Positions 1 through 64,000 of a DNA stretch of 64,000 bases are shown piece by piece. The stretch comes from Actinomycetes bacterium (GTDB lineage Bacteria; Actinomycetota; Acidimicrobiia; Acidimicrobiales; Bog-793): positions 8,573-72,572 of the forward strand of contig JAJZBI010000021.1 of the NCBI GenBank assembly GCA_021798985.1, written 5' to 3'. A model generated the notes under the pieces. That model ran no database searches. It was not told the DNA's origin and saw only the letters and a list, made by a program, of their open reading frames with translations. The translations under genes were made by a program, and so were the position numbers. How positions within the stretch are numbered: the stretch's first letter is position 1; each line of letters opens with the position of its first letter.

Positions 1-2
1 CT

Positions 3-257
3 GTGTCGGCAGACTGGCCAGAGGTCGTGGGCTCGCGGACCGACATCCCGCTGTTCGTGCAGTACGCGGCGCGCGACGAGCTCTTCTCCCGCGAGGGCAT
101 GGACCAGGCCGACCGCATCTTGGGGTATGCCTTTGCGGCGGATCGGCGCGGCGGGGACTACACGGGGCGGTTCTACCCAGTACCGCACTGTTTCGACCCG
201 GCGATGCAGGCCGACGCCTTCTCCTTCCTCGCCGAGGCGCTCGGCAGGCGCGAATGA
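3..257 (+). CDS. C-terminal part of an alpha/beta-hydrolase (dienelactone hydrolase-like); 5' end outside the window
   Basis: Frame open from the window edge; LFVQYAARDELF...YPVPHCF gives Asp/His spacing typical of the fold; stop overlaps next ATG (ATGA). Confidence 0.6.
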   Translation: MSADWPEVVGSRTDIPLFVQYAARDELFSREGMDQADRILGYAFAADRRGGDYTGRFYPVPHCFDPAMQADAFSFLAEALGRRE

Positions 258-1927
258 GCCCGATTCGCCGCACGGCTGGCGCGGTCCTGATCGACGAGCT
301 CGTCACGCTCGGCGTAACGCGCTACTACAGCGTGCCGGGCGAAAGCTTCCTCGCCGTTCTCGAGGCGCTGCGCGCCGAGGACCGGGCGCGACTGATCTCG
401 ACGCGCCACGAATCGGGCGCCTCGTTCATGGCCGAGGCCGACGCCAAGCTGACAGGGGTGCCGGCGGTGGCCATGGCGACGCGCGCCCCGGGGGCCGCGA
501 ACCTCGCAATCGGCGTGCACACTGCCTGGCACGACTCGACCCCGCTCGTCGCACTGATCGGTCAGGTCGAGGCCCGGTGGTACGGGAGCGGGCTGTGCTT
601 CCAAGAGATCGACCTCGAGGCCTTCTATCGCCCCTTCACCAAATGGCAGGCGACGCTCGAGCATCCCGACGACGCCGCCCGGCTCGCCCGCCAGGCAATG
701 GCCGTCGCGACGGGTGGACGACCCGGCCCGGTGGTGATCGCGCTGCCGAACGACGTGCTCTCACAGCAAAGCGACGTGCCGCGCGAGGTGCCCGCGCCGC
801 CAAGCGGGACGCGACGGGCGAGTGCGGCGGAGCTCGCCGCGCTCAGCGAGCGGCTCGGCTCAGCGAGCGCCCCCGTGCTCATCGTCGGCGGCCGCTGTCG
901 GGGTTCGTGGGACGAGCTGGTCCGCCTGGCCGAGGGCTACGGCGCCGGCGTGTACGCGGCCTTCCGCCGTCAGGACCAGTTCCCGAACGACCATCCCGCC
1001 TACCTCGGCCATCTCACCTTGCGCCCCGCCCCGGCGGTGCTCGACGCGCTCGAGCACGCCGATGTCGTCGTGGCGCTCGGCTGTCGGATGAGCGAGGTCA
1101 CCACGCAGAGCTTCCGTCTGCCGGCCGCAGGCGCCTTCTTCGTCCACGTCGATCCCGACGCCGGCGGCGACTACGGCCCGGGCCGCGTGCCGGACGTCGC
1201 GCTCGACGTCGACGTGGCGGAGCTGATCGCCGCCCTGGCGGACCAGGCGCCGGGCGCGTCTCCCCTCGAGCGCATTGGCCGTGCCCATGGGGCGTACCTG
1301 CGCGACCGGGCCCCGCTCGCGCCGAGCGGCGCGCGGGCGGCGCTGCAGCCCGATGAGGTCGTCGCCGCGATGGCCCGCCGGCTGCCGAGCGATTGCGTGG
1401 TGACCAACGACGCGGGGAACTTCTCGATCCCGCTGCACCGCCAGTGGCGCTTCGTGCGCCCGAACAGCCAGCTGGCCCCGACGAGCGGGGCGATGGGCTA
1501 CGCGGTGCCGGCCGCGGTGGCTGCAGGGATCGTCGACCCGTCGCACCTCGCCGTCGCGACGGTGGGCGACGGGGGATACTTGATGACCGGCCAGGAGATC
1601 GAGACCGCGGTGCGCGAGCACGCCAAGGTGGTCGTCGTGGTCTTCAGGAACGGCCTGTACGGCACGATCGCGATGCACCAGGCGCGCAGCTACGGCGAGC
1701 TGAGCGGTGTCGAGATCGGCGCCGTCGACATCGCCCGGCACGCCGAGAGCCTGGGGGCCCTCGGGCTGTCGGTCACCGACCGCTCCGAGCTTGACGACGC
1801 CCTCGATATGGCGGTGCGCTCAGATCGCCCGGCAGTCCTCGACGTGGTCGTCGACCCCGAGGCGATCACGCCCTCGGCTCGACTCGGCGATCTCCTCGCC
1901 AGCGCTCGCTCGAACCCACCCACCTGA
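254..1927 (+). CDS. Thiamine-diphosphate-dependent enzyme, acetolactate synthase-like family
   Basis: VPGESFL, TRHESGA (catalytic Glu), ThDP motif VGDGGYLM...NG. Confidence 0.9.
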   Translation: MSPIRRTAGAVLIDELVTLGVTRYYSVPGESFLAVLEALRAEDRARLISTRHESGASFMAEADAKLTGVPAVAMATRAPGAANLAIGVHTAWHDSTPLVALIGQVEARWYGSGLCFQEIDLEAFYRPFTKWQATLEHPDDAARLARQAMAVATGGRPGPVVIALPNDVLSQQSDVPREVPAPPSGTRRASAAELAALSERLGSASAPVLIVGGRCRGSWDELVRLAEGYGAGVYAAFRRQDQFPNDHPAYLGHLTLRPAPAVLDALEHADVVVALGCRMSEVTTQSFRLPAAGAFFVHVDPDAGGDYGPGRVPDVALDVDVAELIAALADQAPGASPLERIGRAHGAYLRDRAPLAPSGARAALQPDEVVAAMARRLPSDCVVTNDAGNFSIPLHRQWRFVRPNSQLAPTSGAMGYAVPAAVAAGIVDPSHLAVATVGDGGYLMTGQEIETAVREHAKVVVVVFRNGLYGTIAMHQARSYGELSGVEIGAVDIARHAESLGALGLSVTDRSELDDALDMAVRSDRPAVLDVVVDPEAITPSARLGDLLASARSNPPT

Positions 1928-2280
1928 TCCCCAGCTGCCGCAGGCGCCACACCGCGGGCCCGATACCGTCCACATCGCTTGGCAGTTGCGGCGCGAGGGG
2001 CGTGCGACGGCGGCGCAGAAGCTGCTGGCGCCCTTCTCGGTGTGCGGATCGCGTGGCGCGTGCCATAAGCTGATCCGATAGCCCATCGCCTCCGGTGGTG
2101 GTCTCTCCAAGGCGCAGCGCCGATCGAACCACACCGGGTTGGTCGCGCGCTGTCGGCCGGTGCCCCCAACGCATCTCGGCACGAAGCGAACGGCGAGGCG
2201 TCATTGCACCGTTTCAGTGCCGGTGCTCGAGGGGGCGAGGGGCTGGCAACCAGCGGGCTGGCGTGACGAAAGGAGCCAAG

Positions 2281-3276
2281 ATGGAGTACCGAGCCTTTGG
2301 CCGGACTGGCGTGCAGGTGAGCACGCTGTGCCTCGGCGCGATGATGTTCGGCGGCCCGACCGACGAGAAGGACTCCGGCGCGATCATCGACGCCGCGCTG
2401 GACGCGGGCATCAACTTCCTCGACACGGCGAACGTCTACAGCCGCGGCCGGAGCGAGGAGGTCGTCGGAGCGGCCCTTCGGGCAAACGGCAAGCGGGACC
2501 GCATCGTGCTCGCGAGCAAGGTGCACGGCCGCATGGACGACGACGACCCGAACGCCTATGGCAACAGCCGCCGGCACCTGATCGAGCAGTGCGAGGCGTC
2601 GCTGCGCCGGCTCGGCACCGACTGGATCGACCTGTACCAGATCCACCGCCCCGAGCCCGCGACGCCGATCGACGAGACGCTGCGGGCGCTCGACGACCTC
2701 GTCCGTCAGGGAAAGATCCGCTACATCGGCTTCTCGACCTTTGCGGCCTGGCAGGTGGTCGAGTCGATCTATGTCGCGAAGGAGCTCGGGCTGAACCGCG
2801 TCGTCTGCGAGCAGCCGCCCTACAACCTCTTGGACCGCCGGATCGAGCGCGAGCTCGTGCCGGTGGCCGAGACCTACGGGCTCGCGCTCATCCCCTGGTC
2901 ACCCCTCGCGAGTGGCTTTTTGACCGGCAAGTACCGCCGCGGCGAGGACTACCCGTCCGACTCGCGCCTCGCCCGGCAAAACGGCGGCAACCGCACCTAC
3001 GGCGAGGCCGCGTTCGCGGTACTGGACGTCGTCGAGCAGATCGCGAAGGAGAAGGGCTGCACGCCCTCCCAGCTCGCGGTGGCTTGGTGTGCGGCCCAGC
3101 GTGCCGTCACGAGCCCGATCATCGGGCCGCGCACGATGGCTCAGCTCGAGGACAACCTCGGCGCCCTCGACGTAATGCTCAGCGACGCCGACTTCGATCG
3201 CCTCGACACCGTCGCCCTTCCTGGGCGCGCGAGCGCGACCTACTACGAGGCGGACTTCGGGCCGAGCGCCCGATAG
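2281..3276 (+). CDS. Aldo/keto reductase
   Basis: MEYRAFGRTG, LCLGAMMFG, DTANVY, SLRRLGTDWIDLYQIH, IIGPRT; AAGGAG RBS upstream of ATG 2281. Confidence 0.95.
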   Translation: MEYRAFGRTGVQVSTLCLGAMMFGGPTDEKDSGAIIDAALDAGINFLDTANVYSRGRSEEVVGAALRANGKRDRIVLASKVHGRMDDDDPNAYGNSRRHLIEQCEASLRRLGTDWIDLYQIHRPEPATPIDETLRALDDLVRQGKIRYIGFSTFAAWQVVESIYVAKELGLNRVVCEQPPYNLLDRRIERELVPVAETYGLALIPWSPLASGFLTGKYRRGEDYPSDSRLARQNGGNRTYGEAAFAVLDVVEQIAKEKGCTPSQLAVAWCAAQRAVTSPIIGPRTMAQLEDNLGALDVMLSDADFDRLDTVALPGRASATYYEADFGPSAR

Positions 3277-3282
3277 CACGGC

Positions 3283-3316
3283 GCAGCGGCCGGCGGGGAG
3301 CCCCGGCGGCCGCTGC
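3283..3316. terminator. GC-rich hairpin between convergent genes
   Basis: gcagcggccg (3283-3292) pairs perfectly with cggccgctgc (3307-3316). Confidence 0.55.
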
Positions 3317-3377
3317 CCACGCCGTCATGACGGGTGCGCCACGGCCCCGGCGCACGCCGATGGAACAGATCCTCAGC

Positions 3378-4547
3378 TCAGTCGTGTAGCGCCCGCATGG
3401 CGCGGTACAGCGCGGCCTTCTCTTCGATCCCGATGCCCGGTGCGCTCGAGGGGGCGAGGAAGCCGTGGTCGATCACGGCGTCATCGGCAAAGCCGCCGGC
3501 GGGGGAGAACTCGTTCGGGTAGGACTCGTTGCCACCGAGGTGCAGCGCCGCGGCGAGATGGACGGCGAACTGGTGTCCCCCGTGAGGGATGCAGCGCCGT
3601 GGCGAGATGTTGTGCTCGCGCAGCATCGCCAGGGTGCGCAGGTACTCGACGAGCCCGTAGCTGAGCGCGGGGTCGAACTGGAAGATGTCGCGCTCGGCCC
3701 GGACGTTGCCGTAGCGAACGAGGTTGCGGGCGTCTTGGTGGGAGAAGAGGTTCTCGCCGGTCGCGAGCGCGCCGTTGTAGGCGGCAGCGATCTCGGCGTG
3801 GGTGGCGTAGTCGAGCGGGTCGGAGGGCTCCTCATACCAGGCGAGCTGGTAGGGATCGAGCGCGTTCGCATACTCGAGCGCCGTGGCGAGGTCGAACCGC
3901 CCGTTCGCGTCGACCGCCAGCGCGTCGCCGTTGCCGCCGAGCACGTCCAAGACGGCCTCGATGCGCGCCAGGTCCTCGGCGAGCGGTGCGCCGCCGATCT
4001 TCATCTTCACGCGCACGTAGCCGGCGTCGAGAAAGCCGCGCATCTCGTCCTGCAGCTCAAAAAGCCCCTTGTTCGGCTGGTAGTAGCCGCCGGCCGCGTA
4101 GACGCTGACGCGCTCGTCCGGCGCGCCATCGCCGTAGCGATCGGCGACGAAGCGGGCGAGCGGCACGTCGGCGATCTTCGCGGCGAGGTCGAACAGCGCC
4201 ATGTCGAGGACGCCGACGGCGACGGAGCGCTCGCCGTGGCCGCCGGGCTTCTCGTTCGCCATCATCACGTCCCAGGCCCTTGCGGGATCGAGGTTCTCGC
4301 CGGTCGCATCCAGCAGATCTGCTGGCGCTGCGGCGAGAAGACGCGGGATCATCCGACGGCGCAAGATGTCGTGCTGGCTGTAGCGGCCGTTGGAGTTGAA
4401 GCCATAGCCGACGAGCGGGCTGTGGTCGCGTACCACGTCGGAGACGACCGCCACGATCGAGCAGTCCATCTGGTTGAAGTCGATCCAGGCGTTTCGGATC
4501 GAGGACGAGATCGGCAAGATCCCGTCGTGGATGGCGACGATCCGCAT
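3378..4547 (-). CDS. tarD: Enolase-superfamily enzyme, D-tartrate dehydratase (TarD)-like
   Basis: PISSSIRNAWIDF, GYGFNSNGRY, NEKPGGHGERSVAVG, KMKIGG, ATGENLFSHQDARNL, PHGGH match my recollection of the TarD subgroup. Confidence 0.8.
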   Translation of the reverse strand: MRIVAIHDGILPISSSIRNAWIDFNQMDCSIVAVVSDVVRDHSPLVGYGFNSNGRYSQHDILRRRMIPRLLAAAPADLLDATGENLDPARAWDVMMANEKPGGHGERSVAVGVLDMALFDLAAKIADVPLARFVADRYGDGAPDERVSVYAAGGYYQPNKGLFELQDEMRGFLDAGYVRVKMKIGGAPLAEDLARIEAVLDVLGGNGDALAVDANGRFDLATALEYANALDPYQLAWYEEPSDPLDYATHAEIAAAYNGALATGENLFSHQDARNLVRYGNVRAERDIFQFDPALSYGLVEYLRTLAMLREHNISPRRCIPHGGHQFAVHLAAALHLGGNESYPNEFSPAGGFADDAVIDHGFLAPSSAPGIGIEEKAALYRAMRALHD

Positions 4548-4899
4548 GTGCGCTCCTTTTCCCGGGCCGCGGTCCTCGCCCGAGGAGGGCGGAGTTGCGC
4601 GGCACGGCCGGCCCACTGCCGTCGCCGCGTCCGGGCCGCGCGATGGGGCCCGCTCTTCGTGCCGCACCGTAGCAGCGCGCTGCGGCGGCGTCGATTGAGG
4701 TCGGAACATTGCGCCGCAAAGGCGCTAGATGAAAGGATCGCTCGCGTCACGAAAGATGCCAGGAGGTTGCGATGACATCGGCGGCATTGCGTGGCAGGTC
4801 TTCGCTTGGTTCCGATCGAAGCGACCTGTCGCGTCACCAAAGGACCCAAGACGTCATCGCGCGGCGATCTGGCGCACCGGCAACGACCGGGGCGATGCG

Positions 4900-5949
4900 A
4901 TGACGCCGGAGCGGCGCGTCTACATCACGAGCGCGCTGGCCGCGCCGGGCGGCCCGAGCGATGGCGTCTACGGCTTTGTCCAAGACCCCGCGACCGGTGC
5001 GCTCTCGCCCATCGGCCCGCACGCGGCGGTCGAAGGGGCGAGCTTTGTCAGCCGCGACCGCACCGGCACCCATCTGTACACGTGCCGAGCCCGACCCGAC
5101 GCCGGCGCGGCGGCCTTTGCGGTGAACAACGACGGCAGTCTCGAGGCGCTCGGCGAGGTGCGCAGCGGCGCCGCGGGGGCATGCCATGTCTGCGTGGATG
5201 ACGCTTCGCGCTTCTTGTTCACCGCGCACTACGCGAGCGGGCATCTGAGCGTGCACCGACTGACGGCCAGCGGGGCGATCGCCGAGCGCTGTGATTTGGT
5301 GCTGCCGGAGGGCGCTGGACCGAACGCCGAGCGCCAGGAGCACGCGCACGCGCACTTCTGCTGGCCGATCCCCGGCACGGACCTGGTGATGCTGGTCGAC
5401 CTCGGCACGGACACATTGTGGTCCTATCGCGTCGACGCCGATACCGGTCGCCTCGAGCTCGTCGCGGCGAACCAGGCACCGTCCGGCTCGGGGCCCCGCC
5501 ACCTGCGCCCTTTTGGGATCGGGGCGCTCCTCGTCACCGGCGAGCTCGACTCGACGCTGATGGCGTTCCAATTCGATCGGACGGCGGGAACCGCGCGCCT
5601 GGTCGAGGCGCTGCCGGCCTCGGTGCGCGCCGGCGCGGGCGACAACGCGCCATCGGAGCTCGCGCTCAGCCGGGACGGGCGCTTTTGCTATGTCGCCAAC
5701 CGCGGGCCGGACACCGTGGCGGTCTTCTCGCTCGAGGGGGGATCGCCCGCCCGCGTCGGCGAGGTCCCTTGCGGCGGGGAGATCCCGCGGCACCTGGCGG
5801 TCATCGGGGACTTCCTCTACGTGGCCAACCAAGAGTCCGGCAGCGTCGCGGTCTTCGCGCTCGGCGATGACGGCATTCCGCAGCCCACCGGCTTGGACGT
5901 GCCGCTCGAGCGGCCCTTTTGCGTGCGGGCCCTGCCAGTCGCGCCGTGA
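4900..5949 (+). CDS. Beta-propeller lactonase (6-phosphogluconolactonase/YbhE family)
   Basis: AHYASG, HAHAH, DLGTD, GSGPRH, YVANRG, PRH repeats. Confidence 0.9.
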   Translation: MTPERRVYITSALAAPGGPSDGVYGFVQDPATGALSPIGPHAAVEGASFVSRDRTGTHLYTCRARPDAGAAAFAVNNDGSLEALGEVRSGAAGACHVCVDDASRFLFTAHYASGHLSVHRLTASGAIAERCDLVLPEGAGPNAERQEHAHAHFCWPIPGTDLVMLVDLGTDTLWSYRVDADTGRLELVAANQAPSGSGPRHLRPFGIGALLVTGELDSTLMAFQFDRTAGTARLVEALPASVRAGAGDNAPSELALSRDGRFCYVANRGPDTVAVFSLEGGSPARVGEVPCGGEIPRHLAVIGDFLYVANQESGSVAVFALGDDGIPQPTGLDVPLERPFCVRALPVAP

Positions 5950-6151
5950 TTCACGGTGCCGGGTCTCCCCGTTGCACGACCTTGATGCGCGCCCGTTGGC
6001 CCGCGCTGCGGGGCGCGGCGTCGCCCGCCTTGGATCTGCTGCCGGTTGTTGCGATGGGAGCGCTGCTAGCGCATCCGCGAAGCGGAAGTTAGGATCCGCA
6101 GAGGGGAAGCCCGCGCACGCCCGGTGGCGTGCGTGCGAGAGGGGAGCGGCA

Positions 6152-7561
6152 ATGGCCAGCACCAGCGTCGGGTACTCGATCACCTTGCGCGTCGAGGCGC
6201 CCGCCACGACCAATGCGGCGGGCGAGCTTGTCGGGGTAATTGGCCAGGCAGGAGCGCTCGTCACCGCGCTCGATCTGGTCGAGAGTCGGGACCAGACCGT
6301 GGTGCTCGACATCTCCTGCAACGCGATCGACAGCGCGCACGTCGAGCGCATCCGCGAGGCGGTCGCTGCGCTGCCCGGCGTCACGGTCGGCCCGGTCTCG
6401 GACACCACGTTCTTGATCCACCTCGGCGGCAAGCTCGAGGTCAACGCGAAGGTGCCGCTTCGCCACCGCGATGATCTCTCGCGCGCCTACACGCCCGGAG
6501 TCGCCCGCATCTGCCTGGCAATCGCTGAACAGCCCGAGGTTGCGCGCAATCTCACCATCAAGAAGAACACCGTCGCTGTGGTCACCGACGGCTCGGCGGT
6601 GCTCGGGCTCGGCAACCTCGGCGCGGCGGCGGCCTTGCCGGTGATGGAGGGCAAGGCGGCGCTGTTCAAGCACTTCGGGAACGTCGATGCCTGGCCGGTC
6701 TGCTTAGACACCCAGGATCCGGACAAGATCGTCGAGATCGTGAAGGCGATCGCGCCCGCCTATGGCGGGATCAACCTCGAGGACATCGCCGCGCCGCGCT
6801 GTTTTGCCATCGAGCAGCGCCTGCGCGAGGAGCTCGACATCCCGGTCTTCCACGACGACCAGCACGGCACGGCGATCGTCGTGCTGGCGGCGTTGATGAA
6901 CGCGCTCGCCATCGTCAACAAGAAGCTCACCGACGTCCGCATCGTGCTCTCGGGGGTGGGCGCAGCCGGGAGCGCGATCATCCGGCTCTTGCAGCTCGAG
7001 GGGGCCCGCAACCTGATCGCGTGCGACCGTCACGGCGCGCTGACCCGGGCGCGTACTGCGTCGGATCCCGTGCGGGGCTGGATCGGCGAGCAGACCAATC
7101 CCGACAACGTGTCGGGAACCCTCGCCGAGGTGCTCGCCGGTGCCGACGTCTTCATCGGCGTCTCCGCACCGAACCTGCTCATCGGCGACGACATCGCCAA
7201 GATGGCCGACGACGCGATCGTCTTCGCGCTGTCGAATCCCGATCCTGAGGTCGACCCGATCGAGGCCGGCAAGCACGCCGCAGTGGTGGCGACGGGACGC
7301 TCGGACTTTCCCAATCAGATCAACAACGTGCTCGCGTTCCCCGGCGTGTTCCGCGGCCTGCTGGACTGCGGCGCCCGCGACATCCCTGACGAGATGCTCG
7401 TGGCCGCCGCCCGGGCGATCGCCAGCGTGGTCGCTCCCGAGGCGCTGAATGCTGGCTACGTCATCCCGAGTGTGTTCGACCCGGCCGTCGCGCCAGCGGT
7501 TGCCGCCGCGGTGCGAGAAGTGGCGAACGAGCGAGCTGCCGGGGCGCCAGCTCACCGCTGA
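6152..7561 (+). CDS. NAD-dependent malic enzyme with N-terminal ACT domain
   Basis: DLSRAYTPGVA, VTDGSAVLGLGN, INLEDI, FHDDQHGTA, ATGRSDFPNQINNVL. Confidence 0.93.
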   Translation: MASTSVGYSITLRVEAPATTNAAGELVGVIGQAGALVTALDLVESRDQTVVLDISCNAIDSAHVERIREAVAALPGVTVGPVSDTTFLIHLGGKLEVNAKVPLRHRDDLSRAYTPGVARICLAIAEQPEVARNLTIKKNTVAVVTDGSAVLGLGNLGAAAALPVMEGKAALFKHFGNVDAWPVCLDTQDPDKIVEIVKAIAPAYGGINLEDIAAPRCFAIEQRLREELDIPVFHDDQHGTAIVVLAALMNALAIVNKKLTDVRIVLSGVGAAGSAIIRLLQLEGARNLIACDRHGALTRARTASDPVRGWIGEQTNPDNVSGTLAEVLAGADVFIGVSAPNLLIGDDIAKMADDAIVFALSNPDPEVDPIEAGKHAAVVATGRSDFPNQINNVLAFPGVFRGLLDCGARDIPDEMLVAAARAIASVVAPEALNAGYVIPSVFDPAVAPAVAAAVREVANERAAGAPAHR

Positions 7562-7801
7562 GGTGCACGTTCTGTGCGAGCTCGCGCAGGCCGTGCCCAG
7601 CGCTGCTGGCCGCGACCCGCGCGCTTTGGACCACTTGCCTCGGTTGTGGGTTGCACCGGGCACGGGTCGAGCGCCGCGGACCTCATGAGGCGATGCGCCG
7701 AGTTGTCGTGAGCCGGCGACTTTCGCTCCCCCAGGCGCTCTGGCACGCTGGACGGGCGGCGGGGGGGAGGCCCTTCGTCAAGGCAATGAGGAGGCAGGCA
7801 G

Positions 7802-8710
7802 ATGGCAGGTGGCGGAACGATCCGACCGAGCGCGCTCGCGACCGTGGTCGCGGTCACGGCGACGCCGTTCGATGGCTCGGGGGGCATCGACGCCAAGGCC
7901 ATGGAGCGGGTGGTCGACCGCCTCGTCGAGGGCGGGATCTCGGTGCTCGTGCCGGCGGGCAACACCGGCGAGTTCAATGCGCTGAGCCAGTCCGAATGGG
8001 ACGAGAGCGTGTCGATCACGGTGGCGCGTGCCGGGGGAGCGATCGTCATGCCGGGGGTCGGGCGCGACCTCGCGACGGCGATCCACCAGACGCGCCGTGC
8101 ACGCGAGCTCGGCTGCCCGATCGTGATGGTGCACCAGCCGCTCGACCCGTTCATCTCTGGCGAGGGATGGATCAACTACCACGAGGCGATCCATCAGGCC
8201 GTGCCCGACATCGCGTTGTGCGCCTACGTGCGCGACGCCCGGCGCAGCGTCGGCGAGGTCGCCCGTCTTGCTGCGCTCGAGGGCGTCGTCGGCATCAAGT
8301 ACGCCGTCGGCGACCCGCCGGCTTTTGCCGAGCTGGTGCAGCGCAGCGACGCGGACCAGGTGGCGCTCGTGTGCGGGCTGGCCGAGCGCTGGGCGGTCTC
8401 CTTCGCCGCATCCGGGGCGGTGGGATTCACCTCCGGGCTCGCTGGTGTGGTGCCCAAGCTCTCCCTCGAGCTGCTCGGTGCGTTGCAGGCCAACGACTAT
8501 GCCCGGGCACGTGAGCTCGTCGCGCTCGTCGAGCCCTTCGAGCGTCTGCGCGCACGGGACGGCTCGGCCTACAACGTCTCCGCGGTCAAAGCGGCGCTCT
8601 CGGCGCTCGACATCTGCGCGCCGACCGTCCGCCCGCCGGCCAGCGCGCTCCCCGAGGAGTTCCACCCGATCGTGGCGCGCTTCATCGAAGCGACCGGCGC
8701 GACGGCCTGA
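7802..8710 (+). CDS. Dihydrodipicolinate synthase-family (class I aldolase/dehydratase) protein
   Basis: TPF, GNTGEF, Schiff-base Lys in GIKYA; GAGGAGG RBS. Confidence 0.88.
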   Translation: MAGGGTIRPSALATVVAVTATPFDGSGGIDAKAMERVVDRLVEGGISVLVPAGNTGEFNALSQSEWDESVSITVARAGGAIVMPGVGRDLATAIHQTRRARELGCPIVMVHQPLDPFISGEGWINYHEAIHQAVPDIALCAYVRDARRSVGEVARLAALEGVVGIKYAVGDPPAFAELVQRSDADQVALVCGLAERWAVSFAASGAVGFTSGLAGVVPKLSLELLGALQANDYARARELVALVEPFERLRARDGSAYNVSAVKAALSALDICAPTVRPPASALPEEFHPIVARFIEATGATA

Positions 8711-8725
8711 CGCGACAACTTCGAC

Positions 8726-8790
8726 GTGCCCAGCCGGGCCGGCCCGATGCGGGCGGGTCCGGCTGGGCACTGCAGCAGATCGCTGCAGTG
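8726..8790. terminator. Double hairpin, probable bidirectional terminator between convergent genes
   Basis: gtgcccagccgg/ccggctgggcac (12 bp, 8726-8770) and cactgcagc/gctgcagtg (9 bp, 8768-8790). Confidence 0.65.
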
Positions 8791-8797
8791 ACTTGTC

Positions 8798-10525
8798 TCA
8801 GTGGATGGCCGGCTCGGGCGTGGGCGGGCCGGCCTGGAGGAAGCTGAGGTCGCAGCCTTCGTTCGCCTGGCCGATCGAGTCGCTGTAGAGCTTTCCCCAC
8901 CCCCGCTCGTAGTGCGCGGGCGGCGGCGTCCAGGCCGCCCGTCGGCGGGCGAGCTCCTCGTCGCTCACCTCGAGCTGCAGCCGGCGAGCGGGCACGTCCA
9001 AGGTGATGCGATCCCCGCTTCTCACGAGCGCGAGCGGCCCGCCGGCGGCCGACTCGGGGGCGACGTGGAGCACGCAGGTGCCGTAGCTCGTCCCGCTCAT
9101 CCGGGCGTCTGAGATCCGCACCATGTCTCGGATCCCCTCGCGAAGGAGCTTGGCTGGGAGGGGGAGCTGGCCCCACTCGGGCATGCCCGGGCCCCCGATC
9201 GGTCCGGCCTGGCGCAGCACGAGCACCGAGTCCGGTCCGACCTCGAGGTCCTCGCTGTCGATGCGCGCCGCCATGTCGTCGTAGTCCTCGAAGACGACCG
9301 CCGGGCCAGTGTGCACCAAGAGCTCGGGAGCAGCCGCGGTCTGCTTGATCACCGCGCCCTTTGGGGCGAGGTTGCCGTGTAGCACGGCGAGACCCCCCTC
9401 TGGCCACAGCGGGTTGTCGAGGGTGCGGATCACCTCGTCGTTGTAGACCTCGGCGCCGGCGATCTGCTCACCGATGGTCGTGCCGTTGACGGTGCGCGCG
9501 TCGAGGTGCAGCAGGTGGGAGATGCGCGCCATGAGCCCGCGCAGGCCCCCGGCGTAGAAGAAGTCCTCCATCAGGTACTCACCGGAGGGCGCGAGGTTGG
9601 CGAGGGTCGGCACGCGCCGTGACAGCTCGTCGAAGCGCTCCAGGCCGAGCTCGATGCCGGCGCGCCGCGCCATGGCGATCAGGTGGATGACCGAGTTGGT
9701 CGAGCCGCCGAGGGCCGCGACGACCGTGACGGCGTTGTCGAAGGCCTCCTCGGTCAGCAAGGCCTCCGGGGTGAGGCCGAGGCGGACGACCTCGACCGCC
9801 TGGCGGCCGGCCAAGGCTGCCATCTGGGCGTGGCGAGAGTCTGCGGCGGGCAGCGAGGAGGCGCCGGGAAGCGTGAGGCCGAGTGCCTCGGTCGCCGCCG
9901 TCATCGTCGAGGCCGTGCCCATTGTCATGCAATGGCCCGCGGAGCGGGCGATGCCCTGCTCGATCTCTTCGACCTCGGCGCGTCCGATCAGCCCGGCACG
10001 ACGATCGGCCCACATCCGCCAGGCCGACGTGCCGCTCGCCAAGGTCTTGCCGTGCGCGTTGCCCCGCAGCATGGGCCCGGCGGGCAGGAACACCGAGGGG
10101 ATCCCGGCGCTCGTCGCCCCCATCACGAGGGCGGGCGTGGTTTTGTCGCAGCCGCCCATGAGCACGGCGCCGTCGACGGGATAGGAGCGCAGCAGCTCCT
10201 CGACCTCCATCGACAACAGGTTGCGATAGAGCATGCTCGAGGGCTTTTGGATCGGCTCGGACAGCGAGAGCGCCGGCATCTGCAGGGGAAACCCCCCGGC
10301 TTGCCAGACGCCGCGCTTCACCTCTTCCACGCGCTGGCGGAAATGCTGATGGCACGGATTGATGTCCGAGCCGGTATCGACGATCGCGATCACGGGTTTC
10401 CCGAGGAAATCCTCGGGGGTGTAGCCCATCTGGCGAAGACGCGACCGGTGCCCGAAGCTCCGCAGGTCATCTGGCGCCCACCAGCGCGCGCTTCGCAGGT
10501 TCCCGCTTTCGTTCTCGCCCGTCAT
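8798..10525 (-). CDS. IlvD/Edd-family sugar-acid dehydratase (L-arabinonate dehydratase-like)
   Basis: LRSARWW, SDINPC, GCDKTTP, HCMTMGTASTM, GGPGMPE, SDARMSGTSYG. Confidence 0.9.
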   Translation of the reverse strand: MTGENESGNLRSARWWAPDDLRSFGHRSRLRQMGYTPEDFLGKPVIAIVDTGSDINPCHQHFRQRVEEVKRGVWQAGGFPLQMPALSLSEPIQKPSSMLYRNLLSMEVEELLRSYPVDGAVLMGGCDKTTPALVMGATSAGIPSVFLPAGPMLRGNAHGKTLASGTSAWRMWADRRAGLIGRAEVEEIEQGIARSAGHCMTMGTASTMTAATEALGLTLPGASSLPAADSRHAQMAALAGRQAVEVVRLGLTPEALLTEEAFDNAVTVVAALGGSTNSVIHLIAMARRAGIELGLERFDELSRRVPTLANLAPSGEYLMEDFFYAGGLRGLMARISHLLHLDARTVNGTTIGEQIAGAEVYNDEVIRTLDNPLWPEGGLAVLHGNLAPKGAVIKQTAAAPELLVHTGPAVVFEDYDDMAARIDSEDLEVGPDSVLVLRQAGPIGGPGMPEWGQLPLPAKLLREGIRDMVRISDARMSGTSYGTCVLHVAPESAAGGPLALVRSGDRITLDVPARRLQLEVSDEELARRRAAWTPPPAHYERGWGKLYSDSIGQANEGCDLSFLQAGPPTPEPAIH

Positions 10526-10708
10526 GGGCTCAGCCTCGCGCGCGTGCCTTGCGGCGTCCACCGAGGTGCCAGGGCGCCCTGGAGCGGCGGTGCCGAGCGC
10601 GCGCCGGTGCCGGGGGCAGGCGTCGACGACCAATGGAGGCGAGCCGAGCCGATGGGAAGCAGAAGGTGCACGCGAAGCGCAGGCGGCTCGCACGATGGCT
10701 CGCAGACA

Positions 10709-10780
10709 TTGACGCCGTGGCGGCCGCGCGCGTAGCATACCAGCGTTCGCATACATGAATGACGTTCAGGGGGCTGATCG
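10709..10780 (+). promoter_or_regulatory. Sigma-A-type promoter followed by two tandem 18-bp operator sites
   Basis: TTGACG(10709)-N18-TAGCAT(10733); cgttcgcatacatgaatg (10744-10761) and cgttcagggggctgatcg (10763-10780). Confidence 0.7.
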
Positions 10781-10946
10781 GATCTTCCAGCGGTGCGAGC
10801 GCTCGGGCGGCGGCGTCGATCAGTGACGGCCCGCTTCGAACAATGTCGACGAGCGGGCGGGACTCCGCAGCGCGCGTCGAGGCAAATGTTCGCGCGGCGG
10901 TGATCCGCGGCCGTGGTCGCCGGTTTCGGCACGAGGAGGGGGAGCG

Positions 10947-12107
10947 GTGCAGGCAAAGATCGAGAGCGTCTCGGTGCGCGTCTTCAAGACGCTGAGCTGG
11001 ACGGTCAACGACTCAGACGGGCACACCCACCCGGGACCTGAGCGGGCGAGCGAGTCCGCCATCGTCACGGTGCGCGACAGCGACGGCGCCGAGGGCCACT
11101 ACAGCTGCAGCGCCGAGGCGCTGCGGCCCTACGTGCTCGACAGCTACGTCCGCAAGGTCTTGATCGGCGAGGACGCGTTCTTGCGCGAGCGCCACTGGAA
11201 CCGCCTGTATCGCATGCAGCGCGGCAGCGGCGGCCAGCTCACCGACCGGGCGATCGGCTACATCGACCAGGCCCTGTGGGACCTCGCGGGCCGCAAGCTC
11301 AACGTGCCGGTGTGGAAGATGCTTGGTGGCGCTCGCACCAAGGTCCCGGCCTATGGCAGCACGATGTGCGGTGACGACATCGAGGGCGGCCTCAAGACCC
11401 CCGCGGACTACGGGCGCTTTGCCGAGCAGCTGATCGCCATGGGGTACTCGGCGATCAAGCTCCACACCTGGATGCCGCCGGTGCCAGGCGCGCCGGATCC
11501 CGACATGGATGCCGCGGCGTGCGCGGCGGTGCGCGAGGCCGTCGGCCCCGACGTCCCCTTGATGCTCGACGCCAACCACTGGTACACGCGCTTCCAGGCG
11601 CTCAAGCTCGGCCGGGCGCTGCAGGACCTCAACTACTACTGGTACGAAGAGCCGATGGAGGAGGCCTCCATCAGCTCCTACCGCTGGCTCGCCGAACAGC
11701 TCGAGATCCCGGTGATCGGGCCGGAGTCGGCGCCCGGGCGGGTGCACACCCGTGCCGAGTGGATCAGCTCGGGGGCCTGCGACATCATGCGCGTGGGGGC
11801 GAACGACACCGGCGGCATTACGCCGGCGATCAAGATCATCCACCTCGCCGATGCCTACAACATGGAGGCGGAGGTGCACGGGGGCGGCTCAGGGAACCTC
11901 GCGCTGCTCGGTGCGATGGAGAACGGGCGCTGGTACGAGCGCGGCCTCTTGCACCCACACTTCGACTACGACCGCGTTCCGCCGCACCGCAATTCGATCA
12001 TCGACCCGCTCGACGCCGAGGGCAACGTCCCACTGCCTGAGCGCCCGGGCCTTGGTGACGACTTCAACTTCGACTACATCGACGCCAACATCGTGGCGCG
12101 TTGGTGA
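10947..12107 (+). CDS. Enolase-superfamily (mandelate racemase/muconate lactonizing) enzyme of unknown substrate
   Basis: DQALWDLAG, AYGSTMCGD, IKLHTWMPP (KxH instead of KxK), DANH, EEPM, GPES, EVHG. Confidence 0.88.
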   Translation: MQAKIESVSVRVFKTLSWTVNDSDGHTHPGPERASESAIVTVRDSDGAEGHYSCSAEALRPYVLDSYVRKVLIGEDAFLRERHWNRLYRMQRGSGGQLTDRAIGYIDQALWDLAGRKLNVPVWKMLGGARTKVPAYGSTMCGDDIEGGLKTPADYGRFAEQLIAMGYSAIKLHTWMPPVPGAPDPDMDAAACAAVREAVGPDVPLMLDANHWYTRFQALKLGRALQDLNYYWYEEPMEEASISSYRWLAEQLEIPVIGPESAPGRVHTRAEWISSGACDIMRVGANDTGGITPAIKIIHLADAYNMEAEVHGGGSGNLALLGAMENGRWYERGLLHPHFDYDRVPPHRNSIIDPLDAEGNVPLPERPGLGDDFNFDYIDANIVARW

Positions 12108-13093
12108 TGGCGGCAACGAACCCGGCACGCGCGGTGCGCGAACTCGCGGGCGGCCTGTCGAGCTCGCGGCTCGTGCTCGGCACGATGACCTTCGGCTCTC
12201 AGGTCGACCAGGCCGGTGCCGACGAGATGGTGGCGATGGCGCTCGAGGCAGGGGTCACCCACTTCGACACCGCCAACGTCTACAACCACGGGGCGTCCGA
12301 AGAGATCTTGGGTCGCGCGCTGAAGGGCCGGCGCGACGAGGTGGTCATCGCCACCAAGGTGCGCAACAAGATGGACGACGCGCCCGACGGCGGTGGCCTC
12401 GGTGCACCGGCGATCCGCCGGGCGATCGACGAGAGCCTGGCACGCCTTGGTACTGATCATGTCGAGCTCTACTACCTGCACCAGCCCGACCGCTCGGTGC
12501 CCATCGAAGAGACGCTCGAGGCGATGGCGGGTCTCGTCACCGCCGGCAAGATCGGCCACGTCGGCTTCTCGAACTACGCGGCATGGCAGGTGGCCGGCAT
12601 GATCGAGCGCTGTCGGCGTGAGGGCTGGGCCGAGCCACGTATCGGCCAGCAGCTCTACAACCCGATCAGCCGCGGGCTTGAAGAGGAATACGCCGAGTTC
12701 GCTGCCACCTGGGGCGTCTCGACGCTCATCTACAATCCCCTGGCGGGCGGCATGCTGACCGGCAAGCACCGTGGCAAGAGCGAGCCGCCGCCGGGACGCT
12801 TCGCGGCGAACGCCAACTATCGGGAGCGTTACTGGACGGGCGTGCAGATGGCGGCCACCGAGCGGCTCGGGGAGATCGCCGCGACGGCCGGGCTCAGCCT
12901 CATCGAGCTGACCCTGCGTTGGCTGCTCGCCCAGCCGGTGGTGGACGGCGTGATCCTCGGCGCCTCGAGTCCCGAGCAACTCCGTGCCAATTTGGCGGCG
13001 GCCGACGGCCCGGCGCTCGACGCCGCGACGGCGAGCGCCGTTGATGATGTCTGGGCTGATGTGCGGGGCACCTTCCCTCGCTACAACCGCTAG
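12107..13093 (+). CDS. Aldo/keto reductase
   Basis: LVLGTMTFG, FDTANVYNHG, ELYYLHQPD; TGATG overlap with upstream gene. Confidence 0.93.
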   Translation: MAATNPARAVRELAGGLSSSRLVLGTMTFGSQVDQAGADEMVAMALEAGVTHFDTANVYNHGASEEILGRALKGRRDEVVIATKVRNKMDDAPDGGGLGAPAIRRAIDESLARLGTDHVELYYLHQPDRSVPIEETLEAMAGLVTAGKIGHVGFSNYAAWQVAGMIERCRREGWAEPRIGQQLYNPISRGLEEEYAEFAATWGVSTLIYNPLAGGMLTGKHRGKSEPPPGRFAANANYRERYWTGVQMAATERLGEIAATAGLSLIELTLRWLLAQPVVDGVILGASSPEQLRANLAAADGPALDAATASAVDDVWADVRGTFPRYNR

Positions 13094-13156
13094 CTGACCG
13101 CTCGCGCTCGCTGGTTCCGAATCGGTGGTGACCGGTGCGGTCGGCGCGCGCCCTTA

Positions 13157-13936
13157 TTGGAGATGACCGTGGATTTTGGCTTTTCTGACAAGGTCGTCAT
13201 GGTGACCGGAGCGAGCAGCGGACTCGGTCGCGCCATCGCCGACGCCTTCGCCTCAGAGGGGGTGGGCGCGCTCGCGCTGCACTACCACTCGAGCCGAGAT
13301 GGCGTGGATGCCGCCGTCGCGCATGCGGAGCGCCTCGGGGTCACCGCCGCGGCCTTTGGTGCCGATCTGTCGGTCCCCGGTGCGGCAGAGCGCCTCGTCG
13401 GCGCCGTCGAAGCGGCCTTCGGCCGCCTCGACGTGCTCGTGAACAATGCCGGGGCGATGGTGCAGCGCAGCCTCGTGAGCGAGGCGACGAACGAGCTGTT
13501 CGACAAGATCACCGCGCTCAACTACCGCTCGGTCTTCGAGATGTGCCGGGCGGCGATCCCCCGGCTCAAGGCGGCCGGTGGGGGCGCGATCGTCAACATC
13601 TCCTCCTCGGCCGCGCGCAATGGCGGCGCCGGCGGCTCGGTGCTCTATGCGGGCGCCAAGGGGGCGCTCAGCACCTTCAGCCGGGGGCTTGCCGCTGAGC
13701 TCGCCCGCGAGCACATCCGGGTCAACGTGGTCGGGCCGGGGCTGTTCGACACGCCGTTCCACGCCGAAATGACCTCGCGCGAGCAGCTGGCGCGGATCGA
13801 GACGACGATCCCGATGGGCCGGGCGGGCCGACCCGAGGAATGTGCTGGGCCCGTGCTCTTCCTCTCGAGCGACCGCCTGGCCAGCTACATCACGGGTCAG
13901 TCCCTCGAGGTGAATGGCGGGCGGCTGATGCCCTAA
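13157..13936 (+). CDS. Short-chain dehydrogenase/reductase
   Basis: TGASSGLG, NNAG, YAGAK catalytic motif. Confidence 0.93.
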   Translation: MEMTVDFGFSDKVVMVTGASSGLGRAIADAFASEGVGALALHYHSSRDGVDAAVAHAERLGVTAAAFGADLSVPGAAERLVGAVEAAFGRLDVLVNNAGAMVQRSLVSEATNELFDKITALNYRSVFEMCRAAIPRLKAAGGGAIVNISSSAARNGGAGGSVLYAGAKGALSTFSRGLAAELAREHIRVNVVGPGLFDTPFHAEMTSREQLARIETTIPMGRAGRPEECAGPVLFLSSDRLASYITGQSLEVNGGRLMP

Positions 13937-14013
13937 CGGGCAGGGCCGGTCAGGCGCGCCCGTCGTCCGTTGCGGGTCTGTAGCAATCGGGGTGGATCGG
14001 ACGCCGCCAAGTC

Positions 14014-14081
14014 TTGACAGTCGAGTGGGCAGTTTCTTACGATGCGTTCACCTACATAGGTGGCGTTCAGATAGATGAACG
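14014..14081 (+). promoter_or_regulatory. Sigma-A-type promoter followed by two tandem 18-bp operator sites
   Basis: TTGACA(14014)-N18-TACGAT(14038); cgttcacctacataggtg (14045-14062) and palindromic CGTTCA-gataga-TGAACG (14064-14081). Confidence 0.75.
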
Positions 14082-14151
14082 TTGATCATTGGGGGGCTGG
14101 GGTGTTGATGGATCGTCGGGGATCGACGACCTTGTCGTGGGGGGCGCGCCA

Positions 14152-15120
14152 ATGGGCGTGACGCAGACCATGCTCGAGGCCGAGCAGCGCGTGCCGCTCG
14201 GCGCCGGGGTTGGTGAGCCTGCAAAGCGGCGTCGCAAGCACAAGGGCTGGGTGCCCTACGCGATGCTGTCGCCGCTCGTCATCTTGATCGCGGCGTTCGT
14301 GGCCTATCCGGTCGGGAGCGTCGTCTACTACAGCTTCCAGAACTACAACATCGTCGAGCCGTTCCTGAACGGCTTTGCGGGCTGGTCGAACTACAGCACG
14401 ATGCTGCACCACGACCCGCTGTTCTGGTCGAGCTTGCTCTTCACGGGCAAGTGGGTCGTCACCGAGGTCGTGCTGCAGTTGATCTTCGGGATGATCCTCG
14501 CGCTGATCATGAACGAGGCGTTCCGCTGGCGGGGCTTCACCCGCGCCGCGGTCTTTGCCCCCTGGGCGGTCTCGGGCGTGCTCACGACGACGATCTGGCT
14601 GTTGTTGTACGACCCACAAGCTGGCATCGTGAACTACCTCTCCAACATCGGCCTGGCGCCGAGGGGCTTCGCGATCTTGGCCGATACCCACACGGTCTTT
14701 TGGGGTGCGGTCCTCGCCGAGCTGTGGCGCGGCGTCCCCTTCTTCGCCATCATCATCCTCGCCGACCTCCAGAGCATCCCGAGGGAGCTCATCGAGGCGG
14801 CGAACTGTGACGGAGCCAACGCCTGGACGCGTTTTCGCTGGGTCGTCCTGCCCCACCTTCGCGATGCGGTCATCTTGTCGACGCTGTTGCGCTGCGTTTG
14901 GGAGTTCAACAACGTCGACCTGCTCTTCACGCTCACCAATGGTGGACCGGGCACCGAGACGACCACGCTGCCGCTCTATGTGGCCCGCCAGGCCATCGAC
15001 AACCACAACTTCGGTTATGGCGCTGCGCTGACCATGGCGGGCTTCGCAATCTTGTTCGTCTTCTCGATGATCTATCTAAAACTCTCCAAGTTCGGGGCAT
15101 CCACGGGGTATCGGTCATGA
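14152..15120 (+). CDS. Carbohydrate ABC transporter permease
   Basis: Multiple TM segments; EAA loop IPRELIEAANCDGA. Confidence 0.93.
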   Translation: MGVTQTMLEAEQRVPLGAGVGEPAKRRRKHKGWVPYAMLSPLVILIAAFVAYPVGSVVYYSFQNYNIVEPFLNGFAGWSNYSTMLHHDPLFWSSLLFTGKWVVTEVVLQLIFGMILALIMNEAFRWRGFTRAAVFAPWAVSGVLTTTIWLLLYDPQAGIVNYLSNIGLAPRGFAILADTHTVFWGAVLAELWRGVPFFAIIILADLQSIPRELIEAANCDGANAWTRFRWVVLPHLRDAVILSTLLRCVWEFNNVDLLFTLTNGGPGTETTTLPLYVARQAIDNHNFGYGAALTMAGFAILFVFSMIYLKLSKFGASTGYRS

Positions 15121-15992
15121 GCGCGATCACAGCACCAACGGTGCGCGGCATCGGTGGCGGGGGATGGGGGCAGATGCGGGCGAAGCTCAACTCCGCGCGC
15201 CTGCACCTGTTCGTCCCACTGACGCTCTATCTGCTGTTCACCTTGGTGCCCTTTTATTGGATGGTCGTCTTCGCCTTCCGGCCGACCACCTCGCACAATC
15301 CCTATCCCTGGCCGATTACCCTCGCCAACTTCAAGGTGGTCTGGAACGTCCTTGGATTCGGGACGTTCTTCGAGAACAGCGTGATCGTCGGGGTCGGCGT
15401 GCTGATCGGCCTGAACGTGATCTGCGCCATGGCGGGCTATGCGCTCGCGCGCTTCAAGTTCGCCGGGCGCGGCGCGTTGATCTTGATCTTGCTCTGCACC
15501 CAGTTCGTGCCGGGCGTGATGTTGTTGATCCCGCTCTTTGTGATCTTCCGGCACCTCGGGCTGATCGACAACCTCTTCGCGTTGATCATCGCCGACATCG
15601 TCTTCCAGCTGCCCTTGACCTCGCTGTTGATGAGCGGCTTTATCCGCAACGTTCCCGTCGAGCTCGAAGAGGCCGCCATGGTCGATGGCTGCTCTCGGGT
15701 GCGCGCGTTCTTGTCCGTCACGCTGCCGCTACTGCGCCCGGCCTTCGTGGCCATCGGGTCGTTCGCCTTCATCGGCAGCTGGAACAACTTCTTGTTCGCC
15801 CTGATGTTCATGTCGAGCCAGAACCACTTCACCTTGCCGGTCGGCCTGGATTACACGATCGGTGAGTTCAGCGTGAACTTCGGCGCACTGGCCGCCGGCG
15901 GCCTGATCGCCGCCGTGCCGGTCGTCATCATCTTCGCCTTCGTCCAGAAGTACCTGGTGCAGGGCTTGACCTTCGGCGCTGTGAAGGGCTGA
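15117..15992 (+). CDS. Carbohydrate ABC transporter permease
   Basis: GYALARF, VPVELEEAAMVDG, VQGLTFGAVKG. Confidence 0.93.
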   Translation: MSAITAPTVRGIGGGGWGQMRAKLNSARLHLFVPLTLYLLFTLVPFYWMVVFAFRPTTSHNPYPWPITLANFKVVWNVLGFGTFFENSVIVGVGVLIGLNVICAMAGYALARFKFAGRGALILILLCTQFVPGVMLLIPLFVIFRHLGLIDNLFALIIADIVFQLPLTSLLMSGFIRNVPVELEEAAMVDGCSRVRAFLSVTLPLLRPAFVAIGSFAFIGSWNNFLFALMFMSSQNHFTLPVGLDYTIGEFSVNFGALAAGGLIAAVPVVIIFAFVQKYLVQGLTFGAVKG

Positions 15993-16153
15993 TGGGGTCA
16001 TGGAGCGTCACGCGCTCACCTCGGTCGCGTTGGCCGCGGGAGCACGGACGATGGGGGGACGTGGGGCCGCCTGGCGCCACGACCGCAGGTCGCGATGAGA
16101 CGTCGCGAAGCAGTACCAGCAAGCCACAGGGAAGCCAACGAAATGGGGGTGGC

Positions 16154-17494
16154 ATGAAGAAATATCTCGGACGCCTGGCGGTGGGTCTCGCCGCAGGCTC
16201 GATGGCGGCGACCGGAATCGGCGTCGGCGCCGCATCGGCGTCGAACGCGCACCGCGCGGTCGCCCACAAGGCCAAGTCGGTAACGATCACCTTCTGGGAC
16301 GACAACGGTGGGCCGCGGACGCCCATCTACATGCACCTGATCAAGCTCTTCGAGCGTCAGAACCCGAACATCAAGGTGAAGTACGTCGGCATTCCGGACA
16401 CCTCGGTGATCGAGAAGTACGACACCGCGATCCAAGGTGGCTCGCCGCCCGACATCGCCTCGATCCCCGGCGGGGACCTGGCCGGCATCATCGCCCAGAA
16501 CGCGCTGATCCCGCTTAACAAGTACTACCAGTCGAGCAAGATCTACGGTCAGCTGCTGCCGACGCTGCTCAAGCCGACCGAGGCGATCTCGCCCGACGGC
16601 AAGACGCTGTACGCGCTGCCGTTCTCGGGCGTGCCGGCCACGCTGTGGTGCAACCTCAACATCCTTCGGCCGGCCAAGGTCACCTGCCCGACGACCTGGA
16701 ACGCGTTCTTTAGCGACGCGGTGAAGCTGACCGATGCCAACAAGGGCATCTATGGCTTCACGATGCGTGGCTCTTCGGGCGCCACGGTGCAGCTGATCGA
16801 TGAGATGATCTCCTACGCCGGTCTGAAGCGCTTCTTCCAGCCGGACGGCAAGACGAGCCTCCAGAGCCCACGCGTGCTGCAGTTCCTGCAGAAGTTCGTG
16901 GGCCTCTACAAGAAGGCGACACCGTCTGCTGACGTCGACAACGCGTACCTGCAGATGGTGGCCGAGTTCGACAGCAACAAGATCGGCATGATGCTGCACA
17001 ACCTCGGCTCGTACGCGAGCAACGTGGCAGCTGTCGGCGGCAAGCAGAACCTGGTCGGCGAGCCCGACCCGGCGGGCCCGTTCAACAAGGGCCGCGTCAC
17101 GATGGCGGCGCCGGGGCTTGACACCTACGGGATCTTCAAGGACTCCAAGCACCAGGCACAGGCCTGGAAATTTGAGCAGTTCTTGTTGAGCGCGGCGTCG
17201 AATGGCTACTGGAACAAGCTCGTCGGTCAGCTGCCCGCCAACAGCGGTGTGCTGAAGCAGGCGTGGGTGCACCAGCAGCAGCCAGTCGGCGCGCTCTTGT
17301 CGGCGCTGTCGTCCAAGCACACCTACGCGGTGTCGCTTCCCAACTACCTCCCCCAATACGGCGCGATCCAGACCAACTCGGACCCGCTGTGGCAGGAGGT
17401 CATGACAGGCCAGATGACCCCGGCGCAGTGGCTCGACCAGCTCGCCTCGGCGCTCGACCAGGCGCAGTCAGAGTGGACGCACGGCCACAAGTAG
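16154..17494 (+). CDS. Carbohydrate ABC transporter substrate-binding protein
   Basis: Sec-type signal, ITFWD, PPDI, YALPF; adjacent to permeases. Confidence 0.92.
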   Translation: MKKYLGRLAVGLAAGSMAATGIGVGAASASNAHRAVAHKAKSVTITFWDDNGGPRTPIYMHLIKLFERQNPNIKVKYVGIPDTSVIEKYDTAIQGGSPPDIASIPGGDLAGIIAQNALIPLNKYYQSSKIYGQLLPTLLKPTEAISPDGKTLYALPFSGVPATLWCNLNILRPAKVTCPTTWNAFFSDAVKLTDANKGIYGFTMRGSSGATVQLIDEMISYAGLKRFFQPDGKTSLQSPRVLQFLQKFVGLYKKATPSADVDNAYLQMVAEFDSNKIGMMLHNLGSYASNVAAVGGKQNLVGEPDPAGPFNKGRVTMAAPGLDTYGIFKDSKHQAQAWKFEQFLLSAASNGYWNKLVGQLPANSGVLKQAWVHQQQPVGALLSALSSKHTYAVSLPNYLPQYGAIQTNSDPLWQEVMTGQMTPAQWLDQLASALDQAQSEWTHGHK

Positions 17495-17541
17495 GTCCAA
17501 ACAGCAAGTGCAGTCATCGGTGAAGTAGTACGTGGCCGACC

Positions 17542-17575
17542 CCGGCCCCCCGGGCAACGACGCCCGGGGGGCCGG
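17542..17575. terminator. 14-bp perfect hairpin after the SBP gene (terminator or mRNA stabiliser)
   Basis: ccggccccccgggc-aacgac-gcccggggggccgg. Confidence 0.65.
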
Positions 17576-17652
17576 CCGGCCCAAGGGCGTGAGCACTCCA
17601 GCGGTGCCATCCGCGAGGTGGTCCTTGCTCGCGCCAGCGGTTTTCGGGGAGC

Positions 17653-18582
17653 GTGGTGACGCTGCACGAAGCGGCGCAGGCCAGCGAACCCGAGAGAGAG
17701 TTGAGGACAACAGTGGTGCCAGGGGGCGGGAGACGAAACGGCGAGGGCGGGGCGGAGCAGGCGGTCGCGGTGCGCGGAGAGCTTGGCGCTTCGCACCAGC
17801 CGGTGAAGTCTGCGGCGCGGACCTTGGAGCTCGTCGAGTACTTCGCCCGCACCGGCGGGATGCACAGCCTGCGGGATTTGCATGAGGTCTTTGGCCACCC
17901 CAAGAGCAGCCTGCACGCGCTGTTGCGCACCCTGGCCGATGCCGGATGGGTGGAGGTTGACCGGACCGGCACGCTGTATGGGCTTGGGTTGCGGGCCCTG
18001 CTCGTTGGTATGTCCTACATCGACGGCGATGACGCCGTGGTCGGCGCGGCCGGAACCTTGAACTGGCTGGCGGCCGAGAGCACCGAGACGGTGCACATGG
18101 CGCGCCTCGATGGTCGCGACGTGGTCTACCTCGCGACGCGCGACGCCTCGCACGAGCTGCGGGTGATCTCGCGGATCGGCCATCGCTTGCCTGCGCACGC
18201 CACCGGGCTCGGCAAGGCGCTGCTCGCCGAGCACAGCGATGCGGAGCTGATGGACCTTCTGCCAGAGCGCCTCGAGGCGCTCACGCCGTCCACGATCACC
18301 GATCGGGACGCGCTGTTGGAGGATCTCGCCGAGACCCGGCGGCGCGGGTATGCGGTCGACCGCCAAGAGAACACGATCGGGTTGCGCTGCATCGGCGTCG
18401 CGCTGCACACGACAGCGGGCGTTCCTCGTGACGCGGTAAGCCTCTCGGTGCCGATCGGACGGATCGAGCCGGGACGCGAGCAAGCGCTCACGGCGCTGTT
18501 GCTGCGCGCGAAGGAGAGCATCGAGCGGGAGGGCTGGCGGACGGGAACCGCGGCGCGAGCCGCGGGCGAGGATGGGAGCTGA
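17653..18582 (+). CDS. IclR-family transcriptional regulator
   Basis: VKSAARTLELVE HTH, HATGLGKALLA, RRRGYAVDRQE; start uncertain. Confidence 0.93.
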   Translation: MVTLHEAAQASEPERELRTTVVPGGGRRNGEGGAEQAVAVRGELGASHQPVKSAARTLELVEYFARTGGMHSLRDLHEVFGHPKSSLHALLRTLADAGWVEVDRTGTLYGLGLRALLVGMSYIDGDDAVVGAAGTLNWLAAESTETVHMARLDGRDVVYLATRDASHELRVISRIGHRLPAHATGLGKALLAEHSDAELMDLLPERLEALTPSTITDRDALLEDLAETRRRGYAVDRQENTIGLRCIGVALHTTAGVPRDAVSLSVPIGRIEPGREQALTALLLRAKESIEREGWRTGTAARAAGEDGS

Positions 18583-19375
18583 GTTGGCGGTCGTCGTCAT
18601 TACCGGGGCAGCGGGGCGCATCGGGACCTACCTGCGGAGCGGCCTACGGCCCTTTGGCTGGGAGCTGCGCTTGTTGGACCGGCGCCCGATCCCCGACGAG
18701 CCCACCGCGGTGGTGGCTGACATCCGAGATCCCCAAGCGCTTGCGTCGGTGATGCAGGACGCCTTCGGCGTCGTGCATCTCGCCGGCGCAATCAGCCCGC
18801 GCGACAGCTTCGGCGACGTGCTTGCCGCGAACATCGAAGGGACCCACGCCGTGCTCGAAGCGGCACGCGTCGCCGGGGTCGAGCGGTTCGTCTTCGCGAG
18901 CAGCAACCACGCGAACGGCTTTGCCCCGCGCTCGGCGCCGGGGATCGCCGGGGCGCACGACCGGCCCGACTCGTTCTATGGGGTCTCCAAGGTCTTCGGC
19001 GAGTCGCTGTGCCGCCTGTATCACGACCGCTTCGGGATCAAGATGGCCTGTTTGCGCATCGGCTCGTGCTTCGATGTGCCACGGGTGCCGCGCATGCTGG
19101 GCAGCTGGCTCAGCCCGAGGGACGCCGCCGGGCTCGTCGACGCATGCCTGCGCAGCCCGGAGCTTGATTACAAGGTCTTCTACGCCATCTCGGGCAACAC
19201 GCGGCGGTGGTGGGATCTCGCCCCGATGCTCGAGCTCGGCTATGTCCCAAAAGACGACGCCGAGGCCTGGGCCGAGGAGGTGCTCGCCGAGTTCGGCGGC
19301 ATCGATCCGAGCGACCCCGACGAGCCGACGGGTGGGGACGCTGCCCGCCAGGGCGCGGCGGAGCCGGCCCGATGA
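18572..19375 (+). CDS. udh: Uronate dehydrogenase-like NAD-dependent epimerase/dehydratase
   Basis: ITGAAGRIG, FASSNH, DSFYGVSKVFGE, LRIGS; next to a glucarate dehydratase-like gene. Confidence 0.8.
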   Translation: MGAELAVVVITGAAGRIGTYLRSGLRPFGWELRLLDRRPIPDEPTAVVADIRDPQALASVMQDAFGVVHLAGAISPRDSFGDVLAANIEGTHAVLEAARVAGVERFVFASSNHANGFAPRSAPGIAGAHDRPDSFYGVSKVFGESLCRLYHDRFGIKMACLRIGSCFDVPRVPRMLGSWLSPRDAAGLVDACLRSPELDYKVFYAISGNTRRWWDLAPMLELGYVPKDDAEAWAEEVLAEFGGIDPSDPDEPTGGDAARQGAAEPAR

Positions 19376-20649
19376 CGAGGAACCGGCGCGACGAGCAGAT
19401 CGCCGCGGTGCGCATCACCCCGGTGGCCATGAAGGATCCGCCGCTGTTGAACTCGAATGGGATGCACGAGCCCTTCGCCTTGCGGGCGATCATCGAGTGC
19501 GAGACCGGCGACGGCTTGGTCGGCCTCGGGGAGACCTACGGCGAGCTCAAGCACCTCGAACGCTTGCGTGCCGCGGCGCCACAGCTGGTTGGCCTCGATC
19601 CCTTCTCGATCCACGAGCTGCACCGGCGCGTGGCGGTCGCGCTCGGCGAGGAGCCCGAGGGCGCCGAGCTGACGACGAGCCACTGGTCGCGAGACGTCGA
19701 GGAGACCTTCGCCGCGTTCGAGGTCGCCTGCTTCGACCTCCAGGGCCAGCGAAGCGGGCGACCGGTGTCGGATCTGCTCGGCGGCGCGGTCCGCGAGGCG
19801 GTCCCCTACAGCGCCTACCTCTTCTATCGTTACGGCGAGCACCCGATCGACCCAGGCTATGGCCCCGATGACTGGGGCGAGGCACTCGATCCGGCCGGCA
19901 TCGTCGCCCAGGCCTCGCGCATGGTCGAGCGCTACGGCTTCACCGCCCTCAAGCTAAAGGGCGGGGTGTTCCCCCCAGATGAGGAGATCGAGGCCGCGAT
20001 CGCGCTCGCCGAGGCGTTTCCGAACCACAAGGTCCGCATCGACCCGAACGCGGCCTGGGGGGTGGAGACCTCGATTCGCGTCGCCAAGGCGCTCGAGGGT
20101 CACCTTGAGTACTTGGAGGACCCCACCCCGACGATCGCCGGCATGGCCGAAGTGGCCAAGGTGGCCGCGATGCCGCTCGCGACGAACATGTGCGTCGTCG
20201 AGCTGGCACACGTGCCGCCGGCGGTCGCCGCAGACGCCGTGCAGATCATCTTGTCCGACCACCACTTCTGGGGCGGCCTCAGCGGATCGCGTCGCCTGGC
20301 GGGGTTGTGCGAGACCTTCTCGATCGGGCTGTCGATGCACTCGAACTCGCACTTTGGGATCAGCCTGGCGGCGATGACCCATCTCGCCGCGGCGACACCG
20401 AACCTCAACTACGCGTGCGACACCCACACGCCGTGGCTGGCGGGCGAGGACGTGATCAAGGAGCGACTGCGCTTTGTCGATGGCGCGATCGCCGTGCCGA
20501 GCGGCCCTGGCCTCGGGGTCAGCCTCGATCGCGACGCGCTCGGGGCGCTCGCCGAGCAGTACGTGTCGTGCTCGGTGCGCCGCCGCGATGACACCGGGTA
20601 CCGGCAGCGCTTCGACCCGAGTTATGTGCACAAGCGGCCCAGATGGTGA
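19372..20649 (+). CDS. gudD: Glucarate dehydratase-family enolase
   Basis: KDPPLLN, KLKGG, DPN, EDP, TNM, SMHSNSH, YACDTH. Confidence 0.82.
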   Translation: MTRNRRDEQIAAVRITPVAMKDPPLLNSNGMHEPFALRAIIECETGDGLVGLGETYGELKHLERLRAAAPQLVGLDPFSIHELHRRVAVALGEEPEGAELTTSHWSRDVEETFAAFEVACFDLQGQRSGRPVSDLLGGAVREAVPYSAYLFYRYGEHPIDPGYGPDDWGEALDPAGIVAQASRMVERYGFTALKLKGGVFPPDEEIEAAIALAEAFPNHKVRIDPNAAWGVETSIRVAKALEGHLEYLEDPTPTIAGMAEVAKVAAMPLATNMCVVELAHVPPAVAADAVQIILSDHHFWGGLSGSRRLAGLCETFSIGLSMHSNSHFGISLAAMTHLAAATPNLNYACDTHTPWLAGEDVIKERLRFVDGAIAVPSGPGLGVSLDRDALGALAEQYVSCSVRRRDDTGYRQRFDPSYVHKRPRW

Positions 20650-20741
20650 CCGGTGCCGTGTGGCGAGCCGTGCCCGGTTCGCTCACCACCCGCCTGCGCC
20701 AGGTCCGGGGGAACACGTTGGAAACAGAGGGGGAGTGAGCA

Positions 20742-21521
20742 GTGGAACAGTTCTTGCGTGAGCCGTGGCGGGACGGCAAGGCGGCGCTCGGCATCTGGTG
20801 CAGCGTCAGCGACACCTTGATCGCCGAGGCGCTCGCCTCGGTCAAACCCGACTACGTCTGTGTGGACATGCAGCATGGCCAGACTCATGCCGGCAACCTC
20901 GTCTCGATGATGCAGGCGGTCAAGGCCGGTGGCAGCGTGCCGATCGCCCGGGTGGCCGAGAGCAACCCGGCGCTCATCATGAAGGCGCTCGATGCCGGCG
21001 CACGCGGCGTCATCGTCCCGCTGGTGGAGAGCCGTGAGCAGGCCCAGCGCGCCGTCGAGGCCTGCCGCTTCCCTCCGCGGGGCACGCGCTCGTTCGGTCC
21101 GTACCGCGCCTCGATTACCGCCGAGAGCTCGGACCCCTACGAGCTCGAGCAGGTCGCCTGCATCGTGATGATCGAGACCGAGCGCGGGATCGCCAACTTG
21201 GAGGAGATCATCACCACCGAGGGAGTGACCGCCGCCTACGTCGGCCCGTCGGACCTCTCCCTCGCGCTCGGGCTGCCGCCCGGCTCGATCGACGCGCCCG
21301 AGTTCGTCTCGGTCCTCCAGGACATCCGCGAGGCCTGCGAGGCCCACGGCGTGGTCCCCGGCCTGCACTGCTATGAGGGGCGCACGGCGCTGCGCGCCGT
21401 CGAGCAGGGGTTCAAGATGGTCACCGTCGCGGTCGAGCTGCGCTTGCTGCGCGCAGCGCTTGCCCTCGAGCTCGACCTCGTGCGCTCGGCCCAGGCGCCC
21501 GCCGCGATCAGCGAGCGCTAG
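20742..21521 (+). CDS. HpcH/HpaI class II pyruvate aldolase (GarL-like)
   Basis: VDMQHG, ALDAGARGVIVP, MIET, YVGPSDLS. Confidence 0.88.
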   Translation: MEQFLREPWRDGKAALGIWCSVSDTLIAEALASVKPDYVCVDMQHGQTHAGNLVSMMQAVKAGGSVPIARVAESNPALIMKALDAGARGVIVPLVESREQAQRAVEACRFPPRGTRSFGPYRASITAESSDPYELEQVACIVMIETERGIANLEEIITTEGVTAAYVGPSDLSLALGLPPGSIDAPEFVSVLQDIREACEAHGVVPGLHCYEGRTALRAVEQGFKMVTVAVELRLLRAALALELDLVRSAQAPAAISER

Positions 21522-21525
21522 CGCC

Positions 21526-22389
21526 ATGGCCCTCCAATTCGCCGCCAACCTCTCCATCATCTTCACCGAGCTGCCGCTGCTTGAGCGCCCCGCCGCCGCC
21601 GCGGCCGCCGGGTTCTCGGCCGTCGAGTCGTGGTGGCCCTTTGCCGCTTCGGTGCCGACCGACCAGGAGCTCGCGGACTTCGAGGAGGCGATCGGCGAGG
21701 CCGGCGTCTCGTTGATCGCGCTCAACCTGGACGGCGGTGACCTTGCCGCTGGCGAGCGGGGCATCGCCTCACACCCCGGGGTGGACCAGCGCTTTGCCGA
21801 CAACCTCTCGTGCGCGCTCGGGATCGCAAAGCGCCAGGGCGTCCGCGTCATGAACGCGCTGTATGGCAACGCGGTCGAGGGCATGACGCGCGCGGTCCAG
21901 GACGATCTCGCCATCGAGCGCCTGGTGGTCGCCGCCAAGGCCGCCGAGGAGGTCGGGGCGCGCATCGTCGTCGAGACCCAGAATCACCTCGACAGCCCGC
22001 GGTACCCGCTGCGCACGCCTGCGGAGGTCATCGCGCTGTGTGAGAAGGTGCGCGCTGAGGGCGCCGGCGCCATCGGGTGGCTCTGTGACCTCTACCACGT
22101 GGCGATGGAGCAGATGGACCCGACGGCCGAGCTCGAGGCGCACTTCGCCGACATCGATCACGTCCAGATCGCCGACGCGCCCGGCCGCCACGAGCCGGGC
22201 AGCGGGTCGATCGACTTTCGCCGGGCGCTCGGGCGCCTGGTCGAGCTCGGCTATGACGGCTACGTCGCCTGCGAGTACCGCCCGAGCGGTCGAAGCGAGG
22301 AGAGCTTCGCCTGGCGGGCCGCGTTCGAGTCGCCCGACAGCACCGCAGCACCAAGCAACGGTCAAAGCGAGCAAGGAGCACGAGGGTGA
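21526..22389 (+). CDS. hyi: Hydroxypyruvate isomerase-family TIM barrel
   Basis: FAANLSIIFTELPLLER, CDLYH, HVQIADAPGRHEPGSG. Confidence 0.85.
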   Translation: MALQFAANLSIIFTELPLLERPAAAAAAGFSAVESWWPFAASVPTDQELADFEEAIGEAGVSLIALNLDGGDLAAGERGIASHPGVDQRFADNLSCALGIAKRQGVRVMNALYGNAVEGMTRAVQDDLAIERLVVAAKAAEEVGARIVVETQNHLDSPRYPLRTPAEVIALCEKVRAEGAGAIGWLCDLYHVAMEQMDPTAELEAHFADIDHVQIADAPGRHEPGSGSIDFRRALGRLVELGYDGYVACEYRPSGRSEESFAWRAAFESPDSTAAPSNGQSEQGARG

Positions 22390-23276
22390 AGGTCGCATTC
22401 ATCGGTCTCGGGGTGATGGGCGCCCCGATGGCGCGCAACCTGGTCAAGGCTGGCCACGAGGTGACCGGCTTCGACGTCGTGGACAAGGGCGTCCAAGCGC
22501 TCGTCGAGGCGGGCGGCAAGAAGGCCGAGTCGATCAAAGCGGCGCTCGAGGGGGCCGAGGTGGCGATCACGATGCTGCCCGACTCCCCCCAGGTTGAAGC
22601 GGTCGCGTTCGGTGAGGAGGGGCTGCTCGCGTCGGCGAAGGCGGGCCTGCTCTACATCGACAACAGCTCGATCGCCCCGCCGGTCGCCCGCCGCGTCTCT
22701 GCCGCCGCGCGCGAGCGCGGCCTGCGCCCCCTCGACGCGCCCGTGAGCGGCGGCGAGGCCGGCGCGATCGAGGGCAGCCTGTCGATCATGGTCGGCGGGA
22801 AGGCCGAGGACTTCGAGGAGGCTCGCCCGCTGCTCGAGGCGATGGGCTCGACGGTTGCCCACGTGGGAGGCGACGGCGCCGGCCAGACGGTCAAGGTGGC
22901 CAACCAGCTCGTCGTTGCCGGGGTGATCGAGGCGGTCGCCGAGGCCACCGTCTTGCTGCAGGCCTCCGACGTGGACGTCCCTGCGGCCTTGGACGTGTTG
23001 GCGGGTGGGTTGGCCGGCAACCGGATCTTGGACCGTAAGCGGGCCTCGATGCTGGCGGGGGACTTCAAGCCCGGCTTCCGGGTCGACCTGCACCACAAGG
23101 ACCTCGGCAACTTGCTGGCGACGGCGCGCGAGGCGGGCGTCTCGTTGCCACTCGGTGGCCTCGTCGCCGAACTGATGGCGGCGCTGCGCGCCCGTGGCGG
23201 CGGCTCGCTTGACCACTCGGCGCTGTTGTTGTTAGTCCAGGCGATGTCGGGTCGCGACGGCTCGGCCACCAAGTGA
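22386..23276 (+). CDS. garR: 2-hydroxy-3-oxopropionate (tartronate semialdehyde) reductase
   Basis: FIGLGVMG, TMLPDSPQV, DAPVSGG, VKVANQ, FKPGFRVDLHHKD. Confidence 0.88.
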   Translation: MKVAFIGLGVMGAPMARNLVKAGHEVTGFDVVDKGVQALVEAGGKKAESIKAALEGAEVAITMLPDSPQVEAVAFGEEGLLASAKAGLLYIDNSSIAPPVARRVSAAARERGLRPLDAPVSGGEAGAIEGSLSIMVGGKAEDFEEARPLLEAMGSTVAHVGGDGAGQTVKVANQLVVAGVIEAVAEATVLLQASDVDVPAALDVLAGGLAGNRILDRKRASMLAGDFKPGFRVDLHHKDLGNLLATAREAGVSLPLGGLVAELMAALRARGGGSLDHSALLLLVQAMSGRDGSATK

Positions 23277-23974
23277 GCGGGGCGCTCGCCCGCCTGGCGG
23301 GCTACGACAGCCCGACGCTGTCCAATGCCATCGAGGCGTTCGGCGTGCGGGGATTTGAGGTGGGCTTTTGCGGCCACGGCCTGAAGCACCTCGTCGGCGG
23401 GCCGGGCCCGCTCGTCGGCCGGGCGGTAACCGCCACGATGGGCTCGCGCGAAAAGCGCCCCGATGCCGAACAGCGAGCCGCGCTCTATGAGGCGGTCGCG
23501 GCGGTCGACGATCCGGTCGTGCTCGTCATCGTCGATGAGGACGAGCGACCCGGCCATGGCGCCTTCCTCGGCGAGGTCCAGGCGACGCTCTTTCGCCAGC
23601 TCGGCGCGGTCGGCATCGCCACGAACGGAGCGGTGCGCGACCTCGAGCAGCTCCGCGGCCTCGGCTTTGGCGCCTACGCCGGAGGCGTCGCCGTGAGCCA
23701 CGCCTACGCGCACCTGCATGCCGTCAACGTGCCGGTCGTGCTCGATCAGATGGAGATCGCCCCGGGCGATGTCCTGCACGCGGACGAGCACGGCGTGCTG
23801 GCGGTGCCGAGCGAGCTCGTGGAGCGCCTCCCGGCGGTCGCCGACGCGATCATCGCCGCCGAGGGCGACGTGTTGGCGTGGGTGGGCAGCCCGCAGTTCG
23901 CCACCGCCGAGATCCTCGAGCGGCTCGCCGCGGTGAAGACCGCAGCGGCGGGAGCGGTTCGAACGACCGAGTGA
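23273..23974 (+). CDS. RraA/HMG-aldolase family protein
   Basis: DSPTLSNA, VGRAVT, GEVQ, NGAVRD, PGDVLHADEHGV. Confidence 0.85.
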   Translation: MSGALARLAGYDSPTLSNAIEAFGVRGFEVGFCGHGLKHLVGGPGPLVGRAVTATMGSREKRPDAEQRAALYEAVAAVDDPVVLVIVDEDERPGHGAFLGEVQATLFRQLGAVGIATNGAVRDLEQLRGLGFGAYAGGVAVSHAYAHLHAVNVPVVLDQMEIAPGDVLHADEHGVLAVPSELVERLPAVADAIIAAEGDVLAWVGSPQFATAEILERLAAVKTAAAGAVRTTE

Positions 23975-24197
23975 GCGCCGAGCTCGCGCGGCGACCATGG
24001 CGCCGCCAGGGGGACTGGCGCGAGCGAGCGCGCCCGGGCGGCGCCGAGCCCAAGCGAGTGGCACGCGGCGCCGCTTGGGGACGGCGCGTCGGTGACCCCG
24101 GTCGGTTGAGCCGAGCTCCTCGCCGTGGCTGGGAGGACTCCCTGGCGCCGTTCCCCGTCTCGGCGGGTGCGCCCGTTGGGCCGATAATGGAGCAGCG

Positions 24198-27026
24198 ATG
24201 CCCGGCGACCTTCCCTGTGCCTACTGCGGGTCGCGCCATGGGCGCGCGGCGGAGGTGCGCGCCTGCTGGCAGCGCTCGCTCGCCGGCGCCGCCCCGGTCG
24301 CTCCCCGGGCCGAGCTGACCGCTTCCCGGGCCGAGCGGACCGCCGAGCCGGCTGTTGCGCGCGGCGAGCTGCCGCAGCGAGCCATCGGGGCGGTCCTCGG
24401 CCGAAGCGTCCTCGTCGCTCCCGGCCAGCCGCCTCCGCCGGCGTGGGCGGGCTGTGTGCGTTGGGGGGGAGGGCTCGACGAGCTGGAGGAGGCCTGGCGC
24501 ACCCGCACGCCACTCGTGATCGAGACCGACGAGGATCCGCCGGGCGACGAGGTGGAGCGGCGCCCGGTCTGGTCGCTTTCGCCCAGCTTCGCCTTCCCCG
24601 GTGAACGGCGGGCCCACGCCGGCTTCGCGAACGCCGTCGATGCCCGCGGCGGCGCGATGCGCTGGCCGCTCGCCGAGCTGGCCGTGCACCTCGGTGCCAA
24701 GGCCACCGGCCCCGCCGACGTCGTCCTGCCCGACGGTCGCCCGGCCTATCTCGACGGCGGGCCGCTTGCATGGCAACGCGAGCTCGACGGCGCCTGTGTC
24801 ATCGCGCGCGCCTGCGTGCTCGCCGGATCGCTCGCCGGCTTCGGGGACAACGTCGGCCCTGCCGACCTCGCGCCCGACCAGCTGGCCGCCGTCACCCACC
24901 CCGGCGGTGCGGCGCGCATCGTCGCGCCGGCGGGCTCGGGAAAGACCCGGGTGCTGACCGAGCGAGCTCGCCACCTGCTCCGCCGATGGAACCTCCCCGC
25001 GTCGGCCCTCACCCTCGTCGCCTTCAACAAGCGGGCGGCACAAGAGATGCGAGCGCGTACCGCGGACCTCCCCGAGCTTCGCGTCCAGACGCTCAACGCG
25101 CTCGGCCTCTCCCTGGTCGCGGCCAGCGAGGCGAGGGCGACGATCGAAGAGCGCGAGGTCCGCTCCATCCTCGACACCCTCGTCGACCTTCCACGGCGCG
25201 CCAACTCCGATCCCGCGGCGGCATGGATCGAGGCGCTCTCCGAGGTCCGCCTCGGGCTCCAGCCGCCGTCGGCCGTGGAGGCCGCCTATCGTGGCGACGT
25301 CGACGGGCTCGCTGAGGTCTTCGACCGCTATCGCGCCGTGCTTGCGCAGCGCCAGGTCGTCGACTTCGACGAGCAGATCTACCGGGCGATCGAGATCCTC
25401 CTCGCGGATCCCGCTACGCGCCGCCGGGCGCAGGCGGCTTGCCAGTTTCTGCTCGTCGACGAGTTCCAGGACCTCACCCCGGCCCACCTCCTCTTGATCC
25501 GTCTGCTGGCCGGCGGTGACGGGGCGGTCTTTGGCGTCGGTGACGACGACCAGACCATCTACGGCTACGCGCACGCCTCGCCGGAGTGGCTGATCGACTA
25601 CCGCCGCTTCTTCCCGACCGCTGGACAGCACGACCTCGAGGTCAACTACCGCTGTCCGCCTTCGGTCATCGACGCCGCCCGGTGCCTGCTCACCCACAAC
25701 ACCTACCGCGTCGACAAGCGCATCGCTGCCGCACCCGGCCGGGTCGCGCAGCCCGGCGAATTCGAGGTGATCGCTGGCGAGGACCCCGTGTCGGCAACCC
25801 TCGAGCGCGTCGCCGCGCGACTTCACGGCGGGGCCGCGCCAAGTCAGGTGGCGGTGCTCAGCCGGGTGAACGCCTCGCTCGCCGCCGTCCAGGTCGGCCT
25901 CGTGCACCGGGGCTTTCCCGTCCAGCCGGCCGTCGACGTCACCTACCTCGCCCGCAACGGGGTGCAGACCGCCCTTTCCTGGCTCCGTATCGGACTCGCC
26001 GCCGAGGGCCGCCTGTCGGGCGCCGACCTCGCCGACGCCGCTCGTCGCCCGTCCCGGGCGCTCTCGCGCCGGGTCGTCGAGTGGATCGGCGAGCAGCGCT
26101 CGATCGCCGGACTCGAACGGCTCGCCCGTCGCGTCGCCCCGCGCGACGGCGACAAGATCTCTGGCTTCGCCGCCGATCTTGGTGCGCTGCGGGCACGCGC
26201 CGTCTCGGCGACAACGGGCGAAGTGCTTTGCTTCGTCCGCGACGAGGTCGGCCTCGATCGGGCGATGGAGCTGCTCGAGGGTTCGCGTCGGCGGCTTGAC
26301 CGCTCGGCCCAGACCGACGACCTCGACGCGCTTGTCGCCCTGGCCGGCCTGCACCCCGAGCCCGAGGGCTTTGAGGACTGGCTCCGACGCTCACTTTCGG
26401 ATCGGGGCGATCCCGACGGCGTCGTGCTCTCGACCATCCACCGGGTAAAGGGGCGGGAGTGGCCACACGTCATCGTGCACGAGGCGACCGCCGGGTTGCT
26501 GCCGCACCGCCTCGCCGAGGACGTCGAAGAGGAGCGCCGGGTGTTTCACGTCGCGATCACCCGTGCCTCGTGCTCGCTGGTGGTCGTGGCCGGCGACCCA
26601 CCGTCGCCCTTTATCGCCGACCTCGCCCGGGCGTTCGATCCGGCGAGCGCTCGTCGCGCGGCGCCCCCGCCAGCGTCGCCGCAGCGAGCTCGGCCCGATC
26701 GCCGACCGCTGGGGCGTCGCGTCACCGAGCCGGCCGCAGGTGCCGCGCCGTCCGGCGCCACGGGCAGCGACGAGGCGACCGCCGACCAAGCCCGCCAGGC
26801 ACTTCGCGCCTGGCGATCCGAGCGGGCAAGCGCCGAGCACAAGCCGGCCTACGTCTACCTCCACGACCGCACGATCGAGGCGCTGGCGAGCGCCATGCCA
26901 TCGACGATGGAGCAGTTGTCTTCCATCGAGGGGATCGGGCCGGCCAAGCGCGAGGCCTACGGAGACGAGCTGCTGGCGCTGCTCGCTCGGATCACCGCCG
27001 AGACCGGCGGCACGCATGCGCCCTGA
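24198..27026 (+). CDS. UvrD2-like SF1 helicase with C-terminal HRDC domain and ~220-aa N-terminal extension
   Basis: APAGSGKT, AFNKRAA, DEFQD, VGDDDQTIY, NYR, STIHRVKGREW, EERRVFHVAITRA; HRDC LRAWRSERA...GIGPAK. Confidence 0.9.
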   Translation: MPGDLPCAYCGSRHGRAAEVRACWQRSLAGAAPVAPRAELTASRAERTAEPAVARGELPQRAIGAVLGRSVLVAPGQPPPPAWAGCVRWGGGLDELEEAWRTRTPLVIETDEDPPGDEVERRPVWSLSPSFAFPGERRAHAGFANAVDARGGAMRWPLAELAVHLGAKATGPADVVLPDGRPAYLDGGPLAWQRELDGACVIARACVLAGSLAGFGDNVGPADLAPDQLAAVTHPGGAARIVAPAGSGKTRVLTERARHLLRRWNLPASALTLVAFNKRAAQEMRARTADLPELRVQTLNALGLSLVAASEARATIEEREVRSILDTLVDLPRRANSDPAAAWIEALSEVRLGLQPPSAVEAAYRGDVDGLAEVFDRYRAVLAQRQVVDFDEQIYRAIEILLADPATRRRAQAACQFLLVDEFQDLTPAHLLLIRLLAGGDGAVFGVGDDDQTIYGYAHASPEWLIDYRRFFPTAGQHDLEVNYRCPPSVIDAARCLLTHNTYRVDKRIAAAPGRVAQPGEFEVIAGEDPVSATLERVAARLHGGAAPSQVAVLSRVNASLAAVQVGLVHRGFPVQPAVDVTYLARNGVQTALSWLRIGLAAEGRLSGADLADAARRPSRALSRRVVEWIGEQRSIAGLERLARRVAPRDGDKISGFAADLGALRARAVSATTGEVLCFVRDEVGLDRAMELLEGSRRRLDRSAQTDDLDALVALAGLHPEPEGFEDWLRRSLSDRGDPDGVVLSTIHRVKGREWPHVIVHEATAGLLPHRLAEDVEEERRVFHVAITRASCSLVVVAGDPPSPFIADLARAFDPASARRAAPPPASPQRARPDRRPLGRRVTEPAAGAAPSGATGSDEATADQARQALRAWRSERASAEHKPAYVYLHDRTIEALASAMPSTMEQLSSIEGIGPAKREAYGDELLALLARITAETGGTHAP

Positions 27027-27160
27027 CCGCACGCTCGTGGGCGGGGGGGTGGACTACGGCGGTCGGCGCCGCTCGCCGGCGGGTCCGGGTCGCGGAGCGG
27101 CGTGGGTGCAGGCGTTTTGACGAAGCGCAGCCGAGAACACGCTTCCTTCGACGAGCGGCA

Positions 27161-27188
27161 GGGTGCGCAGTGACGGGTGCGCAGTGAC
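27161..27188 (+). repeat. Perfect 14-bp tandem duplication
   Basis: gggtgcgcagtgac x2 in the intergenic region upstream of the antitoxin. Confidence 0.9.
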
Positions 27189-27269
27189 GGGGCTTGCCCA
27201 CCGGCGGCGCAGCCGGCCGGCACCAGCCGCCCCACGCTGGGGCAGCGCGTTTGTGCTACCAAGTTATAC

Positions 27270-27545
27270 ATGAGCTCGGTGGGCATCCGAGAGCTCCGCC
27301 AACAGGCGAGCACGGTGTTGCGCCGCGTGCTGCATGGCGAGCGGATCGAGGTCACCGAGCACGGCCGGCCGATCGCCTGCATCGTGCCGCTCTCCAAGGA
27401 CCCGCTCACCCAGCTGATCGCCGAGGGCCGGGCGAGCGAAGCCGACGGCGAGCTGCTCGGGCTCGCGGATTCGCTGGCCACCGCGAGGCGAGGAGGCACC
27501 TCGCCGTCGGCCGCCCTTGCCGAGCTGCGCGCCGACGAGCGCTAA
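27270..27545 (+). CDS. vapB: Phd/YefM-family antitoxin (VapB)
   Basis: VGIRELRQQAS...VTEHGRPIA; no SD upstream, so probably leaderless. Confidence 0.9.
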   Translation: MSSVGIRELRQQASTVLRRVLHGERIEVTEHGRPIACIVPLSKDPLTQLIAEGRASEADGELLGLADSLATARRGGTSPSAALAELRADER

Positions 27546-27548
27546 GCC

Positions 27549-27941
27549 GTGGCGGTGTACCTCGATTCCTCGGCGTTCGTGAAGCTGGTGGTCGCCGAAG
27601 CGGAGTCGACGGCGTTGCGATCCGAGCTGGCCAAGCACCCAACGCGGGCGTCGAGTCAGCTCTTGCGCACCGAAGTCGTGCGCGCCCCTCGCCGCGCCCA
27701 GCACCACGTCGAGGTGGGGCGAGCGCGAAGAGCCTTCCGCTCCCTCCATTTGATCGAGTTGGTTCCCACCCTGCTCGACCGCGCGGCCGAGCTCGACCCG
27801 GACGGGCTGCGGTTGCTCGATGCGATCCACGTCGCATCGGCGCTCTTCCTCGTCGTTGGCCTCAAGTGCGCGATCACCTACGACGCGCGTCAGCGACGGG
27901 CGTTCGAGCTCGCCGGGATCGAGGTCCGCGAACCGAGCTGA
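27549..27941 (+). CDS. vapC: PIN-domain toxin (VapC)
   Basis: YLDSSAFVKL, TEV, LDAIHVASA, TYD acidic quartet. Confidence 0.9.
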   Translation: MAVYLDSSAFVKLVVAEAESTALRSELAKHPTRASSQLLRTEVVRAPRRAQHHVEVGRARRAFRSLHLIELVPTLLDRAAELDPDGLRLLDAIHVASALFLVVGLKCAITYDARQRRAFELAGIEVREPS

Positions 27942-27960
27942 GCCCGCCAGCGGGCTCAGC
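27937..27960. terminator. 10-bp hairpin carrying both convergent stop codons
   Basis: gctgagcccg-ccag-cgggctcagc; vapC TGA at 27939-27941 and minus-strand TGA at 27956-27958. Confidence 0.6.
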
Positions 27961-28693
27961 GCTCGTCATCGTTGAGGTGCCGGGTGACGGCGAAGTGCAC
28001 CTGGCCGTCGCGATCCACGCTGATCACCCGCACCAGCGCGCGCGCCTCGTGGTCGCCCGCCAAGAGCACGGCCCCCGGCGCCACCGCCGCGGGGTCGCGG
28101 GCATACAAGAGCGTCGACCAGCCGAGCCCGTCGTCGTCCTCGGCGTTCAGGTCGGCGAAGAGATCGACCTCGCGTTGCGCGGGGGTCGCGTCGAGGAGCG
28201 GCGGCGTGCCGCGGTAGTGGGGGTTGTCGATGACGTCCTGGCGACAGGCAAGCAGGTGGCGCACGCCCTCGTGGAAGTCCTCGCAGATCAAGGTGTAGTG
28301 GCGCACATCGTGGCCGGTCGGCTCGAGGTGCAGCCCGCGGTGGACGACGTCGCCGACTCGAAAGACGCTCAGCTGCTCAAAGCAGCTCAGCGGCACCTGC
28401 TTGGCGAGCTGGTCGAGCGCCAGGCTTTCGAGGCCGAAGACCGAGATGCCATAGACGCCGTAGATGCGGTGGTGGCGGAGCGCGTGCATGAACAGCTCCG
28501 CCGCGTCGAGCGTCCCGCCGCGCACGATCTTGAGCGCCGGGTCGCTCGGTGCCGGACCCGTGCGCAGGTAGCGCAGCTTCAGGCGGCGAGTGCCCGAACC
28601 GTGGCGCGCCGGCCCGGCGAGCTCGGTCTTGGCGATCTCGTTGCGCAGTAGGTTGGGCTCGGTGACGAGCGAATCGCGAAGCGGCGTCGGCAC
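27956..28693 (-). CDS. Hypothetical two-domain protein (putative toxin-like domain fused to a small acidic beta-domain); start uncertain (GTG 28693 or ATG 28762)
   Basis: Protein-like composition from KIVRGG to VHFAVTR; the longer ORF-track start would overlap ppk1. Confidence 0.7.
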   Translation of the reverse strand: MPTPLRDSLVTEPNLLRNEIAKTELAGPARHGSGTRRLKLRYLRTGPAPSDPALKIVRGGTLDAAELFMHALRHHRIYGVYGISVFGLESLALDQLAKQVPLSCFEQLSVFRVGDVVHRGLHLEPTGHDVRHYTLICEDFHEGVRHLLACRQDVIDNPHYRGTPPLLDATPAQREVDLFADLNAEDDDGLGWSTLLYARDPAAVAPGAVLLAGDHEARALVRVISVDRDGQVHFAVTRHLNDDER

Positions 28694-28760
28694 GGTGGGC
28701 CCCGACGGCTCGGTGGCGGGCGCGACGGCAGGGGCCGCCTCGTTGGCGTCGGCGCCGTCC

Positions 28761-30959
28761 ATGACCATCAGTGATAGCGCCTCGGAGGCGCCGGGGGAAT
28801 ACGGTCCCGAACGATTCATCAACCGCGAGGTCGCCTGGGTGGACTTCGCCGAGCGGATCTTGGACCTCGCCGACGACGAGCGCCAGCCGCTCTTGGAGCG
28901 GGTGAAGTTTCTCGCGATCTGCTCCACCGGCTCAGACGAGTTCTTTCAGGTGCGCGTCGCGGGGCTGAAGGACCAGCTCGCGGCCGGTGTCCGCGCCCGG
29001 TCGGCCGACGGGCTGAGCGTCACCGAGCAGCTGGCACGGCTCCGTCAGCGGGTCCGCGCGATGGAAGCCCGGCAGGCCGAAATCTTCGCAACCCTGCTCG
29101 GCGGACTGAGCGAGGCGCGCGTTCGCCTGCTCGACTATGCGCGTCTCGACGACGAGGCGCGCCAGCAGCTGCGAGAGATCTTCGAACGGGACATCTACCC
29201 CGTCCTCACCCCATTGGCGGTCGATCCCGGACATCCGTTCCCCTACATCTCGAATCTGTCGCTCAACCTCGGCGTGCTGGTGGAGGACCCCGAGTCCCAT
29301 CAGCGGCGCTTTGCCCGGGTCAAGGTCCCGCCACTCTTGCCTCGCTTTGTTCCCTTGCCCGATGGGGAGCGATTCATTCCCCTCGAGCAGGTGATCGCCG
29401 GGAATCTCGATCAGCTGTTCCCCGAGATGTCGATCGGCGCCCACCACGCCTTCCGGGTCACGCGCAACGCCGACCTCGACCTCGACGACGAGGACGCCGA
29501 TGACCTGCTCGAACAGGTCGAGCTCGAGCTGCGGCGCCGTCGCTTCGGCCGGGCGGTGCGTCTGCAGATCGAGCCCGGGGCCGACCACGAGATGCTCGAG
29601 TTGTTGCTGCGCGAGCTCGAGCTCGGCGCCGATGACGTCTATGGCGACGCCGCACCGCTCGACCTCGGGGCGCTGTGGAGCCTGACCAAGCTCGACCGGC
29701 CCGAGCTCTCGGCGCCCGACTGGGCACCGGTCGTGCCCCAGGGCCTATCCACCGACAGCGACGAGCCGGTCGACCTCTTCGCCGTCCTGCGCGAGCGGGA
29801 CGTGCTGGTCCAGCACCCCTATGACTCCTTTGCGAGCTCGGTCGAGGCCTTCATCTCCCAGGCGGCTGCGGATCCTGACGTGCTGGCGATCAAGCAGACG
29901 CTGTATCGGACCTCGGGGGACGCGCCCTTCGTGGCCTCCCTGGCGCGTGCCGCCGAGGCGGGCAAGCAGGTCGCCGCGCTCGTCGAGCTGCAGGCGCGCT
30001 TTGACGAGCAGCGCAACATCGTTTGGGCCCGCCAGCTCGAGCAGGCCGGCGTGCACGTCGTCTACGGCGTCGTCGGGCTGAAGACCCATTCCAAGACGGC
30101 GCTCGTGGTGCGCCGGGAAGAGGACGGCATCCGCCGCTACTGCCACATCGGCACGGGCAACTACAACTCCGACACCGCCAAGGTCTATGAGGACCTCGGC
30201 CTGCTCACCTCCTCCCCCGAGCTCGGCGCGGACCTCACCGACCTGTTCAACCACCTGACGGGCTTCTCCCGCCCGAGCCGGGCGCGGCGCTTGATCCTCG
30301 CCCCCGAGCGCTTCCGTGCCTGGTTCTTGGAGGAGGTCGAGCGCGAGATCGCCGCCGGCGAGGCCGGCCGGATCGTGCTCAAGTGCAACGGCCTGACGGA
30401 CCCCGAGATCATCGACGGCCTCTATCGCGCCAGTTCGGCGGGGGTGCGTATCGAGGGGATCGTGCGCTCGCTCTGCTCGCTGCGCCCGGGCATCCCCGGG
30501 CTGTCCGAGACGATCACCATCCGCTCGATCGTCGGCCGGTTCCTCGAGCACTCCCGCATCTACCGCTTCGGCGAGCCGTCGGTGGAGCTGCGGGCGCTGC
30601 AGAGCGCCACCTACCTCGATGAGAACGGCGAGCCGGTCCTACCCGAGCGGCCCCCGGCGCCCAGCGGCGCCAACGCCGCGCGCTATGTGATCGGCTCGGG
30701 CGATCTGATGGAGCGCAACTTGGACCGTCGTATCGAGGCGCTCGTTCCGATCGCCGACCTCGAGCTGTGTGCCCACCTCGAGGATCTCTTGGAGCTGGCG
30801 CTCGGCGACGACGAGCACGCCTGGGAGCTCGACGCGGACGGCAACTGGCACCGCCTCGGCGGCGAGGCACACCACTCGCTCCAGCGCCGCCTGCGAGAGC
30901 TCGCCCTCGAGCGGGCGCGCCGCCGCCGCGGCGAGCCGGCCCGGGGTGAGCACCGCTGA
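28761..30959 (+). CDS. ppk1: Polyphosphate kinase 1
   Basis: FINREVAW, DEFFQVRVAGL, HPFPYISNLSLN, HPYDSF, KQTLYRTS, KTHSK, GTGNYN, RFLEHSR. Confidence 0.97.
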   Translation: MTISDSASEAPGEYGPERFINREVAWVDFAERILDLADDERQPLLERVKFLAICSTGSDEFFQVRVAGLKDQLAAGVRARSADGLSVTEQLARLRQRVRAMEARQAEIFATLLGGLSEARVRLLDYARLDDEARQQLREIFERDIYPVLTPLAVDPGHPFPYISNLSLNLGVLVEDPESHQRRFARVKVPPLLPRFVPLPDGERFIPLEQVIAGNLDQLFPEMSIGAHHAFRVTRNADLDLDDEDADDLLEQVELELRRRRFGRAVRLQIEPGADHEMLELLLRELELGADDVYGDAAPLDLGALWSLTKLDRPELSAPDWAPVVPQGLSTDSDEPVDLFAVLRERDVLVQHPYDSFASSVEAFISQAAADPDVLAIKQTLYRTSGDAPFVASLARAAEAGKQVAALVELQARFDEQRNIVWARQLEQAGVHVVYGVVGLKTHSKTALVVRREEDGIRRYCHIGTGNYNSDTAKVYEDLGLLTSSPELGADLTDLFNHLTGFSRPSRARRLILAPERFRAWFLEEVEREIAAGEAGRIVLKCNGLTDPEIIDGLYRASSAGVRIEGIVRSLCSLRPGIPGLSETITIRSIVGRFLEHSRIYRFGEPSVELRALQSATYLDENGEPVLPERPPAPSGANAARYVIGSGDLMERNLDRRIEALVPIADLELCAHLEDLLELALGDDEHAWELDADGNWHRLGGEAHHSLQRRLRELALERARRRRGEPARGEHR

Positions 30960-30961
30960 GC

Positions 30962-32551
30962 ATGCGGATCGCCGCGCTCGATCTCGGCAGCAACAGCTTC
31001 CACCTGATCGTGGTGGAGGCGAACGCGGACGGCACCTTCTTGCCCCTGGCGCGCGAGAAGGAGATGCTCCGCCTCGGCGGGCTGGTCGCGGCGACGGGTC
31101 GGATCGGCGAGGAAGCCCAAGAGGCCGCCGTCCAGACCGTGCGCAGGATGAAGCACGTCGCCGAGGCCCAGGGCGCCGATGAGTTCGTGGCGCTCGGCAC
31201 CGCGGCGCTGCGCGAGGCCGCCGACGGGGGCCGCCTTGTCGACCGGCTAGCCGACGAGGCCGGGGTTGACGTGAAGATCATCGACGGCGTGCGCGAGGCC
31301 CAGCTCGTCTTCCAGGCAATCCGGGCGAGCGTGCTCATCGAACCGGCCCCGGCCCTCGCCGCGGACCTCGGCGGCGGCAGCCTCGAGTTGATGGTGGGGG
31401 ACCGCAGCGGCCTCAGCTTCGCGACCAGCCTGCACCTCGGGGTGGGGCGGCTGACGGCCGAGCTCGTCGAGTCCGACCCGCCGAGCAAGAAGGACCGTTC
31501 CCGGCTGACCGCCCGGGTGGCGAGCCAGCTCGAGCCGGTGATGGAGGAGATCCGTGAGCTCCGCCCGAAGCTGTTGATCGGCTCGTCGGGCACCTTCGTG
31601 GCCCTCGCCAAGATGGCCGTGGCGCTGCGCGACGGCCAGGCTCCCGACGTGGTCAACCAGCTCTCGGTGCCTGCCGAGGACTTCGCGAGCCTGGCGAGGA
31701 AGATCTTTGAGACCACGGCGGCCGAGCGGTCAAAGATGCCCGGCTGCGACGCCCGACGCGCCGAGCTCGTGCCGGCCGGCTCGGTGGTGCTCGGCCAGCT
31801 GATGGCGATGAGCGGCCTGCAGGCGATGACCATCTCGGAGTGGGCGCTTCGCGAGGGGATCGTCCTCGACACGATCGGCCATCATGACCGCGCCGAGCTG
31901 ATGGACGACCCGCGCGCGCTCCGGCGCACCTCGGTGCTCTCGCTGTGCCGCCGCTCGAGCTGGCGTCAGGGCCATGCCCAGCAGGTCGCCCGCCAGGCCA
32001 CCGCGCTCTTTGACGCCACGGCCGACCTGCACGCGCTCGGGCCAGAGGACCGCGAGCTCCTCGAGCTGGGAGCGTTGCTGCACGACATCGGCGAGCACAT
32101 CTCGCGCTCGGACCACGACCGGCATACCGCCTACCTGATCGAGAACGGTGGCCTGCGCGGCTTTTCGCCCGACGAGGTCCGGATCTTGTCGGTGCTCGGC
32201 CGCTACCACTTGCGCGGCACCCCCAAGGCGAGCGGCTCGGAGGCCTTCGCGGCGCTGTCGAGCGACGACCGACGCCGGGCCATCGCCCTCGTGGCGCTGC
32301 TGCGCATCGCCGACGCGCTCGACTCCGCCCACGCCAGCCTGGTCGGCGGCCTGCGCCGCCTCCCCGCCGAAGCGGGGACCGTCCGCCTGCTGGCCTTCGT
32401 GCGCGGGGATGCCGAGCTTGAGCGGTGGATGGTGCGGCGCAAGGGCGAGCTGTTCGAGAAGACCTTTGACGCCACGCTGGCGCTCGAGGTCGAGGTGATC
32501 GGGCGCGGGGACTTCGACCTCGCCGAGGCCGAGGGCGCCGGGCTCGGCTAG
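30962..32551 (+). CDS. ppx: Exopolyphosphatase Ppx/GppA with C-terminal HD domain
   Basis: DLGSNSFHL, DLGGGSLE, ALREG, LLHDIG. Confidence 0.95.
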   Translation: MRIAALDLGSNSFHLIVVEANADGTFLPLAREKEMLRLGGLVAATGRIGEEAQEAAVQTVRRMKHVAEAQGADEFVALGTAALREAADGGRLVDRLADEAGVDVKIIDGVREAQLVFQAIRASVLIEPAPALAADLGGGSLELMVGDRSGLSFATSLHLGVGRLTAELVESDPPSKKDRSRLTARVASQLEPVMEEIRELRPKLLIGSSGTFVALAKMAVALRDGQAPDVVNQLSVPAEDFASLARKIFETTAAERSKMPGCDARRAELVPAGSVVLGQLMAMSGLQAMTISEWALREGIVLDTIGHHDRAELMDDPRALRRTSVLSLCRRSSWRQGHAQQVARQATALFDATADLHALGPEDRELLELGALLHDIGEHISRSDHDRHTAYLIENGGLRGFSPDEVRILSVLGRYHLRGTPKASGSEAFAALSSDDRRRAIALVALLRIADALDSAHASLVGGLRRLPAEAGTVRLLAFVRGDAELERWMVRRKGELFEKTFDATLALEVEVIGRGDFDLAEAEGAGLG

Positions 32552-32653
32552 GCCGCCGAAGCGAGGTGGCCCGGCGCCTCGGGGCTGGTGCGTCGGTGGC
32601 CGGGATCGCCCGGCGTCGGTTGCGTGCCCGCAGCCTCAGGGTAGGGAGGGACC

Positions 32654-33115
32654 ATGGCGCCACCGGAGGCTCCCAGCGCGAGCCAGCGCCAGGTCGAATC
32701 GCTCGGTCGCCACGTTCGCCGCGACCTCGCCGACGCGTTGCGCGGCGAGCGCCGGGCCTATGGGTTCACAATGGTCGTCTGGGGAACCGGGGCGATCCTG
32801 CTCGGCTCGCGGGGCAGCCCTGGCATCGCCGGGGTCGCCGCCTATTTGGGCGGCATCGTCGTGGCGATGGCGATCGTCTTGTTGGTCGACGCGGGCGGCC
32901 CGCGCGCCGCGCTGCCGACGAGCCGTGGCTCGCACCCCGTCATCAGCGCCATCCATCTCATCGCCCCGGCAGGTGGCACGGCCGCGGGGGTGGCCTGCGG
33001 CCTGGCGGTCCCCGGCGTCGTCGGCTGCTACTTCGTCGCCGGCCTGGTCGCGTGCTTGGTGTTCCAGGTCGGTCTGGCGATCGAGCTCGTGCTCGGCGAC
33101 CGCATGTCGGACTGA
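32654..33115 (+). CDS. Hypothetical membrane protein (about 4 TM)
   Basis: GGGAGG RBS; hydrophobic segments. Confidence 0.7.
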   Translation: MAPPEAPSASQRQVESLGRHVRRDLADALRGERRAYGFTMVVWGTGAILLGSRGSPGIAGVAAYLGGIVVAMAIVLLVDAGGPRAALPTSRGSHPVISAIHLIAPAGGTAAGVACGLAVPGVVGCYFVAGLVACLVFQVGLAIELVLGDRMSD

Positions 33116-33188
33116 GGAGCCGCGCTCAGCACTGTGCGGGGAGGGGCGCGCCACCCGGCGCGAGCGCCCGGCGGCTCGGCCCGCTCGC

Positions 33189-34550
33189 TCAGTGGTCCCG
33201 GTGCGGGTCCTCGTCCTCGCTGCGGCGCCTCGCCGCCTCTTGGAGCAGCTCACGAAGGCGCGAGCGGGCCGCATGGCGCTCGCCGGCCCGCTCGCGGGAG
33301 CGTCGCGCCGGCGGCTCGGGCGCCGGCACGCCGGGCAGCGGCAGCTCAAGGTGCATGGCGGGGTCGCCGACGGCGTCGGGCGCGGCGGGATCCGACGGCG
33401 GCAGGTCAATCGGCGGGCCGCCGAGGCCCTCGGCGTCGCCGCGGGCGGGCTCGGAGTCCGCCGAGACCGTCGTCGCCAGCGCCTCGGGCGTGACGAGCTC
33501 GTGCAGGGCCTTGCGCCGCGCGCTGAGCGGCGCCCCGCGCGGGACCCGCAGCGAGAGGTAGGCGAGGGCGCCGATCGGGATCGGCAGCCAGAAGTTGACG
33601 AGCCGCCAGCCGATCACCGCCAAGGTGGCGACGCTGCCGGTCACGCCCGAGCTCGCGAGCAGGGAGGGCAGCACGACCTCGACCAGTCCGAGGCCGCTCG
33701 GGGTGAAGGGCAGCACGGCCAATACGTTGACGATGCCGTAGGCGGCAAAGAGCACGATCGGGTTGACGTAGTGGCCGAGCGCGGCGACAAAGCACCACAG
33801 CGAGGCCGCGTCCAAGATCCAGTTCAAGCTCGCCCACAACAGCGCCCGGCGCATCACCTGGCGGTCCCGGGTGAAGCTGCGCATCGAGGCGGCGAGCTGG
33901 CGGATCAATCGCTCGAGGGGATCGGCGCCGAGCTTGGGGATGTGCGAGCCGACCGACCGGACGGCGCGCACCGCGAAGTCCTCGCCGCGGGTGAAGGCGT
34001 AGACCAAGAGCGCGATCAGGATGAGCAGGATCAGCCCGACGAGCGCGACGACGACGTAGACGCGATGGAAGCCGGCGAGTGGGATCGAGATGACGAGCGA
34101 GCACCACAACAAGACGTTGAGGACGACCGCCGAGCCGATGCCCTTGGAGGCCATTGCGAAGCCCACCTCGGCCGGGTCCACCCCGGCCTGGGTCAAGATC
34201 CGGTAGCCGAGCGCCGCGCTCGCCGCGCTGCCACCGGGGACGACGTGGGAGACCGCCGTGCCGGCGAGGTCGATGCGGGCGATCGTGAAGAGGCTGACCG
34301 AGTCCTTGGGCAACAGCGCCAGGGCGAGCAGGTTGTAGGTGAACAGCGAGGCGGCCTCGAAGGCCAGGCCCCCGAGCATCCAGGCGATGCCGATACGCTC
34401 GATCTGGTCGAGGTGGGCCCGCTCGAGCTCGGGGATGACCAGGTACTCGACGATGATGAGCAGGACGAAGATGGTGACCCCGTGGCGCAGCGGCGCCGGG
34501 ATCCGGTCCCTCAGCCGCCGCTTGCTCGGCGCTCGGGTGGCCTCGGGCAT
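33189..34550 (-). CDS. UPF0104 / lysylphosphatidylglycerol-synthase TM (flippase-like) protein
   Basis: SHVVPGG, LPFTPSGLGLVE, VIGWRLVNFWLP; many TM segments. Confidence 0.85.
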   Translation of the reverse strand: MPEATRAPSKRRLRDRIPAPLRHGVTIFVLLIIVEYLVIPELERAHLDQIERIGIAWMLGGLAFEAASLFTYNLLALALLPKDSVSLFTIARIDLAGTAVSHVVPGGSAASAALGYRILTQAGVDPAEVGFAMASKGIGSAVVLNVLLWCSLVISIPLAGFHRVYVVVALVGLILLILIALLVYAFTRGEDFAVRAVRSVGSHIPKLGADPLERLIRQLAASMRSFTRDRQVMRRALLWASLNWILDAASLWCFVAALGHYVNPIVLFAAYGIVNVLAVLPFTPSGLGLVEVVLPSLLASSGVTGSVATLAVIGWRLVNFWLPIPIGALAYLSLRVPRGAPLSARRKALHELVTPEALATTVSADSEPARGDAEGLGGPPIDLPPSDPAAPDAVGDPAMHLELPLPGVPAPEPPARRSRERAGERHAARSRLRELLQEAARRRSEDEDPHRDH

Positions 34551-34617
34551 CGCATCATTCTGCTCGCGCCCCGGCGACCGGCCGGACATCTCCGCGCGGA
34601 CTAGCGTGACCGGCACG

Positions 34618-35373
34618 ATGCGGGTCCTGGTGGTGTTGCCGACCTTCAATGAATCCTTGACGATCGAGCGGGTGCTCGAGTCGGTGCGCGCCTCGCTGCC
34701 GGGTGCCGATGTGCTGGTGGTCGACGACTCGAGCCCGGACGGCACCGCAAAGATCGCCGAGGTCGTCGGCGAGCGCCTCGGCAATGTCTACGTGCTCTCG
34801 CGCCCGGAAAAGGACGGCCTGGGCAACGCCTACAAGGCGGGCTTTCACTGGGGCCTCGAGCGGGGGTACGAGGCGATGTGCGAGATGGACTCGGACTTCT
34901 CCCACGACCCGGGCGACCTGCCGCGCCTCGTCGCACCGCTGATGGGTAACCAGGCGGACCTGGTCATCGGGTCGCGCTATGTCCCGGGGGGCGAGATCCC
35001 CGACTGGTCCTTTTCACGCCGCGCCATCTCGCGCATCGGCAACATCTACGCGAACGTGATGCTCGGCCTCGGCGTCCAGGATTCGACCGCCGGCTTTCGG
35101 GTCTACGCGGCGAGCCTGCTCGAACACATCGGTCTCGATCAGATCCGCGCCGACTCCTACGGCTTCCAGGTCGAGATGACCTACCGCGCCCGGCAGGCCG
35201 GCGGGCGGGTCGTCGAGGTGCCGATCCGCTTCGTCGACCGCCAAGAGGGCACGTCGAAGATGTCGAGCGCAACGGTGACCGAGGCGCTGCGCCTGGTCAC
35301 GGTGCTCGGTCTGCGTCGCCTCTTCAGCCCCGGAGAGTCCCGAGAGCTCGCCAAGGCGACCGCCCGGTCGTAA
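34618..35373 (+). CDS. ppm1: Polyprenol-monophosphomannose synthase (GT2)
   Basis: LPTFNE, VDDSSPDGT, KDGLGNAY, EMDSDFSHDP, GSRYVPGG, DSTAGFR. Confidence 0.9.
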   Translation: MRVLVVLPTFNESLTIERVLESVRASLPGADVLVVDDSSPDGTAKIAEVVGERLGNVYVLSRPEKDGLGNAYKAGFHWGLERGYEAMCEMDSDFSHDPGDLPRLVAPLMGNQADLVIGSRYVPGGEIPDWSFSRRAISRIGNIYANVMLGLGVQDSTAGFRVYAASLLEHIGLDQIRADSYGFQVEMTYRARQAGGRVVEVPIRFVDRQEGTSKMSSATVTEALRLVTVLGLRRLFSPGESRELAKATARS

Positions 35374-35457
35374 TCCTCGCCGCCGCAACACGTGGCGGCC
35401 TTGCGCGCTGAATCGCCGCACCACGACCGCTCGGGCGCGCCTCGAGTTGGTCACGGC

Positions 35458-36756
35458 TCAAGCCGGCGCCTCCGCCCTGGCCCGGCCCTCCGCCCTGGTG
35501 GTGGCCGCGCGCCTCGGCAGGCTCGCGGAGTCGAGGCGCGGGAGCACCCGCTCCTCAACGTCGCTCAAGGCGAGGCGCACCGCCCCGATGGCGACGGCGT
35601 CCTCGCCGAGCATGGAGCGCTCGATCTGCGGCGCTACGAGGCAGAGGCGGCGGACGCTGGCACGCAGCGCCTCAAACATGGCGTCTCCCGCGCCGGCGAG
35701 GCGCCCGCCGATGACGACCATGTCGGGATCGAGCACCAACAGCAGCGGGGCGAGCCCGCGCGCAAAGCGGGCGATGACGGCGTCGACGACTCGACGCGCC
35801 GCCCGGTCGCCCGCCTCGCTCGCGCGGAACACCTCGAGCGCGTCGAGCTCGGGGCCAGCCGCGGCGATCCGTGAGGTGCGCCCCCGTGGCCGGCTGGCCT
35901 CGGCGCGGGCCATGGCGACGATGGCGCGCGATCCGACGGCTCGCTCGAAGGGGCCGAGGCCGTCGTCGTCGGCCACGGCGTCCCCGCCGGCCGTCTCGAG
36001 CACGTTGAGGTAGCCCACCTCGCCGGCAGCACCAGCACTGCCGCGATGCAGCCGCCCGTCGATGACGATCCCCGCTCCGACGCGTTCGCCCCAGAGCACG
36101 AACACGACATCCCGGGTCGTCGCCGCCGCGCCGCGCCAACATTCGGCGAGCACCGCGAGGTTCACGTCGTTCTCGACGAGCACGGGGGCGCGGAACGAGC
36201 TGCGGAGTTCCTTTGCCAAATTGATCGACGCCCAGCCGGGCAGGCTCGGCGCCTGGACGATGGTGCGCTCGTCGAGGTTGACGATCCCCGGGCTGCCGAC
36301 GGCGACCGACATCACATGGTTTCGGGGGATGCCGCTGCGGGTAAGGGCGTCGTGCACCGTGGCGCGGATCACGCCGAGCAGTTGCGTTCGGTCGTGCGCG
36401 CCAGTGGTGCTTTGGCGTGCGCTGGCGACGGGCACGCCGTCGAGGTCTGCGACCACCACCTCGGTGGTATGCGCGCCGACGTCGATCCCGACGACGAACC
36501 CCGCTTCGGCGCGAAAGCGCACGACGCGAGCAGGTCGCCCGACGCGTTGGCGACCGGGCGGGCCGTCGTCGCAGAACGACACCCACCCGGCCTCACACAG
36601 CTCGTCGAGTGCGGCAACGACCGTCGGTCGCGACAGGCCGGTGAGCTCGGCGATCTCGCCGAGACGCAGGAGATCCGCGCGCCGGACCGCAGCGAGGACG
36701 TGCGCCTGGTTCATTTGGCGCAACGCCGCGGGGCTGCCTGGTCCGGCACCTCGCAT
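35458..36756 (-). CDS. ROK-family transcriptional regulator (HTH + ROK)
   Basis: LRQMNQAHVL, TGLSRPTV, ENDVNLA, GAAGEVG. Confidence 0.92.
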   Translation of the reverse strand: MRGAGPGSPAALRQMNQAHVLAAVRRADLLRLGEIAELTGLSRPTVVAALDELCEAGWVSFCDDGPPGRQRVGRPARVVRFRAEAGFVVGIDVGAHTTEVVVADLDGVPVASARQSTTGAHDRTQLLGVIRATVHDALTRSGIPRNHVMSVAVGSPGIVNLDERTIVQAPSLPGWASINLAKELRSSFRAPVLVENDVNLAVLAECWRGAAATTRDVVFVLWGERVGAGIVIDGRLHRGSAGAAGEVGYLNVLETAGGDAVADDDGLGPFERAVGSRAIVAMARAEASRPRGRTSRIAAAGPELDALEVFRASEAGDRAARRVVDAVIARFARGLAPLLLVLDPDMVVIGGRLAGAGDAMFEALRASVRRLCLVAPQIERSMLGEDAVAIGAVRLALSDVEERVLPRLDSASLPRRAATTRAEGRARAEAPA

Positions 36757-36764
36757 CGAATCTC

Positions 36765-36811
36765 TTGACGCCACAGCCACAAGCTAACTATATTGAAAAC
36801 TCATTCCATAT
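36765..36811 (+). promoter_or_regulatory. Sigma-A-type promoter with overlapping AT-rich imperfect palindrome (candidate ROK operator)
   Basis: TTGACG(36765)-N18-TATATT(36789); atattgaaaactcattccatat (36790-36811). Confidence 0.55.
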
Positions 36812-36934
36812 GGCGATACTTGTCGCGCTCTACGACATCGGGGGATGGGGCGGACAGCTTGAGCTGAGCTCGGCGGAGCTGAGCGGGGTGCTGAGACCGA
36901 GGGCCGCTGGCGGTCGTCGGCAAAGGGGGGCGTC

Positions 36935-37948
36935 TTGGCGCGCGAGGAACGACTGAGGATCGGTGTCGTCGGGGGCGGCGTCATGGCCCGGACCCACCTG
37001 GCGTCGCTGCTGTCGATCCCGACGGCCGAGGTCGTTGGCCTGGCAGCACCCGAGGTGAGCCCGGAGGTGGCCGGCCTCTGCCAAAGCGCAGGCATCCCCG
37101 TCGGTGCGGACGTGCGCGGGCTGATTGGCAGCGATGGGCTCGATGCCCTTGTCATCGCCGCACCGACCGATGCGCACGTCGCGTTGGTGCAACTCGTCGC
37201 GGCGAGCGGACGACACGTGTTCTGCGAGAAGCCGCTCGCGCTGAAGATCCGGGACGCGCGCTCGGCCGTCGATGCCTGTGCGGCCGCCGGTGTGCGGCTC
37301 GCGGTGGGCCATGTCGTGCGCTACTTCCCGGCCTATGCCAAGCTGCGCGATCTGGTGGCCGCGGGGGAGATCGGGCCGCCGGCGATGGCGAAGTGCCGGC
37401 GCATGTCCGGCCCGCCGGGCGAGGCCCGGGAGTGGTACGCGGACAGCTCGCGTTCGGGCGGCGTGCTCACCGACATGGGCGTGCACGACTTCGACTGGTT
37501 GTTGTGGACCCTTGGGCCGGTCACCCGGGTCAGCGCGTCGGTCGTCGACCGCGGCGCCGGACAGGTGGCGATGGTGCTGTTCGCTCACGAGAGCGGTGCA
37601 ATCTCTGCCGTCGAGCTGTCCTGGATGGACCCAACGGGCTTTTGGACCGCGGTGGAGGTGTCCGGCCCAGGCGGCCTGCTCAGTCACGACAGCCGTACCT
37701 CCGCGACCTTCCGCTTGGAGCGCGCCCCGAACGTGGCGCCAGCGCCCCCATCGGTCGAGGTCCCGCTCGGCGCGGCGCTGAGCGATCCCTACCGCGACGA
37801 GATGGTCGACGCGCTCGCGTTCTTCGCCGGGGGTGCGGTGCCGCGAAGCAGCCCGCAAGACGCCGTGGCAGCCGTGGCGCTCGCCGAGGCGGCGCGCCGT
37901 GCAGCCGAGATGCAGGCAACCATCGAGCTGAAGGACGTTGGCTCGTGA
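36935..37948 (+). CDS. Gfo/Idh/MocA-family oxidoreductase
   Basis: VGGGVMA, PTDAH, CEKPLA, DMGVHDFD. Confidence 0.92.
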   Translation: MAREERLRIGVVGGGVMARTHLASLLSIPTAEVVGLAAPEVSPEVAGLCQSAGIPVGADVRGLIGSDGLDALVIAAPTDAHVALVQLVAASGRHVFCEKPLALKIRDARSAVDACAAAGVRLAVGHVVRYFPAYAKLRDLVAAGEIGPPAMAKCRRMSGPPGEAREWYADSSRSGGVLTDMGVHDFDWLLWTLGPVTRVSASVVDRGAGQVAMVLFAHESGAISAVELSWMDPTGFWTAVEVSGPGGLLSHDSRTSATFRLERAPNVAPAPPSVEVPLGAALSDPYRDEMVDALAFFAGGAVPRSSPQDAVAAVALAEAARRAAEMQATIELKDVGS

Positions 37949-38925
37949 CGGCGCGCCTGCCAGTTGCGATGGTCGGTGCCGGCCACATCCATTCCCCCGG
38001 CTACCTCCGCTGGCTCGCGCAGAGCCCCGACGTTGACCTCGTCGGCGTGTACGACCAAGATCCACGGCGCGCCGCCGAGCTTGCCGAGGCGAGCGGCACG
38101 AAGGTGCTCGGCTCGCTCGAGGAAGCCACGTCCCTTGCTCGGGCGGCGGTGATTGGCCCCGAGCCCACGCGCCAGCTCGCGCTCGCCGAGGCGGTGGCGC
38201 AAAGTGGCGGCGCGCTCTTGATCGAAAAGCCGCTCGGGGTGAACGCGGCGGAGTCCAAGGCGCTCGTCGCGCTCGCCGAGAAGGTCCCGATCAGCGTGAC
38301 CTTGCCCGTCCGCTACCACCCTGGCGCCGTGCAGCTCGCTCGCGCGGTGCACGAGCAGCAACTCGGCGAGGTCGTGGCGATCTGGGCCACGAACCGGAAC
38401 CGCTTTCCAGGAGGCTGGTTCGGTGACCCGGCGCTCGCGGGCGGCGGGTGCCTGCTCGACCATGTGGTCCATGTCGCCGACCTGATCGGTTGGATCTGGC
38501 AGACGACGTGGTCCTCGGTGCGCGCCGAGGCCGGCACGCTGCACCATGTCGACCTTGCCGTCGAGGACAGTGCGATCGTCCTCGCGCAGACCACCAACGA
38601 CATGATGGTCAGCGTCGATCCCTCGATGTCGCGACCTGACGACATGGCCGGCGCCCTCGACTTGACGATGCGGGTATGGGGGGAGCGCGGCGTCGCGACG
38701 ATCGACATCTTCGCGGCGCGCGTCGACGCCTTCGACACCTCAGGGCGCCACCGTCAGCACCTCGTCGGTGCCGACATGGACGGGGCGATGCTCAGCGACT
38801 GGGTGCGCTCGGTGCGCGGCGCGGGACCTCCGCCGGTGCCGTGCGCCGATGCCTTCCGGGCGAGCGCGCTGGCCTTCGCCGCCCAGCAGGCAGTCGCCAC
38901 GCACCAGACGGTGCGGCTGAGCTGA
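37945..38925 (+). CDS. Gfo/Idh/MocA-family oxidoreductase
   Basis: GAGHIHS, IEKPLG, GGCLLDHVVHVAD. Confidence 0.9.
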   Translation: MTARLPVAMVGAGHIHSPGYLRWLAQSPDVDLVGVYDQDPRRAAELAEASGTKVLGSLEEATSLARAAVIGPEPTRQLALAEAVAQSGGALLIEKPLGVNAAESKALVALAEKVPISVTLPVRYHPGAVQLARAVHEQQLGEVVAIWATNRNRFPGGWFGDPALAGGGCLLDHVVHVADLIGWIWQTTWSSVRAEAGTLHHVDLAVEDSAIVLAQTTNDMMVSVDPSMSRPDDMAGALDLTMRVWGERGVATIDIFAARVDAFDTSGRHRQHLVGADMDGAMLSDWVRSVRGAGPPPVPCADAFRASALAFAAQQAVATHQTVRLS

Positions 38926-38964
38926 ATCTCTGCAACACCCACACGACAGAGGGGAGAACTGCAG

Positions 38965-40296
38965 GTGATGAAGCACCACAAGAGCCAAAGGGCGCGCCGG
39001 TCCCTTTCCCGGCGGGGGCTGCTCGCCGCGGGGCTGGTGGCGGGACCGCTCGCCATGATGGGGATCTCCACACCGGCGCATGCCGCGTCGTCGGTGACCA
39101 ACATCACGGCATGGGAGGGTGACACCGGCACCGCCGCGACGGCCCTCAAGGCGCAGGTCGCCGGGTACAACAAGACCTACGCGCATAGCTGCCACGTGAC
39201 GACGGACTTCATCGCCGCCACGGGGCACACCTTCACCCCCAAGCTGCTCACCGCGTTGTCGTCGGGGTCGGGGCCCAACTTGGTCCTCAGCTACTCCGAG
39301 CCCCAGGACATGGCCGAGGTGGCGGCCACCGGTCACGTCGTCACCTTGAACAAGTACATGGCCAAGGAGGGGCGCCCGGGATCGGTCTTCTATCCGGCCA
39401 TGTTGAAGGCGTCGACGTTTGGCAACAAGGTGTACTCGTTCCCCACCGACGGCGGGGACTACGGCGTGATCTACAACAAGAAGATCTTCGCCAAAGCGGG
39501 GATCACCGCGACGCCGACGACCTGGGCACAGCTCGCCGCCGACGCGGCCAAGATCACCAAGGCCGAAAAGGGGGTCTACGGCTTCTATGTGCCCTTTGGC
39601 GTCAACGAGTGGACGGTGTGGACCTTTGAGTCCATGTTGTGGTCAGAGGGTGGTCACTTCTTGAACGCCAAGAACAACAAGGCGCTCTTCGCCAGTCCCG
39701 CGGGCGTCGCCGGGCTCAATGTCTGGGTGAACCTGTTGAAGGACCACTTGGCCTATCCGACCTCGCTCGCCAACAGCAGCCAGAATGCCGGCTACCCCGG
39801 CTTCCAGGACGGCAAGGTCGCCATGTACATCGACGGCTCCTATGACCTCGGGCTCGACGACAAGGCGCTCGGCACGAAGAACGTCGGCGTCTTCCAGTTC
39901 CCCAAGGTCAAGACGTACGCGATGAACACCGGCACGAACCAGTCCTTCATGACGACGGGCACCCCCGCACAGCAGACTTGTGAGTGGGACTACTTGAAGT
40001 ACATGACCTCGCCCACGGTCCAGGCGAAGTGGGATGTCGCGACGGGCTTCCTGCCGACCGTGCGTGCCGTGGCCAACACGCCGACCTACCGGGCTTTTGT
40101 GGCCAAGGACCCGCGGCTCAACGTGTTCGTCCACGAGCTCAAGTACGCGCACACGCGTCCATCGATCCAGAACTACGCGCAGATCTCGGCCGAGCTCGGC
40201 AAGCAGATCGAATCGGCGCTCATGCAACAAGAGTCAGCCAAGGCGGCGCTCAGCGCAGCCCAGGCCCAGGCGAACCAGATCCTCGCCCAGGGGTAG
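38965..40296 (+). CDS. Carbohydrate ABC transporter substrate-binding protein with Tat-type signal
   Basis: SRRGLL...AHA signal; GPNL, YSFP, IYNKKIF. Confidence 0.92.
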   Translation: MMKHHKSQRARRSLSRRGLLAAGLVAGPLAMMGISTPAHAASSVTNITAWEGDTGTAATALKAQVAGYNKTYAHSCHVTTDFIAATGHTFTPKLLTALSSGSGPNLVLSYSEPQDMAEVAATGHVVTLNKYMAKEGRPGSVFYPAMLKASTFGNKVYSFPTDGGDYGVIYNKKIFAKAGITATPTTWAQLAADAAKITKAEKGVYGFYVPFGVNEWTVWTFESMLWSEGGHFLNAKNNKALFASPAGVAGLNVWVNLLKDHLAYPTSLANSSQNAGYPGFQDGKVAMYIDGSYDLGLDDKALGTKNVGVFQFPKVKTYAMNTGTNQSFMTTGTPAQQTCEWDYLKYMTSPTVQAKWDVATGFLPTVRAVANTPTYRAFVAKDPRLNVFVHELKYAHTRPSIQNYAQISAELGKQIESALMQQESAKAALSAAQAQANQILAQG

Positions 40297-40468
40297 CGGC
40301 GCCGTGCCGGTGTCGATGACCCACTCGAGGGATTGATCGCGGTGATCGGGGCGCGTGTCGGCGGGAAACCGACACCGGCGCGCGCCCCGGCGCCGCGGCC
40401 GCCGGCACTGCGTCGCGCGGCGCTGCATCGCGCGGCGCTGGGTCCGGCCAGCATGGCCGGGGTGCGTC

Positions 40469-41455
40469 ATGGCTGAGGCGACCGAGGTGCTTGTGGCACG
40501 CCGTGGCCGCAGCCAGCGCGCCATACGACGGCGTCAGCGGGCGATGGAAGACAAGCGCAGCGGCGGTGGCGTGAGCCGGCGGGAGGAGATCATCGCCGGC
40601 TATGCGTTTGTGGCGCCCACGGCGGTCCTGCTGAGCTTGTTCTACTTCGTGCCGCTGATCGAGACCTTCTACTACAGCTTCACCAAGTGGGATCCGGCCT
40701 CAGTCACCCCGGCGCACTACGTGGGGCTGGCGAACTACCGCCAGCTCGGCGGCAGCGTGGGCTTCCTGCCCGCCGTGCTGCACACGCTCGTGTACCTGGC
40801 GTTCACCGTCCCGATCTCGGTCGCCGTGGGCCTTGGGCTCGCGATGCTGCTGAATCGGCCCTTCCGCGGCTCGGGCATCTACCGCACGCTGGTCTTCACG
40901 CCCTACATCGCGCCGATCGTCGGCAGCGCCCTCGTCTTCTCCTACATCCTCTCGCCGCTCGGCGGGATCGCCAACGACCTGCTCAGCGCGTTCGGCATCC
41001 ATCCGATCAACTTCCTCGCCGAGAACCCCTGGGCGATGATCTGGCTGATCATTTTCTCGATCTGGCAGGTCGCCGGGTTCAACATGGTGATCTACCTTGC
41101 CGCCCTGGCCTCGGTGCCCGAGGTCTACTACGAGGCGGCCGAGATGGACGGCGCCCGCTTCTTCGCGCGCTTTCGCCACATCACCTGGCCGCTCATCTGG
41201 CCGTCCACGCTCTTTTTGCTGGTGATCGGCGTAGTGAACTCGATCCAGGTCTTCACCCAGGTCTACGCACTCACCGGTGGTGGCCCGATCGACAGCACGT
41301 GGACGGTGATCTACTGGATCTACCAGGAGGACTTCGTGTACTTCAACGGGGGCCTCGCCACCGCGGGCTCGGTCGTGTTGTTCCTCGTCGGAATGATCCT
41401 CACCTTGTTGCAGCTTCGCTTCCTCGGCCGGCGGCGCGTGGAGATGATGAGCTGA
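40469..41455 (+). CDS. Carbohydrate ABC transporter permease
   Basis: YAFVAP, YYEAAEMDGA, NSIQVF. Confidence 0.93.
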   Translation: MAEATEVLVARRGRSQRAIRRRQRAMEDKRSGGGVSRREEIIAGYAFVAPTAVLLSLFYFVPLIETFYYSFTKWDPASVTPAHYVGLANYRQLGGSVGFLPAVLHTLVYLAFTVPISVAVGLGLAMLLNRPFRGSGIYRTLVFTPYIAPIVGSALVFSYILSPLGGIANDLLSAFGIHPINFLAENPWAMIWLIIFSIWQVAGFNMVIYLAALASVPEVYYEAAEMDGARFFARFRHITWPLIWPSTLFLLVIGVVNSIQVFTQVYALTGGGPIDSTWTVIYWIYQEDFVYFNGGLATAGSVVLFLVGMILTLLQLRFLGRRRVEMMS

Positions 41456-42354
41456 TGGCCACCGCGCTCGAGCTGCGAAGCGGCCGGCTTCGGCGCCCTC
41501 CCGCCGCGCCGGTGCGCCCGCGCCGAGGCCGGCGCGAGCGCAGGGTCGTGGTCGTCGCCCGCCACGTGGTGTTGATCATCGCGACGGCGCTGTTCTTCGG
41601 TCCGTTTGTGTGGATGATCCTCACGAGCTTGAAGAGCTCGTCCTCCGCGCTTGTCTACCCTCCGACGCTGCTCCCGCACCACTGGCACTTCGGCAACTAC
41701 CTCGACGTCTTTCGGGCGGCGCCGTTCGGGACGTTCTATCTGAACAGCATCATCCAGGCGGTCGCGAGCACCATCGGTCAGGTGGTCACGAGCGCGCTCG
41801 CCGGCTACGCCTTCGCGCGGCTGCGCTTCCCGGGCCGCCAGCTGATCTTCTTCATCTTGCTCGGGGCGCTGCTCGTGCCCTTCCAGGTGGTCTTCGTGCC
41901 ACTCGTGCACCTGCTGGCGGCGCTGCACTGGCTGAACAGCTACGAGGGCCTCATCATCCCCAACATCCCCTCGATCTTCGGCGCGTTCTTGTTCCGCCAG
42001 TTCTTCATGAGCTTCCCGGCCGAGCTCGAGGATGCGGCCGCGGTGGACGGGGCGGGGATCTTGCGGCGCTTCATCAGCGTCGTCGCGCCGCTGTCGCGCG
42101 GCACGGCAGGCGCCTTTGCGATCCTGGCCTTCATCTACAACTGGAACAACTTCTTCTACCAGTTCATCATCGTCAACACGAACCGCTATATGACGGTCCA
42201 GCTCGGCCTCGTGCTCTTCCAGTCCCAGCAGACGGCGAGCGAGTTCAACCTGTTGATGGCCGCCTCCACGATCGCGGTCATCCCCGTCCTCATCGTCTTC
42301 CTCGTCTTCCAGCGACAGATCGTCCGCGGCATCATGCTCGGCGGGCTGAAGTAG
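41455..42354 (+). CDS. Carbohydrate ABC transporter permease
   Basis: GYAFARLRFPG, ELEDAAAVDG, IMLGGLK. Confidence 0.93.
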   Translation: MATALELRSGRLRRPPAAPVRPRRGRRERRVVVVARHVVLIIATALFFGPFVWMILTSLKSSSSALVYPPTLLPHHWHFGNYLDVFRAAPFGTFYLNSIIQAVASTIGQVVTSALAGYAFARLRFPGRQLIFFILLGALLVPFQVVFVPLVHLLAALHWLNSYEGLIIPNIPSIFGAFLFRQFFMSFPAELEDAAAVDGAGILRRFISVVAPLSRGTAGAFAILAFIYNWNNFFYQFIIVNTNRYMTVQLGLVLFQSQQTASEFNLLMAASTIAVIPVLIVFLVFQRQIVRGIMLGGLK

Positions 42355-42358
42355 CGCG

Positions 42359-43858
42359 GTGCGGTCGCGCGACGGCGCAGAGCCGGCGGACGGCGCGATC
42401 TCCCCGTTTCGGATCGCGATGGGTGGGATCGCCATCGAGGCGAGCGCCTTCTCGCCGCACCGCAGCACGCTGGCGGACTTCACCCAGCGGGGCGGTCCCG
42501 AGCTCATCGCCCGCTACCCCTTCATCGCCGACGCACCAACGTGGTCGCGCGGGGTCGAGTGGGTGCCGCTGCATCATGCCCGCGCGCTCCCCGGCGGTCC
42601 GGTGCTCGCCGAGGCGTACGCGGCGCTCAAGTCCGAGATCCTCGAGCGCGCGGTGGCGGCCGGGCCACTCGATGGCGTGTTGTTGGACATCCACGGGGCG
42701 ATGACCGTGATCGGGTGCGAGGACGCCGAGGCCGATCTCGCCGAGGCGCTGCGCGCCGCGCTCGGCGAGGGCGTCATGATCTCGGCATCGATGGACCTCC
42801 ACGGCAACGTCTCGCGCCGCCTCGCCGAAGTGGTCGACTTGCTCACCTGCTACCGGACGGCCCCGCACGTGGATGAGGAGGAGACGCGCGAGCGCGCGGC
42901 GCGCAACCTTGTCGCGCAGCTGCGCCAGGGGGAACGGGCGCGCAAGGCCTGGGTGAGCGTCCCGCTCCTCCTCCCCGGAGAGCGCACGAGCACCCGCGTC
43001 GAGCCCGCGAAGGGCCTCTACGCGATGGTTCGCGAGGTCGCCGGCCATGACGGCATCCTCGATGCCTCGTTCTTTGTCGGCTACGCCTGGGGTGACGAGG
43101 CGCGCTGTCGTGCCGCCGTCGTCGTGATGGGCAAGGACGTCGAGACGGTCGGCGCCAAGGCGGCACGACTGGCCCAGGCGGCCTGGGCAGCGCGCCACGA
43201 CTTTGGGTTCGCGGCCTGGGCGGGAAGCCTGGACGCGTGCCTGGAGCGGGCGATGGTGTCCGCCTCGCGCCCGTTTTTCATCAGCGACTCGGGGGACAAC
43301 CCCACCGCGGGCGGTGCCGGCGACGTCACCTTCAGCCTCGCGCGCCTGCTCGCGACGCCCGAGCTGGTGCGCGGGACGCGGCGGGTCGTCTACGCGAGCA
43401 TGCTTGACCCCGAGGCGGTCGCCGCCGCCGCGGCGGCCGGGGTGGGCGCGGCGGTGCGCGTCGGCCTCGGGGCCAAGCTCCTGCCCACGCCCGCGCCGCC
43501 CGTGGCGCTCGAGGGGACGGTCACCTGCCTGCGGCCCAACGATCCGGTCGGGGGCGACTTGGCGGTGATCGGCGTCGGGGGCATCGAGGTGATCGTGACC
43601 TCCCGGCGAAAGCCGTACCACAAGGTCGCGGACTTCAGCGAGCTCGGGATCGACCCCCGCGAGCGGGACATCGTCGTCGTCAAGATCGGCTACCTCGAGC
43701 CGGAGCTCCACGCGATCGCTGCGGACTGGTGCCTGGCACTCACCCCCGGTGGGGTCGACCAGGATCTCGCCCGCCTCGGCCACCGCCACCTCGCCCGCCC
43801 GCTCTTCCCGCTCGAAGGGGCGGACTTCGACCCCGACCTGACGCCGGTGTGCTGGTGA
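42359..43858 (+). CDS. M81-family (MlrC-like) metallo-amidohydrolase
   Basis: IEASAFS, DIHGAM, DLHGN, YRTAPHVD, DSGDNPTAG, VVKIGY. Confidence 0.9.
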   Translation: MRSRDGAEPADGAISPFRIAMGGIAIEASAFSPHRSTLADFTQRGGPELIARYPFIADAPTWSRGVEWVPLHHARALPGGPVLAEAYAALKSEILERAVAAGPLDGVLLDIHGAMTVIGCEDAEADLAEALRAALGEGVMISASMDLHGNVSRRLAEVVDLLTCYRTAPHVDEEETRERAARNLVAQLRQGERARKAWVSVPLLLPGERTSTRVEPAKGLYAMVREVAGHDGILDASFFVGYAWGDEARCRAAVVVMGKDVETVGAKAARLAQAAWAARHDFGFAAWAGSLDACLERAMVSASRPFFISDSGDNPTAGGAGDVTFSLARLLATPELVRGTRRVVYASMLDPEAVAAAAAAGVGAAVRVGLGAKLLPTPAPPVALEGTVTCLRPNDPVGGDLAVIGVGGIEVIVTSRRKPYHKVADFSELGIDPRERDIVVVKIGYLEPELHAIAADWCLALTPGGVDQDLARLGHRHLARPLFPLEGADFDPDLTPVCW

Positions 43859-44661
43859 GCCCGGCGGACGCGTCCCCGCTCGTCTTTGAGGTCTGTGCGG
43901 GCTCGCTGGCGGCCCTCGAGGCCGCCCTGGCGGCGGGGGCAGCACGCGTCGAGCTGTGCGCCGGGCTTTCGCTCGGCGGCCTGACGCCGAGCCTCGGCGC
44001 CATCCGGTCCGCCGTCGCCCGCTGCGCCCGACGGGCCAGGCTGCACGTCCTCATCCGCCCGCGGCCGGGCGACTACGTCTACTCGCCCGGCGAGGTCGAG
44101 GTGATGGAGGCCGACGTGGTGCTCGCCAAGGCTGCCGGGGCCGACGGCGTGGTGATCGGCGCGCTCGATCAACGCGCCAGGGTCGATGTCGCCACGTGCC
44201 GGCGCCTCGTCGCGCTCGCCCGTCCGTTGAGCGTGACCTTCCACCGCGCCTTCGATGCGACGTCCGATCCACTGGCGAGCCTTGCCGAGGTCGCGGCGCT
44301 CGGGGTCGACCGCCTCCTCAGCTCCGGTGGTGCCGCCGATGCGCTGGCCGGCGCCGACGTGCTGGCCGAGCTCGTGCGGCGTGCCGGCGACGAGCTCGTG
44401 GTGATGGCGGGGGGCGGCATCACCGAGGCGAACGTGGCCGACGTCGTCCGGCGCGCCAAGGTGCGCGAGCTCCACTTCTCTGGCCGTCCGGCGTCCTCGG
44501 GCGGGGCGCCGAGCATGCCCGATCGCCTGGCGGCGCGCCTCGAGGCCATCATGGCGAGCGCCCGACGCGGCGACGACGCCGAGCGCGGGGGGCGAGTTGG
44601 TGCGCCGCTGGTCGGGCCGGCCGGCGGCCAGGACGCAAAGGGGCCGACATGGGCCAGCTGA
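43855..44661 (+). CDS. cutC: CutC-family TIM barrel protein
   Basis: EVC, RVELC, GGLTPS, LIRPRPGDY, TFHRAFD, LSSGG, ELHFS. Confidence 0.9.
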   Translation: MSPADASPLVFEVCAGSLAALEAALAAGAARVELCAGLSLGGLTPSLGAIRSAVARCARRARLHVLIRPRPGDYVYSPGEVEVMEADVVLAKAAGADGVVIGALDQRARVDVATCRRLVALARPLSVTFHRAFDATSDPLASLAEVAALGVDRLLSSGGAADALAGADVLAELVRRAGDELVVMAGGGITEANVADVVRRAKVRELHFSGRPASSGGAPSMPDRLAARLEAIMASARRGDDAERGGRVGAPLVGPAGGQDAKGPTWAS

Positions 44662-45878
44662 GCACGCCCGGACGGGCGACCTCGTCCCTGTATTGCTTTG
44701 GTACGGACCTGTTGGACGAGGGCATCGACGTCGTGCTCGAGCGCGCCAGCACGGCCGGGCTCGATGGGATCACGATGGCGGCGAAGTACCACGCCGTCAG
44801 CGACCTGTATCCCCATAACCCGCGGCGCCGACAGGCGAGCGTGGCGCCGGGCTGCTACTTCGTCCCCGAGCCACGGCGCTATGGCGAGATCGTGCCCGCG
44901 CCCCACGAGCTGTTGGACGGGCGCGACCTCCTCGCCGAGCTGTGCGCGCTCGCTCCCCGTCACGGTCTTGGCGTCTCGGCGTGGGCGGTGGTGCTGCACG
45001 ACGACGACGCGGCGCCGGGCACCCCCGGGCTTGGCCGCAACTGCTTTGGCGAGGAGGTGGCGGGCACCCTGTGCCCCTCGAGTGACGCGGGGCGCGACCT
45101 CGTGGTCGGCCTCGTCACCGACCTGTGCCGCTACGGCCTCGTGGCGATCCGGCTGGAGTCCGTGCACTTCCACGGCTTCGGGCATGGTCATCACCACGAG
45201 CGCCTCCTCGAGGACTACGGCGAGCTCGCCCGCTTCGTCCTCGGCCTGTGCTTTTGTGCGGCCTGCTGTGGGCGCGCCGATGCCGCCGGGCTCGACGGTG
45301 ACGAGCTCGCGACGCGCGCCCGTGCCTACGTCGAAGCGGTGCCGTCGGGATCCGTCGCGCCGCAACCCTTCTCCAACGACGCCCTGGCCGCAGCGTGCGG
45401 GGAGGCCGCCATCGCGTTCTTGGCGCTGCGCAGCGCGGTCGTCGCCGGCCTCGTCGCCGAGGTGGTGCCGATCGCGTCGGGCAGACAGATCACCCTCAGC
45501 GTCATCGACCCGTCGATCGCCACGGCGTCTTACGCGACCGGCGAGCTCGGACCCCCGAGTCCGCTCGGGGGGCTCACGCTCGGCATCGATGCGGTCGGCC
45601 TCGCCGCGAGTGGCGCTCGGGTCGAGGTCACGGGATATCTGCGCGACCCGAACGCGCTCGACCAAGCGCTCTCGGCCGGTGCGCTCGGGGCGCGAGATGG
45701 CCAGGCCGATCCACGCCTGGCGCTGATCTTGCGGCCCGGCGCGCCCGACGGGGCCGACGCGGGGAGCCTTGCCGCCAAGGTGGCAGTCGCCCGCCACCAC
45801 GCCGTCGAGGTCAACTTCTACAACTACGGCCTGTACCGTCTCGATGCACTCGAGCGCATCGCGTGGGCCCTAGCGTGA
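44649..45878 (+). CDS. Uncharacterised glycoside-hydrolase-like TIM barrel with His/Cys clusters
   Basis: AAKYH, PHNP, TLCPSS, IRLES, HGHHHE, CFCAAC; in the operon between cutC and nagB. Confidence 0.65.
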   Translation: MGQLSTPGRATSSLYCFGTDLLDEGIDVVLERASTAGLDGITMAAKYHAVSDLYPHNPRRRQASVAPGCYFVPEPRRYGEIVPAPHELLDGRDLLAELCALAPRHGLGVSAWAVVLHDDDAAPGTPGLGRNCFGEEVAGTLCPSSDAGRDLVVGLVTDLCRYGLVAIRLESVHFHGFGHGHHHERLLEDYGELARFVLGLCFCAACCGRADAAGLDGDELATRARAYVEAVPSGSVAPQPFSNDALAAACGEAAIAFLALRSAVVAGLVAEVVPIASGRQITLSVIDPSIATASYATGELGPPSPLGGLTLGIDAVGLAASGARVEVTGYLRDPNALDQALSAGALGARDGQADPRLALILRPGAPDGADAGSLAAKVAVARHHAVEVNFYNYGLYRLDALERIAWALA

Positions 45879-45959
45879 CGGCGCAGCGGACCGGCCGGCA
45901 TGGCAGCGTGGCCGAAGCGATCGATGGGACATGATGCGGCGACGCAAGGAAGGAAGGCG

Positions 45960-46727
45960 ATGAGCGCGGCAGCGACCAGGCGGAGCTATGGGAGCTTGGA
46001 GGTGGTCATCCACCCCGACCTCGACGACCTCGCCGATGCGGCGTGCGCCGAGGCCGTGGCAGCCATCGCGGCTGACTTCGCCCGCCGGGGCGAGGCGGCG
46101 ATCGTGCTCGCGACGGGCAACTCCCAGCTCGGCTTCTTGGAGCGACTCTGTGCCGCCGATCTGGACTGGTCGCGCATCTCGATCTTGCACCTCGATGAGT
46201 ACGTCGGCATCGACGCGGACCATCCCGCCAGCTTTCGCCGCTATCTGCGCGAGCACGTCGTCGACAAGGTGGCCCCGAAGGCCTTCTACGGCCTTGGCGG
46301 GGACGCCGCGGACCTCTCCGCCGAGTGCGCCCGCTACCGCGCCCTGCTTAAGGCGTGCGATCCGCAGCTGTGTGTGATGGGGGTGGGGGAGAACGGCCAC
46401 CTCGCCTTCAACGACCCGCCGGCCGACTTTTCGACCACTGCGGTCGTGCACGAGGTTGAGCTCGATCGCGCCTGTCGCCTGCAGCAGGTGGGCGAGGGGC
46501 ATTTCCCCGACTTCGACTCAGTGCCGACACGGGCGCTCTCGCTCACCGTGCCCGCCATGTTGTCGATGCCGCACCTCGTCGCCATCGCGCCCGAGCAGCG
46601 CAAGGCCCAGGTGATCGCCACGGCCCTCGACGGGCCGATCTCGCCGGACTGCCCGGCCTCGGCGCTGCGCCAGGCCGCCGGCGCCGTGCTGCATCTCGAC
46701 GAGGCATCCGCCAGCCGGCTCGCCTGA
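45960..46727 (+). CDS. nagB: Glucosamine-6-phosphate deaminase/isomerase (NagB-like)
   Basis: LATGNSQ, LDEYVG, GVGENGHLAFNDP. Confidence 0.82.
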   Translation: MSAAATRRSYGSLEVVIHPDLDDLADAACAEAVAAIAADFARRGEAAIVLATGNSQLGFLERLCAADLDWSRISILHLDEYVGIDADHPASFRRYLREHVVDKVAPKAFYGLGGDAADLSAECARYRALLKACDPQLCVMGVGENGHLAFNDPPADFSTTAVVHEVELDRACRLQQVGEGHFPDFDSVPTRALSLTVPAMLSMPHLVAIAPEQRKAQVIATALDGPISPDCPASALRQAAGAVLHLDEASASRLA

Positions 46728-46867
46728 GCACGCGTTTGGGAATCTCGCGGCGCGAGCAAACCCTCAACAGGCCTGCCGTGGCCAGCGTCGCGACCCGGTG
46801 CCCGCGCCCCGGGGCGCTCCGCCCGGCGCCGGTGGCGGCGCCGGCGCCCCAAGGAGGGAGCCGACTC

Positions 46868-48121
46868 GTGAAGCCGGAAGAGATCGCCAAGCTCGTCCAC
46901 GTCGGGCGTCCCGACGCCCCCTATGGCGCCCGGCGGCTCGCCCGCTGCTACGACATCGCCGATCTCGCCCGCGTGGCGCGCCGTCGCCTGCCCTCGGGCG
47001 CCGCCGGCTACCTCGACGGTGGCGGGGAGGGGGAGTGGTCGCTTCGGCGCAACCGGCTCGCCTTCGGTGAGCTCGAGCTGATCCCCCGGGCGCTGCGCGA
47101 CGTGAGCGAGGTCGACACGACGACGACGGTGCTCGGCTGCAACCTGCCCGCCCCGATCATCTGCTCGCCCGTTGGCGGACCGCGGATGTTCCACCATGAG
47201 GGGGAGCTGGCGGTCGCCCGGGCCGTTGCGCACGCGAAGATCGCCTACGGCGTCTCGACGCTTGCGACCCAGCCGCTCGAGGCGGTCGCCGAGGCGGCCG
47301 GGGACGCGCCGGTCTGGTTCCAGCTCTATTTGTGGGGCGATCGCTCGGACGCGAGAGCGCTCGTGCGGCGCGCCAAGCGTGCGGGCTATCGCGCCTTGCT
47401 GTTGAGCATCGACTGCGCGGTGCGCAGCGAGCGCGACCGGGAGCTGCACCGCGGGATCGCGTTGCCCACCCCCCAGCTCGACCTGAAGACGCTGCTCGAC
47501 GGCGCCATCCATCCCGATTGGTCCTGGCACTTCCTCACCAGCCCGGCGCTCGGATTCCCGAACCTGTCGATGAGCGGGCCGAGTTCGCGCGACAAGCTCG
47601 AGCAGATGTTCGACGGCACGCTCACCTGGGAGGACCTCGAGTGGATCCGAGAGGAGTGGGACGGCCCGATCGCGTTGAAGGGGGTGCTGCGTGTCGATGA
47701 GGCCCGTGAGGCGGTCGCGCGCGGCCTCGACGCCGTGATCGTCTCCAACCACGGCGGGCGCCAGCTGGACCGCGTGCCGGCCACCTTGGAGGTCCTCCCC
47801 GAGATCGTCGAGGCCGTCGGGGATGACATCGAGGTGCTCTTTGACTCCGGGGTGCGCCGGGGCAGCGACATCGTCACCGCGCTGTGCCTCGGCGCGAAGG
47901 CGGTGCTCGTGGGCCGCGCCCACCTCTACGGCCTCGCCGCGGCGGGCGAGGCGGGGGTGCGCCACGCCATCGACATCTTGGAGCGCGAGCTCAAGATGGC
48001 GATGGCGCTGTGCGGGGCGCGCGCCTTGGGCGACCTCGACCGCTCGCTGCTGCGCCCCGCGGCTCCGCCCGATCTCGACCCCACCCACGCCAGGGCCGTG
48101 CAGGCGGCGATCTCCAGTTAG
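46868..48121 (+). CDS. lldD: FMN-dependent alpha-hydroxy-acid dehydrogenase (L-lactate dehydrogenase-like)
   Basis: WFQLY, LKG, SNHGGRQLD, DSGVRRG, GRAHLYGL. Confidence 0.85.
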   Translation: MKPEEIAKLVHVGRPDAPYGARRLARCYDIADLARVARRRLPSGAAGYLDGGGEGEWSLRRNRLAFGELELIPRALRDVSEVDTTTTVLGCNLPAPIICSPVGGPRMFHHEGELAVARAVAHAKIAYGVSTLATQPLEAVAEAAGDAPVWFQLYLWGDRSDARALVRRAKRAGYRALLLSIDCAVRSERDRELHRGIALPTPQLDLKTLLDGAIHPDWSWHFLTSPALGFPNLSMSGPSSRDKLEQMFDGTLTWEDLEWIREEWDGPIALKGVLRVDEAREAVARGLDAVIVSNHGGRQLDRVPATLEVLPEIVEAVGDDIEVLFDSGVRRGSDIVTALCLGAKAVLVGRAHLYGLAAAGEAGVRHAIDILERELKMAMALCGARALGDLDRSLLRPAAPPDLDPTHARAVQAAISS

Positions 48122-48906
48122 GGCGAGCGATCGGTGCCGGCGATGTCGTCGGCGAGCCCCGGCCGGCCCGCGAGCAAGCCACCGTCAACCGCCAAGACGG
48201 CGCCGGTGATCCATCTCGCCTCGTCGGAGCACAAAAAGGCGGCCGCTGCGGCGATGTCCTCGGGGGTCCCGACGCGCCCGAGCGGATAGATCCCCGAGAG
48301 CTGCTCGAACAGGTCGGGCTGGCGCGCAAGGCGAGCGTCCCAGGCGGGCGTGGCGACGGTGCCGGGCGCGATCAGGTTGCAGCGGATGCCGGTGGGGCCA
48401 TAGCGCACGGCGATCGCTTGGGTGAGGCTGACGAGCCCGCCCTTGGCGGCCGAATAGGCCTCATTGCCGAGGAACTGGAAGGCGTTCACCGAGCCGATGT
48501 TGCAGATCACGCCCGATCGCCGCGGGGCCATCGTGGCGAGTGCCGCCTTGGCGCAGCGGAACGGGCCGCCCAAGGTCACCTCGAGGTCGCGGGCCCATTG
48601 CTCCTCGCTGAGCTCGGCGAGCGTGGCGTCGGTGCACGAGGCGGCGTTGTTGACGAGCACATCCAGCGGACCGAGGCGCCGCTCGAGGGCCGCGAGGCCC
48701 GCCGCCACGCTGTTGGGGTCGGCGACATCGAGGCGGATCCCGACGCAGCGGCTCGGGAGGCCCGCGGCCAGCGCCTCGGCGGCCTCGAGGTCGAGGTCGC
48801 CGATCGCGACCGCGGCGCCCTCACTCGACAGCCGGGCCGCGATCGCGGCACCGATCCCCGAGGCCCCGCCCGTCACGAGCACCACCTTTCGCGAAAAGCG
48901 GCTCAT
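48118..48906 (-). CDS. Short-chain dehydrogenase/reductase
   Basis: TGGASGIG, NNA, YSAAK. Confidence 0.93.
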   Translation of the reverse strand: MSRFSRKVVLVTGGASGIGAAIAARLSSEGAAVAIGDLDLEAAEALAAGLPSRCVGIRLDVADPNSVAAGLAALERRLGPLDVLVNNAASCTDATLAELSEEQWARDLEVTLGGPFRCAKAALATMAPRRSGVICNIGSVNAFQFLGNEAYSAAKGGLVSLTQAIAVRYGPTGIRCNLIAPGTVATPAWDARLARQPDLFEQLSGIYPLGRVGTPEDIAAAAAFLCSDEARWITGAVLAVDGGLLAGRPGLADDIAGTDRSP

Positions 48907-50246
48907 CGACCGCCTCGCTCATAGCGCGGCGGGGTGCCGATCGCCAGGCGCGCGAAGTCCTCGGCCGCCTGCAGCGCCTCCGCCCAGGGGCGGCGCAGCT
49001 CGCTTGGGGGTCGGGCAACCAGGCGGCGCTGGGCGGCGGTTGCCTCGATCCACGGCGGCAGCGGCTCGGGGGGGAGCGGCTCCAAGACGACACCGCTCGC
49101 GATCGTCGCCACGTTGACAAGCAGCTGATCGACCCGGCGCGGCACGAGGTAGGTGTCGAAGAGGTCGACTTCGACCCGCTCGAGGCGAAAGATCGCGACA
49201 TCCGCGCGGCGACCCAGCGCGAGCGCCCCCCACTGATCGGCCCGCTTCGCAACGCGCGCCGGGGTTAGCGTCATCGCGGCGATGACTTGCTCGAGCGGCA
49301 TCCCGAGCGCGAGCAGCTTGCTCGCGCACGTCGGCAGGTCGAAGGCGGGACCGAGCACCGAGCGCAGGTGGAGGTCGGAGGAGATGACGTCGGGCCACTC
49401 GCCCCGTGCCGCCATCTGTTCGGCGACGGCGTAGCTGAACGCCCCGCTGCCGTGGCCGAGGTCCAACAGCACGCCCCGTTCGCGCGCCGATGCTGCCGCA
49501 GGACGGAGCGCCCCGTGCTCGTCCAGCAGCGCCATCGACTGGCCGGTGCAGGCATGGGTGACGAGGTCGCCCGGTGAGAGCAACCCGAGCACCTCGTCGA
49601 TCTCGGGCGGCCCGCCGCCGATGTGGACCATCACCGGAACGCCAGCGGCTTGCGCAACCGAGCGGGCCTGGCGCAGCGGCTCGAGCCCAGCGGGTCCGAC
49701 GGCGTGGTGGTCGAGGCGGCTCTTCACCCCGACGAGCACGCCGGGGTGCGCGGCCAGCACCTCGGCGCACAGCGCCGCGTCGCAGTCGGACGCGGATCTC
49801 GCCTCGCCGGTCTCGGTGACGAGCCCCCGGCTCGAGATGTTGAGGAAGGCGGCGAGGCCAAGCGGGCTGGTGGCGATCTGGTCGAGGAGGGCACCGGCGT
49901 TGTAGGCACCGGCCGAGCCGGCATCGACGAAGCAGGTGACCCCGCTCCGCCACGCGACTGGCTCGGGGCGCAGGCTCCAAAAGCCCCCGCCGGCATAGAC
50001 GTGGGTATGCAGGTCGACGAGCCCGGGGGTCACGAGACAGCCCCGCGCGTCGATCACCGCCGCCCCGTTGGGCTCGATCCGAGGAGCGATGGCGGCGATG
50101 CGGCCGTCGGCGATGGCGACGTCGTATGGCCCACGCCGTCCGCTCGCCGGATCGATCACCTCCCCGCCGCTGACCACGAGGTCGAAGCCCGGGGGCCCCT
50201 CGCTGTTCGGGGCGGGCGAGACCAGGGACTTTGGGGGAGCGCTCAA
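48903..50246 (-). CDS. Amidohydrolase/deacetylase-family metallohydrolase (EF_0837/PRK09237-like)
   Basis: PGLVDLHTH, GVTCFVDAGSAG, GVK, MVHIG, GDLVTH, DLGHG, ISSD. Confidence 0.85.
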   Translation of the reverse strand: MSAPPKSLVSPAPNSEGPPGFDLVVSGGEVIDPASGRRGPYDVAIADGRIAAIAPRIEPNGAAVIDARGCLVTPGLVDLHTHVYAGGGFWSLRPEPVAWRSGVTCFVDAGSAGAYNAGALLDQIATSPLGLAAFLNISSRGLVTETGEARSASDCDAALCAEVLAAHPGVLVGVKSRLDHHAVGPAGLEPLRQARSVAQAAGVPVMVHIGGGPPEIDEVLGLLSPGDLVTHACTGQSMALLDEHGALRPAAASARERGVLLDLGHGSGAFSYAVAEQMAARGEWPDVISSDLHLRSVLGPAFDLPTCASKLLALGMPLEQVIAAMTLTPARVAKRADQWGALALGRRADVAIFRLERVEVDLFDTYLVPRRVDQLLVNVATIASGVVLEPLPPEPLPPWIEATAAQRRLVARPPSELRRPWAEALQAAEDFARLAIGTPPRYERGGR

Positions 50247-51499
50247 TGGAAGAAGGTCTCGATCTCGTCGATCACGACGTCGTCCTCGTCGACGAGCAGC
50301 ACCTTCCGCCAGCGGTCGAAGGCCGTGCAGGGATGCGACAGCCCGAACGCCAGCCGGTCGCCCACCATGAGTGGCGGCGCGCCGGGGTCCAAGACGAGGT
50401 AGCCGTGCTGGTCATCGAGCGCGCGCAGGTGCGCGGCGCTGTAGGGCTCGCGCTCGGTGCCCTCGGCGGCGACGCGGGCGAGCGGGATCGGAAGGCCGAG
50501 GTCGAAGGAGGTGTCGCGCTTTCCGAGCCCGACGATCGCGAGGTCCGGCTCAGGGCGCGAGAGCACCTCGGCCCACAGCTCGAGGGCCGGCCAGAGCTCG
50601 TCGGGACCACCGGTGCCGGCGAGCGGCGAGTTGGTGGCGTACACCCCGTGGTCATGGGTGAGGTAGCAGCCCGAGCGCACGACGAGGCGGACCTCGTGGC
50701 CGGCATAGTCGGCGCCGGGACCGAGCTTGTCGGCGACGCGGTCGAAGTACTTGCTTCCACCTGCCGAGACGAGAATCGGCCCGTTTTGCGCGAACAGGCC
50801 TGCCTCAGCCAGGCGCACGGCGAGCGAACGGAGCGCGTCGAGGAAGGCGTCGACGGCGTCGAGCGAGCCGGGCGAGCGATCAGAGGCCAGGGCGCCCTCG
50901 AAGCCCTCCACTCCGACGAGCTCGAGATGCTCGCTCGCGTTCACCGCGTCAGCGGCAGCGACGGCGGCCTCCGCCGTTCGCGCTCCGGCGCGGCGCCCGT
51001 TGGCGCCGAGCTCGACGAGAACGCCGAGTCGGCCGGTGAAGCCGGCCTCCGCAAGGCCGGCGTCGAGGCGTGCCGTGCCCGCTGGAGAATCCACCAGGCA
51101 GTTCAGGGTGCGGCCCGGGGCGCGGAGCGCGGCGATCGTTGCCGCGTCCGGACGAGCGACGACCTCGTTGGCGATGAGGACGAAGGTCGCTCCGGCGTCG
51201 AAGGCAACCTGAGCCTGGGCGACGTTCGCCACGGTGATGCCGATCGCGCCGGCGGCGAGCTGGCGGCGGAACAACACGGGCGCCATCGTTGTCTTGCCGT
51301 GCGGAGCGAGGAGGAAGCCGCGCTCGGCGGCATAGGCTCGCATTACCGCGAGGTTGTGTTCGAGCGCGCGCTGACGCAGCGCCATGGCGGGCAGCGCGCA
51401 CTCGCCTGAGCTCACCGTCGATCCGATAGCGCCGATGCGCGCCGCGGACGACGCTATTGCGCGGCGCTCACGGACGGCGCGATCTCCGCTCAAGTCCAT
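50243..51499 (-). CDS. PLP fold-type III enzyme, D-serine dehydratase (DSD1)/D-threonine aldolase-like
   Basis: ALEHN, APHGKTTMAP (PLP Lys), GVEGFEG, SAGGS, RSGCY, GKRD, DQH, SHPCT. Confidence 0.88.
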   Translation of the reverse strand: MDLSGDRAVRERRAIASSAARIGAIGSTVSSGECALPAMALRQRALEHNLAVMRAYAAERGFLLAPHGKTTMAPVLFRRQLAAGAIGITVANVAQAQVAFDAGATFVLIANEVVARPDAATIAALRAPGRTLNCLVDSPAGTARLDAGLAEAGFTGRLGVLVELGANGRRAGARTAEAAVAAADAVNASEHLELVGVEGFEGALASDRSPGSLDAVDAFLDALRSLAVRLAEAGLFAQNGPILVSAGGSKYFDRVADKLGPGADYAGHEVRLVVRSGCYLTHDHGVYATNSPLAGTGGPDELWPALELWAEVLSRPEPDLAIVGLGKRDTSFDLGLPIPLARVAAEGTEREPYSAAHLRALDDQHGYLVLDPGAPPLMVGDRLAFGLSHPCTAFDRWRKVLLVDEDDVVIDEIETFFH

Positions 51500-51802
51500 G
51501 GTGTCCTGGCTCGCTCGACCCGTGGTGAGATCCCGACCTCGGGGAGTCCACCCAGCGCGCAGCCCAACATCACCGCTCGGAATCGCGAGGCGAGCAGGGA
51601 CATGGCACGGCGTGCTCACGCTGCACGTGATCAGGTGCGTGCGGTCCTGGCCACTGCGGCGCCAGGGCGCGCACGCGCGCAGGCTCGTTACCGGCACACG
51701 TCTGCACGACTGACGCGCGGATCGATGCTCGTCCTTGGTGGTGGCCGCGAGGGGGGCGGTGGCTCGCCGCAGGCGAGGGGACGAAGGCGGAGGCGTCGAC
51801 GA

Positions 51803-53137
51803 TCAAGGCCGCACCGCCACGGCGAGCAGCGCCTGGAGCTTCAGCTGGGTCTCGGCGAGCTCAGCTAACGGATCGGAGCCCGCGACGATGCCGACGCCCG
51901 CCATCAGGCGCGCCCGGTTGCCGTCGATCTCGGCGGAGCGGATGCCGATCCAGAACTCTCCATCCCCATTCGATTGGAGGTAGCCGACCGGTCCGGCATA
52001 TCGCTGACGCTCGAGCCCTTCGTGCTTCGCGAGGTACTCGAGCGCCCGGGCCTTGGGTGAACCACCGACGGCCGGAGTGGGATGCAGGGCGCAGGCGAGC
52101 TCCAGCGCGCTCGGGGGAGAGGCGCTCGAGGTCGAGCCGGTGATCGGGGTCGCGAGATGCGCGACGTTGCGCAGCTCGAGCAGCTCAGGAACTTCTGGCA
52201 CGCTGACATCGAAGTCATGACGCGCCAATTCCGCGGTGATCGCCTCGACCACGAGGCCGTGCTCGCGTCGCTCCTTGGGTGAGGAGAAGAGAGCGTCGGC
52301 ACGCTGGCGATCCGCCTCCGGGTCGCCGCTTCGCGCCACGGTGCCCGCGAGCGGCTCGGAGAAGACATGTCCTCCGGTTCGCCGGCAGAGGAGTTCTGGG
52401 CTCGCGCCGAGGAAGCCGTCGAGCGCGAAGGCGAGACAGCTCGGATGCAGCGCTCGGAGCCGGGCGATTAGATCGGCCTGCTGGAAGGGTCGATTGGCGG
52501 TGACAGTGACCTCGCGGGCGAGGACCACCTTGTCGAGCTCACCGTCGGTCACCGCCGCCACGGCGTCGGCCACGAGCGCTCGGAACTCGGCGTGGCTCTT
52601 TGCGGAGGCCAGCGCGAAGCGGTCGGGAAGGTCGGCGTCAGGCTCGGCGACCGATCCTTCAAGAAGGGCGGTGTCGAGGCGTTCGTGAGCGTGACCCGCC
52701 GCGGTGGCGACCAGTGCCGTTGCTGCGTCGTCCTCGACGATCGCGAGAACCTCGGGAATCACCAGCGTGCCTGCCGCCTCGGGGTCAAAGGGCAAGGCAG
52801 TCAGGGCATATGCACGCCCGGCGCCGCCGAGCGTGGACAGCAGCGCTGCGGCAGTTGCCGCCGCATGGGCGGTTCTTGTCCCGAACGGCAGGATGAGGCG
52901 CGCCGCGGTGCCGAGCCCGAGGAGCGCCAGGTGCTCGCGTTCGAGCACACGTCCGGAACGGCGCGCGGCGGTCCGCAGGAGCTCGACCTCGCCTGGCCCA
53001 AGTGGGAACTCCGTGAGCTCGAGCGTGGTCGAATCGAGGGGTCGGCCGGCAGCGTCGCAGAGCAGTGCCGGCGTGTCGGTGGAGTTCCAGATGGACGGCG
53101 CGGATTCGGACTGCATGGGCTCCAGCGATCTCGACAA
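51803..53137 (-). CDS. menF: Isochorismate synthase
   Basis: KVVLAR, GASPELL, LAGT, KERREH, LHPTPAVGG, YAGPVG, GVGIV, ETQLK. Confidence 0.88.
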   Translation of the reverse strand: MSRSLEPMQSESAPSIWNSTDTPALLCDAAGRPLDSTTLELTEFPLGPGEVELLRTAARRSGRVLEREHLALLGLGTAARLILPFGTRTAHAAATAAALLSTLGGAGRAYALTALPFDPEAAGTLVIPEVLAIVEDDAATALVATAAGHAHERLDTALLEGSVAEPDADLPDRFALASAKSHAEFRALVADAVAAVTDGELDKVVLAREVTVTANRPFQQADLIARLRALHPSCLAFALDGFLGASPELLCRRTGGHVFSEPLAGTVARSGDPEADRQRADALFSSPKERREHGLVVEAITAELARHDFDVSVPEVPELLELRNVAHLATPITGSTSSASPPSALELACALHPTPAVGGSPKARALEYLAKHEGLERQRYAGPVGYLQSNGDGEFWIGIRSAEIDGNRARLMAGVGIVAGSDPLAELAETQLKLQALLAVAVRP

Positions 53138-53152
53138 GGGTGCGTCCCGGAG

Positions 53153-53932
53153 CTAGTTGGGTGCCGGAGCGCCGATCCCCATCATGGGCCGACGGCAGGT
53201 CGCCGTGACAATTTGGACGATGCCCCCCGACAATTGCCGGCGCTCGACCTGCTCAAAGCCCGCCTCGTGGAGCATCGAGCGCAGCTCCTTGATGGAGGGG
53301 AGGTAGGCGACCGAACGGGGGAGGTAGCGATACGCCGCGGCGTCAGAAAGCGCCGCGCCGATCCTTGGCACGACGTGCTCGAACCAGATCTTGTGCCCGA
53401 GCTGCAACAGCGGCGAGGAGGGCGTGTCGACCTCGAGGAGCGAGATCCTCCCGCCGCGCCGCAGCACTCGGGCGGCCTCGGTGAGCACGGCGCCAAGGTC
53501 GGTGAAGTTGCGCACCGCAAAGCCCGAGACCAGGCCGTCGATCGACCCCTCGGCGAAGGGCAGGTGCAGGCCGTCGGCCTGCACGAGCACGCCGCGGCCG
53601 CGATGGGCCGAGGAGAGCATTCCGAACGAGAGGTCGGCGCCGAGCGCCCGGTACTCCGAGCCTTGCAGCATGGCAACGAGATCTGCCGTGCCACAGCCGA
53701 GGTCGAGGACCGTCGAGCCCGGCGCGAGTTCCAGCATCCCGATCGCCTGGCGGCGCCAGCCCTGGTCCATGCCAAGGGTCATCACCCGGTTGCACAGGTC
53801 ATAGCGCGGGGCGATGGCGTCGAACATCGCGCGGACCATCTGGGTCTTGGTGATGCCGGTCGGCAGCGCCTCGTCGGCAAGGTCCCTGGTCGTGGAGGCG
53901 CGAGTCGGTACGGGTGCGGCCGGGTCCTCCAT
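53153..53932 (-). CDS. menG: Demethylmenaquinone methyltransferase
   Basis: MFDAIAPRYD, LDLGCGT, FAVRN, AYRYLPRS. Confidence 0.9.
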   Translation of the reverse strand: MEDPAAPVPTRASTTRDLADEALPTGITKTQMVRAMFDAIAPRYDLCNRVMTLGMDQGWRRQAIGMLELAPGSTVLDLGCGTADLVAMLQGSEYRALGADLSFGMLSSAHRGRGVLVQADGLHLPFAEGSIDGLVSGFAVRNFTDLGAVLTEAARVLRRGGRISLLEVDTPSSPLLQLGHKIWFEHVVPRIGAALSDAAAYRYLPRSVAYLPSIKELRSMLHEAGFEQVERRQLSGGIVQIVTATCRRPMMGIGAPAPN

Positions 53933-53936
53933 CGCG

Positions 53937-54362
53937 TCAGCGGCGGAAGTAGGAGCGGACGTAGCTGCGGCTCATCGGGTGCACGAGCAAGACGACGAGC
54001 GCGATCTCGAAGATCAGGCTGAAGATCCCGCCGGCAAAGATGCTGCCGGCGAAGACGATGAGCAGGACGAAGGGCAAGAAGGCGGCGATCAGCGCGAGGA
54101 CATAGCCCCACTTGCGCTCGTTCGCGAGGCCATAGCCCGCGGCGATCTCGCCGATCACGAACAACAAGCCGAGCGAGATGACGGCCACGCCGCCGGCGAA
54201 GATGTAGGCGAGCAGGCCGAGGGCGGCGTTCCAGTACAGCAGCCAGGTCGCGATCTGCAGCGTCTGGGGCAACGAGCGGGGGAGGAAGCTCCGTGCCGAG
54301 AACGAGCGGCGGGGAGGTCCGCCTCCCCAGGGGCTTCGACCGTACCCACCGCCATAGCGCAT
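53937..54362 (-). CDS. Hypothetical membrane protein (about 4 TM) with Gly-rich N-terminus
   Basis: Four hydrophobic segments; ends 5 bp before the menG start. Confidence 0.75.
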   Translation of the reverse strand: MRYGGGYGRSPWGGGPPRRSFSARSFLPRSLPQTLQIATWLLYWNAALGLLAYIFAGGVAVISLGLLFVIGEIAAGYGLANERKWGYVLALIAAFLPFVLLIVFAGSIFAGGIFSLIFEIALVVLLVHPMSRSYVRSYFRR

Positions 54363-54466
54363 GGCTCCATTGTGCCAGGCTGGCTGGCCGGCCGGGACGC
54401 GGTCGTGCTGGTCACCTCGCTGCGGCAGGCAGCAGGCCACCGGGCGCATTGGCTAGCTTCGGCGCC

Positions 54467-55432
54467 GTGGATCCCCACGCGCTCGCCGGACGACTGCGTG
54501 CCGCGGTGGCGAGCGCCGTGGTCGGCAACGACGCGGCCCTCGAGCTGTTGCTGGTGGCGCTGTGCTGTGGCGGCCACGCCCTGTTAGAGGACGTGCCCGG
54601 CGTGGGCAAGACCCTGCTCGCCCGCTCGCTGGCCGGCGCGCTCGGCTGCTCGTTCCGCCGGGTGCAGCTGACCCCCGACGTGCTGCCGTCCGACGTTACC
54701 GGGTCGAACGTCTACAACCAAAAGACCGGCGAGTTCGAGTTCCGCCCCGGTCCGATCTTCACCGAGATCCTGCTCGCCGATGAGATCAACCGGGCGACCC
54801 CGCGCACCCAGAGCGCGCTCTTGGAGGCGATGGAGGAGCACCAGGTCACCGTGGACGGCGACACCCGGGCACTGTCGTCGCCCTTTTTCGTGCTCGCCAC
54901 CCAGAACCCGGTCGAGCTCGAGGGCACCTTCCCGTTGCCTGAGGCCCAGCTCGACCGTTTCTGTGTCCGCGTGCGCCTCGGCTATCCGACCCGCGAGCAG
55001 GAGGCGGCGGTCCTCGAGCGCTACGAGGCGACCGACCGGGTCGTGCCCGAGGCGGTGACCGAGCCCGCCGAGCTCGCCGCCTGGCAGGCGGCGCGCGCCG
55101 GCGTGCACGTGGCCCCGGCGGTGCGCGGCTACGTGCTCGACCTCGTGGCCGCCACCCGGGCCGATCCGCGCCTCGAGCTCGGTGCGAGCCCACGGGCCGC
55201 GCTGATGCTGCACCGCGCCGCGCAGGCCCGGGCGCTGTTGGCGGGCCGCAGCTTCGTGCTTCCCGACGACGTCAAGGCCCTGGCGATCCCCGTGCTCGCC
55301 CACCGGCTGATCGTCTCGCCGGCGACGCGGCTGTCCGGCGAGGACGCCGAGTCGGTCCTCGCCGGCCTGCTCGGCGAGGTCGCGGTCCCCGTCGAGGCGC
55401 TCGAGGAGGCGACGTCGCCCCCCGTGTCGTGA
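54467..55432 (+). CDS. MoxR-family AAA+ ATPase
   Basis: EDVPGVGKT, LADEINRATPRTQSALLE, ATQNP, LPEAQLDRF. Confidence 0.95.
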   Translation: MDPHALAGRLRAAVASAVVGNDAALELLLVALCCGGHALLEDVPGVGKTLLARSLAGALGCSFRRVQLTPDVLPSDVTGSNVYNQKTGEFEFRPGPIFTEILLADEINRATPRTQSALLEAMEEHQVTVDGDTRALSSPFFVLATQNPVELEGTFPLPEAQLDRFCVRVRLGYPTREQEAAVLERYEATDRVVPEAVTEPAELAAWQAARAGVHVAPAVRGYVLDLVAATRADPRLELGASPRAALMLHRAAQARALLAGRSFVLPDDVKALAIPVLAHRLIVSPATRLSGEDAESVLAGLLGEVAVPVEALEEATSPPVS

Positions 55433-56661
55433 GCCGGCTGCGGGCGCTCGGGCGACGCTTCGTGCTCGCCGAGTGCTTCGCGGGCCTCGCGGGGTTGGCT
55501 TGGGCGCTCAGCTCGGACACGCTCGCGCTCTGCGGCTTCATCGGCGCCCTCGTGACCTTGGCGCTCCAGGCCTGGCAGCACTTCGCGTTGTCCGGCCTGT
55601 CCTACACGCGCACGCTGTCGGCGAGCCGCGTCCACTTTGGCGAGCCGGTCGAGCTCGAGATCGAGATCGTGAACGACAAGGCGCTGCCGCTCGCCTTCGT
55701 CGAGATCGACGACACCTTGCCCCGCCACGTGGCGATCGACGGGGCGGCGATCACCCAGCACTTCGGCTCGCCGCCGCGCCTCGTCCAGGTGCTCGGCCTG
55801 CTTCCCTACCAGCGGGTCCGGCGACGCCTCATCCTCACCTGCGCGCGCCGGGGCGAGCACCGTCTCGGCCCGGCGACCTTGACGAGCGGCGACCCGCTCG
55901 GGGTGCGCCTCCGCCACACCACCGTGCCGGCGAGCGAGCGCCTGCTCGTCTACCCCAAGTGCTTCGCCCTGGCGCCGTCGGGCATCGCTTCGCGGGTGCT
56001 TGTCGGGGATCACAAGAGCGCCAACCTCCTCGCGCCGGACCCGATCCGGGTGGCGGGTGTGCGGCCCTGGCAGCCCGGCGACCCGTTGCGCCAGGTCAAC
56101 TGGCGGGCGACGGCGCGCACCGGGGCGCTCGTCGTGCGCCGCTTCGAGCCGAGCGCTCAGGTGAAGGTGGCCATCTTCTTGGACGTCTTCTTGTCGGGCG
56201 TGAGCGCGTTCGCGCCCGAGTCCGACGAGCTCGAGCTGCTCATCGCACTCTGCGCGTCCCTCGTCGGCGAGCTCGACGCGACCGGCATCCCGGTCGGCTG
56301 CTACAGCACCGGCAGCGCCGGCGGCCGTCCACTCGCTCTCGCGCCCCGGCGCTTTGGCGCTGCCGAGGTCCTCGAGGGCCTCGCCCGGCTCGTTCCGCTC
56401 TACTCCCTCAGCTTCGAGGCGCTGCTCGCCCAGGCGAGCGCCCGCCTCTCGCCGGCCACGAGCCTCGTGGTGCTCACGACTGAGCTCAGCGCCCCGGCGC
56501 TCGGCGAGATCGCCGCGCTGCGCCGGCGCTTTTCGGTGAGCGCCGTGCAGCTGGTGCTGCCCGATCACCCGCGGCTTTTTGCAGGCGGCTTCGACGCATT
56601 GTTGTCGACCCCCTATCTCGAGGACTGGCGTGAACGTGAGGCGCTCGAACTGGCGCGCTAG
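55429..56661 (+). CDS. DUF58 domain protein
   Basis: RRGEH, LVYP, RPWQPGDPLRQVNWRATAR. Confidence 0.9.
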   Translation: MSRLRALGRRFVLAECFAGLAGLAWALSSDTLALCGFIGALVTLALQAWQHFALSGLSYTRTLSASRVHFGEPVELEIEIVNDKALPLAFVEIDDTLPRHVAIDGAAITQHFGSPPRLVQVLGLLPYQRVRRRLILTCARRGEHRLGPATLTSGDPLGVRLRHTTVPASERLLVYPKCFALAPSGIASRVLVGDHKSANLLAPDPIRVAGVRPWQPGDPLRQVNWRATARTGALVVRRFEPSAQVKVAIFLDVFLSGVSAFAPESDELELLIALCASLVGELDATGIPVGCYSTGSAGGRPLALAPRRFGAAEVLEGLARLVPLYSLSFEALLAQASARLSPATSLVVLTTELSAPALGEIAALRRRFSVSAVQLVLPDHPRLFAGGFDALLSTPYLEDWREREALELAR

Positions 56662-58078
56662 CGGGCCCTTGTCGGGCGCGCTCGTCCTCACCGAGTCCGT
56701 TTGGGCCTCGGTGCTCGCCACCGCGCTCGTGCACGGCCGCGGCGGGGGCCACGAGGACGTGCCGTTCCTCGCGCTCTTCTTCCCGGCGCTCGTGTCGCTC
56801 GCCTTGGCGAGCGCCATCGCCACCCGCGTCGCTTCGCTCGGCGCGCGCGCCGCGGCGATGGTGGTCCCCGGCGTGGGCGCGATGGTCCTCGGGGCGCTGG
56901 CGTACGACACGGTTGTCCTCGGGGGCCGGGCGGCCGACGTCGTGACCCCGTGGTCGGCGAGTGGCGCCGCCGGTCACGCCGCGGTGGTCGCGCTCGTCTT
57001 GTGCGGGCTGGCGGCGCTGCGCGGCGCGGTCGTGGGCCTCGCCGAGCCCCGGGTGCGCCAGGCGATGGTCTCGCTGGGGATCGGCACCGCGGTCGTCCTC
57101 GTGACGCTCCTCGTCGCCGCCACCCACCGCAGCGGCGAGGACGCTGCACTGGCGCGCAGCACGGCCAGCATGCTCGTCTTCGCCGTGCCGGCCGGCGTGG
57201 CGGCGATGGGGCTCGTCCGGGAGCGCCAGCTCGAGCGGGCCGGGACCGGCCGGGCGATGCAGGCGACCGGCATCGCGAGCCTGTTGGGGGTGGCCGCGCC
57301 GATCGCCCTCGCCGTCGCCGTGGCGCTCGTCATCGTCGCCCTCGGCAGCCTCGTGGCGCCACCGGTCGGACACGGGCTCGAGGCCGTCGGGCGCGGTGTC
57401 GGCGCGTTGATCTCAGACTTCTTCGGCCTGTTCCGTCACGTGCATCTGAAGCTTCCCCTCCGCCCGGCCTCGCGACCCGCGGCGGCGCCGCCGCGGCCGC
57501 TTTCGCCCCTGCACTTCCACGAGCGGCCGGCTGGGCCGATTCCTTGGTGGCTGCTCGGGCTCGGCGCGCTGGCGGCCGCCATCGTGCTCAGCGTTGCCGG
57601 CGTGGTCGTGGTGCGGGTCCTTCGCCGACGACCCCGTCGCCTGGCCCGCACCGCGGCGATCGGCGAGGAGGTCCGCGACTCGGTGTTCTCGCTCGCCCAC
57701 GTCCTCGCCCAGCTGCGCTCGGTCTTGGCGCGCCACCCCGAAGCTGGTGCCCACGGCTCGCTCGGCACCGCCGAGGACGCCGTGGCCTCGGTCCGCCGCC
57801 ACTACCGCCGCTTCCTCGCCAGCCTCAGCGCCGGGGGACTGGCCCGTCGCGAGGCCGAGACGGCCGAGGAGCTGGCGGCTCGCCTCATCGAGCCGGCGGG
57901 CTCGGCCGCGCCCAGCCTCGGCACCCTGACCGAGCTGTATGAACAGGTCCGCTACGGCGCCGCGCCGGAAGCAGGCCCGGTCGTCGCCCGCGCGGGCGAG
58001 CTCGTCGACGAGGTCGCCGCGGCGGTGCTCGCTCATCACGCACGTGGCGGCGCCGAGGAGGCGCCCGCGCCAAAGTGA
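56630..58078 (+). CDS. Multi-pass membrane protein with C-terminal DUF4129
   Basis: Many TM segments; VRRHYRRF...ETAEE...LTELYEQVRYG; start uncertain. Confidence 0.82.
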   Translation: MNVRRSNWRASGPLSGALVLTESVWASVLATALVHGRGGGHEDVPFLALFFPALVSLALASAIATRVASLGARAAAMVVPGVGAMVLGALAYDTVVLGGRAADVVTPWSASGAAGHAAVVALVLCGLAALRGAVVGLAEPRVRQAMVSLGIGTAVVLVTLLVAATHRSGEDAALARSTASMLVFAVPAGVAAMGLVRERQLERAGTGRAMQATGIASLLGVAAPIALAVAVALVIVALGSLVAPPVGHGLEAVGRGVGALISDFFGLFRHVHLKLPLRPASRPAAAPPRPLSPLHFHERPAGPIPWWLLGLGALAAAIVLSVAGVVVVRVLRRRPRRLARTAAIGEEVRDSVFSLAHVLAQLRSVLARHPEAGAHGSLGTAEDAVASVRRHYRRFLASLSAGGLARREAETAEELAARLIEPAGSAAPSLGTLTELYEQVRYGAAPEAGPVVARAGELVDEVAAAVLAHHARGGAEEAPAPK

Positions 58079-58133
58079 GCCGAGCGCGAGGTCCGAGACG
58101 CCACGGGCTCGGTCTGGCGCTACGGTCGCACAC

Positions 58134-58418
58134 GTGGCGAGCGTCGTGCATCGGGCCGATCAGCACCGCTTTGTGATTGAAGAGGACGGCGCCGAAGGCG
58201 AGCTCGTCTATGAGCGGCGCGACGGCGAGGTCGTCTTCGTCCACACGGGCGTGCCACCACAGATCCAGAACCGAGGGCTCGCCGCGAAGCTCGTCGCGGC
58301 GGGGACGACGTGGGCGGCATCCGAGCAACTCGTCGTCGTGCCGCAGTGCTCCTACGTGCAGGTGTGGCTGAAGCGCCATCCCGAACAAGCCGCCGCGCTC
58401 GACATCGCCTGGCCGTAA
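58134..58418 (+). CDS. Small GNAT-family acetyltransferase (YjdJ-like)
   Basis: HTGVPPQIQNRGLA, PQCSYV. Confidence 0.85.
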   Translation: MASVVHRADQHRFVIEEDGAEGELVYERRDGEVVFVHTGVPPQIQNRGLAAKLVAAGTTWAASEQLVVVPQCSYVQVWLKRHPEQAAALDIAWP

Positions 58419-58594
58419 GAACGCGGCGGCCCGCCAACGCGCGCCCCATCCTCGCGGGCGCCGCCGCCCGCTGGCTGGCCCGCCAAGTGACGGCGGTGCC
58501 AGCCGGACCCCTCGGTGGTGCGTGCCGCTGCGCTCCCTCCCGGCAGGCGTGGTCGACGGGGTGGATCCACCCTCGCTCCCAGCGCCTCACTACG

Positions 58595-61543
58595 GTGAGC
58601 ACCGTGGAGGACACCGGCGCCGCAGTCGTCGCTTCCCCGCCCCGGCGTCCCCGCCCGATCGACGGGGCGGTTCCCCGAGTCCTGAGCTTCCTGCCGGGAG
58701 ATCCCCCGCGCCAGGGCACCTTCGTCGCCTACCCGCGCCCGGCCGGGATGCGAACAGGCAACGGGTCCGGCGAGGCGATGGAACTGGAGGTCGTGGTGGC
58801 GACGGGGCGGAGCGCGTCGGTTCGCCGCCGCATCGTCCCCGCCCAGCCGATCGGCATTGCCGAGGCGCTCGCCGCTCTCGACGGCGGTCTCGAGGGTGCC
58901 GCCATCTGGTCGGCCGTGCTCTCGGCGGGCCTCGGCCTGATCGCCCGCGGCCGGCTGTATCCGACGGTCACCACCACGGGGGCCGACGCCTGGCGGGCTG
59001 GTCCGCTCGATGCGGCGGATCGCCGGCTCCTCGCCGAGCTCGCCGCGGCGCTGCCGCCGGCGGCACACGCCCTGGTGGTCCCCGGATCGTCGCCGCTTCG
59101 GATCCGCTCGGCCGCCGGCTTGATCCAGGCCTGTTGGGACGCCCTCGCCGACACGCTCCCGCGCACGGCCGCGGCCCCCTTGATCGTCGCGAACGGCGCT
59201 GCGTCGGCCGCGCCCTTCGCCGCTCTTGCCCCGGTCGCCTGCGCTGAGCTGGCGCCGTGGCTCGTCGATGCTGCCGGCGGCCTGGTCGATGAGACGGGCG
59301 CGGACGTGGCGCTGCGCATCGAGCTCGATCCGCTCGCGGGGCCTGCGCCGTCTGTTCGACAAGCGCTCGATGACCAAGGAGATGGCGCCGCCCACCAGAA
59401 GACGAGCGGGCGCGAGGGCGAGGACAATGCCGGACTGGTCGGCCGTGCCGTGCTCCAGCTCACGAGCCGCGCGGAGGCAAGCCTGGTGGTCGATGCCGCC
59501 GAGCTGTACCGCGCACCGGCGGCGGTTGTGGCCCGCTTCGGCGATGATGCCGAGACCGACCTGTTGCGCGCGCTGCGGCGCGGGGCGCGGGCCTGGCCAC
59601 CGCTCGAGGCGCTGCTGCACGAGCGGGCGCCGACCGGCCTCGACCTCGACGAGGACCGCCTCGCCGAGCTATTGAGCGAGGGCACCGCACGGTTCCAAGG
59701 GACGGGGATCTCGCTGCTCTGGCCGTCCGACATCTTGGCGGAGGGCATCGAGCTGCGCGCGGCGGTGGTCGCCGCTCCCGGGGTGGTGACCGAGGCGGGC
59801 TTCGGCCTCGACCAGCTCGTCGAGTTCACCTGGCAGGCCACCTTGGGCGGTGAGCTCCTCTCGGCCGAAGAGATCGACCAGCTGGCCGAGGCCAAGCGGG
59901 GCCTCGTTCGGCTGCGGGGGCGCTTTATCGCCGTCGACGCGGCGCTCCTCGAGCGCCTACGAGCAAAGCGACGGCGCCTCAGCGCCGCCGAGGCGCTCGG
60001 TAGCCTGCTCGCCGGGACGCTTGACCTCGATGGCGAATCGGTGCCCGTCGTGGCCGACGGTCCATTGGCCGGGCTGGCGGAGCGGCTCGGCGCGCTTCGC
60101 GCCGCGCCGGGTGACCTTGGCGTCCCGAAGGGCCTGGCGAGCGGGGTCGCGCTGCGCCCCTACCAGGCCCGCGGGGTGGCGTGGCTGGACGCGATGTGCG
60201 AGGCCGGGCTCGGGGGATGCCTTGCGGACGACATGGGGCTCGGAAAGACGCTGCAGGTGATCGCCCTCCATCTGCATCGCGCGGCGCGGGGCCGTGGGCC
60301 CACGCTCGTGATCTGTCCAACCTCGCTGCTCGGCAACTGGGAGCGCGAAATACGGCGCTTCGCGCCCGACACGGCGGTGCGCCGCCATCACGGCACCGCC
60401 CGAGATCTTCAAGATCTCGCGGTCGGCGAGATCGTCGTCACGAGCTACGGCATCGCCCGGCGCGACGCCGAGGCGCTTGGAGCCGCGGGCTTCGGCCTCG
60501 TGGTCGCCGATGAAGCTCAGCACGCGAAGAACCCCGCCACGGCAACGGCCCGGGCGCTTCGCGCCATTGGCGCTCCGGTGCGGCTCGCCCTCAGCGGGAC
60601 GCCCGTCGAGAACCGCCTGAGCGAGCTCTGGTCCATCCTCGATTGGACCATGCCGGGGCTGCTCGGGCCCTTCGAGCGCTTCGTGCGCAACGTCGCCACG
60701 CCGATCGAGCGCGAGCGCGACCCGCTCGTGACCGAGCGGCTGGCAAAGACCGTGATGCCTTTCGTGCTGCGCCGTAAGAAGACGGACCCCGAGGTGGCGC
60801 CGGACCTCCCAGCACGCATCGTCAGCGACGTGCCGGTTCCCCTGACGAGCGAGCAGGTCACCTTGTATGAGGCCGAGGTGCGCGAGGCGCTTGAGGCGAT
60901 CGCCACGAAGGACGGCATCGCCCGCCAGGGCCTCGTGCTGCGCATGCTGACGGTCTTGAAGCAGATCTGCAACCATCCGGCGCAGTACCTGCACCAGCGC
61001 GGGCCACTGGCCGGCCGCTCGGGCAAGCTCGCCGCGCTGGAGGAGCTCATCGACGTGATCGTGGCTGAGGGCGAGTCCGTCCTCGTCTTCAGCCAGTACG
61101 TCGAGTGCCTCGCGCTCATCGAGGCGCGGCTCTCCGAGCTCGGCGTGGCGAGCCTGCTCTTCCACGGTGGTGTCGCAGCCAAGCGCCGCGGCGAGATCGT
61201 CGCCGACTTCCAGGCGGGGAAGGCGCCGGTGCTCTTGTTGTCCTTGAAGGCCGGCGGGGTCGGCTTGAACCTGACGCGGGCGACCCATGTCGTGCACTTC
61301 GACCGGTGGTGGAACCCCGCCGTCGAGGATCAGGCAACCGACCGGGCGCATCGCATCGGTCAGGCTCGCCGCGTGCAAGTCCACCGGTTGATCGCCGAGG
61401 GCACCTTGGAGGATCGCGTCGGCCAGCTCATCGAGCAAAAGCGCGCGCTCGCCGAGGCGGTCGTCGGTGGCGGCGAGACGTTCCTCGGACAGCTCAGCAA
61501 CGAGGAGCTCGCAGATCTCGTGCAGCTGGGGAGCGGGGCGTGA
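58595..61543 (+). CDS. SNF2-family helicase/translocase
   Basis: LADDMGLGKT, DEAQ, SGTPVENRL, SLKAGGVGLNL, QATDRAHRIGQ; start uncertain. Confidence 0.95.
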   Translation: MSTVEDTGAAVVASPPRRPRPIDGAVPRVLSFLPGDPPRQGTFVAYPRPAGMRTGNGSGEAMELEVVVATGRSASVRRRIVPAQPIGIAEALAALDGGLEGAAIWSAVLSAGLGLIARGRLYPTVTTTGADAWRAGPLDAADRRLLAELAAALPPAAHALVVPGSSPLRIRSAAGLIQACWDALADTLPRTAAAPLIVANGAASAAPFAALAPVACAELAPWLVDAAGGLVDETGADVALRIELDPLAGPAPSVRQALDDQGDGAAHQKTSGREGEDNAGLVGRAVLQLTSRAEASLVVDAAELYRAPAAVVARFGDDAETDLLRALRRGARAWPPLEALLHERAPTGLDLDEDRLAELLSEGTARFQGTGISLLWPSDILAEGIELRAAVVAAPGVVTEAGFGLDQLVEFTWQATLGGELLSAEEIDQLAEAKRGLVRLRGRFIAVDAALLERLRAKRRRLSAAEALGSLLAGTLDLDGESVPVVADGPLAGLAERLGALRAAPGDLGVPKGLASGVALRPYQARGVAWLDAMCEAGLGGCLADDMGLGKTLQVIALHLHRAARGRGPTLVICPTSLLGNWEREIRRFAPDTAVRRHHGTARDLQDLAVGEIVVTSYGIARRDAEALGAAGFGLVVADEAQHAKNPATATARALRAIGAPVRLALSGTPVENRLSELWSILDWTMPGLLGPFERFVRNVATPIERERDPLVTERLAKTVMPFVLRRKKTDPEVAPDLPARIVSDVPVPLTSEQVTLYEAEVREALEAIATKDGIARQGLVLRMLTVLKQICNHPAQYLHQRGPLAGRSGKLAALEELIDVIVAEGESVLVFSQYVECLALIEARLSELGVASLLFHGGVAAKRRGEIVADFQAGKAPVLLLSLKAGGVGLNLTRATHVVHFDRWWNPAVEDQATDRAHRIGQARRVQVHRLIAEGTLEDRVGQLIEQKRALAEAVVGGGETFLGQLSNEELADLVQLGSGA

Positions 61544-62832
61544 GCGCGATGCCGCCCCGTCCCGGTTCGCCAAAGCGCGCCAACGGCCCATCGCTGCGTC
61601 GCCCGGGGAGCCGGCGCGGCTTTGGTGAGTCCTGGTGGGGCGCGGCGTGGATCGAGGCGCTCGAGCAACGGGCGCGCCTTGACCCGAATCGTCTGCCGCG
61701 CGGGCGGACCTATGCACGCAGCGGTGCCGTCGGCACGCTGAGCGTGGCCCCGGGTGAGGTGCTCGCAGAGGTACAGGGGAGCCGGCCCGCTCCCTACAAG
61801 GTCAAGGTCCGCGTCCGGCCCTTCGACGCGGCCGAGTGGGAGCGGGTGCTCGACGCACTGGCGGCTGAGATCGGCCACACCGCCGCATTGCTGGACGGTG
61901 AGCTGCCCTCGGGCATCGCCGACGACGTGGCCTCGGTGGGTCTCGACCTGTTGCCCGGCCCCGGTGAGGTGCAGCCCCGCTGTTCGTGTCCGGACTGGGC
62001 CGATCCCTGCAAGCACGCGGCGGCCGTGTGCTACCTCGTCGCCGATGTCCTCGATACCGACCCGTTCGCGGTCTTCTTGCTGCGCGGCCGGGCCCGGGAG
62101 GAGGTGCTCGCCGCGCTGCGCGCTCGTCGCGTCGGCGCGCCGAGCCCGCAGGTCCGCGAGGACCTCGTTCTCGAGCCAATCGCCGACGCGGGCGTCCTCG
62201 CGCGCGAGGCCTGGAGGCGCGCGCTGTCGCCATTGCCGCCGCTCCCGCCGTTGCCCCGCCGCGCGCTCCGTCCGACGGTGCTCGCGGCAGATCCACCGCC
62301 TGGGTCCGGCGTTGACGCCGCTGGCCTGCTGATGCTGGCGGCCGATGCTGCCGAGCGGGCGCTGTTAATTGCACGCGGTGCGAGCGACGAGGCGCGTTCG
62401 CTGAGCGTCGAACATGACCTTGCCCGACGCGCCGCGCGCCTCGTCGGGAGCGGCGACGGGCCTGGTGATGCGGCAAGCCTCGAGGACCTGGCGCGGCGCG
62501 CGGGGGTGGCGGTGCGCGAGCTCGCGCTGTGGGGACGGGCCTGGCGCGATGGCGGTGCCGAAGGGCTGGCCACCTTGACCGAATCGTGGGATCCCGATCG
62601 CCTCGCGCTGGCTTGGGGACGCGAGATCCTTCCCCACGCCGTCGTGCGGCGCAACCGGTTGACTCAAGGCGAGCAGCAGCTTCGCTACGGCCGCGACGGG
62701 CGTTTCTACCCCTACCGCAAGGACCGCTCTGGTCGTTGGACCCCGGACGGCCCGCCGCTCAGCAGGGAGGCCGATGAGGCGGTCGGCGCGCTCGATGAGT
62801 TCGCGGCCGAAGGTGGCGACAAGCGCCGCTGA
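61540..62832 (+). CDS. SWIM zinc-finger protein
   Basis: RLPRGRTYAR, CSCPDWADPCKHAAA; GTGA overlap with the SNF2 gene. Confidence 0.9.
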   Translation: MSAMPPRPGSPKRANGPSLRRPGSRRGFGESWWGAAWIEALEQRARLDPNRLPRGRTYARSGAVGTLSVAPGEVLAEVQGSRPAPYKVKVRVRPFDAAEWERVLDALAAEIGHTAALLDGELPSGIADDVASVGLDLLPGPGEVQPRCSCPDWADPCKHAAAVCYLVADVLDTDPFAVFLLRGRAREEVLAALRARRVGAPSPQVREDLVLEPIADAGVLAREAWRRALSPLPPLPPLPRRALRPTVLAADPPPGSGVDAAGLLMLAADAAERALLIARGASDEARSLSVEHDLARRAARLVGSGDGPGDAASLEDLARRAGVAVRELALWGRAWRDGGAEGLATLTESWDPDRLALAWGREILPHAVVRRNRLTQGEQQLRYGRDGRFYPYRKDRSGRWTPDGPPLSREADEAVGALDEFAAEGGDKRR

Positions 62833-62869
62833 ACCCAGCGCGAGCGCGAGACGCCGCGACGACGCCGCT

Positions 62870-62901
62870 CCCCAGCACGCCACCAAAGAGGGGTGCTGGG
62901 G
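62870..62901. terminator. Hairpin downstream of the SWIM gene
   Basis: ccccagcac (62870-62878) / gtgctgggg (62893-62901). Confidence 0.45.
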
Positions 62902-63328
62902 CGAACGTTCGAACAAGCGCGGCATGGTCGTGCCGTTCTCGTCTTGGGTCGTCATTCATTGGCCAGGTCGGGCCTGCAGAGACGATGGTCATGCTTCGGC
63001 TTGGCGTCGCGATGGCCAAGGAGGAGGCAAGCGCTCGGGCCGAGCATGGCGCCTTGGCGCGTGCTCGGGGAAGCGGGGCGCAAGACGGCGAACGCCCGAC
63101 AGATCTGCGTAAACCGGAGTCAGCGAATGCCGGGGCGCGATAGCCGCCCAACGCCGGGTACCAGCCGCCGTCTCGGTGAGTGGCGGCTCAGGAGACGAGT
63201 GGCCCTGCCGATAAATACATCCGTGTAACGTTCTGGCAGCGATCTGGAGAGCGCCGAGGGGTGTTCCCGATCGGGCGGCCTCGCTGTCGTTGAGCCTGCT
63301 CTCAAGCTCGCCATCCGATTCCAGGTCG

Positions 63329-63419
63329 TGTTCTCATATGCACACATCGGCCCAGCCGGCCGTGTGTGTTCATATCAACACGTGTCCCTTAATTATGACA
63401 ATGCGTGCATATGGGCACA
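63329..63419 (+). promoter_or_regulatory. Four 18-bp TGT-N12-ACA-like sites upstream of hipB (candidate autoregulatory operators)
   Basis: tgttctcatatgcacaca (63329), tgtgttcatatcaacacg (63365), tgtcccttaattatgaca (63383), tgcgtgcatatgggcaca (63402). Confidence 0.55.
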
Positions 63420-63644
63420 GCAGCTGAGTGGCGGGCGGGTAATCCAGCAGAGCTCGGGAAGACGATCGCCAGGTTGCGGCAGCGAGCGGGCCTGCGGCAG
63501 GAGGACCTCGCCGACAGGGCTGGCATCCGCCGCGAGTACCTCTCGAAGATCGAGTCCGGACACGCGACTGAGCAACTGCGGAGTCTCTTCATGATCCTCC
63601 GGGCGCTCGGGAACGAATTCGCTGTCGTTGAGCGGATCCATTGA
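63411..63644 (+). CDS. hipB: XRE-family HTH antitoxin, HipB-like
   Basis: ELGKTIARLRQRAGLRQEDLADRAGIRREYLSKIESG; TGATG coupling to the next ORF. Confidence 0.85.
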   Translation: MGTAAEWRAGNPAELGKTIARLRQRAGLRQEDLADRAGIRREYLSKIESGHATEQLRSLFMILRALGNEFAVVERIH

Positions 63645-63689
63645 TGGCAAGCGAAGCGCTCGATGTCTGGCTGTATGAGACCCTCATCG
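63644..63689 (+). pseudogene. hipA: 5' fragment of a hipA-like toxin gene interrupted by an IS element
   Basis: ATG overlapping the hipB stop; MASEALDVWLYETLI resembles the HipA N-terminal L-x-V-x-L motif; sequence switches to the IS end at 63690. Confidence 0.7.
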
Positions 63690-63900
63690 TTGACACCTCC
63701 CCGCCCTGAAGGGCGGGGATTCGGGGAACACTCGGCCTGTCATGGGACACATGACAGATCTCCCGCGCTCCTTCCCGCTTCGCGGCTGGCCGCAGGGAGA
63801 GATCCCTGTCTGACATCAGCTCCACGGGCGTTTAGGGTCTCCGACTGCCCATCGGCGACCGATTGCTCGCGCATCGCGAGCAAGCGCAACCCCTCGGCGA
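63690..63900 (-). ncRNA. Predicted TnpB omegaRNA (reRNA) scaffold overlapping the tnpB 3' end; 5' boundary approximate
   Basis: Stems at 63698-63719, 63738-63756 (tgtcatg/catgaca) and 63753-63810; known architecture of this IS family. Confidence 0.6.
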
Positions 63901-64000
63901 GGATGTTGCGGGCGGCGTTCACGTCCCGGTCGTGGGAAGCACCGCAGTTGCTACAGGTCCAGTGACGGACCCCGAGCTCTCGCTGGCCCTTCGGGCCAGC
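63740..64000 (-). CDS. tnpB: C-terminal part of the RNA-guided nuclease TnpB
   Basis: Reads [34 protein letters not shown]: zinc ribbon plus the RuvC-III Asp. Confidence 0.92.

Follow-up and report, generated by a model that had tools for sequence, protein, structure and literature searches.

The window, i.e. the whole stretch of 64,000 nt that was analysed (C26:8573-72572), ends within a hipBA-like locus that is interrupted by an insertion element. The contig C26 extends 3070 nt further, and positions in this extension are given below as window equivalents. The genome is a metagenome-assembled one of 3.76 Mb in 71 contigs, with 70.7% GC and 96.9% completeness, and the runs that contain the locus are mine-drainage metagenomes. 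The final 600 nt of the window contain an apparently intact hipB-like gene (63405..63644, plus strand), which encodes an Xre-type helix-turn-helix protein of 79 aa (Pfam HTH_3 3.1e-11, HTH_31 4.8e-10). Its stop codon TGA overlaps the start codon of hipA at 63644 (TGATG). The hipA frame runs for 15 codons plus the first base of codon 16 (MASEALDVWLYETLI + G..; 63644..63689, plus strand) and is then lost, since from 63690 onwards the plus strand reads TTGA, the complement of the 3' TCAA of an element on the opposite strand. The right part of this IS200/IS605 element fills the rest of the window (63690..64000, minus strand). Read directly from the sequence, the present open reading frame enters the element and comprises 21 aa (63644..63709, plus strand); the read-through adds V-D-T-S-P-P before a TGA at 63707-63709, which is located in the TGAA loop of the right-end hairpin of the element. 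An earlier note on this DNA had described the break in codon 16 at the TCAA end, the stop within the hairpin and the loss of the toxin, and all three descriptions were borne out, the first also by related right ends and by an empty site (see below).

Two intact genes are located directly upstream of the hipBA region (58310-62832), one for a large SNF2-family helicase (DUF3670, SNF2 and Helicase_C domains) and, following it, one for a SWIM zinc-finger protein. The entire hipBA segment, including the element, is flanked by a 60-nt inverted repeat with 90% complementarity, the arms of which lie at 63185-63244 and at window equivalent 66899-66958 (L001 1185-1244 and 4899-4958). The arrangement looks as if the toxin-antitoxin module belonged to a cassette or had a remnant of another element on either side. 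The right arm is abutted by the final 127 nt of C26 (L001 4944-5070), which are 100% identical to the ends of C11, C66 and C50 (both ends) and the first 24 nt of which (CTAGTGTCCTGAGCC...) recur in C13, C68 and C2. These terminal nucleotides represent a multi-copy, unassembled insertion sequence.

The complete element is a tnpB-only member of the IS200/IS605 family and spans 1483 bp (window equivalent 63690-65172, C26:72262-73744, minus strand). In the order of the minus strand it consists of a left-end hairpin, tnpB with two frame changes, a right-end hairpin and the terminal TCAA. The right-end hairpin, CCCCGCCC-(TGAA/UUCA)-GGGCGGGG, occupies 63699..63718, 9 nt from the TCAA end, and has a perfect 8-bp stem with the loop TGAA on the plus strand and TTCA on the element strand. 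Its 16-nt core recurs exactly in the left end, where the hairpin CACCGCCC-TTCA-GGGCGGTG (element strand) is located outside the window. The hairpins are thus subterminal at both ends and there are no terminal inverted repeats, as is typical of IS200/IS605 elements. A search of the genome for a second copy showed that the element is the only one at the DNA level, and no further right- or left-end hairpins were found in the genome besides its own two.

Both boundaries can be set to the base. For the right end we relied on four related elements in other genomes as well as on the close relative at loci L045 and L048. Related elements in the genomes G054 and G011 finish with ...GGGGAGGTGTCAA and diverge right after, a more distant element in G015 finishes with ...GGAGTCAC at the equivalent place, and the close relative also ends at ...GGGGAGGTGTCAA. 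The left end was defined by an empty site, a 650-nt contig in run X5 with about 90% identity to hipB and the 5' end of hipA. This contig aligns up to 63689 and then reads GCAACCTCACAGAGCCGAAGCGCGGG, the homologue of GTAGCCTCACGGAGCCGAAGTGCGGG at 65173. Position 63689 is thereby joined directly to the homologue of 65173, and the insertion caused no target-site duplication. Because TTG occurs at both junctions, the flanks could be rejoined to give I-G, I-V-G or I-V-V-G. The latter two were rejected, and the I-G junction (63690-65172) was adopted on the basis of the TCAA right ends, an ungapped alignment with the HipA protein of Escherichia coli and the X5 empty site.

Past the left end, hipA restarts at window equivalent 65173 (GT AGC CTC ACG GAG..., corresponding to (G)SLTEPKCGKLRLDY...), and a conserved glycine codon is completed across the junction as G|GT. 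The continuation of the gene and its HipA kinase nature, both of which had been anticipated in the earlier note, could thus be established. The rejoined flanks match the Pfam families Couple_hipA (6e-20, profile positions 1-98 of 99) and HipA_C (3e-40), and the product aligns with E. coli HipA (PDB 2wiu) from residue 7 and without a gap across the junction (3e-23). As in E. coli hipBA, the gene for a helix-turn-helix antitoxin is followed by an overlapping hipA with Couple_hipA and HipA_C domains. The catalytic motifs are also retained, since GVQEK, GNADAHAKN and PAYDI align with the P-loop GxQEK, the motif of the catalytic aspartate and that of the Mg-binding aspartate, respectively. In contrast to the E. 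coli system, to which identity amounts to about 25-30%, the hipA gene described here is split by an element and carries a frameshift near codon 341. Its coding sequence is therefore broken twice, by the 1483-bp insertion and by a -1 frameshift near window equivalent 66150, where a hipA homologue in run X4 has the base that is absent here. Besides this one absent base the frame is open for more than 400 codons. Since hipA has this further frameshift of its own, a precise excision of the element would not restore the toxin. The genome holds only one other hipA homologue, which is 31% identical.

On the minus strand, the left end is adjoined by 5'-GCTAC (window equivalent 65173-65177, outside the window). 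The same pentamer precedes the left end in five places, namely in this copy, in the L045-type relative, at G011:C67, at G015:C149 and in a Glycomyces element, and it was also found in two further contigs of run X4. From these sites the target-adjacent motif (TAM) is about 5'-GCTAC. It ends in C, in agreement with the expectation in the earlier note that was based on completion of the glycine codon. The uninterrupted hipB-hipA allele of X5, which stems from the same mine-drainage study, has GTTGC at the position of the TAM. Judging from this difference, it would be neither a target for insertion nor a target for TnpB.

The tnpB gene extends to about window equivalent 65030 and is a pseudogene, of which the 3' part with the zinc ribbon and RuvC-III lies in the window (63740..64000, minus strand; PF07282 2.6e-09; Cas12f1-like TNB zinc ribbon). 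Instead of forming one uninterrupted frame of about 400-440 aa, the gene is spread over three reading frames owing to frameshifts close to 64562 and 64906. The three pieces match HTH_OrfB_IS605 (4e-15) and, on a 276-aa piece, OrfB_IS605 (9e-23) and TNB (6e-20); the zinc ribbon has the CxxC...CxxC pattern. The motifs GVDVG, GTEHL and HDRDEN of ISDra2 TnpB, which we take to hold the catalytic residues D191, E278 and D361, correspond here to GIDVG, CVEDL and HDRDVN. An alignment with the ISDra2 protein (PDB 8bf8; 2.6e-36 over the C-terminal 270 aa) revealed that the RuvC residues D/E/D, the possible loss of which had been raised in the earlier note, are kept.

When comparing tnpB with its closest intact relative (P0001, 438 aa, 85% identical), the lesions become apparent as two additional nucleotides near 64906 and one missing nucleotide near 64562, next to an in-frame gain of 3 nt. 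The frameshift junctions are also seen against more distant homologues. The dN/dS ratio of tnpB versus the relative is 0.20, which indicates that the divergence occurred mostly under selection and that the inactivation is fairly recent. A scan of genome contigs with the TnpB fragment yielded only homologues of 33-56% identity, mostly from Actinomycetota, which were useful for the alignment but not for defining the ends of the element. The TnpB genes found elsewhere in the genome share about 29% identity or less. Five more TnpB-like matches to the TNB domain are present in the genome (L002 and L004-L007 on contigs C68, C39, C51 and C47), several of which have short frames of 161-187 aa, so that other tnpB pseudogenes are likely to exist there. 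Signs of a frameshift or truncation are also present in several of the actinobacterial homologues (L044, L027, L032 and L039), and tnpB appears to decay commonly in this clade.

The intact relative, which is found in other assemblies (loci L045-L048), also carries a divergently transcribed Y1_Tnp gene adjoining tnpB. In comparison with it, 113 nt of the left end are kept at 90% identity in the element, about 355 nt of tnpA are absent, and the rest is 86% identical through to the right end. The tnpA gene, which the earlier note had sought in the adjoining sequence, has thus been deleted from the element. A search of the 96.9%-complete genome for a Y1 transposase (PF01797) gave no match, so a Y1 (HUH) TnpA is present neither in the element nor elsewhere in the assembly, which consists of 71 contigs, several with repeat ends, so that tnpA could sit in unassembled sequence. 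The element is a non-autonomous, stranded derivative. As tnpA is lost and the genome lacks a Y1 transposase, no excision is expected, and no empty site would arise that could be cut.

Next to the right end, the element is predicted to specify an omegaRNA. The putative scaffold of about 170 nt (63690..63860, minus strand; 5' end estimated) overlaps the 3' end and the stop codon of tnpB. The ~170 nt before the right end are conserved among elements with TnpBs that are 40-85% identical, and a consensus fold of six related elements has 43 pairs, with compensatory changes in 20. It includes a long-range ACGCC/GGTGT pairing, in which GGTGT is located just before the right end. The single-sequence fold of the scaffold has a z value of -2.9, and the region is free of indels relative to the intact relative. 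Applying the published flank rule (PMC8612924) to the right-end boundary, we predict a guide of presumably 20 nt 3' of the right end, 5'-CGATGAGGGTCTCATACAGC (63670..63689, minus strand), which is antisense to hipA codons 9/10-16. Its position beside the boundary is in line with the earlier note, which had placed it opposite codons ~10-16, and the 5-bp self-stem ATGAG-GGT-CTCAT that was pointed out there is seen in the minimum free energy fold. An empty target would read GCTAC|CGATGAGGGTCTCATACAGC, and a genome-wide search found no other target with TAM and guide.

Eight guide nucleotides (AGGGUCUC, 63672-63679) are perfectly complementary to the conserved scaffold stretch GAGACCCU (about 63836-63843, minus strand). 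By a rough estimate such a match has a chance expectation of about 0.04. The pairing appears in the centroid fold and, if the RNA is made, could sequester the guide. No RNA from the locus was detected in three metatranscriptomes of the same study, which may not contain the organism. A 765-nt contig of the metatranscriptome run X6 comprises the right-end hairpin and the flank of another element of this family, which hints at expression of related omegaRNAs or tnpB transcripts by the community.

The correct geometry of guide and TAM, the kept RuvC residues and the conserved omegaRNA fold speak for an element that is alive, with TnpB and omegaRNA cutting intact hipA alleles and thereby locking the toxin-null state. 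The frameshifts would then be assembly errors, and all three lesions do lie in short G/C-rich repeats or runs, a context for indel errors. However, an independent assembly, the Logan contigs of run X1, is identical across the entire locus (0 differences). Of the three lesions, two recur in other samples: a contig of X3, which belongs to another study, spans the first tnpB lesion with 0 differences, and in X2 there are 0 differences at the hipA lesion, or 0-1 when the hipA/right-end junction is included. The second tnpB frameshift was seen only in X1-derived assemblies; a ~90% identical copy of the element in run X4 has the base that is missing here at 64562. Since the lesions are reproduced by an independent assembly and in other samples, and close relatives possess the missing bases, they are real and not specific to one assembly, and assembly error was rejected as the main reading. 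Moreover, the adjacent SNF2 gene of 3.2 kb is uninterrupted, which argues that this assembly does not scatter indels at such a rate, and tnpA is found neither in the element nor in the genome. Even if a live element were true, its mechanism has already been published. We therefore regard this reading as very improbable. The insertion was found wherever this strain is seen, a statement that refers to runs compared as contigs, so that rare intact or empty-site variants are possible in the population.

Equally improbable appears a scenario in which the nuclease is dead and the omegaRNA is still in use, either pairing as an antisense RNA with the 5' end of the hipBA transcript or guiding a TnpB supplied in trans. 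It would account for a scaffold that lacks indels, a kept consensus fold and a guide antisense to hipA codons 9/10-16. Yet the metatranscriptomes mentioned above gave no RNA, hipA is already a pseudogene and leaves no obvious regulatory target, and the guide can pair both with itself and with the scaffold. Supply of TnpB in trans was rejected as unlikely, given that the other TnpBs of the genome, at only ~29% identity, are unlikely to bind the scaffold. Even less credible is the idea that the omegaRNA is still made and, because its guide is antisense to the leader-proximal coding region of hipBA, has been retained to regulate the orphan hipB as a small RNA or to direct a heterologous TnpB; if true, it would be an exapted omegaRNA without a nuclease of its own. 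Somewhat more room, albeit still little, must be given to the idea that hipA was a pseudogene before the insertion, so that the element knocked out nothing. The downstream frameshift exists, and the order of events is unreadable from a single sequence, but the frame is otherwise open and the catalytic motifs are kept. This argues that the decay of hipA is slight and probably took place after the insertion.

We thus consider it very probable that the locus is an immobile fossil without nuclease, a recently decayed IS605-type insertion in hipA. According to this scenario, a Y1 transposase would have inserted a tnpB-only IS605-type derivative by 'peel-and-paste' just 3' of 5'-GCTAC on the bottom strand of hipA, at the codons for Gly16 and Ser17 (GGT AGC). 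The toxin gene was thereby split after 46 nt, which left HipB orphaned. While the element was intact, an omegaRNA that extended past the right end into the flanking hipA sequence would have guided TnpB to cut uninterrupted copies (GCTAC + CGATGAGGGTCTCATACAGC), a donor-joint homing and retention that we infer for the past. Decay, which presumably came afterwards, comprised the deletion of tnpA, two frameshifts in tnpB and a third one in hipA, and the genome is now devoid of a Y1 transposase. The insertion itself is a textbook IS200/IS605 event of a kind that has been described before.

A close counterpart is ISDra2 of Deinococcus radiodurans, for which the right-end flank was shown to serve as guide and TnpB to target the donor joint (PMC8612924). 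Targeting of the donor joint has also been shown for Geobacillus elements (PMC10055086), and in plasmids it has been described as a drive (PMC11870625). With ISDra2 the element shares a TnpB with helix-turn-helix, RuvC D/E/D and zinc ribbon, an omegaRNA (here predicted) overlapping the 3' end of tnpB as well as the right end, the use of the right-end flank as guide, and a 5-nt TAM beside the left end. It differs in the TAM, which is TTGAT in ISDra2 and GCTAC here, in the absence of tnpA, in the two frameshifts of tnpB and in its host, a high-GC organism from mine drainage. In the published donor-joint retention, a guide against the scarless joint biases inheritance towards the insertion allele. 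This is the very idea that the earlier note had put forward for hipA, according to which TnpB now cuts restored or incoming hipA alleles as a lock or a drive. However, the published systems had active TnpA and TnpB, whereas both activities are missing here, so that such a function would be historical at most. For the present sequence the proposal fails, because there is no nuclease, no transposase and a toxin that stays dead even after precise excision. It is the general TnpB mechanism applied to one locus and not special to hipA.

The tnpB-only layout also resembles IS1341-type elements and their sense-overlapping RNAs (sotRNAs), which are archaeal and have a UUCA tetraloop (PMC4615843; HgcC and sot0042 families, RF00062 and RF02656). 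Common to both is that the 3' end of the sense-overlapping RNA (here predicted) is formed by a right-end hairpin whose tetraloop is UUCA. In contrast to these archaeal families, no match at the gathering thresholds of Rfam was obtained for the element, which scored far below them (HgcC, 21.7 versus 50 bits; sot0042, 19.6 versus 88 bits), and membership is not established. The sub-threshold matches sit on the right-end hairpin, and it is only this part that matches well.

It is important to note that a guide matching the host gene holds for every TnpB insertion, as the guide of any TnpB element is directed against the empty site of that same element (PMC8612924, PMC10055086), and is no finding by itself. 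The locus has little significance beyond annotation. It documents an as yet unnamed lineage of the IS605 family with the TAM GCTAC in high-GC mine-drainage bacteria, of which the intact relative with tnpA and tnpB (P0001, L045-L048) is a candidate compact nuclease with a G/C-containing TAM. It also provides a base-resolved example of a toxin gene that was inactivated by such an element, with both then decaying together.
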